The position numbers and the translations under genes are program-made. The notes beneath the pieces were generated by a model. The model saw only the letters and a list, made by a program, of their open reading frames with translations. It did no database searches and was not told the origin of the DNA. A stretch of DNA of 54,178 nucleotides, counting the filler, from Catajapyx aquilonaris (lineage: Eukaryota), in the NCBI GenBank assembly GCA_000934665.2. It is 2 parts of 2 records of this genome, joined end to end, with 100 filler letters (N's around TTAATTAATTAA, not from the genome) between each part and the next. Parts side by side here need not be neighbours in the genome. Positions count along the whole stretch, not along the records: positions 27,141 to 54,178 come from JYFJ02005124.1; 1 more part is not named here. One strand, 5' to 3'. Positions 1 to 54,178 of the stretch are shown here, piece after piece. Position 1 is the stretch's first letter. Every line of letters begins with the position of its first letter.

Positions 1-1618
1 TTTGCACTTGACACTGTCAATTATTGCGAGTGTCAAGTGCAAAACCTGATGAACGCCTGATGAACGCAACCTTCAAGTACGATGGGTTGCCTACCCACCA
101 GGCGCAACATACTAAATGTGGAAACGGCCGTACCTCCGTACGGGGGCATTTCTGGACATGGGTACCGAAGCTCAAAATACTTGCCTATGGGGCCTCTACC
201 CACCCTGTGATGTTTGCCAAAGTTAGCATGGTCACCCTGTATATTATTAATACCCTACTGTGATTGCAATTCCTCCCGCTGTGTACGGCCTACAGCATTG
301 GAAGTGATGTCAAATTTTAGCCCTCGTGTCCTATATTTGCCCTAAACTTTTGGTTTTTTGGAAATAGTGTCCAGCGAATTTATAAAATGCAAAAAACCGC
401 CGACAGCCTAAAAAAACCAGGCACCACGGAGTTCCCCTAAACGCCGTTCTGGCCGCGGGCGCTACCTCCGCACCATCTTACTTCGGTAATTCGCCGTCGG
501 ATGTCACTGCCTGGTCCGTGTCTCTCTCTCCACTTTCGCAATTTTGCCAAATTTTTTTGCCAAATTTTGGCAAGTTGGTGCCTAGTGAAAATTTTACACT
601 TGGAGTGTTTCCTTATGCAATAACAAATTAAAATCCAAAATAACGAATTTATGCATCTAGACTTCTGTTTTTCAATAAAAGCACATAATTACGGTGCTAA
701 AATAGCAATAGCCTGACATTTGAAGCTATTTCAGCACCACTGTAAATATTCATTTTGTCTACAGTGCAACAATACTTAAATTTAATTCTCAGAATTTGCA
801 AGAGTTGGTAAGGTGCATTTTAAAAGGGCAATGCCTGTCCAGAAATTGTAACTCGATAACCTCAACAGGATAGTTTTTTTAAAAAGTGCTGAAGTGGTCC
901 CTTCAAATGGAATGTAGTGTTTTGGGGGAAATTGTGTAAACATTACACCCAAATAGCCCATTGAAATATTTGTCTTGTGTAAGGTTTTACAGGCAGATGC
1001 ATCAATTTTCAAGTACGTCAACTTATAAATGTTGAACGAGCCTTCCAGCAAAGCACATGAGCTTGTCACATAGTTACCAACTCCAAAGATTGGAGTGACG
1101 TCAATACCATTTCTAGCAATGCATTCCCATAACATTCTTCTGGTAAGACCCATGATCTTCTCAGAGTTTCAGAAAAGGCCGGGGGGGGGGGGGGGNTTGT
1201 TGGTAATCTTGGAGAGTATAATGTATAGCAGGAAATGGTGATATCCCAGCACAACTCTGGAACTTGCAACAATACCTGGAATGTTCTAGAAGTATGCTCT
1301 TGTTAAAAGGTTCTGGCCATATCAAAGGCTAAGCTCAAAATTCCTCCAAAGAAAGTTAATGATTGGCACAAGGGCATCAATTATAGAGGAAAAGTTTAGC
1401 AAGTAATATGCAGGATTAGATGAAAATGTGATTACTATGTAAATTCATAAACATTTTGTCTGCATTATGCAGTTTTTGTGAAAAACACTTTTACAGATCT
1501 TGGCTGAGAAATTTCTAAATTTATATTGCATGTTATGCAACATTGGAAGTAACAAAACATTATTGTGTGCAGTTGTCACAATGCCATGTAATTATTGGAA
1601 ATTGTTTTACACCATTAA

Positions 1619-2230
1619 CCCCTTCGCTACCAGATAGGTCCGAACCACACAGACTTTGGCTTATGCATACTCCGAAGATACGCACAAGATATTTTACAAA
1701 TAATAGCAGCTACACTTACCAGATCGGGAAAAACACTGAATGAATCTGGAACAGATTTACTCGTCTAGAAGTCCCTAAATTAATTCCCAAAAACAAGGCT
1801 ATAAAAACTCGAAATTAGAGTGCTCCTGACCAACTGTTAGGCTGATTTAATTATGAAGTGCGTGAAAATATGCAGCGAAGTGTCAAAAAGCCGCAATTAA
1901 GTATTAATTTATTTCTCGCAAAGTACGGTGATCTAAGGAAATTCGTCTGGCACAGTTCTCAAGGTTGTTATTCCGCATATTTTCACGCATTTCATAATTA
2001 AATCAGCCTAACAGTTGGTCGGCAGTACTCAATTTCGATTTTTTATAGCCTTGTTTTTAGAAATTAATTTAGGGACTTCTAGACGAGTAAAATTGTTCCA
2101 GACTCATTCATGGTGTTTTCCCTGATCTGGTAAGTACAGCTGTTATTATTTGTAAAATGTCGCACGTGTATCTTCGGAGTACACGTAAGCCTAAATCTGT
2201 CTGGTTCGAGCCTATCTGGTAGCGAAGGGG
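1619..2230. mobile_element. piggyBac-type non-autonomous foldback element, copy 1
   Basis: TTAA at 1615-1618 and 2231-2234; termini CCCCTTCGCTACCAGATAGG / CCTATCTGGTAGCGAAGGGG; arms are inverted repeats over most of the length. Confidence 0.9.
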
Positions 2231-4317
2231 TTAATGAAGATTGATGCATAGGTTCACTACTAGGTGTTAGTGTTTCATTTTCAGTTAGTTCAAAAACCTT
2301 TAAGGAATTTTTTAAATTGAATTTATCAACATTCTCAAGGCTCTACTAATGAACATTGAATATAGGAACAGTACTTAAATGCCATAGTACATTGTACCTG
2401 ATTGAATTGATATATTTCATATTTCTTTTGTCATTTGAAACTGCCCAAGTTTTGGAATCCCCCCTGGAAGTTTTTATTGATTTCCCTTCATCTAAAGCAG
2501 ATGTACCAGCGAGATTGCAGACCAACATATAACTGTTCATAATTTTTTAAGTCAAAACTTTAAGCATGTTTTAGTCCACACTATCAAGTTTTTAATCATA
2601 ACAAAAGAAGCCACGAGTGACTATTTTAATATTGGTAATAACCATGGGGATGTAACTGAAAATTGAAGGAATTCAAGTTTACTATAAGGATGGTGTAAGT
2701 GGAGGTAGCCTTTCAGATTTCCCATCGAGTATCATTAAATTAGTAATGTTCATATTTTATTGCTGTCACCATATTTTCACATTTGTCTGAGTAAAAAGAA
2801 ACTGCAATGACAGGAATAAGGCCCCTGTACAAGGGCACTGCAAAAAAATTGTATGTGATGCATATTATAAATACATCTTTCCCTCTAAACTTACACTAAT
2901 AAAAATATATTGCAAGCATGACATCACCTGACTCCCTGGCACTAACCTAGTGAAAAGCATTACGTAACTGCATTGATGCGCAATTGCCCATTTTAATTGG
3001 GGGTCATGGGCGTGCAAGAGCAATTTATTTGAGAATATTTGCAAAAAATAATGCCCACTTTGGGTGTGTGAGAGAGTAACGTATGTCAATGTATGTGGAG
3101 ACAGTCTTACTCTGTAAAAGGAAACTCACTAGTGATTTTTACAATGCTGAATGTATGAGATGTTGTCTTTTCCTCACAATCTTGTTCAGTAGGGAGGTTA
3201 AATAAATGTTATTATTAGTATGCTGTTTTCTGTTGTCATCATTTTTCCATCCACATATGCTCTGACACATGACAAGTTATCAATATGTATTATCATCATC
3301 ATTAATATGAAACTGAGACATTTAACTAGAACTTGACTTTTTGAATTTAGTGACTTGGAAAGCATAATAATCATATTTTTCATTTTAATTTCCCATCCTA
3401 TGTTGCACTGTTGCTCCAGACATGATCTCCTTTGTACCTAAAGGCTTTTTAACACATAATAATGTCTAGCCAGCTCAGATTGTGACATCCGTTGTGTCCC
3501 ACCATGTAATACAAATCCATGTAAGATGAACCTACCTTATCATGGTAGGTAGGGTTGCATTCAAGCTGCCCAACAGATGCCTTTTCCTATCATGTAATTA
3601 CAAGTTCAGAGACCTGGTGTGTTACTCATTCCAGTTAATGCTCACATTAAAGATATGCTGGTCACATTCACCAGGAGGATGCTGTATAACACTTAACATT
3701 AGGCTGTGTTGCACTACTGAGATTGCTGACCAAGGTTTTATTATTGTTATGAGTTGTTGGGAACAATAAACTTGATTATGACCAATAATAATGAACAACA
3801 AGGATAAAGCCTTGGTCCATAGTGTACCTTCAGTAGTGCAACCAGCTTAAAGCTTTCAATTTTTCACAAGTTGATTATATCTGACAACATTGACAAGTGG
3901 TTATCAAGAGTTGAAAACCGGAGCTCTTCTTTCAAATGTGATCATAAAATGCAAGCTTGGGTCCTTGCTTGGGTCCAAAGGGTATGGAGAGGCCTTTCAT
4001 ATTACCATTGTGTCACTAATCCCATGATTTGCATGCATGATTTTGAGGAATGACCTTGTATTCAGTTGCTCAAGTCCGCATCAGTCTTGGAAATGTCGTA
4101 TTATGAATATGGAAAGATTATATCTGACAGTTTGCCAACAATTTGTTACTTCCTAAACCAAACAGCTTATGGCCACAGTGCATGATGGGTAACCACAAAG
4201 CTAGTTTTTTTAAAAAGGTTGACATTGCATTTTAATGTTTTGAAATTGTAATTGCCATAGTTAGCAGAAAATTACCATTTGATAAGATGGAGAAGAAAGG
4301 CATTTTCTAAGTGTTAG

Positions 4318-4788
4318 TATGTACTATATCGCCCAAAAAGATAGACGATTTTGGGGAGGTGTGGTGGCCGTGATGGTAACGTCACGGCTTGCTGTGTGAA
4401 AGGCCCCAGGTTCGATCCCCGCCTGGGGAACTTTCCTTTCACCTGCGTCGGGAGGGTCTCTGACCTGCACCAAGGAGGTGTCTGGCAACCTAACCTCCTG
4501 GGGAACAGCACATGACCCGTTTTCAGATGTGCACCTTGCACCCATGTTCCCTCCCCAAAAATCCCCTATCCCTTCCCCATGTCCTTTCATCCTTGCACCG
4601 GAGTGAAGAGGAAAAATTAGAAAATTGAAGAAAATGGTGGTATCCCACCCCCCTATAAGGACCCATGGCCCTAGCACGGGGTAACGTAGAAAAAAAAAGA
4701 TAGAGACGATTTTGCATTTGACTCAAGTGCAACTTGCACTTGTATCAAATGCCAATCGTCTCTATCTTTTTGAGCGATATAGTACATA
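4318..4788. mobile_element. Short palindromic MITE (~110 bp when reconstructed) interrupted by a SINE
   Basis: TATGTACTATATCGCCCAAAAAGATAG at the left end pairs with CTATCTTTTTGAGCGATATAGTACATA at the right end; centre CAAGTGCAA-C-TTGCACTTG. Confidence 0.8.
4353..4698 (+). mobile_element. tRNA-derived SINE
   Basis: A box TGGCCGTGATGG, B box GGTTCGATCCC, 3' CACGGGGTAAC plus A tail, duplicated target AAAAAGATAG(AG)ACGATTTT. Confidence 0.85.
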
Positions 4789-5289
4789 GGGTGGGCCAAT
4801 GATAAAAAGAACGAGATATTAATGCTCAGTTGGCACCACTGAACATGTTATATCACATATCAAAGATCTAGCCTTATAATAAAATGCTAAATTTGTTGTT
4901 GGCAAATTAACTGCATGGATATATAAACTCTTGGTTGAGGGTCTGCCTTCAGTTGAGCAAATAGCTTTGAAGGGCTAAAACATTATTCATCCTGTAATAA
5001 TTAAGAAAGCAAGATGTCAACCTATCCTGACAACATAGCTTCTATTGACAACCCCAAATAAATACGAAAGCTGGAGCTTAATCCAATTCCGACATCCTGC
5101 CTTTCTGAACATGCTTCATCTCTTGTGAAGGCATGGCCTTTTCAGCATGAATTTTTTATGATTGCTGTAATATGGTATTTTGTGGTTGCAATAGTTACAT
5201 GGAATTTGTAAAAAGTCAATTGGACATTTTGAGTAATCCAAATTATTACTTAAGCTTCATTTCTAATTAATTATCTTTATTTCCTTTAG

Positions 5290-8200
5290 CATCATCGCTT
5301 CATAGCTGAGACCAAGGAAAAGGAGCCTGATGTGATATTCATCGGAGACTCAATTCTAGCCCAGCTGGTAGTCACAGAGATGTGGGAGCGTCTGTTTGTT
5401 CCAATGCACCCTCTGAACTTTGGGATTGGAGGTGACCAGACCCAACATGTACTATGGCGAGTGCAGAATGGAGAGCTGGAGAATGTGTCCCCAAAAGTAA
5501 TTGTCTTATTGGTGGGAACAAATAATCACGGCCATACACCAGACCAGATAGCTGAAGGGATAATGGCTATTGTGAAGGAAGCCAGAGGAAAGCAACCCCA
5601 AGCATACATTGTTGTACTTGTAAGTCTCTGTTAATACCTCTGTCCACTCTTTCAGTGAACACAAGGATTTTTCACCAGATGGATATGCAAAGTAAACCAT
5701 GTGTTTACTGTACGTTCACCTGCAATGGTTCATAGGCCTGCATGTAACAGTGGCAGCTGATCAATCGAGGTTGATGGAGTCAAGTCCCACCAGTGTAACA
5801 GGATAAAAGCTTATTTTAAGCTTAAAGCTTGATTTTATTTCCAACCTACATTGCTGAACATAGAAAATGCACACATATTATATTTTTAGCCTTGTAACCT
5901 AGGCTATAAAATAGCTGAATCTAAGGTCATGTCATGATGTGCATGCTCCCTTCAGTCACCACCCCATTCCTCATTTACTTACTGCCTTTGCCTGGAAAGA
6001 GCCACATTTGAAGAATAAGCAAGAGATTTTGATTTTGTGTCTCGGTTTTTAATTCTGCCAAATGCAACTCCTCTCCTATATATTGCTAATCTCTCTTATT
6101 AAATTCAATTACGAAAAAGTATGCATTTACGACATTGTAAGCTACCAAAAAAAAAAACATCATACATACCATGCATTACTGTTGCTTTATTCTGCATTGT
6201 GGTGAGAATTCTCACCAGATAGTTCGATCCGACCTGATTTATCTGCTCACAGCTGTGATGCAATGTAAACAAATCCCTGCTGGACAGGGCCTTCTGTATA
6301 TTATCATAGTATAGCATACTCTCATAGTATGGAGAAGGCCATGTCCAGTGGCAGAATTTCTGCCTCTGCATCACTGCTTTGATCAGACGAATTGGGTGAG
6401 ATTGAACTCACCGGTGAGAATTCTCACCACAGTGCAGCGTAAGGCCCTGGGATTACCCCAAGAAGCCTGCATGTGGTGCACAAAAATTTCATTGTGCTAA
6501 GCAGTCCAGCTGGCCAGTAAAGGTGGCACAGAGAAAGGATGGCGCAGGATTTTAATTGTCTAAAAATCTTACCATTGTGTCCACCTTTAAAATTGGTTCT
6601 TTCATGAACCACAGGGAAATTGTCTTGAATGACAACTTAGCACTTTTCTGTCATAGATATAGCGTAAACTTGTAAAAGAAATTTAGTGCAGTACTTTACA
6701 GAAGGTGAAGGTAATTATCAATATTGTAGTCAATGTTGGAACACTTATATTTAGCTCAACTGGCATTAGAAGCCACAAGCTGCCTATGTGTGTCATTATC
6801 CCCAGAGAAGTACAGTCCCGAGCATAAAGTTGGAGATGCTGTGGGCCTTCTCTGACCTTCCTTTATCTGACTCAAATTAATGGACTGTTTTTGGGCTGAG
6901 TTAGCTGCTTTAGGCGTGTGTTCATGAATTTATAACCGTGTATTTGATACCGTAATGGGGGGGGGGATTGGCAGAGCTGTCTCCAACTTTATGCTTGGGA
7001 CTATACATGCTCAGTGTGTTGCAGGAAGATGTGGTGGATATCTTGGAAAGTTGACAACCTATATTTGCATTAGTTTAGAAATGAAGATATCAAATTAAAT
7101 ATGTTCACTAGAAAAATCCTCGCTACGCTCGCATTTTTCAATGGCGTAGGTGTAGAAAACCACTCGCTTTGCTCACTTTTTTCTAGGCCTGCAGCCTGCA
7201 GTGCCCACCATATTTTTAATCGCGTCGGACTTATAGCCAGTGATGATGCCCATCCCCCAATCATATGTGTACTCCCCAACCCCACCCAGTTCTCCGTCTG
7301 TGATTCCGTATTGATATCCGTGATTCTGTAGGGACCCCTTGAACCATCTGCAATCCCACCTTTGCATTGGCTGGGAAATATGCATTTGCCCACCTCAACA
7401 TACCCATACCTTTGGCATTTAAAAAAACCCCAATTATTGTATGAACAGAAATTCACAACCTCTACCGGCTCTACTCGCATGCACTCGCACATGTATCTAA
7501 ATTATATGCACACTTTCCGACCACGTTTTTCTCATAACTCCCCTTTATTATAAACATCTACGGAACTCGGCAGTGTTGGTATTAGATGATCAAAAACTGG
7601 TTTCATTCTCCCCGACACTTTCTTTTGAAGTTCTCCACCTATCCCCGGGTTCAGTGTTGAAAATTGCGTCCAATCCTGCTTGCCAACTCTCCCCGCGTGG
7701 GTACCAGTAAGGACCTTGTTTAAAAAACTGAAATTATTTTACTTTGCATATAAATGTCCATGGAGTTGGCACCACTGATAAAACAACATCCCAACCGTAG
7801 CCTCTGTTCGGTTTGTTTACGGCGTTCCATTCCCCCTCCTCTCTCCCTCCCCTGTTGTGAGGTCACCGTGGGTGGAGGATGGTGGACGGGTAGAGGGGTC
7901 TTCACGGGAGAGGAGATGTATCCTTGTTGACGTCCAGAAAGCGACTGTGGCGTTCTTCCACCCATTGCGCATGCTCTGAACGGGGGCCAATTGGAGGCGT
8001 CATGGTAACAATACATCCAGGGAACAATGAATGTGGGGCAATCGGAAGGTGGCAGTAACAACAATACAGGGGTGAAGCAATCAGAGGGCTTATACACACA
8101 TGAAGCATTTTAATATTATAGATGTACTCATATTCTATCAGAGGCAAGACTGCCTCTGATAGAATATGAGTACATCTGTAATATTATGATTATAATATTA

Positions 8201-11200
8201 TGAGGTGTTTTCTATAGTGGCTTTAACCCGTAGATGGCAGGGTTTTTTGGGCCGTTTTTTTCATTTCTTGAACAAAATTTGTAATAGGAGTGATATTAAT
8301 GAAAAACAATATGCTCATATATTTATCATTTTAACTCGTGGTGGTCCTTTTGAATGTAAAATGCCGATAAAATTCATCTACGGGGTGTTCCAGAAAAAAA
8401 TTTAATGTGAAATTAACTTTAAATGTAATGAAATTAATTTAAAATTTTAGTCACTATAAAATTGTTACTATGGTTACATAATAATACTAAAACATTGTAC
8501 TATGAGAAATTCCTGAGAGTCCAGACTTATGGGACACCCTGTTCTAACGCCGTGGGAGGGGGTATTTGTAGCTCATTATTATTAAGGGGCCACAGAGTAG
8601 CAAAAATACGGTAGAACGCATTTTGTAGGGAACTTAATTTTTTGCGGCGAAACACGTCATTAATCTGGAAAAACCCTAACTAGGTACCCTGCGCAAAGGT
8701 TTGGCATTTATAATGGTACCAGACCCGACATGATTTCATTAAATTAGGGACATATGGCTGCAGAAGAGTGTCCGATTTTGTCACTATTTATTCACCATGT
8801 TATCCAAATGGAATTTTTCGAAACGTCGTTTCGCTCTCACTTCAACTTGCCTTAAGGTCATTTCTAGGCCGAAAATGGAAAAAAAAGATGAACTAGGTGC
8901 CCTGCGCCAGATCATCTACTTTTTTTGTGTGCAATTTCTGTGTCAATTGAACCATTTTTGAGGCCATACGGCTGCAGAAGCATAGACATGTCGAATCCTC
9001 CTATGCTGCTTGCATAAACAAGTTTGTTTGGGTCTGTCTCCAGGGGCACCGATTGTTGTGGGAGAGATGCAAAGCTACAACGTGAGTCTATAAGGTTTGA
9101 ACATGGAGGGGAAGTGGGGGAAGGTGTCATGGGAACGGAATGGGGATTGTTTGAGAGGGGTCAACAAATGCCTTATATTGTTGTAGAAACAATTGGTAGG
9201 CTCACTTTGACACCTATAGCTGCAGAGCCATCTGGTTTACCATATTTTTGCTACTGCACCCCCTTAACCCCTTGGCTACCAGATCGGCCCAAACCACGTA
9301 GATTTCGGCTTACGCGTACTCCGAAGACACAGACAAGATATTTTACAAATAATAATAGCTATACTTACCTGTTCAGGGAGAACACTATGAATGTGTCTGG
9401 AACAATTTTACTCATCTAGAAGTCCCTAAATTATTTTCCCAAAAAAGGCTATAAAAACTCGAAATTTGAGTACTGCTGGCCAACTGTTCGGCTCATTTAA
9501 TTATGAAATCCGCTAAAATATGTGGAATAACAACCTTGAGAACCATGCCAGACGAAATTCCTGAAATCATAGTACTTTGTGAGAAATAAATTAATACTTA
9601 TTTGAGACTTTCTGGCACTTCGGAAAACTCTGATTTACTTCTCGAAGTGTCAAAAAGCCGCAAATAAGTATTAATCTATTTCTCACAAAGTATGACGATC
9701 TAAGTAAATTTGTCTGGCATGGTTCTCAAGGTTGTTATTCCGCATAATTTCATGCATTTCATATATAAATCAGCCTAACAGTTGGTCGGCAGTACTCCAA
9801 TTTCGAATTTTCATAGCCTTATTTTGGAAATTAATTTAGGGACTTTTAGACTAGTAAAATTGTTCCAGACACATTTATAGTGCTATCCCTGAATGGGGTA
9901 AGTATAGCTGTTATTATTTTGTAAAATACGTTGTCGTAATTAGCGTAAGCCGAAATCTACGTGGTTCAGGCCTATCTGGTAGCGAAGGGGTTAAGGAAAA
10001 TGGTTCGTTCTTTATCTTGTGACTCACAAGATGTATAAAGTGCCTGCAATAATATTTGGCCAATTATTAGAAAGAAAATGTGGAGCCAATGTAAAAAAAC
10101 GTACGAGATATTATTTATGATGGCCTTATTATTATTATGAGCCTGCAGAATTTTATTACAAGTTCATCATGCTTGTAAGTCTTCTCATTGAAACAAGGTC
10201 AACAATTGAGGTGCAGAAATGTTCAACATGCCATATTGTGTTAATTTTTCAGGCAGAAAGAACTCTTATAAAGAAAATTGCCACTTATAGTGTAATTCCA
10301 GGAGCTGTGAAGGAAGGGAAAACTAATATATTGTTGGCTATTTTTTGCACATGCAGGAAAAAATTCACCTTTCCAATATTGTTTTGATCCCTTTTACTCT
10401 TTCTTTGACTCTTAATGAGTGAAAAAGGCAAATTCATCATGATCAATGGACCTGTGCAGCTTGCAAGAACAAGAGTTTTGGAGTGAATTCGAGACTTTTA
10501 TGCATGAGCAAGAATCCAATAGACAAGTGGGGTTCAAGAATTGGCTTGTTGCTCACACTCACGCTTTCACTGTGATGGATTCTCAAGTACGGTACAGGAG
10601 ACTCCAAATATAACAGATTTCATGGGACCACGGAAATCAGTCTGCTATAACCGAGGTCTGTTATATCCCAATACACAGGCCATAAATGAAGGTACTGCGG
10701 GACCAACGTTTCTAGTCTGCTATAACCGAAAATCTGTTACAGCTGAGGCTGTTATATCCGGAGTCAGCTGTACTTACTTTGGCAGGACACATACTATGAT
10801 GGATAACACTGCATCTGCACCTCCTCCTACAATCCTCTTTCAATTGTGGTCCAGGGCAATAGTCAAAAGGTTCCACATGTACTGTACGAGGGCCGTACCA
10901 AAATGATTTACACTTTATTTTTTTTGCCACAAACACAGGGCCCATGCAGGCCGGCAGATAGTCACATTATCTAGAGAATTCTCCTGGAGCCAAATGCATT
11001 GGTACCACAGGAGTGGGAACCTCTCCAGGCCCTCCAGGAACCACTTTTTGGTGGTGCAGCTCACCCACTCCTGGACAAGTCCTCCCAGTCAACAATGTCC
11101 TCAAAATGGCATTGGCAAAGGGTTTTTTTCATGGATCTGAACAGGTGAAAGTCACTGGGTGCCAGGCCAGGGGAGTATGGCAGGGACCCAAAGCTGGATC

Positions 11201-14200
11201 CATGAAAAAACTCATTCGCAGACGCCATTTTGAGGACATTGTTGACTGTAAGCAGTTGTCCGGGAGTGGGAGAGCCACACCACCAAAAAATTGTTCTAGA
11301 GGGCCTGGAGAGATTGCCACACCTGTGGTGCCAGTGCATTCGGCTTCAGGAGGATTCTCTTGATAATGTCTGACTATCTGCTGACATGCATGGGCCCTGT
11401 ATTTATGACAAAAAAATAATGTGTAAATCATTTGGTACGGCCCTCGTAAGACCAAAATAATGAAGCCCAGTGCTATACACCCCAAAAAAGGGTGTATCAC
11501 TACGTGGATTATTGTTATTGTTTACTCATTGCTCTTGAGTGGTATTATGTTTACTCATCTAGCCATTTAGAGAATAACACTTATTTAGGGTCAATTGTAT
11601 TTTTACAAATTTTGGTACTTGTTGGGTGGAAAACAAATGTGATGTCCTCCCAAACGGTTCACTGGGCAATAAACAATCACTAAAAGTTGTAAAACTTACT
11701 TGGACACTGAGTCAATGAATGTCAATTATGAACCAGTTATTAACATCGCCATTAATGAGGTTGTCATGAAGTTAATGGGAACTGATGCAGTTTCATTGCC
11801 ATTTATGTTGATAATGGAGGCGATGTTGTTAAAATAATTTCATAACGGTGTGCAATTTTATTGTGATTCATAGTGACTAATTCAGTTCCTGACCATTCTG
11901 CATGGGAGACTCATTTATATGAATTGATGATGTTTCCAAAAAGATCGTATACAGGGTGTATCAGAGTCTCGGGTCAATCGCGCACGAGGGGGTATATCGT
12001 AGGTGGCGCAACCTCTGTCAGTTTTATAAAGCAATTGGAAATAAGGTAGTAATCAATTTTTTATTACGGCGTGACGTCACATCCTTTCTGTTCGAATTGA
12101 AAGGCGGGTGCCGTGCGTACAGCGGCTCTCGAGCCATGCAGGTTGCACCGAACAAGGCGAAAAGCATGGAGCCGTGCTTGGATCTTGGCAAATCCTCTTC
12201 GCGACCTGCCCATGCAACGGTGCACCGGGAAATGGTGGAGGATGTCGAGCATAGGTCTCTGTACAGGCAGGAATGACAGTACGCATACCGGGTAGACGTC
12301 ATCCTCATCGAGAAATCGCGAAAAATGTTTCTTGCATTGGACAGACGGCTGCATGAGGCTGATACATTGCGAGGCAGGCGAGCTACAGCAGGTACGGACA
12401 GTAGTACAGTGTGTTGCACACCTGTACTGTAGTACAGCACTGCACTGGCTGAATAATGCCTGTGTACAGTAGTGTATGGTACTGTAACAGTACTATATCA
12501 CACATCATGACAGGTGCCCCTCGTACTGCACGTACCATGGCAATGGAGGGAGACGTTCTGACATGGTAGCCATGGATCCATCGATCAGCACCCATGAAGT
12601 CAGTCACAGAGTGCACAGCAGTCATTCCAAAGTGTGGAGGATCATCCATGAGAGCATCTGAGTAAATGGGCGCCAGTTCCAGCATTTGCTGTAGTCATGG
12701 TATGCGCACTGACAGTACGCATACCGACTTCACGGGTACTGATCGATGGATCCATGGCTACCATGTCCAGTACGTCTTCCTCCATTTCCATGGTACGTGC
12801 TGTACGAGGGGCACCTGTCATGATGTGAGATACAGTACTGTACACAGGGATTATCCAGCCAGTGCAGTGCTGTACTACAGTACAGGTGTACAACACACCG
12901 TACTACTGTAAGTACCTGCTGTATCTCACCTGCCTCGCAATGTACCGGCCTCACGCAGCCTTCTGTCCACCGCAAGAAACATTTTTCGCGATTTTCCGAT
13001 GAGGATGATGTTTACCCGGTGTGCGTACTGTCACTCCTGGCTGTACAGAGACCTGTGCTCGACATCCTCCGCCATTTCCCGGTGCACTGCTGAATGGGCA
13101 GGTCGCGAAGAGGAGTTGCCGAGGTCCAAGCACGACCCCATGCTTTAATAATAATAATGGATACCCCGTGATAAGCCTCTTTGGGTTTTTTAGGGGATCA
13201 TTTTTAATTGACCATCTTTAATCATTGCCTGTGCTGTGACGGATTTTGATTGCGGGAGGAAACGAGAGAACGCCGAGAAAACCCACGCGAACACGGAGAG
13301 AACCCATCGAAACTCTATCCACATAAGTATCCTCCGTCCGACCCGGGGATCAAACTCAGGACCTTAGAGGTGGAACGCTGTGGCGCTAACCACTCTGCCA
13401 CCGTGTCCCCCATTCGAACAGATAATAAAAAATGGATTACTACCTTATTTGTAATTGTTTTATAAACCAGCCCCCGGACACTTCCCCTACAATCTTATCT
13501 TATCTCCTGCCTGGGCGTTTTGCATGAGGTGCTCACCTGAGAGCGCCATGAGACCTTTCACGGAGCTATTATGTGGCGACCCTACCGGACTACGCCTGCG
13601 GCCATGTTGGGTCCCCCAATGTAGCGCTTCCCTTTTGTACCTATAAAGTTCAGCGTAGTCCGGTAGGTTCGCCACATAATAGCTCCGTGAAAGGTCTCAT
13701 GGTGCTCTCAGGTGAGCACCTCATGCAAAATGCCCCGGCAGGCGAAGAGAGGGAGTGTCCAGACCTTAGTATTCTAAGACCATGTATAAAACCAATCGGG
13801 GTTGTTGCCACCTCCGATTTTTCCCCACCCCCCGTGCGCGCACTTGACCCGTGACTTTGATACACCCTGTATAAAATGTGCTGGCTATAAGCAGTAGAAA
13901 ATATATTAATGTGATTACACTTTTCAGACCCTGCTACCTCGAGGTCAGAACCCCAATCACCTACGGGAACGAAACTCATCCGTCAATGAACTTCTCAAAA
14001 AGGAGCTCCCTGAAGTGGAGAGAGCACAGCTGGTCAAAATTGACCCAGGATTCATTTATCCTGATGGGACCATTACTCACCATGACATGTGGGACTACCT
14101 GCACTTGACACATGTGGGCTACCTGAAAGCATTTGAGCCTGTTCATGACCTGTTGTCGCAGCTTCTGGCTGAGTGGGAAAAGGAAAAGGAGCCTGAACTC

Positions 14201-14221
14201 GAGGGTTCTACACCTGAATAA
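5290..14221 (+). CDS. PAFAH1B2: Platelet-activating factor acetylhydrolase Ib alpha subunit (PAFAH1B2/B3-like SGNH hydrolase); exons 5290-5619 and 13928-14221; first coding exon not located
   Basis: Translation HHRFIAETKEKEPDVIFIGDS...LNFGIGGDQTQHVLWR...LLVGTNNH | TLLPRGQNPNHLRERN...DMWDYLHLT matches the family motifs; tttag acceptor at 5289, gtaagt donor at 5620, tttcag acceptor at 13927, frame preserved. Confidence 0.93.
6195..6434. mobile_element. Palindromic MITE with CAC[T/A]GTG-type (Transib-like) termini
   Basis: CATTGTGGTGAGAATTCTCACC ... GGTGAGAATTCTCACCACAGTG, with imperfect inverted arms extending inward; no clear TSD. Confidence 0.6.
6813..7003. mobile_element. Tc1/mariner-type MITE
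   Basis: TA flanks; TIR CAGTCCCGAGCATAAAGTTGGAGA / TCTCCAACTTTATGCTTGGGACTA. Confidence 0.8.
8111..8186. repeat. 36-bp near-perfect hairpin with a 4-nt loop
   Basis: TAATATTATAGATGTACTCATATTCTATCAGAGGCA-agac-TGCCTCTGATAGAATATGAGTACATCTGTAATATTA; one T.G wobble. Confidence 0.9.
8586..9263. mobile_element. TTAA-flanked MITE with GGGG termini (superfamily uncertain, possibly PIF/Harbinger-like)
   Basis: TTAA-GGGGCCACAGAGTAGCAAAAATACGGTA versus TACCATATTTTTGCTACTGCACCCCC-TTAA; internal repeats AACTAGGT.CCCTGCGC and GCTGCAGA. Confidence 0.65.
9268..9990. mobile_element. piggyBac-type non-autonomous foldback element, copy 2 (more complete)
   Basis: TTAA at 9264-9267 and 9991-9994; same termini and body as 1619-2230; arms inverted nearly to the centre. 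Confidence 0.9.
10595..10770. mobile_element. pogo/Tigger-type MITE
   Basis: TA flanks; CAGGAGACTCCAAATATAACAG / CTGTTATATCCGGAGTCAGCTG; internal repeat AGTCTGCTATAACCGA. Confidence 0.75.
10887..11446. mobile_element. mariner foldback derivative made of two inverted 3' ends
   Basis: TA flanks; TIR CGAGGGCCGTACCAAA; minus strand encodes LPYSPGLAPSDFHLFRSMKK (mariner YSPDLAPSD motif); the MKK...HFEDIVD segment is present on both strands. Confidence 0.9.
13146..13411 (-). mobile_element. tRNA-derived SINE with a V-domain-like body
   Basis: Minus strand: A box GGTGGCAGAGTGGTTAGC, B box GAGTTTGATCCC, then GTTCTCTCCGTGTTCGCGTGGGTTTTCTCGGCGTTCTCTCGTTTCCTCCC, ending ATCACGGGGTATCC(ATT)n. Confidence 0.8.
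13506..13742. repeat. ~90-bp-arm inverted repeat inside the Tc1-like element
   Basis: CCTGCC.GGGC.TTTTGCATGAGGTGCTCACCTGAGAGC...CCGGACTACGC and its reverse complement. Confidence 0.85.
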
Positions 14222-15964
14222 TGCTGCTATTTTTTGTGGAAAATTAATAGTCGCACCAGCTCACTTTTTCCTTCTCCAATCAATCCATGGCATTGTGAGG
14301 CGCAGTCATTTATACATGCTTTTAAAACTGTAAACTCATGCCCCACTTTGTGACCATCTGTGACTGTGCCTTTTCTGAATAATCACGAGCCAACACCTGT
14401 ATGCATGTTGTTCCTTGTTAGAAAATTTTTACATTTTCTGTTTTACATTCCAGTGAACTCAGAAGAGGCTCTATTTTTGTCACCTGTGTGAAGTGGTGCT
14501 GAAAGTATGGTCATGCTTTTCACTCAGCATGCTTATTATCCATTGTAAAATGTTGCACCCTCAAAATTTTTTTCTTCCCTGAATGGACTCAATATGTGTG
14601 TAAATAAGATAATGTATGACTGAAGGCAGAATAAAAAAAGAATGTGCTTTGTTATCATAAAAATGATGCCACTATTTCATGGACAGTTCAAAGAACGGAA
14701 GTGTAAGCTCTTCAGCTTTAGAACTTTTGAAAGTAATGTATTTGGTATTTAGTGAATGACACATCTAGGGCTTGTGGAGTAACCTTGTTTGATGAGCTAC
14801 CTTTATCAGAACCGGTTGATAGCAGAGGGATATGACTCTTTCCCCAGGACTTTGCTACCTTTTATCAGAACTGCTAGGTGACAAGGGACAAGTTGGTTAG
14901 CTTCTCTCTTTTTGTGTGGCTGGCAGAGCAGGAGAGTGTTTTCAAGACTCTAGGACAGGAAAAGATTGAGCATTGAGAATGGTAAGTCAAAAGCTGTTGT
15001 GTAGTAAGTTTGCTTGACAAAGCCATAAGTACTGTTTGTATAGTATTTCAATGAGCAGAAATTAGGAATTCAAATCTGGAAATACATAACTATTTGCTTC
15101 AGAGCGGTGTTTGTGAGCAGATGCATTATGTTGTCAGTTATCGACTTGACTTGTGTAAACACCTCAAATAATCCACCCCAGTGTCAAAGTAATTAGTGAA
15201 TTTCTACAGTTTTAAAAATTGTACTCACAACTTGGGAAACATTCCTTTACCTACTCGAGTTACATGTGTAGCAGAATGCAGAAAAGTAACAATACCAGTG
15301 CAATGTGAATGGAAGCAGACATTCTGGAAATGAGAATATAGATCTAATTTTATACTTCAGTTAGTTTCTCTGAGGTAGTGTAGCAAAATAACAGCCTTAC
15401 TCAGATTGTAGTCAGAATTGCTAAGTGTCTGTTAAAATGACATGTTATGTTGCAAAGGTTATCTTTGCACGTTGATGACTCGCCTTGTGCAAAGGTGAGG
15501 AAAGATTATTTCACCTACACTTTTATCTTTTCGTCAGCCCAACTGTTTCAATTAATTTATCGCGCTCTGTCCTGACGCCCTTCAGAATCAGTTTTCACGA
15601 CGGATAAGAGATGGCATTCGACAAGGCTATTTTAAGTTCCTAAATTTGCCACAAAGCTCAGAGATGGCAGAAGCGTAGCAGTGTAGGTTGTTATACTATA
15701 CTTCCATCCTGAAAGTATTGCTGAGCATCCCGATATCATTTCTGTCCAAACTACGTCTTCATTTTCTTTAATTTAATAGGAACCCATTAAGATAGCAGTC
15801 TATTAATTATTAACGACTTATTAGAAAAAAACTAATATCTCGACAGGAAACTATATATTTGCATTTGTAGCCTACACATAAACCGCTGACTTCCCCCCTC
15901 GAGAGCTATGTAGGCTATAATAAAGTGTATAGAAGCTTTTTACAATAGTGTCATTATTTTACAG

Positions 15965-18496
15965 GACACTAAGGGGATATTACTTCTCTTCTTGACGTGT
16001 GTTGTCTCATCAAGAGGAGATGTATGCGATAAATGTGCATGCTCTAATGCCGACCCCTACTTTGTGGACTGCAACGAGAAAAATTTGGAGTCTATGATTG
16101 CCGATACAGATTGGCCCGATGATGACATTTCCAAGATGCAAGCCAGTTTCGACTTCAACGAGATCACTCAAATCCCAGTCTTTCCGCCGCTGCCGCTGGT
16201 CAGATTGTCCTTTTGCCACAATAAGATTTCCAAGATTGCTTTCGGAGCCTTCAAGAACTTATCCCAACTGATCTTATTGGACCTGAGCCACAACGAGTTG
16301 ACCAATGAGGCCCTTAGACCCAAAGTTTTTGAGGGAACTTTTTTCCCTGATTATCCGGACCCACTGCAGATCAAGTATCTGAACCTCTCTTACAATCAGA
16401 TACATTCTTTGGACAGACTTCTGTTTGAGCACCTTCCATTTGTTGAGAAGTTGGCCCTAAACAATAATCCACTGAAGGTATTTACGTACGACACCGAAGG
16501 CGCCATCACAAGCCTTCAAAACCTCAAGGTATAATTTCAGTTGATTAATATTTAAAAACATTTTTAAAGAAGTCAACAAACTAATAAGTCTCTTTTCTTG
16601 TTTAGGACCTCGACTTGTCTGAAACACAACTGCAAACTTTGCCAACAGGGTTTCTACATGCTATGGACAAATTGGAAAAGCTGACACTGGCTGGAAATCA
16701 ATTCAAAGATGTGCCATCTGAGCTTAGATTTGCAACTCATCTTCGCTATCTGAACTTAAATAACAACCCAATCATTGAAATCTTGAATTTTGATGTAAGT
16801 ACTGGAATGTAGCCTATTATATTATATACAGGAAGAAAATTAATATATTATCTAAATATAACAGGGTATGCCTGAACTGCGAGAATTGAGCATCAGTGCT
16901 ATGCCTGAACTGCTGAAGATCGGCCCCATGGCATTTGGAAGTCTTTACAAACTGAAGAAACTTCAGTGCTCGTACAACCCCAAGCTATCCGAAATAGGCG
17001 AATCTGCATTTTCCGGAATTGTGAAAACTGCAGTGGATTGGCCCGTCAAGGAGGTAAGTTCTGAATCACCCATTTCAGATGACTCATCCTGCATTGGCCA
17101 TATGACTCTGATTTCAGATCGACCTTTCCCACAACGCACTAACAACCTTATCACATAAAATGGCCGCCTGGGACAAAATCGACGTGTTAGACATCCAAGG
17201 CAACCCATGGAGCTGCGATTGCCATTTGGATTGGGTCGCTACCAACTTGGTCCCCCTTATCTCCCAAAGAACTCCAGACCTCACCTTGAACTTGGTGTAA
17301 GTATACCATGCTCCAAAAACAACTCCCTCCAAAACACTACTAACAAAGTCAGAATTTGGAAGTCAGGAAGACGAATTTGAGCAAACATGCTTTTCAGATC
17401 GGATGAAAATCAGTTTGTCCTACATGCTATTTTTCCCTCGTCCTTGTCGACTACTTTAACTTTGTTCCGAAGTAGCAGGCTGGATTTTTATTTCATTTAG
17501 ACTGGGCATTAGGCTCCATTCGGAAGGGGTAATGGACACAAGTGCTACGAGAGATGCCTTTTCGATGCACTGGCATTATGACATTACATGGGGCGGAGAG
17601 ATCTGCCTGAAGGTTTTAATGGACTCCACTTGTCGTCATTCATTTGGGATGTTCGAAAGAGTAATCAAATCTTTTGTTGCATCTGCCAAGACAATGGGGA
17701 GGTAATTTTAAAAGATGTGAAATCGAGATTCTTCCATTGGGAGCAGATATGAAAATTCACTTAAGCAATGAAGTCACCCCGTCAGCATCTGATATGGCCC
17801 GGAAAATTACAGGGAATTGTTCCGAAGTGAAAAATAGGCCAGAAGGGAGAGGGGGACAAGGATTTTTCTCTCGTGCAAAGTGAAGTCAAATTGACAAGTT
17901 TTAAAGCGTCAGGGTAAAAACTTCCTTTTTTGCGCAATTGTGTTATCTAGACTGCTTGCTAGGTGAATATGTTACGTCAGCTGTTTTCTAACTTTTCCGG
18001 GTACATACTCCTGCACACTTCCAACCTTACTGCAGCTCACATTGCTCCAAGGAAATCTCCTAGTGAGGTTACGTGAATCTAGATAATCTGAATGAACAAC
18101 TGCACTGTCTCCTTTGTCAGGTGTGCCAACCCATCTTCACTGCGAGGCCGATCCCTGATCGTCGTTGGGCGCGACCCGAAAGTGTTCAAGTGCAACGGAA
18201 ATCCTTTGTCTCCGTCCTATTGGGTTGGAGAAGATGGTTCTGTTTCGGCTGTGTCCATGGAAGATGGATCTCTGAGTACCACCGCACTGGCCATCACCCT
18301 CATGGGGGTGCTTCTTCTGGTTTTGGGTGGGGTTGTGATAGGAGTCCTCTACATGCGTAGGAGGGCGGTCAGGAATGCATTTTTGGCTCGGCAGCAGATC
18401 AGGTACACCAGGGCCAGTACAGGTGAAGAGACCGAAGAGAAGACTACCAATAGGCCAGAAGATTATCAACCGGTGGCTGCCAACGAAACAGCATAA
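15965..18496 (+). CDS. Single-pass leucine-rich-repeat membrane protein (signal peptide, LRRNT, LRRs, LRRCT, TM); exons 15965-16528, 16606-16794, 16865-17053, 17118-17296, 18121-18496; candidate ATG-ending exon at 14979-14981
   Basis: CDKCAC..VDC N-cap, LxxLxLxxNxL repeats, GNPWSCDCHLDW C-cap, TM ALAITLMGVLLLVLGGVVIGVLYM followed by RRR; all junctions GT-AG and in frame. Confidence 0.9.
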
Positions 18497-20748
18497 TTGA
18501 AATGAGGATCACACTTTGGGAGATCAATAAGACAAAGCGCCGTTGTCTCTAATGGTTGCATGTTGGCAGGATAACCCATCACCTGCAGAATTGTCAATCC
18601 TGATACTTATTAATAGCCTGATATGTAACATACGTATGTAGCAGTTGGGCAAATAATTTCTATATGATGCAATTATTTGTTCTCAAGCAAAATATCGCAT
18701 ATTACTAGTGCAGACGGTATTTTTATAAAGCCAGCAACTACCTGTTTATATAAAGTCCAAAATGTGATGCTTTCTCACAACTGCATCAAACGATTGTCAA
18801 TTATTGATGGAAATAGCAAATATGATTAGCGCATCATGTAATGAATGTAGCCTACTGTATTAGGGATACTTGTTAATTCCTGGGACAGTGGAATTTTGTG
18901 GCGGTTTAATTGAATCATTGTACCTCAGCACTTTACGAACTGCATTAGTATACGAAATGTGATTTGTTTTGCTTGAGTTCTCATATGTCTGAATTGTTGA
19001 ATTAATCACTAATGATGTTCCGGTATATTCTATTCAGCATGCCGTAGGCCACAACACACAATGGGCCTATATATGGTTCGTGCTTGGACTGATTGTAAAC
19101 ATCAAGAATGTATACCGGCAATAATCCCTATACGTCATTAATGTAATATATAAGCACTATTGGTATAATTGTTTTAGTGACATGTTACTTTTCTTCCTTT
19201 AGTTGTTATTTATGGAAGTCCTAAGATTCCTTCAACATGCGGCATGATGTAAACTTACAACATTGTAACCAGTGATAAACAATAAATAGTGAATCACTAA
19301 ATTACTAGTAAAAATTGCAAGCCCTTTTAAATTCTATAACTTACAGGTTATAACGACTGGTTACTATACAAGAAACTTCGGCAACCCTGTTGGTCATATA
19401 CGATCCAAACCAGCTCATGGTAATCAGCAAATATTGATTGCTGGCATCAGGATTGCTTGATTTGTATCACGTGACCAGCAGGGATTCCGCATTATCTTTC
19501 ATATGATAACTGGCTTTCAATTATGCAGTATAGGGCCTACATTATAACTCACGACGCATTATAGCCTATACAGACAACCTATGTAGTCTTATAATATTCT
19601 CAGACTGACTCAGCTCATAGAGGTGCAATAGTGATTGCCCAATCTCCAACAGAAACCATCAACAGGAGGCCAGTCATCTTTGAAGAAGTCTCCTGATTTC
19701 TACTATATCAGTTTCTATTATCAGATATTTGGCATATCTCCGTTGACATATCTTCGATACCAGTAGCCTATATAGCTAAGCAACTGAATATAGATGTTGC
19801 GGTCACCGCAGAAAAATCATATCACTGCAGAACCTCACAAATATATATAGTGTGTTTATTATTATTATTTGCACTTGTTTGCAATGTTTTTATAATTACT
19901 TGTAGTAGCCTATTAAAAATAAGTGCACACGAAGTGTATGGCAGAGATGTTTAAGTATAGAGAAACTAAAAAAAATAAACGAGGAAAAAGTGACGAATTG
20001 CCGACCTTCTGAAAATGGTCGGCTTAACTACTCGTACTAACCTGGAGGTTAGGAGGGTGGTCAATTCTGTTTCTGCCTGAAATCGAAATTCACGTCTGCG
20101 TCAGTCAGTGCAAGTAATTGGTGCATTTGCGTAATAACAATCGCAAAATGCTCTTATATGTGGCCTGAGCAGTGTAGAGATTGTTTCATCAGACCAACTT
20201 CTGGAGTGAGTTCCTCAGCACCAGGACCATTTTTGTCCAGTTAAAATTTGGCTTTATAGAAGTCCCATGCAAGTACGCATACTTATATATGTCATATATG
20301 ATTGTTTACACTTGAGGACCTGCGACCTGGTATGCAGAACGATCAGAGTAACATTTGATTGACTTCCAATTAATTATGAGACCTCAATAGTGACCCCATA
20401 AGATGGCCAGATATTAGGAAATACGTTATCCAAGGCAGTATTTGGGTACAATTTTTACATAAGGTCGATTTACGGGATCGAGAGAAGCAGCCGTCATTCA
20501 TTGCTTTTTTTTTGCCGCAAGAGAAAAGGCTACGCTGTTATTTTTAAATGCTACAAGTAACCTAATATACTCTCCAGTTACAGTAGATACTATTTTAAGC
20601 GGAATTTGTTAAAACAGTGGTTCTTCTTTGATAGACCGCCCTGTATTAAAACACTATGAACATCTTACAAGTTAATGTGCCAGGATTCTACCGGCGTATA
20701 CCCATTGAGAAAGTGCAGCGTAATCTTTATAATGTATACTACTATACC

Positions 20749-21528
20749 CAAGGGGGTAATCACTCGACTGAGAAGTATACACTGGAGTACCAAATTCAAG
20801 GAGTACCAAGGAGTAATAAAGAGTGAGGTACCTGGGAGTACCACTCGCAGGTGAACACCAGAGTACCGAAGTGGTTACCCTCTTGACTATATACCTGAAT
20901 ACATGGGAATGGCACATTACGGAACATTTCATGATCGTGGCGCACCACTTTTGGTCTGTTTGTGTCACATAGGGGCCTATAACCGAAACCTGCCCAGTGT
21001 TTGAATTTTTTGTGGAACTGAGCCACTCTGCTCTATAAACAGGCTTAACTGCGTTTTGAAATACCCGATATATAGGTCTACTATGGGGGCCCATGCATCA
21101 CACACACCACCCGCAACATGATATGGTGATATTAAATCCCCAATTAAATCCAAATGACCCTTTTCCGGAGCCATATTAGTAAAATGTTGCATTAATCTGG
21201 CTAACTCATTCATCATGTAAATCGCCGACATGGCCTGGATTCACATTATTAATTGGATGAAATTTTCCTCGCGATGAGGTATTGTTATTATCTTGGACCA
21301 TTATTACCACCGCGTCGGCAAGAGCACACATCTCGTAATTCATTGTATAACACCATAATTTCTACTTATACCTGGTGAGGAGGAAAAGAGCTGGTGTACA
21401 CCTGCAGTAGTACTCCCTGGTACTCTTCGGTACTCCCCGGTACTCCATGGTACTCCATGGTACCCTCAGGTACTCCTTGAATTTGGTACTCCAGTGTAAC
21501 ACTTTACAGTCGAGTGGTTAACCCCTTG
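20749..21528. mobile_element. Non-autonomous TIR element with subterminal GGAGTACC arrays
   Basis: CAAGGGGGTAATCACTCGACTG...ACACTGGAGTACCAAATTCAAGGAGTACC at left and its inverse at right; no TSD found. Confidence 0.75.
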
Positions 21529-21809
21529 AGAAGAGCGTTTCGTGTTATTATCATTGGGATAATTAATATATTAGTCATAGTTGCATGACCAGTGAGAGAA
21601 CTTGAGAAGTGTCATTTTTAGAACTCACTGTCAGTCCCTATAAATCTTCTTCTGAAACTGTGGGTTACTATGGTAATGTTTAAAAGCCTGCTGTGATTTT
21701 GTGGTTCTATAGGACTAAAGTGCCAGAGCTTTCACACACACAAATCTTCTTTTGACTCGATTTTGCCAAGCTGGAGTACACTACTCTACACTAATGGCTA
21801 TATGCACAG

Positions 21810-23743
21810 TAGGGCGGCTCGAAAAACCCTTTTTTTCGAAAGTTGCAGTTCGCTAGTGAAAAAAAAGTTGTGTTGGGCGATCCTTTTAACAGGTAAAAAA
21901 TCTGAGTCATGTGGGTTAATATCCTACGGCTCCGCCAGGGGCGTAAGTGACGCAACTTCCGGTTTTACGTTTTTTGGTGTGCCAGTACACTTACCCGGCC
22001 TAAACATGAAAAGTTGTGGCCCACCGGGGGTGAAATGTCGTTATCTTTGCGATATCTTGCACCGTTGACGAGATATTGACCAAAACCCCAGGTTCAAAAA
22101 TTACACGGCTCTGCAAAAAAACACTCTCTTTCGCTCTTTTGAAAACTTTTATGTGCTTTTTATGGATTTTGGGGTGCTGAATCCGAATCCGGCAACAGAT
22201 TTGCTCTATCACGTAAAGTTTTTGAGATATATCGTTTTAAAACTTTGGACGGTTTACTAGGGGTCTTTCCGAATCAAGTGGGCCTAAATGTTGCTAGACC
22301 GCCTCGGATCTTGGTGAAAATAATCACAGATGTACTCATCTATTCCTTAACGCTTCCTATAAAAATTCATCCATATTGCTCAATACTATGATGAGGGGGA
22401 AAATCGCAAACATCTGGAAATGGCTGAGAATGAGGCCTTTTTTGGAGATTTTTTTTTCGGTTAGTGCAAGTGGTCAAACCCCAATGAACACATATATCAA
22501 AAGAAAGGGAAACACCAGGACAATGCGCCTGTGGAATTAGTTTTCCTCTCAAATGTAAGAATAAATTCTTATAGCATTTCATTTGTCACTTGCTCAGTCA
22601 CATGCCCAAGAATATATTGTGACCTCAACAATTATAATCGACTGTCCTTGGCCGACTCCCTCTCGTACCTTTTACACTTATACAAAAACGTATATCACTG
22701 GTTCGGGCAGTCCTGCGGGGAAAACCCTTACGCAGTCCTGGATATACACTGCGACAACTGTGAAAAACAACAATTCTTGATTTAAGTGTCGTATCTCCCA
22801 AAATTTGCGTTTTCTCAAAATATGTACGAGATAGAGCCATTCTGACTTCAGATCTGGATTCAGCACACCTTCATCTATATAGTCCATCTGCTTTTATCCA
22901 AAAAGGATTTTTCTGCAGAACATGTTGAGGTCACAATATATTCTTGGGCATGTGACTGTGCAAGTGACAAATGAAATGCTATAAGAATTTATTCTTACAT
23001 TTTAGAGGAAAACTAATTCCACAGGCGCATTGTCCTGGTGTTTCCCTTTCTTTTGATATATGTGTTCATTGGGGTTTGACCACTTGCACTAACCGAAAAA
23101 AAAAATTCCAAAAAAGGCCTCATTCTCAGCCATTTCCAGATGTTTGCGATTTTTCCCCTCATCATAGTATTGAGCAATATGGATGAATTTTTATAGGAAG
23201 CGTTAAGGAATAGATGAGTACATCTGTGATTATTTTCACCAAGATCCGAGGCGGTCTAGCAACATTTAGGCCCACTTGATTCGGAAAGACCCCTAGTAAA
23301 CGGTCCAAAGTTTTAAAACGATATATCTCAAAAACTTTACGTGATAGAGCAAATCTGTTGCCGGATTCGGATTCAGCACCCCAAAATCCATAAAAAGCAC
23401 ATAAAAGTTTTCAAAAGAGCGAAAGAGAGTGTTTTTTTGCAGAGCCGTGTAATTTTTGAACCTGGGGTTTTGGTCAATATCTCGTCAACGGTGCAAGATA
23501 TCGCAAAGATAACGACATTTCACCCCCACTGGGCCACAACTTTTCATGTTTAGGCCGGGTAAGTGTACTGGCACACCAAAAAACGTAAAACCGGAAGTTG
23601 CGTCACTTACGCCCCTGGCGGAGCCGTAGGATATTAACCCACATGACTCAGATTTTTTACCTGTTAAAAGGATCGCCCAACACAACTTTTTTTTCACTAG
23701 CGAACTACAACTTTCGAAAAAAAGTGTTTTTCGAGCCGCCCTA
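21810..23743. mobile_element. Young foldback element: 821-bp inverted arms, 292-bp spacer, 8-bp TSD (hAT-like)
   Basis: TSD ATGCACAG at 21802-21809 and 23744-23751; TAGGGCGGCTCGAAAAA termini; arms 21810-22630 and 22923-23743 nearly identical (mirror ORFs appear in the track). Confidence 0.93.
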
Positions 23744-24411
23744 ATGCACAGCCTGAGCCGCGCGGCGGGAACTGGGCGAGAATAATGGGCGGCAGCTGCG
23801 TCCAAAATATACTTGAACAGCTCAAGATATCGCGGTGAATTCAAACGCGGGCTATACAAAGATGGATCTAAGACACACTATATCTGTGGGATGGATTATT
23901 ATAAGACCATTACGATTCCTCTCAATGCACTGAAGTTGTGAACCGGTTATTACACGGACCACGCGAATGCCTGTTAATGTTATTGTTATCTCCTGAAAAT
24001 GCTGATCTAGTCTATGAGGGACTTTTTGGAGTGCGTGTATTGGTGTATACAGCATCACTATTTCATCATTTCACTATTTAATTCAGGAATCAGGAGTTAT
24101 CTAATAAGGAAGGTCTGCCTGCTGGGCTCGACATGGAATGCCATCCATTACCAATCATTAGTCAGAGTCGTTTAGCCGTCTCACAGGAAACGTTACCTCC
24201 TGGGCACACCTCGCGGAGGTGATAATGAAGGTAGTGAATAAATGAGGTAGTGAAAAATATTACGGGATGTGTAATGAAGGCAATGATCTTCAGTAGTGGA
24301 AAGCCGGGAGGCATGGGACACTTTTTAGATATTCATTAAAATATTCATGAAATGTTTTTTGTTTGTTTTCATTTATATGCTAGGTCATGAAGTGGAATCA
24401 TGTGCACAATA

Positions 24412-25000
24412 CAGGGTGTCCCATCTTTTTTGTCCGAACAGTTATCGGAAAATTACGCGTAGCTGCTCCTTTTTAAGCAGTGACTTGCAACCGGTGATTT
24501 TGAGGGGTGTGGGGGAAAAACAGTCATGATAACTGACATTTTTGTCATTTTTGACCTAAACACCTACAACTCGTATGTATAAGACATGCCAAACAGTTTG
24601 GTATACTCCAAGTTCATGTATCATGCACGAGACGGCCACACGAACTAGATTAAAACCAGCATTCCCTATGATTTGTTAAGGAAATGCAAACTTCAATTCG
24701 CTCTCCTGAAATATTACACCTTTGTCAGTTATCATGTTTTCCCCCCACACCCCTCATTTGTCGGAGGAATGGGGAATGGGGAAAAAGAGGGTCACACATC
24801 CCATGGCATGTGTGACCCTCTTTTTTTCAGGCTTGCGCCTCAATTTTCAGCGGGCAGCACGTATGCCACTTCAACCTGCGATTCGAAAAAAATATTCCCC
24901 GTTCCTCCGAAAAATCACCTGTTTCAAGTCACTGCTTTAAAAGTAGCAGCTACACGCAATTTTCCGATAACTGTTCGGACAAAAAAGATGGGACACCCTG
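24412..25000. mobile_element. Tc1/mariner-type MITE with ~95-bp TIRs
   Basis: TA flanks; CAGGGTGTCCCATCTTTTTTGTCCGAACAGTTATCGGAAAATT and its exact inverse. Confidence 0.9.
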
Positions 25001-25701
25001 TATATCGCAATTAATTCTACCATATAATCATTGCAGGCTTTGCAACTATTTCTTTTTGCCACCGCGGCATATGTCCCATTCCTCCCCCATGTGCGGGAGG
25101 AATGGGATGCTCCAGGGGGAGGATTGGGACATGCTTAAATAGGCGACATAATTAGCATTTTTCCTGCTTTATTCCACATGGGGACATAATACACAGCAAA
25201 ATTCTGCAAGTCCACAGCAAAGGACATGCGAGTGATTCATTCGATCCGTACCCCTTGTTGGATAGGCATTGGCAACTTCATCACTAAGTCAGATCGACTA
25301 GCACAACCACAGTCTTCAATGTCCGGAAAGGAAAAAAAAGTGCTGCTGGCCTTATTTTTGCGCCAATATTTTGCCTCAATATCTTGTTCGTCTACAGAAA
25401 CCACTTGACCTGTGTAGTAAACAACGTTCTTTGCACTGGTAGCCTACGTTTGAACATTACATATAGGAATGGGGCGTCCCATACCTCCTGAATAGCTCCA
25501 AATTGCAAACATGGATGGCTTGTCTTTACAGAAGTAAGCATGGCAGACTATCATCACATCCAGCTTTATCTAAGGAAACATACAGCATTGCACAGCTCCT
25601 TGTTCGACAAGTCTATCTGCATTATATGCACGTCAAACTGCATTCAAACATTATAACAAAACCTTACTTTTTAATGGCCAAATCAATAAGTATTTTGTAC
25701 C

Positions 25702-26024
25702 GCCGGGGAGACGGAGTGGCGCCGCGGTAACGCGCGCGCCCACGGAAGTTAAGGTCCCGGGTTCAATCCCCACCCGGGGTTCCCACCTTCCTTCGTGCAG
25801 AGTTGGGCCATCTCTGGCTTCGTTTCGGATGGCAATTTCCGGCAGACTAAGCCACCCGGGGGAGTTCACAAAATGACGATTAGAGACATTGCACTTGCAC
25901 TTTGCACATCCCCTCCCACCCACCCTTGGAGCATACTAATTAAGATTCTTCTTAAACTCGCTCCAAAAACAAATTTCAAATAAGGAGTAGTATAACTCCC
26001 CCCGTGGGGTAATGAAAAAAAAAT
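25702..26024 (+). mobile_element. tRNA-derived SINE
   Basis: A box TGGCGCCGCGG, B box GGTTCAATCCC, 3' CGTGGGGTAATG plus A tail, TSD AGTATTTTGTACC (25689-25701 and 26025-26037). Confidence 0.88.
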
Positions 26025-26179
26025 AGTATTTTGTACCAGGCTGAAAACGAGAGACCTCTCCCACTAACAAGCTCAGACTGGAATTGATGCCAGTTGTCAC
26101 CTACCAGTCAGGGATTTTGAAGGTGTCCCATACCTCCCTAGTCCCATCTCCCGACTTTCCCCTTATCCCCTATACTTAT

Positions 26180-26805
26180 TGTTAGTAGGATACCGGTACC
26201 TCTGTCTATCGAGGACGGCGTGGAGGTGTCACGTCGTCGGTTCACGCTTACCACGATGGTATGGCAGATGAATGGAGTTAATCTAAGTTTTCCCCCTCCT
26301 CCAGCACATGTCTCCGCAATGCCTCACGAGTCCTGTCCTGACCCGATCACCATCTCCTCACCATGATGCCCCAGATGTTTTCTATGATGTCCACTGATAT
26401 CGGTCGACTTGGGGGACGCCGCGCCGTCCGTCCGGGGTATTCCTTGAACCATTGTGATGTCTCCCTGAAGGTGTGTGTGGGTAACTGGCGCATGGACTGG
26501 TGGGAGGATGATTCAAGGCTGGTTAGATGGGAATGACATGACGCTCTGAAGATCGACTGGTCCTCTTGTCGCAGTTGACTGTGACACCATCCTTATATAG
26601 TATACAGTATAGTGAACACGCTTTGATATTCCTGAAGTGGTCCATGTTGATTTGCTTCTAGAGCCAACAGTCAGACAGACATAATTATATCCACAAATAC
26701 TGTACAGGATGATCCAAAAGTATAGACACATAGGTTGGTTGACAACTGCAAACCTGGCAACCAACAATACAATTACCTATGTTTCCATACTTTTGGGTCA
26801 CCCTG
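26180..26805 (-). pseudogene. Degenerate Tc1-like transposase C-terminus with one TIR
   Basis: Minus strand gives QWFKEYP...PPKSTD...IIENIWGIMVRRW across frameshifts (cf. WPxxSPDLNPIENxW); TA-CAGGGTGACCCAAAAGTATGG terminus at 26805. Confidence 0.75.
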
Positions 26806-26970
26806 TATATATTATATTAGGCAATTATTGCCTGTGAAGCAGATATTTATTTCCGACTCTTCTAGCACACTTGCACTCGTCATTCCTCCCAGATCTTAAT
26901 TCTCACGCTTCTCGCTCTCCTCCATTTCCTACCACGGTTCTTTCTCATCATACCCATCCAACAATCTTCT

Positions 26971-27007
26971 CAAAAACAAAACCAAAACCAAAACCAAAAC
27001 CAAAACC
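26971..27007 (+). repeat. (CAAAAC)n microsatellite next to the gap
   Basis: Directly visible tandem hexamer. Confidence 0.9.
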
Positions 27008-27040
27008 ATGACAACATCCACAACAAGAGCCAACAACTGA

Positions 27041-27140
27041 NNNNNNNNNNNNNNNNNNNNNNNNNNNNNNNNNNNNNNNNNNNNTTAATTAATTAANNNN
27101 NNNNNNNNNNNNNNNNNNNNNNNNNNNNNNNNNNNNNNNN
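27041..27140. other. Assembly gap / artificial linker N44-TTAATTAATTAA-N44
   Basis: Exactly 100 bp with a central six-frame stop-codon linker. Confidence 0.95.
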
Positions 27141-27288
27141 AAATCGCCTATTGCGATCAAGTGAATAGCAATATGCTCAGAGCGATTTGAAAATAGCAGC
27201 TTTTTTAAACTGCTAAGCGATTTTTGTCCCATCCCTAGAAGAGAAGAGTTGCTGGGTGAGACAATCCACTGAATCCAGTGTGTCCTGA

Positions 27289-28614
27289 ATGATGGGGGCT
27301 TTAGGAGTGGTTGTCCGTCGGGCCATGTCGACGGCGGCTCCCAAGCGGTTCTTCAGACGCGTAGGGGTGGTGAGCAGCGGTGGTCCTCATCCGCCCAGCT
27401 ACGAGATCACCCTGGACCAGAAGAAGCTGAAGACACCGGGCGGGAAGGTGTTCAAGGTGCCCACGGAGGGACTGGCCCAGGCGGTGGCAGCAGAGTGGGA
27501 CATGCAGGAGGAGGTCATACACATGCCCTCCATGCACCTGGTACGGGGTCAAATCTGTGGATTGTTGCAGTATGAGTCCAACAATCAGCGGCCTTGTTGT
27601 TACATGCGGCTCATTCTGTGGACATGTGCCACAACGTGTTACTTTCACTAGTGACATGAACCACTTTGGCCTTCTAGGTCGCATTGTTGGAGGCGTACCG
27701 TACCATTTAACCTACTCGGTTGTCAATTTCAGACAGGTTTGTGCAACACCGCTATGGACAACTACAGAAGAAGGGAGGAGCTAATCAACCACCTCCTCGA
27801 GTACTTGCGGACCGATACACTCACCTGTAGGATGGAGGTAAAGTGCACGCTGCTTCAATGCTCATCTGTGCTGGGCTGAAATCGTCATGTATGGACATTT
27901 CCACGTGTAATACCCACTGTGATGTTGACTGGGTGCATCACCAAATATATGACGTACTTTAGCGTAGCATAGTAGCATCAGTGACTTGAGGATCAATGGG
28001 CTATTTCTGGAAGGAATTTGGTAGGATATATACCCTGCCAGCTATTACAGAAATGCAACTTCCCTTTAATGTTACAGGTTCAAAACCCCAAACATTTCAA
28101 TTAAGGCACATGCGTCATGCATGTTTAATAAGCAGCCATGGTAATCAGCAGTTCTAAGCCACAACATTTCTCCTAGGAGCCTCCTGAACTGGCAGAGTTC
28201 CAAGCCGAGCACTGGGATCCAGTCCTGTCCTGGTTCAATTCCACCTTCGATGCCACTTTAACTCCTTCAGTCGAGTTAGTGGGTCCTACTGTGTCCGAGT
28301 CAACTGTACGCTCCGTGCAACGCCACCTCACTTCCTATCCAACATGGTCTCTGCACGGCGTCAGCTATGGAGTGGAGAGCACAAAGTCTTTTGTCCTGGT
28401 TTTGGCAGCCCTTGAACGCCACCTGACTGTGGAAGAGGCAGTACGTTTGTGCCGCTTGGAGGTTGAGTTCCAGACCCGCCAGTGGGGATCTGTTCCTTGG
28501 GCTCACGATCTTGAAGAGCAGGACACGAGGGCCAGGCTCGCAGCCGCAGTCTTGTTTGTTCACTTCTCCAGCAATTTGGAGGCCGTCAGGGTAAAAAAGG
28601 TCCGTCCTCAGTGA
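27289..28614 (+). CDS. ATPAF2: Mitochondrial F1 ATP synthase assembly factor 2 (ATP12); exons 27289-27540, 27733-27837, 28177-28614
   Basis: PKRFFRRV, YEITLDQKKLKTP, LAQAVAAEWD, MHL|TGLCNTAMD, LEYLRTDT, WDPVLSWF, CRLEVEFQTRQWGSVPWAHD; GT-AG junctions in frame. Confidence 0.95.
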
Positions 28615-29158
28615 AGCTGGCAAGCACGAATCATCACAAGCTGCAGGAGGATGAACACAGGAGACATCACCTCCGAATACTCCAGGGTGCTCTGTCCACT
28701 CAGCTTGCAGCACAGGAGGAACTTGAACACAAACAAGACCACCAGCACTGCTGCACTCCAGGCTGCACGCAAGAGGGCGTTCTTGTATGTACCTGAGGAG
28801 TGAGTGTTTATTTATATGTAAATGATTGAAATTAATAATAAATAGGCTTTAGAATCTATTCTGTCTCATTGCTATAACTACTGCGACAAATTACTGAATT
28901 TATTCAACACACCAACGTAAGTAGCCTGCAGTACCCACCTTCTAAGTACGTTCGGATGAAGACAATGACACAGAAGTAGGCGTTGAGTGCATCACTGACA
29001 AACAGTGGGGTGAAAATGGCCCACCAGGAAGCAAGCAGTGTTCCCTGGCATTTGAGAGCCAGCAGCACGGAAAAGATGAACATGCACACCAGCAGGACCC
29101 ATATCTCGAAAAGGGTCAGTCCAAGCCAGCGCACCAGTTCCTTAAGTGTGAAAAACAT
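28608..29158 (-). CDS. TMEM203: Transmembrane protein 203 (134 aa); exons 29158-28939 and 28792-28608
   Basis: MFFTLKELVRWLGLTLFEIW...SWWAIFTPLFVSDALNAYF...FVFKFLLCCKL...SPVFILLQLVMIRACQLH* matches TMEM203 end to end. Confidence 0.93.
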
Positions 29159-29202
29159 GGCCTACCCTTACAACTACTAGTCTCTTTCTTACAGCTTGCG
29201 CA

Positions 29203-29834
29203 CTACCGCCTGGAACCTCCACCGGTTCCAATTCCAGGAGACACAAGTGCCACACGGTACACTTTAATGTGCACTGCTGAGTTATTCCGAATCTGCGTCT
29301 CTGCGTCCAGGGAGTCCTGTTGTGGCTCTAGGTCATCTAATTGGTGCAGAGTACTGTGTTAGTATTGCAAACATCGTGGCTCCTGTAGTATACTTACCAA
29401 CAATTTCAACAGTTGAGGTGTTGGTTGAAAGTTCTAATGTGCCTAAGTACTGCTTGTCCAGCTGAAGAGACAGGTTGATGGCACGAGCTACAGCAGCACC
29501 CAACCCATGTATGTACAGCTCTGTTTCACCTGAGTCTAGAAGTTTACGGCAACGTTCAAGTTGGGCCTAAAATAGTCCGAGGGAGACGATTACCGTACCT
29601 ATTAGTGCCATAAAAACGATTCAATTTGAAACCCTGGTATACCTTGAAGTTGGTCTTGTTGGTAACATAAATATCGTTGTGCCTCCTAGGTAGTCTGGGT
29701 GGAAGTCGCTTCCTGAGAACAAATTCCTCTGGGTCTAGCCTGATCCTCTCCCTCTTGGCAGGGGGCTCGCAGCTGTGGTCCGACTGGGAACCCACCCCTC
29801 CAGTCGCTCCCACCGCAGAAGCACCCTCCGCCAT
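29203..29834 (-). CDS. POP7: RNase P/MRP subunit Rpp20 (Alba fold); exons 29834-29643, 29566-29398, 29336-29203
   Basis: LRKRLPPRLPRRHNDIYVTNKTNFK|AQLERCRKLLD...IHGLGAAVARAINLSLQL...TSTVEIV|DDLEP...RNNSAVHIKVYR. Confidence 0.95.
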
Positions 29835-30417
29835 ACGCCTCCAACTAGCTGCCTCAACTCAACCCTGCAATAAGAAACATCTTATAAACATGGTGCTCGG
29901 TCGTCACACTTGGTGTTAAGTCGTCACACTTGGTGCAGTATAAAGCTGGAAAAAGATAATCACCCCCATATTTGATGACTTTGTGAACTTGGGAAATTTC
30001 CAAATTCATCATTTAACATCATTAGCAATCAACGAAGGTGACATTAGGTCAAGGCAAAATCCATCCACGAATTCCATTTTAATCTCATTAATTTGCTGCT
30101 TCTCCGCTACCATATGGACCACTAGCGAACCTTAATCAATGCAGTTTTTGCAGCCAAAATATGCCACATCTTCTGCCTCTCTCTACCAAAGCGAACTTTA
30201 ATAATCCGGCTGGTGTCGAGACGCACTCCGCCGCTACAAAGGCTGCTTGGTGCATTACTTCCTATGTATACTACCAAGCAGTACTAGTACCTTGCCAAAC
30301 AGTTTGCTAACCCAGCATGACCTTTTGACCTGCCCCTCACCTCTTTAGTGCACCACGCTTCACAACAACTGCTGCACATTTCACAAGGAAAAAAAATTGC
30401 GGATTATGACAGTCAGT

Positions 30418-30870
30418 CAGAGTTGCCAGATCGTGAGATCGAGTAAATGGTACCAACCCTCGAAATAAATGGTACTTTTCCGGAAAAGATGGTACATTTC
30501 AAAAATGGCGTAATTAATGTTAATTAAAGACAATTTAAATTTAAATAGCCGTAATTAAAAAGTTAACCATGATAAAGTAGTCGAAACCGGGGAAAGTAGT
30601 AAAGTACTGGCGGGGAGGGAAAAGCGCGCCGCAGGCGAAAATTTTCTTTTGGTTCAAGGTCACACAAGTTTTGGTGAATGTAACCTACTGGGAGATTTGA
30701 ATAGGTGTATATGTGGTTAAATTGGTATCACGCTTTTCATGGAAGTGGAATTGCAGAGTAACATTGGACTTGACAAAATAATGGTACTTTTTGCGTACCA
30801 TTATGGTACATGGTACGGAACCCGAAATTATGGTATGAATACCATAATTATGGTACATCTGGTAACACTG
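30418..30870. mobile_element. hAT-type MITE
   Basis: 8-bp TSD CAGTCAGT (30410-30417, 30871-30878); TIR CAGAGTTGCCAGAT / ATCTGGTAACACTG; repeated ATGGTAC subterminal motif. Confidence 0.9.
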
Positions 30871-30951
30871 CAGTCAGTTGTCAGTGAAGCGGCGTTGCCT
30901 GACAGCCTTCCTGCGTTGCCAGATGGGCGCGGACGAATCGATTTATGGCTC

Positions 30952-31392
30952 CTAATTCTGGTTCCCTCCCTGGCTCCTCTCCAGCATGAAGGCCTCGTGC
31001 TTCCCCTTCAGAAGGTCCAGAAGGATCCCCCTGAGGGAGGTCAACCCCTGTCGCACCTGGTCCTCCTGCCCCGACCGCAGCACCCTTCCCAACTCCCTGA
31101 TCTGCCCCTGGTCCAGGTTGATGACGTCCGCCCCCCTGATCCCTTCCCAGAGTTCCTTTCCTTTCCTGGCCACGTCCCCTGGCCTGTCCCTCAGGAGTCT
31201 GGAGCACTCCACCAGCGCCTTCAGAGTCTCCACGTCCTGGTCAGGCTCCAACTCCTGGTCCTGGTCCGGATCCACTTGGCGGTCCAGATACTGGCTAAAG
31301 TCCCTCAGGCCATCCGGATCGGACAGAAGGTCCGAGAGAGAGCAGGTCCATTGCCTGGAGGTGGAGGCAGGACCGCAGAGGGGGTCCAGCAT
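30952..31392 (-). CDS. 146-aa stand-alone RGS-domain-like protein, single coding exon
   Basis: WTCSLSDLLSDPDGLRDFSQYL...ETLKALVEC...KGKELW...VINLD...ILLDLLKGKHEAFM follows the RGS helix pattern; GC-rich, coding-like composition. Confidence 0.7.
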   Translation of the reverse strand: MLDPLCGPASTSRQWTCSLSDLLSDPDGLRDFSQYLDRQVDPDQDQELEPDQDVETLKALVECSRLLRDRPGDVARKGKELWEGIRGADVINLDQGQIRELGRVLRSGQEDQVRQGLTSLRGILLDLLKGKHEAFMLERSQGGNQN

Positions 31393-32329
31393 GGCGCATG
31401 GTGCCTACAGGGCGCCGCGTCGAAGACTGGCAGCAATGGCTGCGCAGGCGTGTGTTGCCCGATGCGCTCTGTTCGGTTGCCAAGACGAGTGAGGGCACAC
31501 ACCTGCAACCTTGGATCTGTTCCCAGCACCTGTCACAGTATTGTTCTGGTTCGGTGCCTCTCTATTCACACATCATGTACAGGGTGTGCTGTCAGCGGCT
31601 ATAGGGTGCGGCCCCCGTCAGGAGATAAAAAATGCAACGAAATTGACTGGCCAAGATATTGAACATCCACTTACCATGAATTGGCTTTGAAGAGTGGTCA
31701 AGATTGGGTCAAGAAGTACCCTGTATAAAACGGAGCGGAAATTATCAAAAGAGATAAGATCATGGCCCAGTATAAACAGCTGGCTTACTTTTTGGGTCAC
31801 AGCAAGTCAAGTGGCGGAGTGCTTGCAACAATGGCGTTCTCACGTCATTCCGGATTTGCGATGTGGCGTTAATTGCATTGTATGTAAATGGTGTATTTGT
31901 GGGAAAAACACCTTTCTCTACCAGTGCAGCTGAAAATGGTTCTACTCGAACTGTTCTGTCACACCCGGTCACACCCCTTCTTGAAGAGTTCAGTAGCCGG
32001 AACGAATTGTGATGCTACAGAGTCATATCCGGCAGCGAATATAGACGGTGTTGAGCAATTATCTGGAGAGGACCATGCAATATGGGGCAGATTGCACTGG
32101 AACTATTATTAGATATGCTTTCAGGCAGGGAGTAGTGTGTGTTGCGGTGTGTGCAGGATAACAGGGCGCCTCTTCTTTCATCCTTGAATATGAGGCATTT
32201 TACATGGTGCATTTATACGTGTTTTCTAGACCTTTTTGCTCTTGTTTAGTTATTTTAAACCCGCAAATGACCGGAGTCTCAATGTTTCAGCCTCATTGAG
32301 CAATACCATTGGGAGGGGAAAAATCGACA

Positions 32330-32542
32330 ATGAAAATATGTAAAAATACATTTTATTTACATTTTACTATTTTAGAGAAAAAAGAATTCCATGGGCGCAT
32401 TCTCCTGGTGTTTATCGTACTTTGATATATATAATGTTCATTGGGCTTTGACCAATTCCACTTACCGAAAAATATTCTCCATAAGAGGCATAATTTTCGG
32501 GCATTTTAACTTTCAAAAAATTAAACAAATCGGCCCACCCTA
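32330..32542. mobile_element. Remnant related to the 21810-23743 element
   Basis: GGCGCATT.TCCTGGTGTTT...TTTGATATAT...GTTCATTGGG.TTTGACCA shared with ~23020-23090; ends in CGGCCCACCCTA. Confidence 0.6.
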
Positions 32543-33919
32543 TAGTGTACACAGTGTAGTAAGGGACATGCAACGACATTCACTGCACTTGATCGTGACC
32601 TACGACAATCAGAAGATGTTACGCTTAGTTCATGGATTGACGTATGCTGCCCTTGTTTCGAGCCTTGATTTCTTTATTGTTGTGCGCACCGTGTGGCAGT
32701 TCCTCACCTTCTTCAAGATCACCTTCCGGTCCTCGCCTTCAATGATCATCGGGTTAGTGTTTGTGCCATCGGAAGTCATCATCTTATTTATGCAGTTATG
32801 CAACCACTGCTTTTGTAAGAGACATGTCTCATTGTCAGTTACCAGTGGTGATTCGTATGACCTTCGCATTTATTGTTATACGGTATAATGATTATTGTCA
32901 AGTGATGTATGTAACAAAACTGGATGAAAATAAACTGGCAAACCCACATATTGTGTTTGTGGGTAGTTATTCAGATGTATAGCCTCATACTGCCTATATA
33001 GGTCGCTCTGAAACTTTCTCGTTTACTTGCTACAGTATTGAAAGGTACCGTAATAACAGTGCAAATTTTAAGTACTGGATATTAACTCGTGATCAGAATG
33101 CATTTAAAAATACCTCTTTCTGTAAGTAGACTAAATTGTCAAATTATCCGAGCGTGATTTATTACTAACTACTGTATATTACTTTGTGTTGCCTCTAATG
33201 TAACAGTATATGCGACAAGAACCTTTTTATTAGTCTCTATATTATTACCAGTAGTTATTAAGTATTTACAATGTCTTTCAATATTAACAATGCCATATCG
33301 ACTATTGTTCACGACTGATAACAACATAATGGATATTACCTAAAGCTCTGACTCACTTCTACTGTTTCACACAATTGCACTTGAACCCATAAAAGAGTGC
33401 TCCAGACGTGACCCGAAAGTGCTAGTGTCATTAAAGTGCAACAATGAAATTAAATTTTTTTGCATACAGTAATTTTTGAAATGTAGTCGACATTTTCATA
33501 TCAGCCAACAGCAATGGTCGTACTGTACACATTGTTAATATAGACGTTGCATGCATTTTTTAAAGTTATTATTTTCAGCAATATTTCTGCAATTGCACAA
33601 CCTCTTGGAAAAATGAAAATCCCTAAAAATTACGCAAGTTTCATATAGGTGGCAAGAAAAGTACCATCCGGCAGATTCAGAGGATAGTCGTTAGCCAGAT
33701 GAAGGCCAACTGTGGCCTATCATTTTCTCTCATGCGATGCTGCTAACATGCGCGGCAAATGTAAAGGGGCAAGCAAGTGTCTGTGTGTCTCTCTCTCAGA
33801 GGTGCGTGTGTGACAAGCCCAGTGATTGGAATTTCACATAGTTCCTCTCTGACCTTCCTCACGGACAGGACCAAGGTGCATGCCCCATCTGACACAATAC
33901 TCGTGCATAGGGAGGAAAT

Positions 33920-36337
33920 ATGAACAGAACCACTAGAGGATCTCTGGTGATGCTGGGAGGATTCCTGGTCCATTTATCTCTTGGAAATATATTCACATTT
34001 GGTATGTAAGGTTGATTGTTTATGTCATTCAAGTAAGGTTTTCATTGATGGAAGTAGTTACAAAAATGCTTCCAAACTAGTCTGGCATGTACTTATTACG
34101 CGGTCTATTAGAGATATCTGATGGTAGTAAATTGTCACGTAAGTAATGCAGCGCTTCAAGAACAAAAGAATATATATACCGCACAAATACAACTGAATAC
34201 ATATTGGAATGAGTGGACGATTGTTGGCACACAATGGACTACCGGATTACGGAAACTGCACGAGTGAATCACCTTATACATGATGTGATATTAAAGATAG
34301 GACCAAAAAAATGTAACGGATTCCTCTAAATCCATGTTCATTTATAGTCAGTATATAATAAATATCACTGGGAATAAAAGTCTTAACTATTTTTAAAAAA
34401 ATACATAAGTCGAACCATACTGCTTGCGAGATAATAAATGATTCTTACGAGCCTCATCTCTCATACGTAACGTGGAAAAAAAATACAACTTCCCAAACTA
34501 AGTGCACTTGCATGACCTACCCTTATGTGTGGCGCATTAGGTACAGCCAGTCCCTTTAAAGTACCTTATTGTGGTATCGCCATGCAGTATTACATAAGGT
34601 GGCCACAATAATATTATATCCAGCTGTATTCTCACGCTTAATATTTTTATCTTTATTTTTATTCTCATCTCCTTATGCAATGATTCCAGGCAATGCCAAC
34701 ACGTACCTGACATCGTACCTCCGGATGAAGGTGGACCCCAGTACAAGCTATACCCAAACAGTATGGGTCGGGGCCATGCTTGCGGCGGGTCAAGGGTCAC
34801 TCATGTGGCTGGGAGGGGCTCTGGGCCGCAGATGGGGCACACGCACTGCCACGCTCCTAGGAAGTGCCATCACCAGGTATGCTGTACGGACTAATATTGT
34901 TGGACAATTTGTAACTAATTGACCTTTTGCATCAGCGGAGGGGTTATGCTGACCTACTGGACCGTACAAACATCCAAGCTGCTCACAATCCTGTCGTACG
35001 GACTTATCACCGGATTGGGCGTCAGTTTGGCATATGCACCACCACTTATTGCTGGCTTTCAGGTAATTATTATAAATAATGCTAATGCACATTAGGCTAA
35101 AAGTCTGATTCTGCCTATTTTACAGTGGTTTCCAAATAGACGTGGGTTAGTGAGCGGTGTTGTGGTTGGTGGATTTGGCCTAGGAGCAGTCGTCTTCAAT
35201 CCAATAATGACGTTTTTCGTCAACCCTGAGGATCATCCCTTGGACTCAGATGGGTAAGACCTTGAATACATCTGTACCTGCAAAACTCTCGATACTCTTT
35301 CCATTCTGTGCAGGTACTTCAGCAAAATGGAAGTCTTGGATAGAGTACCGAATCTGTTCCTCCTTCTCTCGTCAGTGTACATCGGACTTCAGGTGATAGG
35401 AATTGCTCTGTTGGCTGACGTGCCAGACGATGACCTCTCTGATGAGAAGGCAGGTCAGCAGAAGGAGTCAACGATGGATGTGGAGTGGTCACAAATGGTC
35501 CGCAGTCCGACATTTCACATGTTGTGGGCCACAGCGGTCATCGTCAGTCTGCCCACATACTTGATCACCTCAGTGTACAAGACTTTCGGGCAGAGTTTCC
35601 TGACCTCTGATGACCACTTCCTGGCAACGATGGGCACAGTGGCTGGTGCCTGCAATGCTATCGGCCGCATGGCATGGGGCATCGTGTGTGACCATTTCAC
35701 ATACAAGGTAAGGTCCTGTATGGGCCTCTTATCGACAGATCATGATTTCTTTCCAATTTGCAGAAATGTATGCTGACCTTGACCGCGACTTTGACCGCCC
35801 TCTTGGCCTCGTTCTGGTTGTCTCCGATGCTGGGCCGGACCTTCTTCGCCGCCTGGCTTCTTCTGATATACTGTACCTTCTCTGGCTTCTACTCTCTGAT
35901 GCCCGTAGCCTGCACATCCAGCTTCGGACAGAAACACGCTGCCAACAATTACGGATTGTTGTTCACCTTCGCGGCGGTCAGCGGACCCAGCGCTGCCTTG
36001 CTAACCAACGTCGTGGCTCCCAAGCTCGGATATAAGGGACTGTTTCTTCTCATGGCTGGTTCCTCTCTCATAGGTGAATGAAATAGGCAATATCAATAGG
36101 CATTCCAATATTTATTTCTGGACAGCCAATTAGAAAATACCTTTGCAACATATTAGTCATCAATAACCAACACCAACTCTTTGGTTGGTAATAATTGAAA
36201 TGTTCATTTCAGGATTTGTGATGACGTGTTTCTACCCGCCCAGGGCATGCCATTGCTGTTCTCCTGCAGTGGTCAAGGACAGTCACAAAGAAAATGGTGT
36301 TGCATGCAATAGTGAAACAGTGACCACTCACTTATAA
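33920..36337 (+). CDS. MFS transporter, oxalate:formate antiporter (OFA)-like; exons 33920-34001, 34690-34876, 34936-35062, 35126-35253, 35314-35707, 35764-36073, 36213-36337
   Basis: GGFLVHLSLGNIFTFGN.NTYLTSY, GLGVSLAYAPPL, WFPNRRGLVSGVVVGGFGLG, NAIGRMAWGIVCD, FGQKHAANNYGLLF; frame-consistent GT-AG junctions. Confidence 0.9.
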
Positions 36338-37076
36338 GCAGCATTTAGTAGACTACCGAGGCTCAATTAAACTGATAGATGCTGCCATAAATGATCTGAT
36401 CTTGGAAACTACTGGTGAATCTAGTCTAATGACTCGATGTGATTGTTTTGCATAAATGATGATAGACATCGGGGGAGTCCATTCGTGTACAACAGTAGAT
36501 ATAATGCAAGGGGCAGGAAGGCAGTAGAGAAATAGAAGGAAGGATGTCGCATTATATAGATAGTACGATAAACAATCTGCATGCTTTTCCTCTTCCCGTG
36601 GTATTAATGTGTAGTAGACTAACCCGATGTCTGGATGGAGTGTTGCAATTTAGACTTCCGTTTTAGTTTGCGATTTTGTCATACTAAACTACTAATTTTT
36701 AAGCTGTTACTTTGCAAATGTCGCTTTTTTGGAGCTACCTAAAATATTTCCTTATAATATTACGTCTGACATGATGAAGGCTATCAACGCACTTTGATTA
36801 TACACATGAAACATATTCCGTTATCATTTTGGTTACCTTCATTCATTACTATTTAGCAGCAGGTCTGGAAGGATATGTCTCTACACGGCACGAAACAAAA
36901 GCCTATCGCAATAATTGTAAACAACCTGTTCCAAATTTCATTTCGTGAATTTGCTTCACTTCCACCGGCGATCCAGCAGAGAAATTCGGCTAATAAACTG
37001 TAAGTACCGGTACCTCAAAATATGGGGCATAATTCCTCAGAGACCTAACCTGTACCGTAACCTGAAGCTGCTTAGC

Positions 37077-37452
37077 ATGACAATGCACCCCCGTGGGTCA
37101 GCGGCCATAGGTGCTGCTTTGCGCAAATTCATCCCTCGATTCAGCTTCATCGCGTCCCGTCTTCAGAAGAAGGGACTGAAGTCTTCAGTCGAGAAGGTGT
37201 CTGCTGAAGGAGCAGCCCTTGGAGGCAGCCAGTTCTTTGAGGTGACGTTACACCACCGAGTTTGATGACCATCCTGATTGACCTGAACTTTTCTTGCAAT
37301 AGGTCATAAGAAGCATGCCTGCGGAGAAAAAGTTGCGCCTCTTTCTTGTGTCCACTATCGCAGGGGCTTTGCCTTTCATGCTTCTTCGATACCACGTCGA
37401 TCAGCAAATGGAATTGCTCAGACAGATGAAGTCTTCCTCCAAGAATAACTGA
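37077..37452 (+). CDS. Predicted 104-aa two-exon small protein (37077-37241, 37303-37452) with a basic N-terminus and one hydrophobic helix
   Basis: 61-nt GT-AG intron with pyrimidine tract joins two open frames; possible 3'UTR intron 37458-37659; AATAAA at 37762. Confidence 0.6.
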
Positions 37453-38627
37453 GACAGGTATACACTTAGGCAGTACTTAGAAGTGTACCACCCTGTATAT
37501 AATTTATGCTGGATACAGCTACCTTGTGTAAATAGCTGCAGTAAATATAGCCTAAGATTGCCTATATGTCTAGCAAAAGCAGGTCCTCCCCTTACGATTA
37601 GATTATGGGTACCCACTCGGTTACGTGATAATATCCTGTTGTTCTTATGTCTATTTTCAGGGAGCTTTGTTGAGTTGGACGATGCGGCTGCTTTATCATC
37701 TTATCCGCCGATAGAGCTGCAAAACTGCCCTTTGGCAGTTGATGTTCATTAAGTAAGCGTTAATAAACATTCAAGTACTTGTCGTCACGTCACACTGAAT
37801 GTGGTTACTTTATAAAATGTTCATAAAATTCATGCACGCGTCCCTGGCTAGTGATGCGTAGACCACATGCCTGCTGGGAAGGATAAATTCTATTGTATTA
37901 TATGAATCACATATTACCAAGGACACATGAATCTGTGGTGTGCAGCAGTGAAAATCTCTGGTATGTTCATTACAAAATTTCTTTAAAATTTATAGCGATT
38001 TCGACTAAAACTGTATTTTGCGAAATTTTTAAGCGTTTCATGTGCCAATATTATCCGTATTTTACTTTGACCACGTAAAGCCCCCTAATCAAACAGCAGG
38101 GTCACCATTACGCCATTTGTGTATCAAAGATCGCTGATACCGTGAAGCGGAAAGGTGTGACTTTGCAGCAGGTGTTGAAGTGCATATCAAATATCCTCCG
38201 CAGTTTTCTCTGATAAATGACGATAAGCTATCTCATCGACATCGTCACACTGTACGACAATTAAAATAATCTACCTCTGGGGAAACACTGCGCATGCTGC
38301 ACTGACTGGATGAGGCCATTATTACGTCTGACTTCCGTTTCTCCATATTTTTCTTATGACCATGACGACACAATACATTGCATGATGACTGATCGTCCTT
38401 CCGACAGCTTCCCATACACTGTGTATACCCAAACCCCTGGTGTTAGGGCCGTTCTCTCATCCCATCACAATCCCCCTCCACCTCACCATATCCCCCACCT
38501 ACCCCCCAGCCTTTCTTTGCACTTGAAGGCTGCAGAATCACTTATTTCAGTTGCCACTCGCTCACACTCAGGTCGAGACTTACATTTTGAGTGTAGGTAA
38601 CATTATTTTGGAGAGAGAAAAACCAAA

Positions 38628-40075
38628 ATGGACAAGGTGACCTATCCACCAGCTGAGGGCTATCCACCACCAGCAGCGAACTATCCACCACCACAGTACC
38701 CACCTCCTCAATATGCGCCTCCTACTCAACAAATGACAGTGTGTAAGTACATCAACTTATTTGAATGATAATGTGATTTAAAATAATGCTGGACGTGTGA
38801 CGTATATGATATACGGGCAAACACGAACCAGTCAGTGTTTACTGAACATGATTTGGCCTAATGTATATGTGGTGAGAAAATGACTCATATTAGTATATGC
38901 AAGGACATCTCTCACCTAATGACCCTGGGCGTTGTCAATGTCATCTCATGGGAAAAATATCTCACCCAAGGGCAACTCAGGGGTAACCTGGATAATCTCT
39001 GTTTATTCCATGTCTCAATATCTCTATGAAATTAGACCATTATACCTTACTAAATGCTGTATGTTAATCAATATACTCATATTCCGTGAAGTAGTGACGG
39101 CAAAGGTCCCTCATTGTGTGCTAGGAGACCCTGGTCTGGCCCATGCCCACATTACATATTGGAAAGGTGCAATTGTGTGAGCTAAGTGGAATAATTTACA
39201 TTTTTATGTTGACATAAATCAAATATAAATCTCATAAACCTATTCCTATACTGGCCTTCACAACACAGTAGCAGTTGCATAATTAAAGATAATATTGCAT
39301 AACGCCGGTGGTCGGTTTTACATTTTTTTTGTAATGGGCTGCACGTATAGAGTACGAACCGGCTTCAAAAATCGTGAATGAGCAGAATAAGTGTTTGCAA
39401 ATATCATTCATGTCATGAGCAGGAAGAAGCATCGCAATGATCATGTAACCAAATAACTTAACTATCGACCTATCGTCATCTCCCAAAAGAAAAGAAAGTT
39501 ATAGGTATAGTTCTATCAGACACTATTATTAGTTGCAATCTCAAACTCAGACATTCATATTGCAGACTTTGACTTTTTTTGCTGACATATACATCCTGTC
39601 CCCCATATTTCATATCAGCATTCTTTAGCAGGATATGAATGTGTCATTTTTGCATTTATGTATCGACTATAATGATCCTGCTTGAAACACTGTAATGCAT
39701 GATGACATGTATTGCCACTTTCCCAAGTAATAACTGTACTTGTGATCAGTTCCAGTGGTGACACAGACTACGGTGATATCAGTTGGCAGGGAGTCGGCGA
39801 GGCTTGTGTGTCCAACGTGTCTCGCCACAATCAACACCACAGTCACCTCCAGCCCATCCTCAACCGCATACATTGCCGCAGGCATCCTCTGCCTATTTGG
39901 GTAATCATAGACAACAATGTGCTAGTTACAGATTAACCAAAATTAACATTATTAACTGTCATTTCTTTCAAGGTGTTGGCTGTGTTGCTGTATTCCATGT
40001 TGTATGGACAGCATGCAGGAATACCGACACACTTGCCCTAACTGCAGAGCAGAAATTGGAACCTATAGGGCTTAA
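38628..40075 (+). CDS. LITAF: LITAF-domain protein; exons 38628-38742, 39750(or 39756)-39900, 39973-40075
   Basis: YPPP-rich N-terminus, CPTC, hydrophobic segment, CWLCCCIPCCMDS, HTCPNCRAEIGTY*. Confidence 0.9.
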
Positions 40076-40708
40076 TGTGCATGTGTGTGACGTGGTGTAA
40101 TCACCTAGTTCAAGAGGGTTCGCTACAGAAACCAGTGGAAAGAGAAGCAATATTCATGATTGAATTTGGCCTGATCTCCTCACAACCACTAATGGGGACA
40201 CTGGTTGATGGAGTGATCAGTCAATAACTTTTCCCCCAACAACCCCTTCCATTTCTTTAGGCAGTGCACCGTATGTATAGGGCATGGGGGAAGGGGGACA
40301 ATCAGTGCAATTTCTATACACAATTTGCAAAATAAAATTTTAAGTGTCATGCCAACTCAGGTGTTTTACATATCAGTCCCAGTGTCATCTCACAACAAAT
40401 GCAGATTTTAAAAATATCAATATCGGCAATATGAGTTCAAAATAAGTGCACATTTTGCACAAATATGCTGTTATCCTAATTGTAATTGTCGAAGAAATAA
40501 TAAGGCAGTGATGATATTTTTTTGTACACTCGTAATTTTAAGGCAGCTCCTTTCAGCATGTAGTACACAGAAAAACAGATAATTTGACAAAAGTTAAGCT
40601 GCACATATGCGATTGTATGTAAAGCAGCACTTCAAAGTTAAACTGCATGTAAAGCAGTAATAACAAACCATGGACCATAAATTTTATGGTGGTTTTGTTC
40701 CTTCCTAA

Positions 40709-43700
40709 TCAGCCAGATAATTTTGACGTGTCAGCATCAGCAGCATCAGCATCATTTGAGAGTTCGACTCTTCGTTTTTGGAGGACCTGTCCCAAAATGT
40801 GCGTATCCTCGCACAACGCTGCGTGAATAGTATGCATCATGGCCCTACGAGCCTTGCAATACATCATGAACTCCTTGGCCCCATGCTTTGCGATAGATAG
40901 ATCATACATCCACATTCCGATGATCCCAGGAAGATCTATGGTGTCTAAAGCGTACTCTCGCAATTCCTTCTCGTCGTCGTACGCCTCCGGTTTATTTTTA
41001 TTTTGCACTTTAATCAACAACACCAGTAGTTTATGCTTTTGCGCCAATCTGCATAAAGTAACGTTTGATTAAGTTACTCACTGCAATTTTCAGGTTCTAT
41101 GTTAAAAACCACATACTTTTCATATGCCTCCTCAAATCTCTTGTTTCGTCCCTTAAGGCATGCAACCTTTCGCAGCAAGTCTAAAAGCTTTGTCTCCATT
41201 TCTATACGCTCTGAACCTCGATATGCATTTCGAATTTCGCGCACCTTGCCCAGCTGCTTCATCTGATGCATGTTGTCATCCTGAAATTGTTTGTATTTAT
41301 CAGATGACATCAAAAATCAGGGATGCTCATATATAGTTTTTGATATTCATTGGCAGCAGCATTATTCGCAAAGTATAGTCTACTTACCGCTTTCATCCTC
41401 ATGTTTCGCAGTCTGGACATCATCAGGTGATCGTCCTTGCTTAGTTTGTCATTATCTCTGCAAATGTCTACAAATAACAGGGTAAGAATTATTATTAACA
41501 TACGATTGGAATGTTCAATTAACGGCAGCACACTTACTCTTCGAAACCTCTTTAGCCTTTGCAGTTCTCATCTTGATACTGTTCAGAATTTTTGTTCTTG
41601 AATTCATCATACTGAATCCATCCAATAAGGCTTGCTGTTGGAGTCGAAACTCATCACTTGCCTCACTTTCCTCTTTCTGCAGAAACACGATGAGTATAAT
41701 GTAACATAAGGTATTTTTGATCCAATCATATCAAAACGACTGTCAACAATGAAATGAACAGACGAATGGACATTACCTTTAGCTTCCCTAATTCTTTAGC
41801 AAGATCTAGAGAGTGCTTTCGTTGCCTGACTATGCCCCTAGCCAGTTCACTCTGAGCACCTTCCAGTTCTTCCTTTTGTATATTCAGCAGAAATGTCAAC
41901 TCTGATACCTGCGCAAAGAAACAGTTCCCACCTTTAGTATATAACCAAAAGTGGTAAATCCAAAAATCAACTTACGGTGACTGCAAGAGACGATCCCCTC
42001 TCTCGTAGGAAGAGCTTTCTGCTTGTCATTAACTCAGAGACTCTCATTTGCATATGTATTTTTCGCCTCAATTCCTTATCCAGCTTGGCTTGTTCTTCCT
42101 GCAACTTTTGGCGGATGGCCATAGCCTGCGTCATCGTTTGGTTCTGATTTTGACCAATTTCTCTCACTTCAGACAATCGTTTCCTTTAAAATATAAGTAT
42201 GCTTGAATATGATGAGTATGGAGTAGAAGTAAATTTTATACCTCAATTTTTCAATCTCCTCACATAATACTTGATAGAATTTTGGTAATCTAGAGCGTAA
42301 TTCCTTAGATTCTTCCATTTTGCGTTGGAGTTTGGCTTCAAGGGCTGAAATTTCCTGCTGAATTTTCACTACTGCATTATCATTCATATCATTTTGCACT
42401 TGAACGGTGGTCAGTTCTGCAACATTTTAAAGAGCATTACAATTACATCATTTTTGTCACATTTATCACAACCTTCTTCGGCGATTATTGCTTCTACTTC
42501 TGCAACGTCGCGTTTCGCCTCAGCCACCGCCATTATGTCTACTAGCGAAGTCTCTTCGTCTTGCAACATTGCCAGTTCTGCATCTGCCTTCGTCTCTGTT
42601 TCTTCCAAAAGCTTGCATATTTCCTTACTGTCAAAATTAAATCAGCATGTAAACATCATCTCAACAACCGTTGCATAATCATATAATACGACACATACAC
42701 CCGAAATTTTTCGTTATTGATGACGGATGTCTTTTGTAAGCTTTCTCTCAGAAAGTAAACCTTCCTGCTCTGAAGCTCTTCCATTTCGCTTCGAGCAACT
42801 CTCATATTGCTCTGCAGCATCCTAGATTGGGCCTCTAGAGATTTAAGGGTCTTTTTGTTCTCATCTAGCACCCTGTAAACAGGTTAAGTAATATTAACAC
42901 GGTAACTGCTTGATTTTAAAATGGCTCACTCACCCTTTCTGAATGGTGATGGCTTTCACCGCCTGGGTTCCTTCCTTATTCAAGTTTGCCATACCGTTTA
43001 TAAATTTAGTGGTGTTGGTTTCGTATTCATGCATACGTTCATCCGTCTCTTTTTGCAAACTGGAGATGATTTCTTTTTGTAACTTTAGCTGTAATATATA
43101 AATATTAAGTGGTGTATTCCCACTATTTAACAACACGTAGACGCATTTATGTGTGTGTGTGGACCTAACCTGTCCTTCATACATCTGAGACTCCTTTGCT
43201 TTTTCAGCAATCGTACTAGTATATAATTCTTGATATTCAGCTGATTTAGTCAGCCGATCAACCATCAGTTTGTGCATACGTTTCACCCTGGCCTGTGTGT
43301 CCTTAGCTGTACTGAGTTTCATTTTATATTCATTTAGTTGGTTATTTATCGAAGCTGTCTCCTCTTCACCGGTTTTTAATTCGTACATGGCCTTTGACAT
43401 TCTCAGTCTATTTAATTCCTCTGTCTTCAACATGGAATCTGAGGATGTTAGAAAACGACTTACATTAAGTTAAACTGAGTGAATTTAACTTACACTTACC
43501 TACTAAATCCCGGGTCTTCCCCTGTGAATTTTCATACAAAATGAGATTTTCAAGCCTAAGTTCTTCATACACGGATGTAATATTCGTATAATGACTTCCA
43601 AAATATTTGATTTTTTCCCTGAGAGCTTTCAAACCTGACCTGACCTCGTTCGGAATCTGCATATCTTCTCTCCACCATTCCTCTAGGATTGGAATAAAAA

Positions 43701-43829
43701 AAATACATTTTGCTGACACATGCACAAAATCAGCCACATAGCCTACTTACCAACTTTCTCCAGGGAGCTAAGAGCAATCCTAACATGTATATTGCCATGC
43801 TGCCTATAACGGTCCTCATATGAAGTCAT
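40709..43829 (-). CDS. Long multi-exon coiled-coil protein (many ~55-70-nt introns; weak CCDC175-like N-terminus)
   Basis: Series of minus-strand E/K/Q-rich ORFs bounded by gtaagt/ag sites; first exon 43829-43751 MTSYEDRYRQHGNIHVRIALSSLEKV; internal junctions not all resolved. Confidence 0.8.
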
Positions 43830-43919
43830 ATTTAGCCTGTACTAATAGTTCGTGTAAATGATAGAAAAAAAAATACGTCCACCTTTCTTAACAGAATTGC
43901 GAACAACAAACACATTCTG

Positions 43920-43933
43920 GTTGCCATGGCCAT
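43920..43933. promoter_or_regulatory. RFX X-box-like motif in a 173-bp divergent intergenic region
   Basis: GTTGCCATGGCCAT versus consensus GTTGCCATGGCAAC, between two divergent start codons. Confidence 0.5.
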
Positions 43934-44002
43934 CCTGTCAACAACCGAACATCCGCTGATGAATCAACAGTTGTACTGCTGTCAGAACAGTTTCAGATCC
44001 AG

Positions 44003-44438
44003 ATGGATTTTGAATACATCCAGCAGTCCCCTGTGTGTAAACACCTGCTTAAGGGCCTGGCCGCTATCTGCACCAGGCGACCCGTTGATCCCATCCACTA
44101 CCTGGCAATACTGCTTTTGAAATATGATGAGAATGAAAGGTTGATGAAGCTCCATGAGGAAGAGGCAGTCCTTTTGCTTGAGGCCCAGAAACAACGTAGA
44201 GCTGAGAAGGAAAGGGTGTGTACCATTTGCATAAATTGTTTCAGACAAACATGGCGTGTCATGAATGTCATTGCAGACTGAGGCCATGAGGTTGAAGAGG
44301 CGGAAGGAGTTGGCTCGAGAGTCTATCATGGAAGATGTCATAGATACTGTGAACTTGGTCTTCCGTAATGCCATGATGATGGTCATGGACAGACAACAGG
44401 AAGTCATCAATCTCGAAGCGAGCCTCACCTCCACTTAG
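44003..44438 (+). CDS. DPY-30-domain protein, DYDC1/2-like; exons 44003-44215, 44277-44438
   Basis: EYIQQSPVCKHLLKGLAAICTRRPVDPIHYLAILLLKYDEN (Dpy-30 motif) followed by a coiled coil. Confidence 0.85.
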
Positions 44439-44721
44439 ATTGGACATAATTATGATGGCTGTGCTGTTCCGTAATTCCCATGACTTGTTTATTTGTGCAG
44501 CACATGTATCACTTTTATTTTATTCTGCGTCTGATTTTTAAACATTAAATATACATTACAAGCACATTAACTTGGCGTTTTTCCAGCTCATTGTGTGTCA
44601 TGTAGCATTATTTTGTAGTTCAGGTGAGCACTGAAAGTGTTGGTTTTTTTGGACTTCGGTAGATTTCACCTGTATGACAACGATAGCTGAACCGCACGTC
44701 AAGTCGTCCACCTCTTTCTAT

Positions 44722-45823
44722 TCATTTGGTGTCTACAATATCTCCTAGTGTCCGTCGATAAATAGCATCACCCTCTGGAGTGGCCATCTGCGTAGGCACC
44801 TGCTTCGCATTATTTTGGATGTTAACACTGGCACCAAACTTGAGCAGAAGTTGAACCATGTCACTCTCTTTCTTCCAGTGTGCCAGATGCAGAGCTGTGT
44901 TTCCGTCTGCATCCGTTGCATCCACCTGGCACCCTTTCTTCAACAGTTCTCGTGCTATTCCCACGTGTCCACGCAAGCTGCTCAAGTGTAGTCCTGTTCG
45001 TTGATACGAATTGTGGGAATTCACAAGCTCCTTTGGATCACTACAATGTTGCAGAATATGCTTGAATTTGACAAGCTGGCCAGCCCTGCAAGCTTCATGC
45101 AAATCGTCAATCGCCACCAAATCGCATTTTGAAGGTAGATTATGAGTCTGCAACACCTGAGAAGACAAGGAAATTAGTCGTGTACAGTTCTTTTATAAGC
45201 TTTACATCATACCTGTGCTTGACTTTTTGTAGGGCTTTTTTCTGAGTCCACCTCATGCTGACAAACTACTGGTGAAATTTCCCTGCAACAATATATACCT
45301 GGTTGAAATAATTCTTCAGGATAATTTATTCCACTTACTTTTGTTGAATGGCGTCCATGAGGTAATTGACAGCTTCCGAATGATTCATTTCAATAGCCAG
45401 AGCCAGGGCGTCAGTGTTGTTCCTGTCGCTGACCCTCTTGGAGACATCAGCCCTTCTTCGGATGAGACACTTGATCACCTCCGTCCTTCCACTCTCTGCA
45501 GCGAAGTGAAGAGGCGTCCAGCCGTTGTCTGTGCGGATGTCCACATCGACCCCTGCCTTCAGCAACTTCTCGCATATCTCAACGTAGCCACCAGCACTGG
45601 CCATATGAAGAGCTGCTGTTCCTCCTTGGCCACGTAGCTGCGGATCACACTGGTAAGCAAGTAGCAGTGAGACCACTTCGACACGACCTCCTTTGGCTGC
45701 TATCAGGATGGGAGGATCACCGTTTCCGTCACGCTTGTTGACCTCTGCTTTGTGGTCCAAGTGTTTCTGGATGGCTTCCACACTTGCTTTCTCGACCAGC
45801 CTGTGCAGCACATTGGTGGCCAT
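44722..45823 (-). CDS. Ankyrin-repeat protein (329 aa) with two repeat clusters; exons 45823-45339, 45282-45213, 45156-44722
   Basis: GTAALHMAS, GWTPLHFAA, RTGLHLSS, GNTALHLA motifs; two ~56-nt introns join the two track ORFs in frame. Confidence 0.88.
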
Positions 45824-46163
45824 GGCATCAAGGGAGGATGCGTCATTTATAGTGCAACTTAACTACAGCTTGACAAGCAGCAGAATGTCGAAGTTGAACT
45901 CCACACAACTAGTGCTTCGTTGTTTTATCATGCGTCTCAAAATCGCGAACGGATACTGATAACTCGCGAAGATAAGGCACAAAGCCTTCTACGAAATCAC
46001 TGGCCGCCAACGCGACTGGTGTTCAATATGTCACGAAGGTCGAAATTGTCTGAATTTACGAACTATATTGTTGGCATTCACTGTGACGTAAGCGAAGGCT
46101 GAATCCATTGTCAACGCACAGTTTCCTCGGAAATCGCCGATTGTTTAAGAAAATCGGGTGAGG

Positions 46164-47560
46164 ATGGACGCCCAAGAAGAACCGGCAGTTAGGCCTAAAT
46201 CACAAGAATCCGTGGCTGTTGCAGACCCATCGGTGGCAGAACCGAAGCGGGTTCCAAGCAAGAGCGATGAGCCATTGGAACCGCCACCGCCACCACCACC
46301 GCCACCACCACCGCCTCCAGCACCAGAGGAGAGCAAGGGAAAGAAAGGAGAGAAGGGAAAGAAAGGAAAGAAAGGCAAGAAGGAAAAGGTAGTGCCAGTG
46401 GTCGATCCTAATGTTGAAACTCCTGAACAAGAGCGAGAAAGGATCAGGCTGTCCATCGAGGACATGAAGGGAGAACTGCTCCGGTGGGTCTGAACTACAG
46501 TATACACTGGATGTTTCATAGTGCTTAAGACAAGGTTATCTTCTGGATGGACATTAGTATGTCGCTTGGTCACTATGAAACACAGTGCAATGGATAATAT
46601 ATTGTACTGTATTACCCTAGACTGATGCATAACAATATTTCTTTATTTCCAAAGTCGCAAGGATTATTCCAATGAACTGTTGAATACTAACGATAAGATG
46701 AATAAACTTAAGGCGAAAATTGAGCAAGACAGAGAGGACGTCATCGCGTACTTGAAATCTCTGTTGGAATTGGCCATTGCAAAGCGCGAGAACTTTGAAG
46801 TCGAAGTGCAAGCTGTGGACGATGTAACATGACACACGACTCTGGTCAACTAGTAACTGTTTTGAACACTACGTCTGTTCCTTGCAGGAGTACCAAGAAA
46901 TTATAAAACGATATCAGCAGTACAAAGAGGAATTTGCAGATAGATTTGAAGAAACGAGACAGGAACTAAGGGGGCAAATTGACGGTCTAAGTAAGTCATG
47001 AGCATGAAATTGTCAGTTTATTAACTTCGATAACATTGCGTTTGACATTAATTCAGATACTAAATTGCTGCAACTTGACGAATCCCGCATGATGAGAGAA
47101 AAGTACCTGGAAGACCACAGTGCTTTGGAGCAGGAGATTTCTGAGAGATACAGGGAGTTCAGCGGACATATTTACGAGTCTGGCAAGATCAGGATTAAAA
47201 ACAGAATCCAGTACGACATTTCGCTTGAGTCATCTTAATGATTGTGAATAATATGAGCTAACAGTCATAATACCGAAGCAGGTTGGTGTAGGGGTTAAGG
47301 AGCCAGACTGCTAATCGGGAGGTCCTGGGATCAAATCCCCGGGCCGGCAACTCTGACCGTGGTTTTCTGTGGTTTCCCACGGTCCCTCCAGGAAAATTCC
47401 GGAGTTGTTTCCGTAATTAACAGGCCACAGCCGCTTCCTTCCTTCCCTATCCCTTCCCAAAAAGCGAAGCAAAAAGTAAAAAGACAAGAGTTCCTGACAA
47501 AAAAAAAAAATTGGGATGAACTCCCCCCCTAAGAGAGCCAATGGCTCTATCACGGGGTAA

Positions 47561-47627
<67 letters not shown>

Positions 47628-48974
47628 GCTAACAGTCATAATCAGCATAAACACCTTGGTCGCTTAGTGCATAATAATCACTAATATTACTGTAGAAAAC
47701 AATATGCTAACTACAATGCGTGTGACCTGCAGGAGGACTACAGAAGCAGTGGTTCAGACTCTCGACTTGGAGAAAAAAGTCTGGGCTGCAACAAGAGGCT
47801 CTAAGAGGGAACTCATGAGGGATTACTTGAGAAATCCACCAAAGGTTATGGGTAAGGTGAGTCTCAAGAATAGGCCCATATAGTTAGAGATTTTCAGCTA
47901 TAACTCTATAAGCTACCCAAAATTTAAGCCAGTTGTAACACACCCCGTATATTTCAGCTGCACAAGATAAAGCTGAAGATGGAAAAGGCTGAAATTAAGA
48001 AAAGCCGAAGGCTGCAGGAACGCAAGACAGACGAGATAAATCTGAGCATCGTACTTCAGGAAAACCTAGATATCCGAAAAAGATATGCGTCTCAAGAGAA
48101 GGTACGAGTGCGAATCAAAAAGCAATTCGCAACTTTTTTCTTTCTTCTTCTTCTTCCTCCTCCTCGTCAGGAGCAAAAGAACCTGGTCCGACGTTTCGAG
48201 CATCTGATGAAACACGTGATGACCAGTCCGAATATTGAGTTGAACGTGCTGGATAAGTACACGGAGAGACATGTGCTGCTGGAGGAGCTGGCCAGGGGAC
48301 TTGAACAATTGCACGAAATGGACACAGACATCGAGGAAATGAACAACATGGCGGACAGTCTGGTGGAGGAGAGGGAGGAGTCGTTCCAGTTGCAGAAGAA
48401 GCTATACGCCACCATATACCACGCTCATCAAGCACTTCGGAACTTCTTGAGGGTCAGTACAGTTGTCACATTAATTCCGTCATACTGCTAGCGACATTTC
48501 CGAAGCGGCGGAAGTGCAAATAAGTGTGAGCCGTACGAGTAAGAAGAGGTAGGCCTTGCGTGACGTCACCGGCTGGGGGGGGCAACGGAGAAAAGGCCTG
48601 TCCCCAGTCAGTGACGTCACTCAAGGCCTCCCTCTTCTTACTCGTACGGCTCACACTCTCTCACTTCGATTTGCACTTCTGCCGCATCATGTCGTAAGCA
48701 GTAGTATGACGCGATTAATGTCCATCACTGTACATCTGGCAAAGAAATCATAGTTTGACCACTGTTTCCTACTCTGCAGGGAAAGCATACGGACGACGAA
48801 GGTGTCAGGAGTCTCAAACGCAGCGAAGTGTTCAATCACATACTGACCCTCCTGATGACTAACGTGCAATCACAGGAAACACGGTGCGTGTCACTGACGT
48901 GTACTACTGTCAAGAGCTAATTGAATATTTACGATCCTATTTGTTGCAGGAAGTCTCTGCTGGAGCTATTCTAA
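46164..48974 (+). CDS. CFAP157: Cilia- and flagella-associated protein 157-like; exons 46164-46483, 46655-46823, 46888-46990, 47057-47210, 47733-47856, 47958-48101, 48171-48452, 48780-48883, 48950-48974
   Basis: KKGKKGKKEK lead-in, IEDMKGELLR, DREDVIAYLKSLL, FEETRQELRGQIDGLNTKLLQLDESR, EFSGHIYE parallel CFAP157 as recalled; last exons are tentative. Confidence 0.7.
47272..47626 (+). mobile_element. tRNA-derived SINE with a long (ATT)n tail, in a CFAP157 intron
   Basis: 16-bp TSD AGCTAACAGTCATAAT (47256-47271, 47627-47642); A box TGGTGTAGGGG, B box GATCAAATCCC; 3' ATCACGGGGTAA. Confidence 0.92.
48468..48721. mobile_element. Palindromic MITE filling most of an intron
   Basis: Arms such as GTGTGAGCCGTACGAGTAAGAAGAGG / CCTCTTCTTACTCGTACGGCTCACAC; ATTAAT at both ends. 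Confidence 0.8.
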
Positions 48975-49330
48975 AAGAGTGAACAGATCTGGAACAGATG
49001 CTCTGGCTCTGCTAAGCAAAGGGTGCCAAACAGGAATTTTGGCTGCCGGAATTTTAAATAATTTTACTGTCTATTTGTTTTTTATCCATCCGAAAAAAAA
49101 AGTACTAACAAAAATAATTAAAGGATCTAAAATTCACGCCGTACTAGTGGTGCACAAAAATCGCATGACGAATCGGGTTATCGATTTTTCTCCCGCGCAA
49201 AAAAAATCGATTTGAATGAATCACATCCGGAGTTCCGGACCTCCGGACAACGCATTGTTCAAAAATTGGGACGACCGGTACCCCCTGCTTGCCCCCTGCT
49301 GACATCTCCATGACGAATGTCGCTGGTTTT

Positions 49331-49344
49331 GTTTACATGGCGAC
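49331..49344. promoter_or_regulatory. X-box-like motif upstream of LRRC45
   Basis: GTTTACATGGCGAC (reverse complement GTCGCCATGTAAAC), ~220 bp before the ATG. Confidence 0.45.
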
Positions 49345-49565
49345 CAAGCTGGCTGGGGAATCAACAAACTTCGGCCACAACAGTTCATTCTTTGAAGCTG
49401 GCTGTTCGAAATCGGCCGTGTCTCCAACGATAGCCCGGCAAGCTTCCATTTTTCGGCCTCTACTCTTCAAAATTCAAGTTCAGGTACTGGGTGTACACCG
49501 GTGTACACACTGCATGGTATGGGGTTTCAATTTGTTGCTTTTTTTCCAGCAAATTTTTGTACAAG

Positions 49566-51802
49566 ATGGCACCGCTGTGTGGTATTTGCCAGGAGTACAT
49601 GAACATTTGTGCTAAGCAGAACATTGAGCCTAGTTCGTCTATCCTGGCTGAGATTGAGCGATGCGTGATGGGTGGAGGTGGGGTGATAGATCTGTCCAAG
49701 CAGCAGATGTCCCGCGGTGACTGCCAGGGACTAGGGGCTATCCTGGCCACGGGGGCCTTCACGCAGCTGAGGGAAGTGCGGTTGGAGGACTGCCACCTGA
49801 CCAACAAGGGGGCGCAGTATGTGATCGAGGGGCTGCTGAGCTGCCCGCGGCTCATGTCCCTGCAGATGAAGGCCAACAGTATCCAGGGCGCACCACTGCG
49901 GTCGCTGTCACGCCTCATGCAGACTGCCCCCGCCTTAGGCCAGCTGGGGCTGGAGTGGAACAACGTGGGGGTGATGCCAGACTACTTTGCGGGCTTCTGC
50001 ACTGCCTTGGCAGGCAACCCAGGGGTGGAGTACCTGGACCTCAGGAGCAACCAGCTCGGACAGACCTGTGCCGCTGACCTGGCCAAGGCTCTCAGGTGTA
50101 ATAGCAAGCTCAAGTTCATAGGTGCGTTTTGTGCACTTGGGCATTAGTGGCCCAGTGCGTGATTATTTTCTTTGTTTGCCGGCAGATCTGCGCTACAACA
50201 ACATTGGAGCAGTTGGTGCCAGGGAGCTTTGGGATGCTGTGAAGTCTAATCGCGGCTTGCAACAGATCTGTCTGTCTGGAAATGGGATACCTCGGGACCT
50301 GGAGGAGGCTATCAGTATGAACACCTTTGCTCTTAACATCATGCGCGCATTTCTAAATTCAGTGTCAGCATAAATAAGGTTTGCTTGGGGCACAGACAAT
50401 CTAAACTTGAGCGACACATGTTGTACAGGTTTACTAAGGTTCTATGAATTATCACTATCTATGCTTTCACGAGCAAGGTAACAAAATCATGACAGCAATA
50501 TTATGGTGCTCTTCTAGCCTCCATAGTAACTACACAAGCTACGTCAAAGAACATGGTGGAAAAGTGTGTGTCTCGGACTCAGTCAGCCATAAGCAGCGCA
50601 GCAGAGGAAAGTGTGGCTCGCACGAGGGCCCTGGCACAAAAAATGAAGGAGCAAAATGAGCGCTACTGTCACGAGATGAATACTCTGATGAGGCGGCTGG
50701 GAGATCAGGAGTGCCAAGCAGCCAAGCAGGTGAGGGAAGGCACTGAGGAGGCTAACCAACTGAGAGAGGCCCTGAGGGACTCAGCAACTCAGAAGGAGAC
50801 TGTCATCCGCACCTTGGAACTGACCCGCAAGAGGAGTGAGGACCTGGAGGTGGCCATGGGGAGGAGTCGGGAGGAGGCAGAAAGGTTGCAGGATGAGAGG
50901 AAGGATCAGGATAAGAGAATTGGCATGCTGCAGGTACTGCCATAGACGTCCACTCTTTTTTTTACACTGGGGTAAGCCAAACATTACTAATCTGTTTCTA
51001 AACCCAGGATGAGATACGTCGCCAGAAGGGGGAAACCAACCTCATCCAAGATCAACTGCTCCAGAGCCAGGCATTGTCGCAGGATCTCCGGAGGCGCCTG
51101 GATGACCAGAGCCAGGAGATGGAGACCATGGCCAGAGAAGCCCGTGACAAGATGGAAAAGATCACGAGGGAGGCAGCTATACGTGAATCCGAGCTGGAGC
51201 GACTCAGGTCAGAGGATGTTTCCCGGGTAGAGCGCAGCCTGGAAGAGCTTAAGGGCTTCCTGGAGGGACGGCTTGCAGAGGTGGAAGGCCAGAAGGCTAC
51301 ACTGGAGGGCCGGATTCAGGATATATGCGGACAGCTGCAGGAGGAGCGAATCAACAGTTACAACCTGCGTGAGAGGATTGACGAGCTGGCAAAGGAGAGG
51401 CAAGCAGCAGAGGAGCGAGCAGCAGAGATGTGTGCAGCCCTCTGCACTGCCCAGAGGCAAGCAGAGATGTCTACCGACCGGGCCAACCAGGCCGAGGAGG
51501 AGCTGCGGTGCCTCAAAAATGAGGCCCAAAAGTTGCAGGATCTATATTGCCAAGTCAGGAAGGATCTGGAACAAGAGAGGAGGAGAGCAGATGATGCTGA
51601 GAGAGAAGCAGAGACAATCAGGCAGGAGGCAGACCAGAAGCTCTGTGACATGTCGGCAGAGCTGAGGTGGATGAAGGACGAGTGCGATCGACAGAAGGAT
51701 AAGAATGGAGTACTTACTGAAGAGTTCTCCCGACGCATTGCTAGTGTCAGGGCATGCATGAACGAGTTTCTCAATGACGACTGGCTGAAGACCTCCTGCT
51801 GA
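49566..51802 (+). CDS. LRRC45: Leucine-rich repeat-containing protein 45 (centrosome linker); exons 49566-50121, 50186-50314, 50518-50933, 51008-51802
   Basis: YMNICAKQNIEP, RI-type LRRs with LGLEWNNVG...FAGFCTALAGN...LDLRSNQL, DLRYNNIG, LSGNGIP, then a long C-terminal coiled coil. Confidence 0.9.
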
Positions 51803-54178
51803 AGTGCCTTTCACCAATTCCATGTGACGGTGGGGGGATAAAAATTAGCTAAATGCGAAGTGGCTTGTATCAAAAAATTAAAAGTATTTTATTGTGCCAT
51901 CAGCCAAAGTCCAGAAGTCATCATTTTCCATCATTTTTGCATAAACACCAGCTATCAAGACGATAACAATCAAAACTGTTGGTATGACAACAGGGAGGTA
52001 TGTGACTAGACCTTGATTCGTGACCTAGACCTGTTCTCTCATGAGCGAAAAGTACGCGTGGGTCGATATAAGTAACCGCAGCAACAAAAAATTCAATTAT
52101 GGTGCTTCAATTGTTATATTTCGATGCTTTTTTGCTTTCCAGACATCAAAGGCATTTCGAAAGTCATTTCTGTTACTACACGCCCACCTTTTGCTCACAG
52201 TCAGATTGGTATTTTTAAAACTGTAATCCTCAAAGTGTAAGGAGGTAGAATATTGCCCTTTGACCTGGGCTGGATTTTACCACTGACGGCAGATTGACAA
52301 CGGTCTTTTTAAGAGAAGCCATCAATACTGTTGGGCAACTGTTGCCAACAGACTCAGTTTACAATCTACATTCAGTGATGCAACGTGGCCTTACAAAATT
52401 CTTCATATTGCATCTCGAGCTTTAAATACGTACAGCTCCCAATGCAGTGTAAAACAAGTGCAATTGCAGCAGTTTGGTCCACCAACACTTATTTTCTAGG
52501 CCAACCTTCTCGGAACACAAATTCATGCCATGCCCATGGGGTGACTAAAAGTGGGTAGCACCGAAGTTGGTAAAACTAATCCTACCAGATTGCTCATTAT
52601 TAATCCTCGGTTAGTTGAAGTCAACAATTAAAAACAAGCACAATCTGGCCAGGTTTTACTGACTTTGGTGCTACCAGTCCTAAACTGAGTCAATAAGAAG
52701 TGACTGGCTATGTGATTTCGGATAAACTATTGTTTATCTGCTCCTTAACAACGCGGTTGGAGTTGGGCGGGCCGGGGGGCCTCCCGACGGTTGGCAACGT
52801 TGCGTCGCAAACAATCGGGTGCCTTGATACTGCTGCCAGCCAAATTCAAATGCCTTCACGGTTGCTTGATGAAGTGTCGTTCTTTGGGTTAACGGACTGC
52901 ATCAACCATCATGGCTTTCATATTGCCCACCTCCTTCATTAATACTGTGGTCCTAGCACTCATGTGATCAGTTCACGTGGCAGCTGGGTAACAGGACGCC
53001 CTTTGTTGTGCTCTCCCGGAAACCGATTGTTTGCGACCCGTAGCCAACATGTTTGGAGCCCACCACGCCTCCCCAACCCCGCCACGTCACTAGGTGCGAA
53101 TAAACGATAGACTTTCCGTGATTTCATATTTGCATACTGAGTGCAGTGAACACCTCATTTCAAAGAGCAATAATGCTGACTGCTAGAGTGGGCATCATAA
53201 TGAGTGGTCGTGAGAGGTAATGCCCATCTCTCCTCCCCTGCTGGTTATTTGGTAAAATCTCTGCATGGAATGTCGTTGCTAAGGGAGACACTGAAAGTCT
53301 CTCATTACTTGTTACAGATAAATAACGGACCATATCAATCCACACTTGGTCCCGCAAGCTTTCACACTGCTTCTATGAGAAGTGCAACTTGAAATTGAGA
53401 TGCATCTCAGAAACAAGTTTCAATGGTCTGGCTGGTTCCTGCTCAAAGGCAACTTTGAGGAGTAGCTCTCCCAAGTCTCAGGTACTGGGTCCAGACCAAA
53501 TTCTCACTGGAAAATTCTCATTGGAATAGGCTCATTGGCAAGGTGCATCTAAATAACAAGTCGCACATCTATGCAGTAAAATACCCATGCAAGTCTATGA
53601 AAAATCTGACCAATGTACTAGCAGAATCAGAACTCTGGTACTGATATCACTGGCATTTAAATGTTATTTTCATTGTTCCCATTGTGAGGTCAACACCAAA
53701 GTCCCGCTGTCCCTGGTACAAGTGGTGTGGTACAAAGGGGTTATGAACAGGATAATAAATAGGAAGACTGATGCGCAGTTGACTGAGCCTGGAGCTCACG
53801 GGTTCTCCCCAAGCCTTGCCAGACACAGCCAATTGCAGCATCACTGCTCAATGAACTGATATCATTGCTGCAACCAGTATGCAGATCCTGACCCTACCTG
53901 AATAAATAATGTGCATGTCAATGCTCAATGCATTTATCAATCTACACTAATCTGTCATTAACAATGAAATAAAATCAACAAATAACATTTTCTGCATACA
54001 TAACTCTCTTACAACACAATAACATAGGGAAATTGCTATCAACCAGATGTGGATATAGCAATATATAGCATTTGAACTACACATGGTTACGCCTGGGACC
54101 TGCTGCGAGTGCCTGACCTTCATTCCAGTTATTTTCCTTTTTGGTCGAGAAGAGATGATCGGGAGAACCGCAAGTCAT

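Follow-up and report, generated by a model that had tools for sequence, protein, structure and literature searches.

Interlocking stop codons of convergent ATPAF2-like and TMEM203-like genes beside a POP7/Rpp20-TMEM203 unit in Catajapyx aquilonaris

Within a 54,178-nt window of the Catajapyx aquilonaris genome (the whole stretch of DNA that was analyzed), an ATPAF2-like gene on the plus strand and a TMEM203-like gene on the minus strand meet tail to tail and share the last 7 nt of their coding sequences. This is a genuine gene overlap in which both stop codons are ancestral. The locus adds a new case to a known class, that of 3′ convergent cis-natural antisense (cis-NAT) pairs with a small bidirectional coding overlap, and it abuts a dicistronic-type unit of a known kind, POP7/Rpp20-TMEM203. 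Taken as a whole, the arrangement is probably a lineage-specific overlap that yields ∼0.75 kb of complementary RNA and has been tolerated rather than selected. The features of the locus, with the evidence for each in parentheses, are as follows.

27289..27540, plus strand: ATPAF2-like exon 1, 84 codons, ATG at 27289 (open reading frame and sequence; contig joint at the 3′ side)
27541-27732, plus strand: ATPAF2-like intron 1, GT..AG (contig joint)
27733..27837, plus strand: ATPAF2-like exon 2, 35 codons (sub-threshold Pfam ATP12 match; contig joints on both flanks)
27838-28176, plus strand: ATPAF2-like intron 2, GT..AG (contig joint)
28124..28129, minus strand: ATTAAA, candidate poly(A) signal of the POP7-TMEM203 RNA, in ATPAF2 intron 2 (hexamer scan)
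28177..28614, plus strand: ATPAF2-like last exon (exon 3), 145 codons plus the stop TGA at 28612-28614 (ATP12 structures, relatives, unbroken contig cover)
28608..28614, both strands: 7-nt stretch common to the two coding sequences, TCAGTGA on the plus strand (direct reading)
28608..28792, minus strand: TMEM203-like exon 2, stop TGA at 28610-28608 (translation, relatives, conserved end, contig cover)
28793..28938, minus strand: TMEM203-like intron, 146 nt, GT..AG on the minus strand (contig joins across it)
28837..28842, plus strand: AATAAA, candidate ATPAF2 poly(A) signal, inside the TMEM203 intron (hexamer scan, sequence)
28939..29158, minus strand: TMEM203-like exon 1, ATG at 29158 (translation; tblastn to 39 loci)
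29159..29202, minus strand: spacer of 44 nt from the POP7 stop to the TMEM203 start (spliced reading; contig unbroken over 28937-29336)
29203..29336, minus strand: part of the last coding exon of the POP7/Rpp20-like gene, stop TAG at 29205-29203 (joint at 29337-29397; tblastn matches in relatives)
29398..29566, minus strand: POP7/Rpp20-like middle exon (Pfam Rpp20 and Alba, contig joints)
29643..29864, minus strand: POP7/Rpp20-like first coding exon, ATG at 29834-29832 (spliced reading, contig joints)
30291..30319, minus strand: POP7/Rpp20-like upstream noncoding exon, at the contig end (joint at 29865-30290, CT..AC)

Read directly, the plus strand ends the ATPAF2-like frame with CCT CAG TGA, its final base at 28614, and the reverse complement ends the TMEM203-like frame with CTT CAC TGA, its final base at 28608. 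The two TGA stops are separated by one base, and the overlap is made up of the two stops and one codon from each gene. Opposite-strand coding sequences with bases in common, the arrangement that FlyBase treats as a class of its own, are present at 28608-28614. The first-pass annotation had described these interlocking stops, and a reading of both strands found its coordinates to be exact.

The ATP12 family is an assembly factor of the mitochondrial F1-ATPase. Spliced together, the ATPAF2-like exons give 264 codons (84 + 35 + 145). The Pfam ATP12 profile (PF07542) was scanned against exons 2 and 3 of the window singly and against 15 aligned relatives: all 15 relatives matched, exon 2 reached 24.9 bits (E = 2.5e-5), under the 27-bit cut-off, and exon 3 alone had no match. 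Exon 3 did match the solved ATP12 structures 2r6i, 2p4x, and 2zd2 (E of 3e-6 to 6e-5), and a full HMMER search with this exon returned 1072 relatives at E ≤ 1e-3, with a top identity of 46%. The C-terminal end falls ∼1 to 4 residues from the ends of the 15 aligned relatives. Judged from its sequence, the ATPAF2-like gene is an intact ATP12 member, full length to the family C terminus.

The spliced TMEM203-like product has 134 amino acids, as against 134 to 137 in most relatives. With exon 2 as the query, 162 relatives were found at E ≤ 1e-3. Those named at the source share 62 to 81% identity with the exon and are mostly labeled "transmembrane protein 203"; the matches so named are all from insects (a dragonfly, a cricket, stick insects, and many Hymenoptera and Lepidoptera), and an identity of 95% is reached by a relative with no source name. 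By these matches, the animal is arthropod-like. Pfam PF10269 (Tmemb_185A) was matched by 12 of 16 aligned members, the 60-amino-acid piece from the window giving no match by itself. Twelve of 15 aligned relatives end in ...ACQLH and two in ...ACHLH or ...ACHIH, with one extra C-terminal residue in two of these 14; the record of the 15th (P0118) is partial and cut off earlier. By similarity and length, this minus-strand gene is TMEM203. TMEM203 is described as a protein with four transmembrane helices that localizes to the endoplasmic reticulum (ER) and functions in calcium storage (PMC4440627). Because the ATPAF2-like and TMEM203-like proteins both stop at family-typical C termini, the overlap is not due to a C-terminal extension or to a missed last exon.

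The locus was present in a single public run (X1), which is kept as contigs and whose kind is not on record. One X1 contig of 1,736 nt matches 27344-30319 with 0 differing letters and 0 gaps while skipping six introns, two of them GT..AG (plus strand) and four CT..AC, i.e., minus-strand introns (28793-28938, 29337-29397, 29567-29642, and 29865-30290). As introns have been removed, the X1 material is RNA derived. The contig confirms every splice site in the ATPAF2, TMEM203, and POP7 models and is unbroken over 28175-28790, which covers the last exons of ATPAF2 and TMEM203, and again over 28937-29336, which covers TMEM203 exon 1 and the last exon of POP7. RNA from both strands was present in one sample, and the assembled RNA is gapless at the junction. 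The locus has the geometry of a cis-NAT, with opposite strands, facing 3′ ends, and a contig that crosses the junction with plus- and minus-sense introns on its flanks. The X1 contigs were possibly built from 31-letter words, as we assume; if so, the two RNA populations have at least about that many bases in common. Contigs reveal neither strand nor transcript ends, and they drop rare variants, so that the zero count of differing letters is uninformative on A-to-I editing.

A third gene precedes TMEM203 on the minus strand. Its middle portion (29333-29566, minus strand) scores 30.3 bits against Pfam Rpp20 (PF12328; cut-off, 24.6) and 25.8 bits against Alba (cut-off, 25), and on these profile matches the gene is POP7/Rpp20. 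POP7 and TMEM203 thus form two intact same-strand open reading frames (ORFs) across the 44-nt spacer, which is the layout of a dicistronic unit. The X1 contig spans both ORFs unbroken, a two-gene contig being no proof of one molecule. We infer that the two share one mRNA. How the second ORF might be reached is hinted at, weakly, by the scarcity of upstream start codons: POP7 has no internal Met, and only 3 ATGs occur in the 536 nt leading up to the TMEM203 start, compared with a mean of 8.5 in 5,000 shuffles (2.2% of which had 3 or fewer), which may point to leaky scanning. The first-pass annotation had spoken of three coupled genes; the adjacency stands, with POP7 lying 44 nt upstream of TMEM203 on its strand, but the link is that of a conserved dicistronic-type unit in which POP7 comes first, not one of antisense.

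As a comparison set, we used 39 loci from metagenomes, each encoding a TMEM203 relative (49 to 77% identity over TMEM203 exon 2). As the set contains near duplicates (L023-L032, L006-L009, L003-L005, and L016-L017), the number of independent lineages is nearer a dozen. In 28 of the 39 loci, or 28 of the 30 that can be evaluated, a same-strand POP7 precedes TMEM203: nine of the 11 loci lacking it have 168 nt or less of upstream flank, and two (L036 and L039) have flank with no match. The spacer is 44 nt or shorter in 22 of the 28 loci, and in several relatives both ORFs sit on intron-free contigs (e.g., L002, L010, and L014). This wide recurrence suggests that the POP7-TMEM203 unit is old. Its traces can be found in public gene predictions, where Timema cristinae and Ladona fulva entries (P0041 and P0118) fuse POP7 and TMEM203 into one protein and two JGI TMEM203 proteins carry the name RPP20.

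A literature search for a POP7/Rpp20-TMEM203 dicistron found no paper describing it and one FlyBase table row (supplement file 1 of PMC4528330 lay outside the search). The row concerns Rpp20 and CG33932 of Drosophila melanogaster, the latter being presumably the TMEM203 orthologue. FlyBase annotates the pair as dicistronic, with a single nucleotide from stop to start and all transcripts di- or polycistronic (PMC4528330, supplementary file 5). The fly pair resembles the unit studied here in joining Rpp20/POP7 to a small unrelated gene on one strand across a very short spacer. It differs in the spacer itself (1 nt rather than 44 nt), the table giving one span for the pair and no gene order. In the window, the 3′ end of the unit also faces a convergent ATPAF2, a neighbor unseen in the relatives' loci.

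The intact ATPAF2 gene converges on the 3′ end of this dicistronic-type unit, and interlocked coding sequences mean that any ATPAF2 or TMEM203 mRNA that has a 3′ untranslated region (3′UTR) is antisense to the partner gene. We scanned both strands for 14 poly(A)-type hexamer variants. From the ATPAF2 stop to position 29000, the sole match on the plus strand is AATAAA at 28837; on the minus strand, from the TMEM203 stop to 27838, the scan found nothing but two copies of ATTAAA, at 28129 and 28070, and ATPAF2 intron 2 contains both. The first of these lies 478 nt beyond the TMEM203 stop and is followed by a G/U-rich stretch. The nearest hexamer of each gene therefore sits within the last intron of its partner, as the first-pass annotation had noted for the AATAAA, correctly placing it as the nearest to ATPAF2. 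From these positions, the complementary mature RNA is predicted to be ∼0.75 kb long, roughly 28100-28860. The ATPAF2 3′UTR would most likely end near 28860 and be antisense to TMEM203 exon 2, and the POP7-TMEM203 RNA would most likely extend to near 28100, lying antisense to the last ATPAF2 exon over its full length; the extent of the overlap and both 3′ ends follow from the hexamers. The mutual antisense 3′UTRs that had been proposed for the two genes are borne out structurally, by the interlocked coding sequences, the hexamer positions, and the contig across the junction, and are predictions as to where the transcripts end.

The RNA overlap may be far smaller. Noncanonical poly(A) signals soon after the stops would leave a few tens of bases in common and no long duplex, and weaker in-exon signals, if used, could make the RNA overlap much shorter. 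The intronic tails expected under the canonical hexamers (28793 to ∼28860 and ∼28100 to 28176) are missing from the X1 contig, so the hexamer-based ends are unsupported by RNA, and many arthropod mRNAs lack AATAAA or ATTAAA. Yet all 14 hexamer variants are absent from 28615-28836 on the plus strand and from the minus strand for 478 nt after the TMEM203 stop, and the ATTAAA at 28129 has a G/U-rich stretch beyond it. The X1 contigs leave 27905-28122, the TMEM203 intron, and the part of ATPAF2 intron 2 beside exon 3 uncovered, which says nothing on the existence of the predicted tails: short dead-end tails are often trimmed by assemblers, which makes their absence little informative. We regard such a minimal RNA overlap as unlikely.

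If the long complementarity holds, it might be tolerated or it might be a selected regulatory module, in which 3′-end double-stranded RNA (dsRNA) or polymerase collision sets the output of ATPAF2 relative to that of POP7-TMEM203. In support of such a module, overlap between the mature RNAs is unavoidable and both genes are expressed in the only run that contains the locus. Between human and mouse, convergent overlaps are better retained than any other class (Soldà et al. 2008, PMC2330155). Opposite-strand coding overlap is rare in Drosophila, a single such pair being annotated for D. melanogaster (Crosby et al. 2015, PMC4528330), and in Drosophila cell lines, small interfering RNAs (siRNAs) arise from 371 3′ convergent pairs (Wen et al. 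2014, PMC4079977).

The gene order in relatives argues against this. Searched with tblastn, the three ATPAF2 exons of the window had 0 matches in the 39 loci at E ≤ 1e-3 (short chance-level matches appeared at E ≤ 10), and no match at E ≤ 1e-3 was obtained between 150 ATP12 relatives and the same loci. Of these loci, 26 have 500 nt or more of sequence after the TMEM203 stop, a span that in the window holds the whole last exon of ATPAF2. The first-pass annotation had named synteny in related genomes as a check, and this check came out negative, ATPAF2 adjoining TMEM203 in 0 of 39 loci (26 with enough flank) from relatives that are distant ones. Other genes follow TMEM203 there: a same-strand Mis12 ORF in 9 of the 39 (Pfam confirmed in all four scanned), Alg14 in one, PRELI in one, and a convergent C2H2 zinc-finger gene in L033. 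The overlap therefore appears to be lineage specific, which argues against a conserved, selected antisense device. A further point against the module comes from Drosophila, where cis-NAT pairs free of siRNAs equal or outnumber siRNA-making pairs in every expression bin (PMC4079977). With synteny missing, a regulatory role of the overlap is not favored, and we consider a selected module improbable.

Two further candidates were dropped in the course of these comparisons. A match to ATPAF2 exon 3 upstream of POP7 in L006, L007, and L008 (E of ∼0.03, 35% identity, 40 amino acids) was judged to be chance because the 150 ATP12 relatives gave none at E ≤ 1e-3. The idea that ATPAF2 lies inside a longer POP7-TMEM203-Mis12 polycistron was set aside since Mis12 is absent from the window; searches of the window for Mis12, Alg14, and PRELI gave nothing better than an E of 0.4.

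A narrower version of the selected module would be a reciprocal arrangement of intronic poly(A) signals, each in the last intron of the partner, kept by selection so that a duplex of ∼0.75 kb lies over coding exons. If true, an assembly factor of the mitochondrial ATP synthase would have its output coupled to the output of two proteins encoded on one dicistronic RNA, an RNase P/MRP subunit and an ER calcium regulator; we hold this version to be very unlikely. Least credible is an artefact, either a misassembly or a wrong gene model with another last exon: the gap at 27041-27140, in which two runs of 44 N surround the linker TTAATTAATTAA, does lie ∼150 nt upstream of ATPAF2, but the reading is largely refuted by the independent spliced contig, which crosses the junction without a difference or gap, and by two proteins that run full length to conserved C termini inside these exons.

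The overlap most likely originated in a lineage-specific juxtaposition of housekeeping genes with short introns and was most likely tolerated rather than selected. Tolerance by chance is an assumption, such overlaps being rare. Of the overlap classes in human, mouse, and fly, the 3′ convergent one is the most frequent; overlaps between coding sequences are under-represented and selected against, and gene overlaps in general are mostly species specific (PMC2330155). The single fly pair annotated as a "bidirectional region of coding sequence," CG34148/P5CDh2, is likewise an opposite-strand coding overlap (PMC4528330); it involves other genes, and an overlap of only 7 nt belongs to ATPAF2/TMEM203. 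The Drosophila 3′-cis-NAT-siRNA loci are alike in pairing opposite-strand coding genes with facing 3′ ends and, in principle, in offering a possible Dicer-2/AGO2 substrate (PMC4079977). They differ in that the fly overlaps typically lie between 3′UTRs, whereas the 3′UTRs predicted here cover coding exons of the partner and the coding sequences share 7 nt. The production of siRNAs from Drosophila 3′ convergent pairs has been termed inefficient (Wen et al. 2014, PMC4079977), and if both RNAs of the present pair meet in one cell, they would give rise to at most inefficient Dicer-2-type 3′-cis-NAT siRNAs, as in Drosophila.

As opposite-strand coding overlap is rare in well-annotated animal genomes, an RNA-supported case with ancestral stops makes a useful test locus. 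The ATPAF2/TMEM203 pair could reveal any cost or use of long exon-over-exon complementarity between constitutive mRNAs. The locus also holds two annotation traps: gene finders may truncate the convergent pair, and public pipelines have fused the POP7/Rpp20-TMEM203 unit into one protein or mislabeled it.

For context, we scanned 105 of the 115 window ORFs of at least 85 amino acids against Pfam, the 10 left out lying inside this locus. Only scattered genes were found elsewhere in the window, so that the three-gene knot is locally tight and not part of a uniformly compact stretch. The scan placed a GDSL lipase near 5.3 kb, a leucine-rich-repeat (LRR) match near 16-17 kb, an MFS match near 35 kb, Dpy-30 near 43.9 kb, and ankyrin at 44.7-45.9 kb.

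In the window, the TMEM203-like gene lies directly behind a POP7/Rpp20-like gene on the same strand, and the two form a dicistronic-type unit:

29159-29863, minus strand, POP7/Rpp20 and TMEM203 dicistronic-type unit with a 44-nt spacer

The same POP7/Rpp20-TMEM203 unit was also found in 28 of the 39 metagenome loci that encode TMEM203 relatives (all 28 within L001 to L038; the 39 include several near-duplicate sets). Public databases contain fused POP7/Rpp20-TMEM203 predictions (P0041 from Timema cristinae and P0118 from Ladona fulva), and two TMEM203 proteins (P0038 and P0068) are labeled RPP20.

The 164-aa POP7 product (29203-29834, minus strand) has no internal methionine, and the 536 nt from the POP7 start to the TMEM203 start hold only 3 ATGs, compared to a mean of 8.5 in shuffled sequences (3 or fewer in 2.2% of 5,000 shuffles of this stretch). 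Judged from sequence, the scarcity of ATGs and the methionine-free POP7 interior are compatible with leaky scanning to the TMEM203 frame.

Just past the upstream POP7 exon, a G+C-richer stretch (30721-31662) carries long open frames on both strands, none of which had a Pfam match at an E value of ≤1e−4.

The ATPAF2-like gene, which converges on TMEM203, is preceded by a linker:

27041-27140, linker of 44 N, the 12-mer TTAATTAATTAA, and 44 N

The 12-mer places stop codons in each of the six reading frames and is typical of sequences used to link scaffolds or contigs. The ATPAF2 start follows ∼150 nt after the linker, so the ATPAF2 promoter region is incomplete in the window.

In several relatives (L001, L002, L010, L012, L013, L014, L016, L017, and L020), TMEM203 is followed on the same strand by an open reading frame for the kinetochore protein Mis12, with a spacer of ∼30 to 140 nt (by eye, in the loci where it was worked out). 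This arrangement suggests that, in some relatives, POP7, TMEM203, and Mis12 share tricistronic RNAs or have transcripts that overlap tightly. In other relatives, the position of Mis12 is occupied by Alg14 (L019) or PRELI (L037). Mis12 is absent from the window.

In two relatives, the TMEM203 3′ end faces a different convergent neighbor: a C2H2 zinc-finger gene in L033 (2800-3724), ending 187 nt past the TMEM203 stop, and minus-strand open reading frames in L022 (923-1860). The window is therefore not unique in having a convergent neighbor at this end, and the partner differs between loci.

Follow-up and report, generated by a model that had tools for sequence, protein, structure and literature searches.

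Rpp20 and TMEM203 form a tightly spaced gene pair across insects and crustacean-like lineages that is probably expressed from a dicistronic mRNA

In the genome of Catajapyx aquilonaris, the gene for Rpp20 is followed on the same strand by the gene for TMEM203 after a spacer of merely 44 nt, and this adjacency is not a matter of chance, since order and strand are common to 30 of 63 listed TMEM203 loci. We consider it very probable that both coding sequences reside on a single mRNA molecule, from which TMEM203 would be translated as the second cistron. The near-complete loss of internal methionine from the upstream protein further points to a route, namely scanning through the Rpp20 coding region, by which this might be achieved. 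The window analyzed here is the whole stretch of 54,178 nucleotides, filler included, and all positions are counted along it. One sequencing run of unrecorded kind (X1) covers the region, and its contig supplies the joints cited among the following features:

30418..30871, minus strand: repeat of 454 nt with inverted ends, MITE-like and young, inserted ~100 nt 5' of the part of the first exon that has cover
30291..30320, minus strand: non-coding first exon (minimum extent), joined to 29864; contig joint 29863/30290, donor sequence
30307..30318, minus strand: uORF of 3 codons with G at -3; 46 nt of spliced RNA separate its end from the Rpp20 AUG
29643..29864, minus strand: exon 2, with a 30 nt leader and the start of the Rpp20 CDS; ATG at 29834, C at -3, G at +4
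29398..29566, minus strand: Rpp20 coding exon (Pfam Rpp20, Alba); contig joints, Pfam
29203..29336, minus strand: final coding part of Rpp20 with its TAG stop; the exon runs on via the spacer into TMEM203
29159..29202, minus strand: intercistronic spacer of 44 nt, purine-rich, inside the X1 contig piece 28937-29336
28939..29158, minus strand: TMEM203 coding exon 1; ATG at 29158, G at -3
28793..28938, minus strand: TMEM203 intron of 146 nt; AATAAA at 28904 and 28812 (minus) and at 28837 (plus)
28608..28792, minus strand: TMEM203 coding exon 2; stop TGA at 28610-28608
27289..28614, plus strand: convergent ATPAF2/ATP12 gene, 264 aa; exons 27289-27540, 27733-27837 and 28177-28614; Pfam ATP12, contig joints

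The Rpp20 CDS (29834-29643, 29566-29398, 29336-29203) yields an intact spliced ORF of 164 aa, and the TMEM203 CDS (29158-28939, 28792-28608) an intact product of 134 aa; the two genes have two and one coding introns, respectively, in addition to one intron in the 5' UTR. The earlier note had placed the Rpp20 stop (TAG) at 29205-29203 and, 44 nt on (29202-29159), GCC-ATG of a complete TMEM203, all of which our gene models bear out; the non-coding first exon, ending at 30291, lies outside the range it considered. Both genes are single-copy, each with one locus in its own genome. As to their identity, the Rpp20 exon 29566-29399 by itself passes the cut-off of Pfam PF12328 (31.1 bits vs 24.6), and the spliced ORF shows 55-63% identity to named Rpp20s, placing it with Rpp20/POP7, the Alba-like RNase P/MRP subunit. 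For TMEM203, all 76 candidates retrieved with exon 1 (76 of 76) have E<=0.001, those named at NCBI being mostly "transmembrane protein 203", and the homology to named TMEM203 proteins of ~134-137 aa is full-length. The window TMEM203 exons alone gave no match to PF10269; a 91%-identical relative (P0001) does match it. In layout, the pair agrees with what a dicistronic mRNA in the FlyBase sense would carry: two independent, non-overlapping ORFs on one strand with a short spacer. At the other end, the coding regions of TMEM203 and ATPAF2 share 7 nt (28608-28614). The repeat beyond the first exon has 47 listed matches in its own genome, of which 15, itself counted, are near-full-length at 96-100%.

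The X1 contig of 1,736 nt matches the window with zero mismatches, but four introns of the minus strand and two of the plus strand are missing from it; from these six removed introns we infer that it is RNA-derived. It links the non-coding exon to Rpp20 (skipping 426 nt at the joint 29863/30290, with 30 letters on its short side), continues unbroken across 29336-28937, a piece that takes in the Rpp20 end, the spacer and TMEM203 exon 1, and runs on into TMEM203 exon 2, with cover on the TMEM203 side reaching 28175 and the introns outside that cover. Hence, the spacer and both its flanks are present in spliced RNA. The contig then passes into the spliced antisense ATPAF2, and because a de Bruijn contig also makes this join, its continuity falls short of proving a single molecule. 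The proposal of the earlier note that Rpp20 and TMEM203 share a spliced transcript is supported by this contig together with the intron-free contigs of other species, in which both ORFs are present, and the FlyBase listing discussed below.

The reach of the pair was traced by converting the TMEM203 alignment into 63 listed loci from metagenome contigs and seeking Rpp20 locally around each; Rpp20 homologues were found by profile search, a word-based search with Rpp20 exon 1 having given none. Among the 30 loci with Rpp20 directly upstream on the same strand, two (L003 and L042) hold just a weakly scoring Rpp20 end. Our statistics draw on the window and 17 further loci: L062 and L012 were incompletely modelled, L024 and L025 were dropped as near-duplicates of L017, L003 and L041 are 5'-truncated, and L016 and L030, being devoid of a start, stand outside the start-context counts. 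The named anchors on the paired side are termite, leafhopper, aphid, beetle-side and hymenopteran-side rows, and the remaining paired rows appear to be crustacean-like. The window joins them in a clade of 47 rows (SH-aLRT 95 in a quick tree) without taking a firm place inside it. Across the 18 modelled junctions the spacers measure 1-220 nt (median 25.5, phases 8/5/5), with 16 below 50 nt, two of just 1 nt, and others of 143 and 220 nt. Order and tight spacing have lasted across insects and crustacean-like lineages despite Rpp20s that are only ~36% identical; this depth, together with a lead on mechanism, is what the comparison contributes.

The other 33 listed loci comprise 25 non-arthropod-like loci, one with 33 nt of upstream sequence only, and seven arthropod-side exceptions. 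The non-arthropod-like ones group mostly with Capitella and gastropods, many being redundant, and Rpp20 was absent upstream in 25/25 of them over up to 5 kb inspected, a distance at which long introns could hide it. The exceptions are four long-branch loci that we take to be mite-like, a spider contig, L023 and L047. In the mite-like loci, LYR and RF-1 (MTRFR-like) ORFs are packed 5' of TMEM203, and one of the four, L057, has a stop codon overlapping the next start codon at each of its two junctions; the spider contig has a PRELI gene 65 nt after TMEM203. Elsewhere, TMEM203 is followed by Mis12 in nine loci, by Alg14 in one and by Rpp21 in one species, none of which was seen behind it in the window. 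The earlier note had held that the arrangement would be ancient if the fly neighbor of Rpp20 were TMEM203. On the present loci it is old within insects and crustacean-like lineages, and "ancient" here means pancrustacean at most: none of the loci on the mollusc/annelid side displays the pair, and the spider and mite-like loci have other partners.

Four of the loci (L004, L006, L007 and L023) open with one and the same leader of ~31-33 nt, which behaves as a spliced leader, because it also heads an unrelated transcript (L065). The first three consist of leader, Rpp20, 1-9 nt, TMEM203 and 3' UTR within 1.08-1.12 kb, with the leader only 5' of Rpp20; the pair therefore holds together even where trans-splicing operates. 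An operon resolved by a spliced leader is accordingly not what these three loci display, nor is it seen in the window; L023, which reads leader, TMEM203, Mis12 with no Rpp20 ahead, is the exception.

Dicistronic mRNAs are a known kind, and the Rpp20 pair seems to be already listed for the fly. We take CG33932 to be the fly TMEM203 gene, and presume CG30100 and CG42372 to be the fly MTRFR and LYR genes. The earlier note had mentioned Drosophila Rpp20 as annotated to be dicistronic with a neighbor, and indeed File S1 of PMC4528330, which draws on FlyBase and accompanies a set of 159 fly dicistronic pairs, 45 of them obligate, enters Rpp20/CG33932 as "all di/polycistronic", unrelated and 1 nt from stop to start, the entry itself carrying no reference or mechanism; CG30100/CG42372 is likewise entered as dicistronic. 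As far as that entry goes, the fly resembles Catajapyx in that Rpp20 shares all its transcripts with an unrelated small gene across a very short spacer, and differs in having 1 nt and intron-free genes, as against 44 nt, two plus one introns in the coding parts and a further one in the 5' UTR. The two pairs are probably orthologous, a hint being the JGI label "RPP20" borne by seven TMEM203 proteins. Our full-text search, which covers subscription journals thinly, returned nothing on conservation of the Rpp20–TMEM203 pair, nothing equating CG33932 with TMEM203 and nothing naming the leader sequence; nor did we find the depth of this conservation, the exchange of partners or the purge of methionine described in print.

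The upstream cistron carries a distinctive signature, in all comparisons of which the rows are phylogenetically related. The window Rpp20 has zero internal Met in its 164 aa. Over the 17 loci and the window, internal Met occupies 4 of 2,894 residues in Rpp20 vs 51 of 2,292 in TMEM203. In the conserved Rpp20 core, the 18 paired proteins have 2/2,138. The corresponding count is 22/1,072 for the nine named non-arthropods, and a set of 83 non-arthropod-like proteins, assigned by tree position and including nine with names, has 126 in ~9,660 residues; the Met ratio is 0.07, with the next most depleted residue at 0.81. After thinning at 70% identity the counts are 2/1,767 vs 103/7,859, with the Met spread over 52 columns. 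Two observations weigh against scanning as the cause: cnidarian-like (0.48%) and unnamed insect-like (0.44%) Rpp20s are fairly Met-poor as well, and TMEM203 retains its Met even with Mis12 behind it.

At the nucleotide level, the ratio of observed to expected ATGs, with the expectation computed from each region's own base composition, is 76/145 = 0.52 for Rpp20 plus spacer vs 104/115 = 0.91 for TMEM203 (paired Wilcoxon P=1.4e-4). The modelled mRNA of the window has six AUGs up to and including the TMEM203 start, namely those of the uORF and Rpp20, three out-of-frame ones, and that of TMEM203 itself; the three between the two starts, where 8.6 are expected, all have T at -3 and open ORFs of 18, 6 and 2 codons. 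Within Rpp20, the mean out-of-frame ORF is 9.5 codons long, as against 16.6 for synonymous shuffles within each gene (P=0.0005; 0.006 in 15 thinned loci), and the TMEM203 control showed no such shortness under the same shuffling. It is their length rather than their number that departs from expectation, as out-of-frame ATGs are overall not under the synonymous shuffles (67 vs 66.8). Depletion of AUGs ahead of the second ORF, a mark of leaky-scanning bicistrons of the green-algal type, is present in the window and the pooled loci and missing in the five insect loci. The latter have out-of-frame ATGs above the shuffle expectation (38 vs 31.9), ratios of 0.82-1.3, and 6-13 AUGs in Rpp20 plus spacer; because these must be crossed and the ratio is near 1, plain leaky scanning is not the whole story in insects.

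The start codons themselves give a less uniform picture. While the window has C at -3 of Rpp20 vs G at -3 of TMEM203, no clear contrast emerges over the loci, with a purine at -3 in 8/16 Rpp20 vs 11/18 TMEM203 starts. An out-of-frame uORF overlaps the Rpp20 AUG in 8/16 loci; upstream ATGs within 30 nt of that AUG, found in 9/16 vs 6.2 expected, are not significantly enriched. The lack of out-of-frame ORFs over the TMEM203 AUG likewise has P=0.2 once the loci are thinned.

Given a dicistronic mRNA, we see scanning as the likely route to TMEM203; taken overall, and judged from sequence, translation of TMEM203 by scanning through Rpp20 commands our moderate confidence. Briefly, one promoter upstream of 30320 would drive a spliced mRNA of ~1.1-1.5 kb that is capped and carries Rpp20 ahead of TMEM203. 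Ordinary initiation would supply Rpp20 from its sub-optimal AUG, which some small subunits might skip, either by leaky scanning or by resuming scanning past the tiny uORF. These would then cross the Rpp20 CDS, passing or briefly translating the few weak out-of-frame AUGs, and initiate at the TMEM203 AUG. Use of the uORF hinges on the start site, because merely 2 nt of the contig lie 5' of it. An in-frame AUG within Rpp20 would capture such a subunit into a long ORF and produce a truncated Rpp20, while short out-of-frame ORFs permit scanning to resume. Missing internal Met and short out-of-frame ORFs together fit scanning; the rival routes (reinitiation, internal entry and a second promoter) predict neither.

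The best surviving competitor retains the dicistronic mRNA but brings ribosomes to the second ORF in another way, either through termination-reinitiation once the full Rpp20 ORF has been translated or through internal entry within its 3' part. The prevalence of spacers below 50 nt, down to 1 nt in two loci and the fly, would suit it, as would the 6-13 AUGs of the insects, the overlapping stop and start codons at both L057 junctions and a hairpin of -32.7 kcal/mol that spans the window Rpp20 stop (a single fold, without a shuffle control). We nevertheless consider it unlikely, as it does not account for the signature spread across Rpp20, the spacers of 143 and 220 nt exist, and no motif common to the spacers of the modelled loci was apparent by eye.

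A pair of overlapping monocistronic RNAs, with a TMEM203 promoter inside Rpp20 and an Rpp20 mRNA ending in the TMEM203 intron or beyond, appears improbable. Contigs are unable to separate such RNAs, and the two sense AATAAA motifs of the TMEM203 intron (28904 and 28812), where composition predicts ~0.19 per strand, could yield Rpp20-only RNAs. Against this, the leader-capped contigs carry both ORFs, and an internal promoter needs neither an AUG-poor Rpp20 nor a conserved spacing of 1-50 nt. The fly data cut both ways: monocistronic isoforms are given for many dicistronic loci, whereas the Rpp20/CG33932 entry of File S1 has none (PMC4528330). Within the spacer itself, a motif search found no ATG, AATAAA or ATTAAA, consistent with the earlier note as to AATAAA; a weak variant, AAGAAA, is at 29190.

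More doubtful still is a separate TMEM203 mRNA for which the spacer would provide an acceptor, spliced either to a shared first exon (in cis) or to a spliced leader (in trans), the cis form of which the earlier note had offered as an alternative. There is an AG 3 nt ahead of the TMEM203 ATG, and L023 might represent such a resolution, or else a loss of Rpp20, in one lineage. However, none of the nine AG sites in the spacer is acceptor-like, with 28-44% pyrimidines upstream vs 61-78% at the six real acceptors of the window, and the X1 contig crosses the spacer with no joint into it, albeit in an assembly from which rare forms would be dropped. Finally, stop-codon read-through to a Rpp20–TMEM203 fusion is scarcely credible: 8/18 modelled spacers, all from crustacean-like loci, are in phase 0, but 10/18 are not, including the 44 nt of the window, for which the earlier note had rightly dismissed it, and the spacers of L015 and L030 each hold a second in-frame stop.

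The pair and its proposed translation have counterparts among known systems. Human RPP14/HTD2 likewise combines an RNase P subunit as ORF1 with an unrelated ORF2 on one bicistronic mRNA, though with a different subunit, partner and lineage and no homology; the portion of that account dealing with mechanism calls it uninvestigated and likely leaky scanning or reinitiation (PMC4705651). The green-algal bicistrons, shown to be translated by leaky scanning, have ATG ratios of ~0.43-0.49 before ORF2 and ~1 in ORF2, close to our pooled 0.52 and 0.91 from own-composition expectations; unlike here, where a weak first start marks the window and half of the loci and the insects have no overall depletion, the weak ORF1 start of the algae is described as a trend and was tested in vivo (as excerpted from PMC11291117). 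In KSHV ORF35-36, a short uORF lets ORF1 be bypassed in favor of the ORF2 start, reminiscent of the uORFs overlapping the Rpp20 AUG; that system is viral, whereas here near-uATG enrichment is not significant and the window uORF ends 46 nt upstream (as excerpted from PMC3561293).

More tentatively, and with somewhat more doubt than conviction, we propose that the Rpp20 CDS has been a track for scanning toward TMEM203 ever since the insect–crustacean ancestor, with selection having purged Met and kept out-of-frame ORFs short. TMEM203 would then be a promoter-poor passenger on polycistronic mRNAs across arthropods with changing partners: before it Rpp20, or LYR-MTRFR in the mite-like loci; behind it Mis12, Alg14, Rpp21, or PRELI in the spider. 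If so, Met loss would be a protein-level marker for upstream cistrons. The Met/AUG deficit of the upstream protein predicts scanning-based initiation. In practical terms, RNAi or expression data on Rpp20 or TMEM203 would reflect both genes, and annotation pipelines fuse or misname the pair, as with the TMEM203 proteins called "RPP20". The mite-like loci offer a parallel, as three of their four MTRFRs, counted without an MTRFR control set, have no internal Met. In L061, 855 nt lie ahead of the TMEM203 start, counted from the first start codon, and their sole ATG is the MTRFR start itself, while the MTRFR of L063 has two internal Met and an AUG that overlaps the TMEM203 start.

On nine of the metagenome contigs carrying TMEM203 (L005, L014, L030, L013, L002, L058, L060, L047 and L023), Mis12 lies behind this gene, and in four intron-free contigs the gap between the two is only 30-141 nt. 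We propose Rpp20-TMEM203-Mis12 as a candidate tricistron. Other genes occupy the position behind TMEM203, on the same contig, in the following cases:

L041:913, Rpp21/Rpr2 (like Rpp20, an RNase P subunit), 230 nt behind TMEM203
L003:771, Alg14, 213 nt behind TMEM203
L043:639 (spider), PRELI, 65 nt behind TMEM203

The TMEM203-Alg14 spacer of L003 additionally holds a decayed Rpp20-like piece.

A further candidate for a tricistronic mRNA is the array found in four mite-like loci (L061:80-1342, L057, L059 and L063), where LYR, RF-1 (MTRFR-like) and TMEM203 follow each other in tight head-to-tail order with abutting or overlapping stop and start codons; introns are absent from the array in L061 and L059. 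In L059, TMEM203 has ATA near 662 in place of the ATG of its relatives, and the Rpp20 frame L030:102-692 has no ATG start anywhere in its contig; these are possible non-AUG starts or else assembly artefacts. As for the phase of the Rpp20-TMEM203 spacer, its length is a multiple of three in 10 of the 14 crustacean-like loci, which are rows related to one another, and two of those loci present a second in-frame stop.

In the window, the coding ends of ATPAF2 (plus strand) and TMEM203 (minus strand) overlap by 7 nt at 28608-28614. The canonical poly(A) signal closest for ATPAF2 is plus-strand AATAAA at 28837, inside the TMEM203 intron, and those closest for TMEM203 are minus-strand ATTAAA at 28129 and 28070, inside an ATPAF2 intron. 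On the upstream side of the Rpp20-TMEM203 unit are:

30418-30871, MITE-like repeat with identical copies at other sites in the genome
30952-31404, minus strand, open frame of 150 codons, with its end about 630 nt before the first exon, which lies on the same strand

The repeat is an insertion directly at what is presumed to be the Rpp20-TMEM203 promoter. The 150-codon frame returned no match in a Pfam search and is covered by no contig of sequencing run X1. The stretch 30379-30291 contains a second candidate donor, at 30340. Were transcription to begin far enough upstream, the ATG at 30379 would open, with the used donor, an ORF of 72 codons that runs across the Rpp20 start or, with the donor at 30340, one of 16 codons.

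Finally, the 5' ends of L004, L006, L007, L023 and L065 share a leader that is about 31-33 nt long and has AG at its 3' end; it behaves as a spliced leader, and its sequence had no match in the literature searched. L065 comes from a viral collection, yet reads as a host chaperone transcript, which we take to resemble the Hsp90 family.
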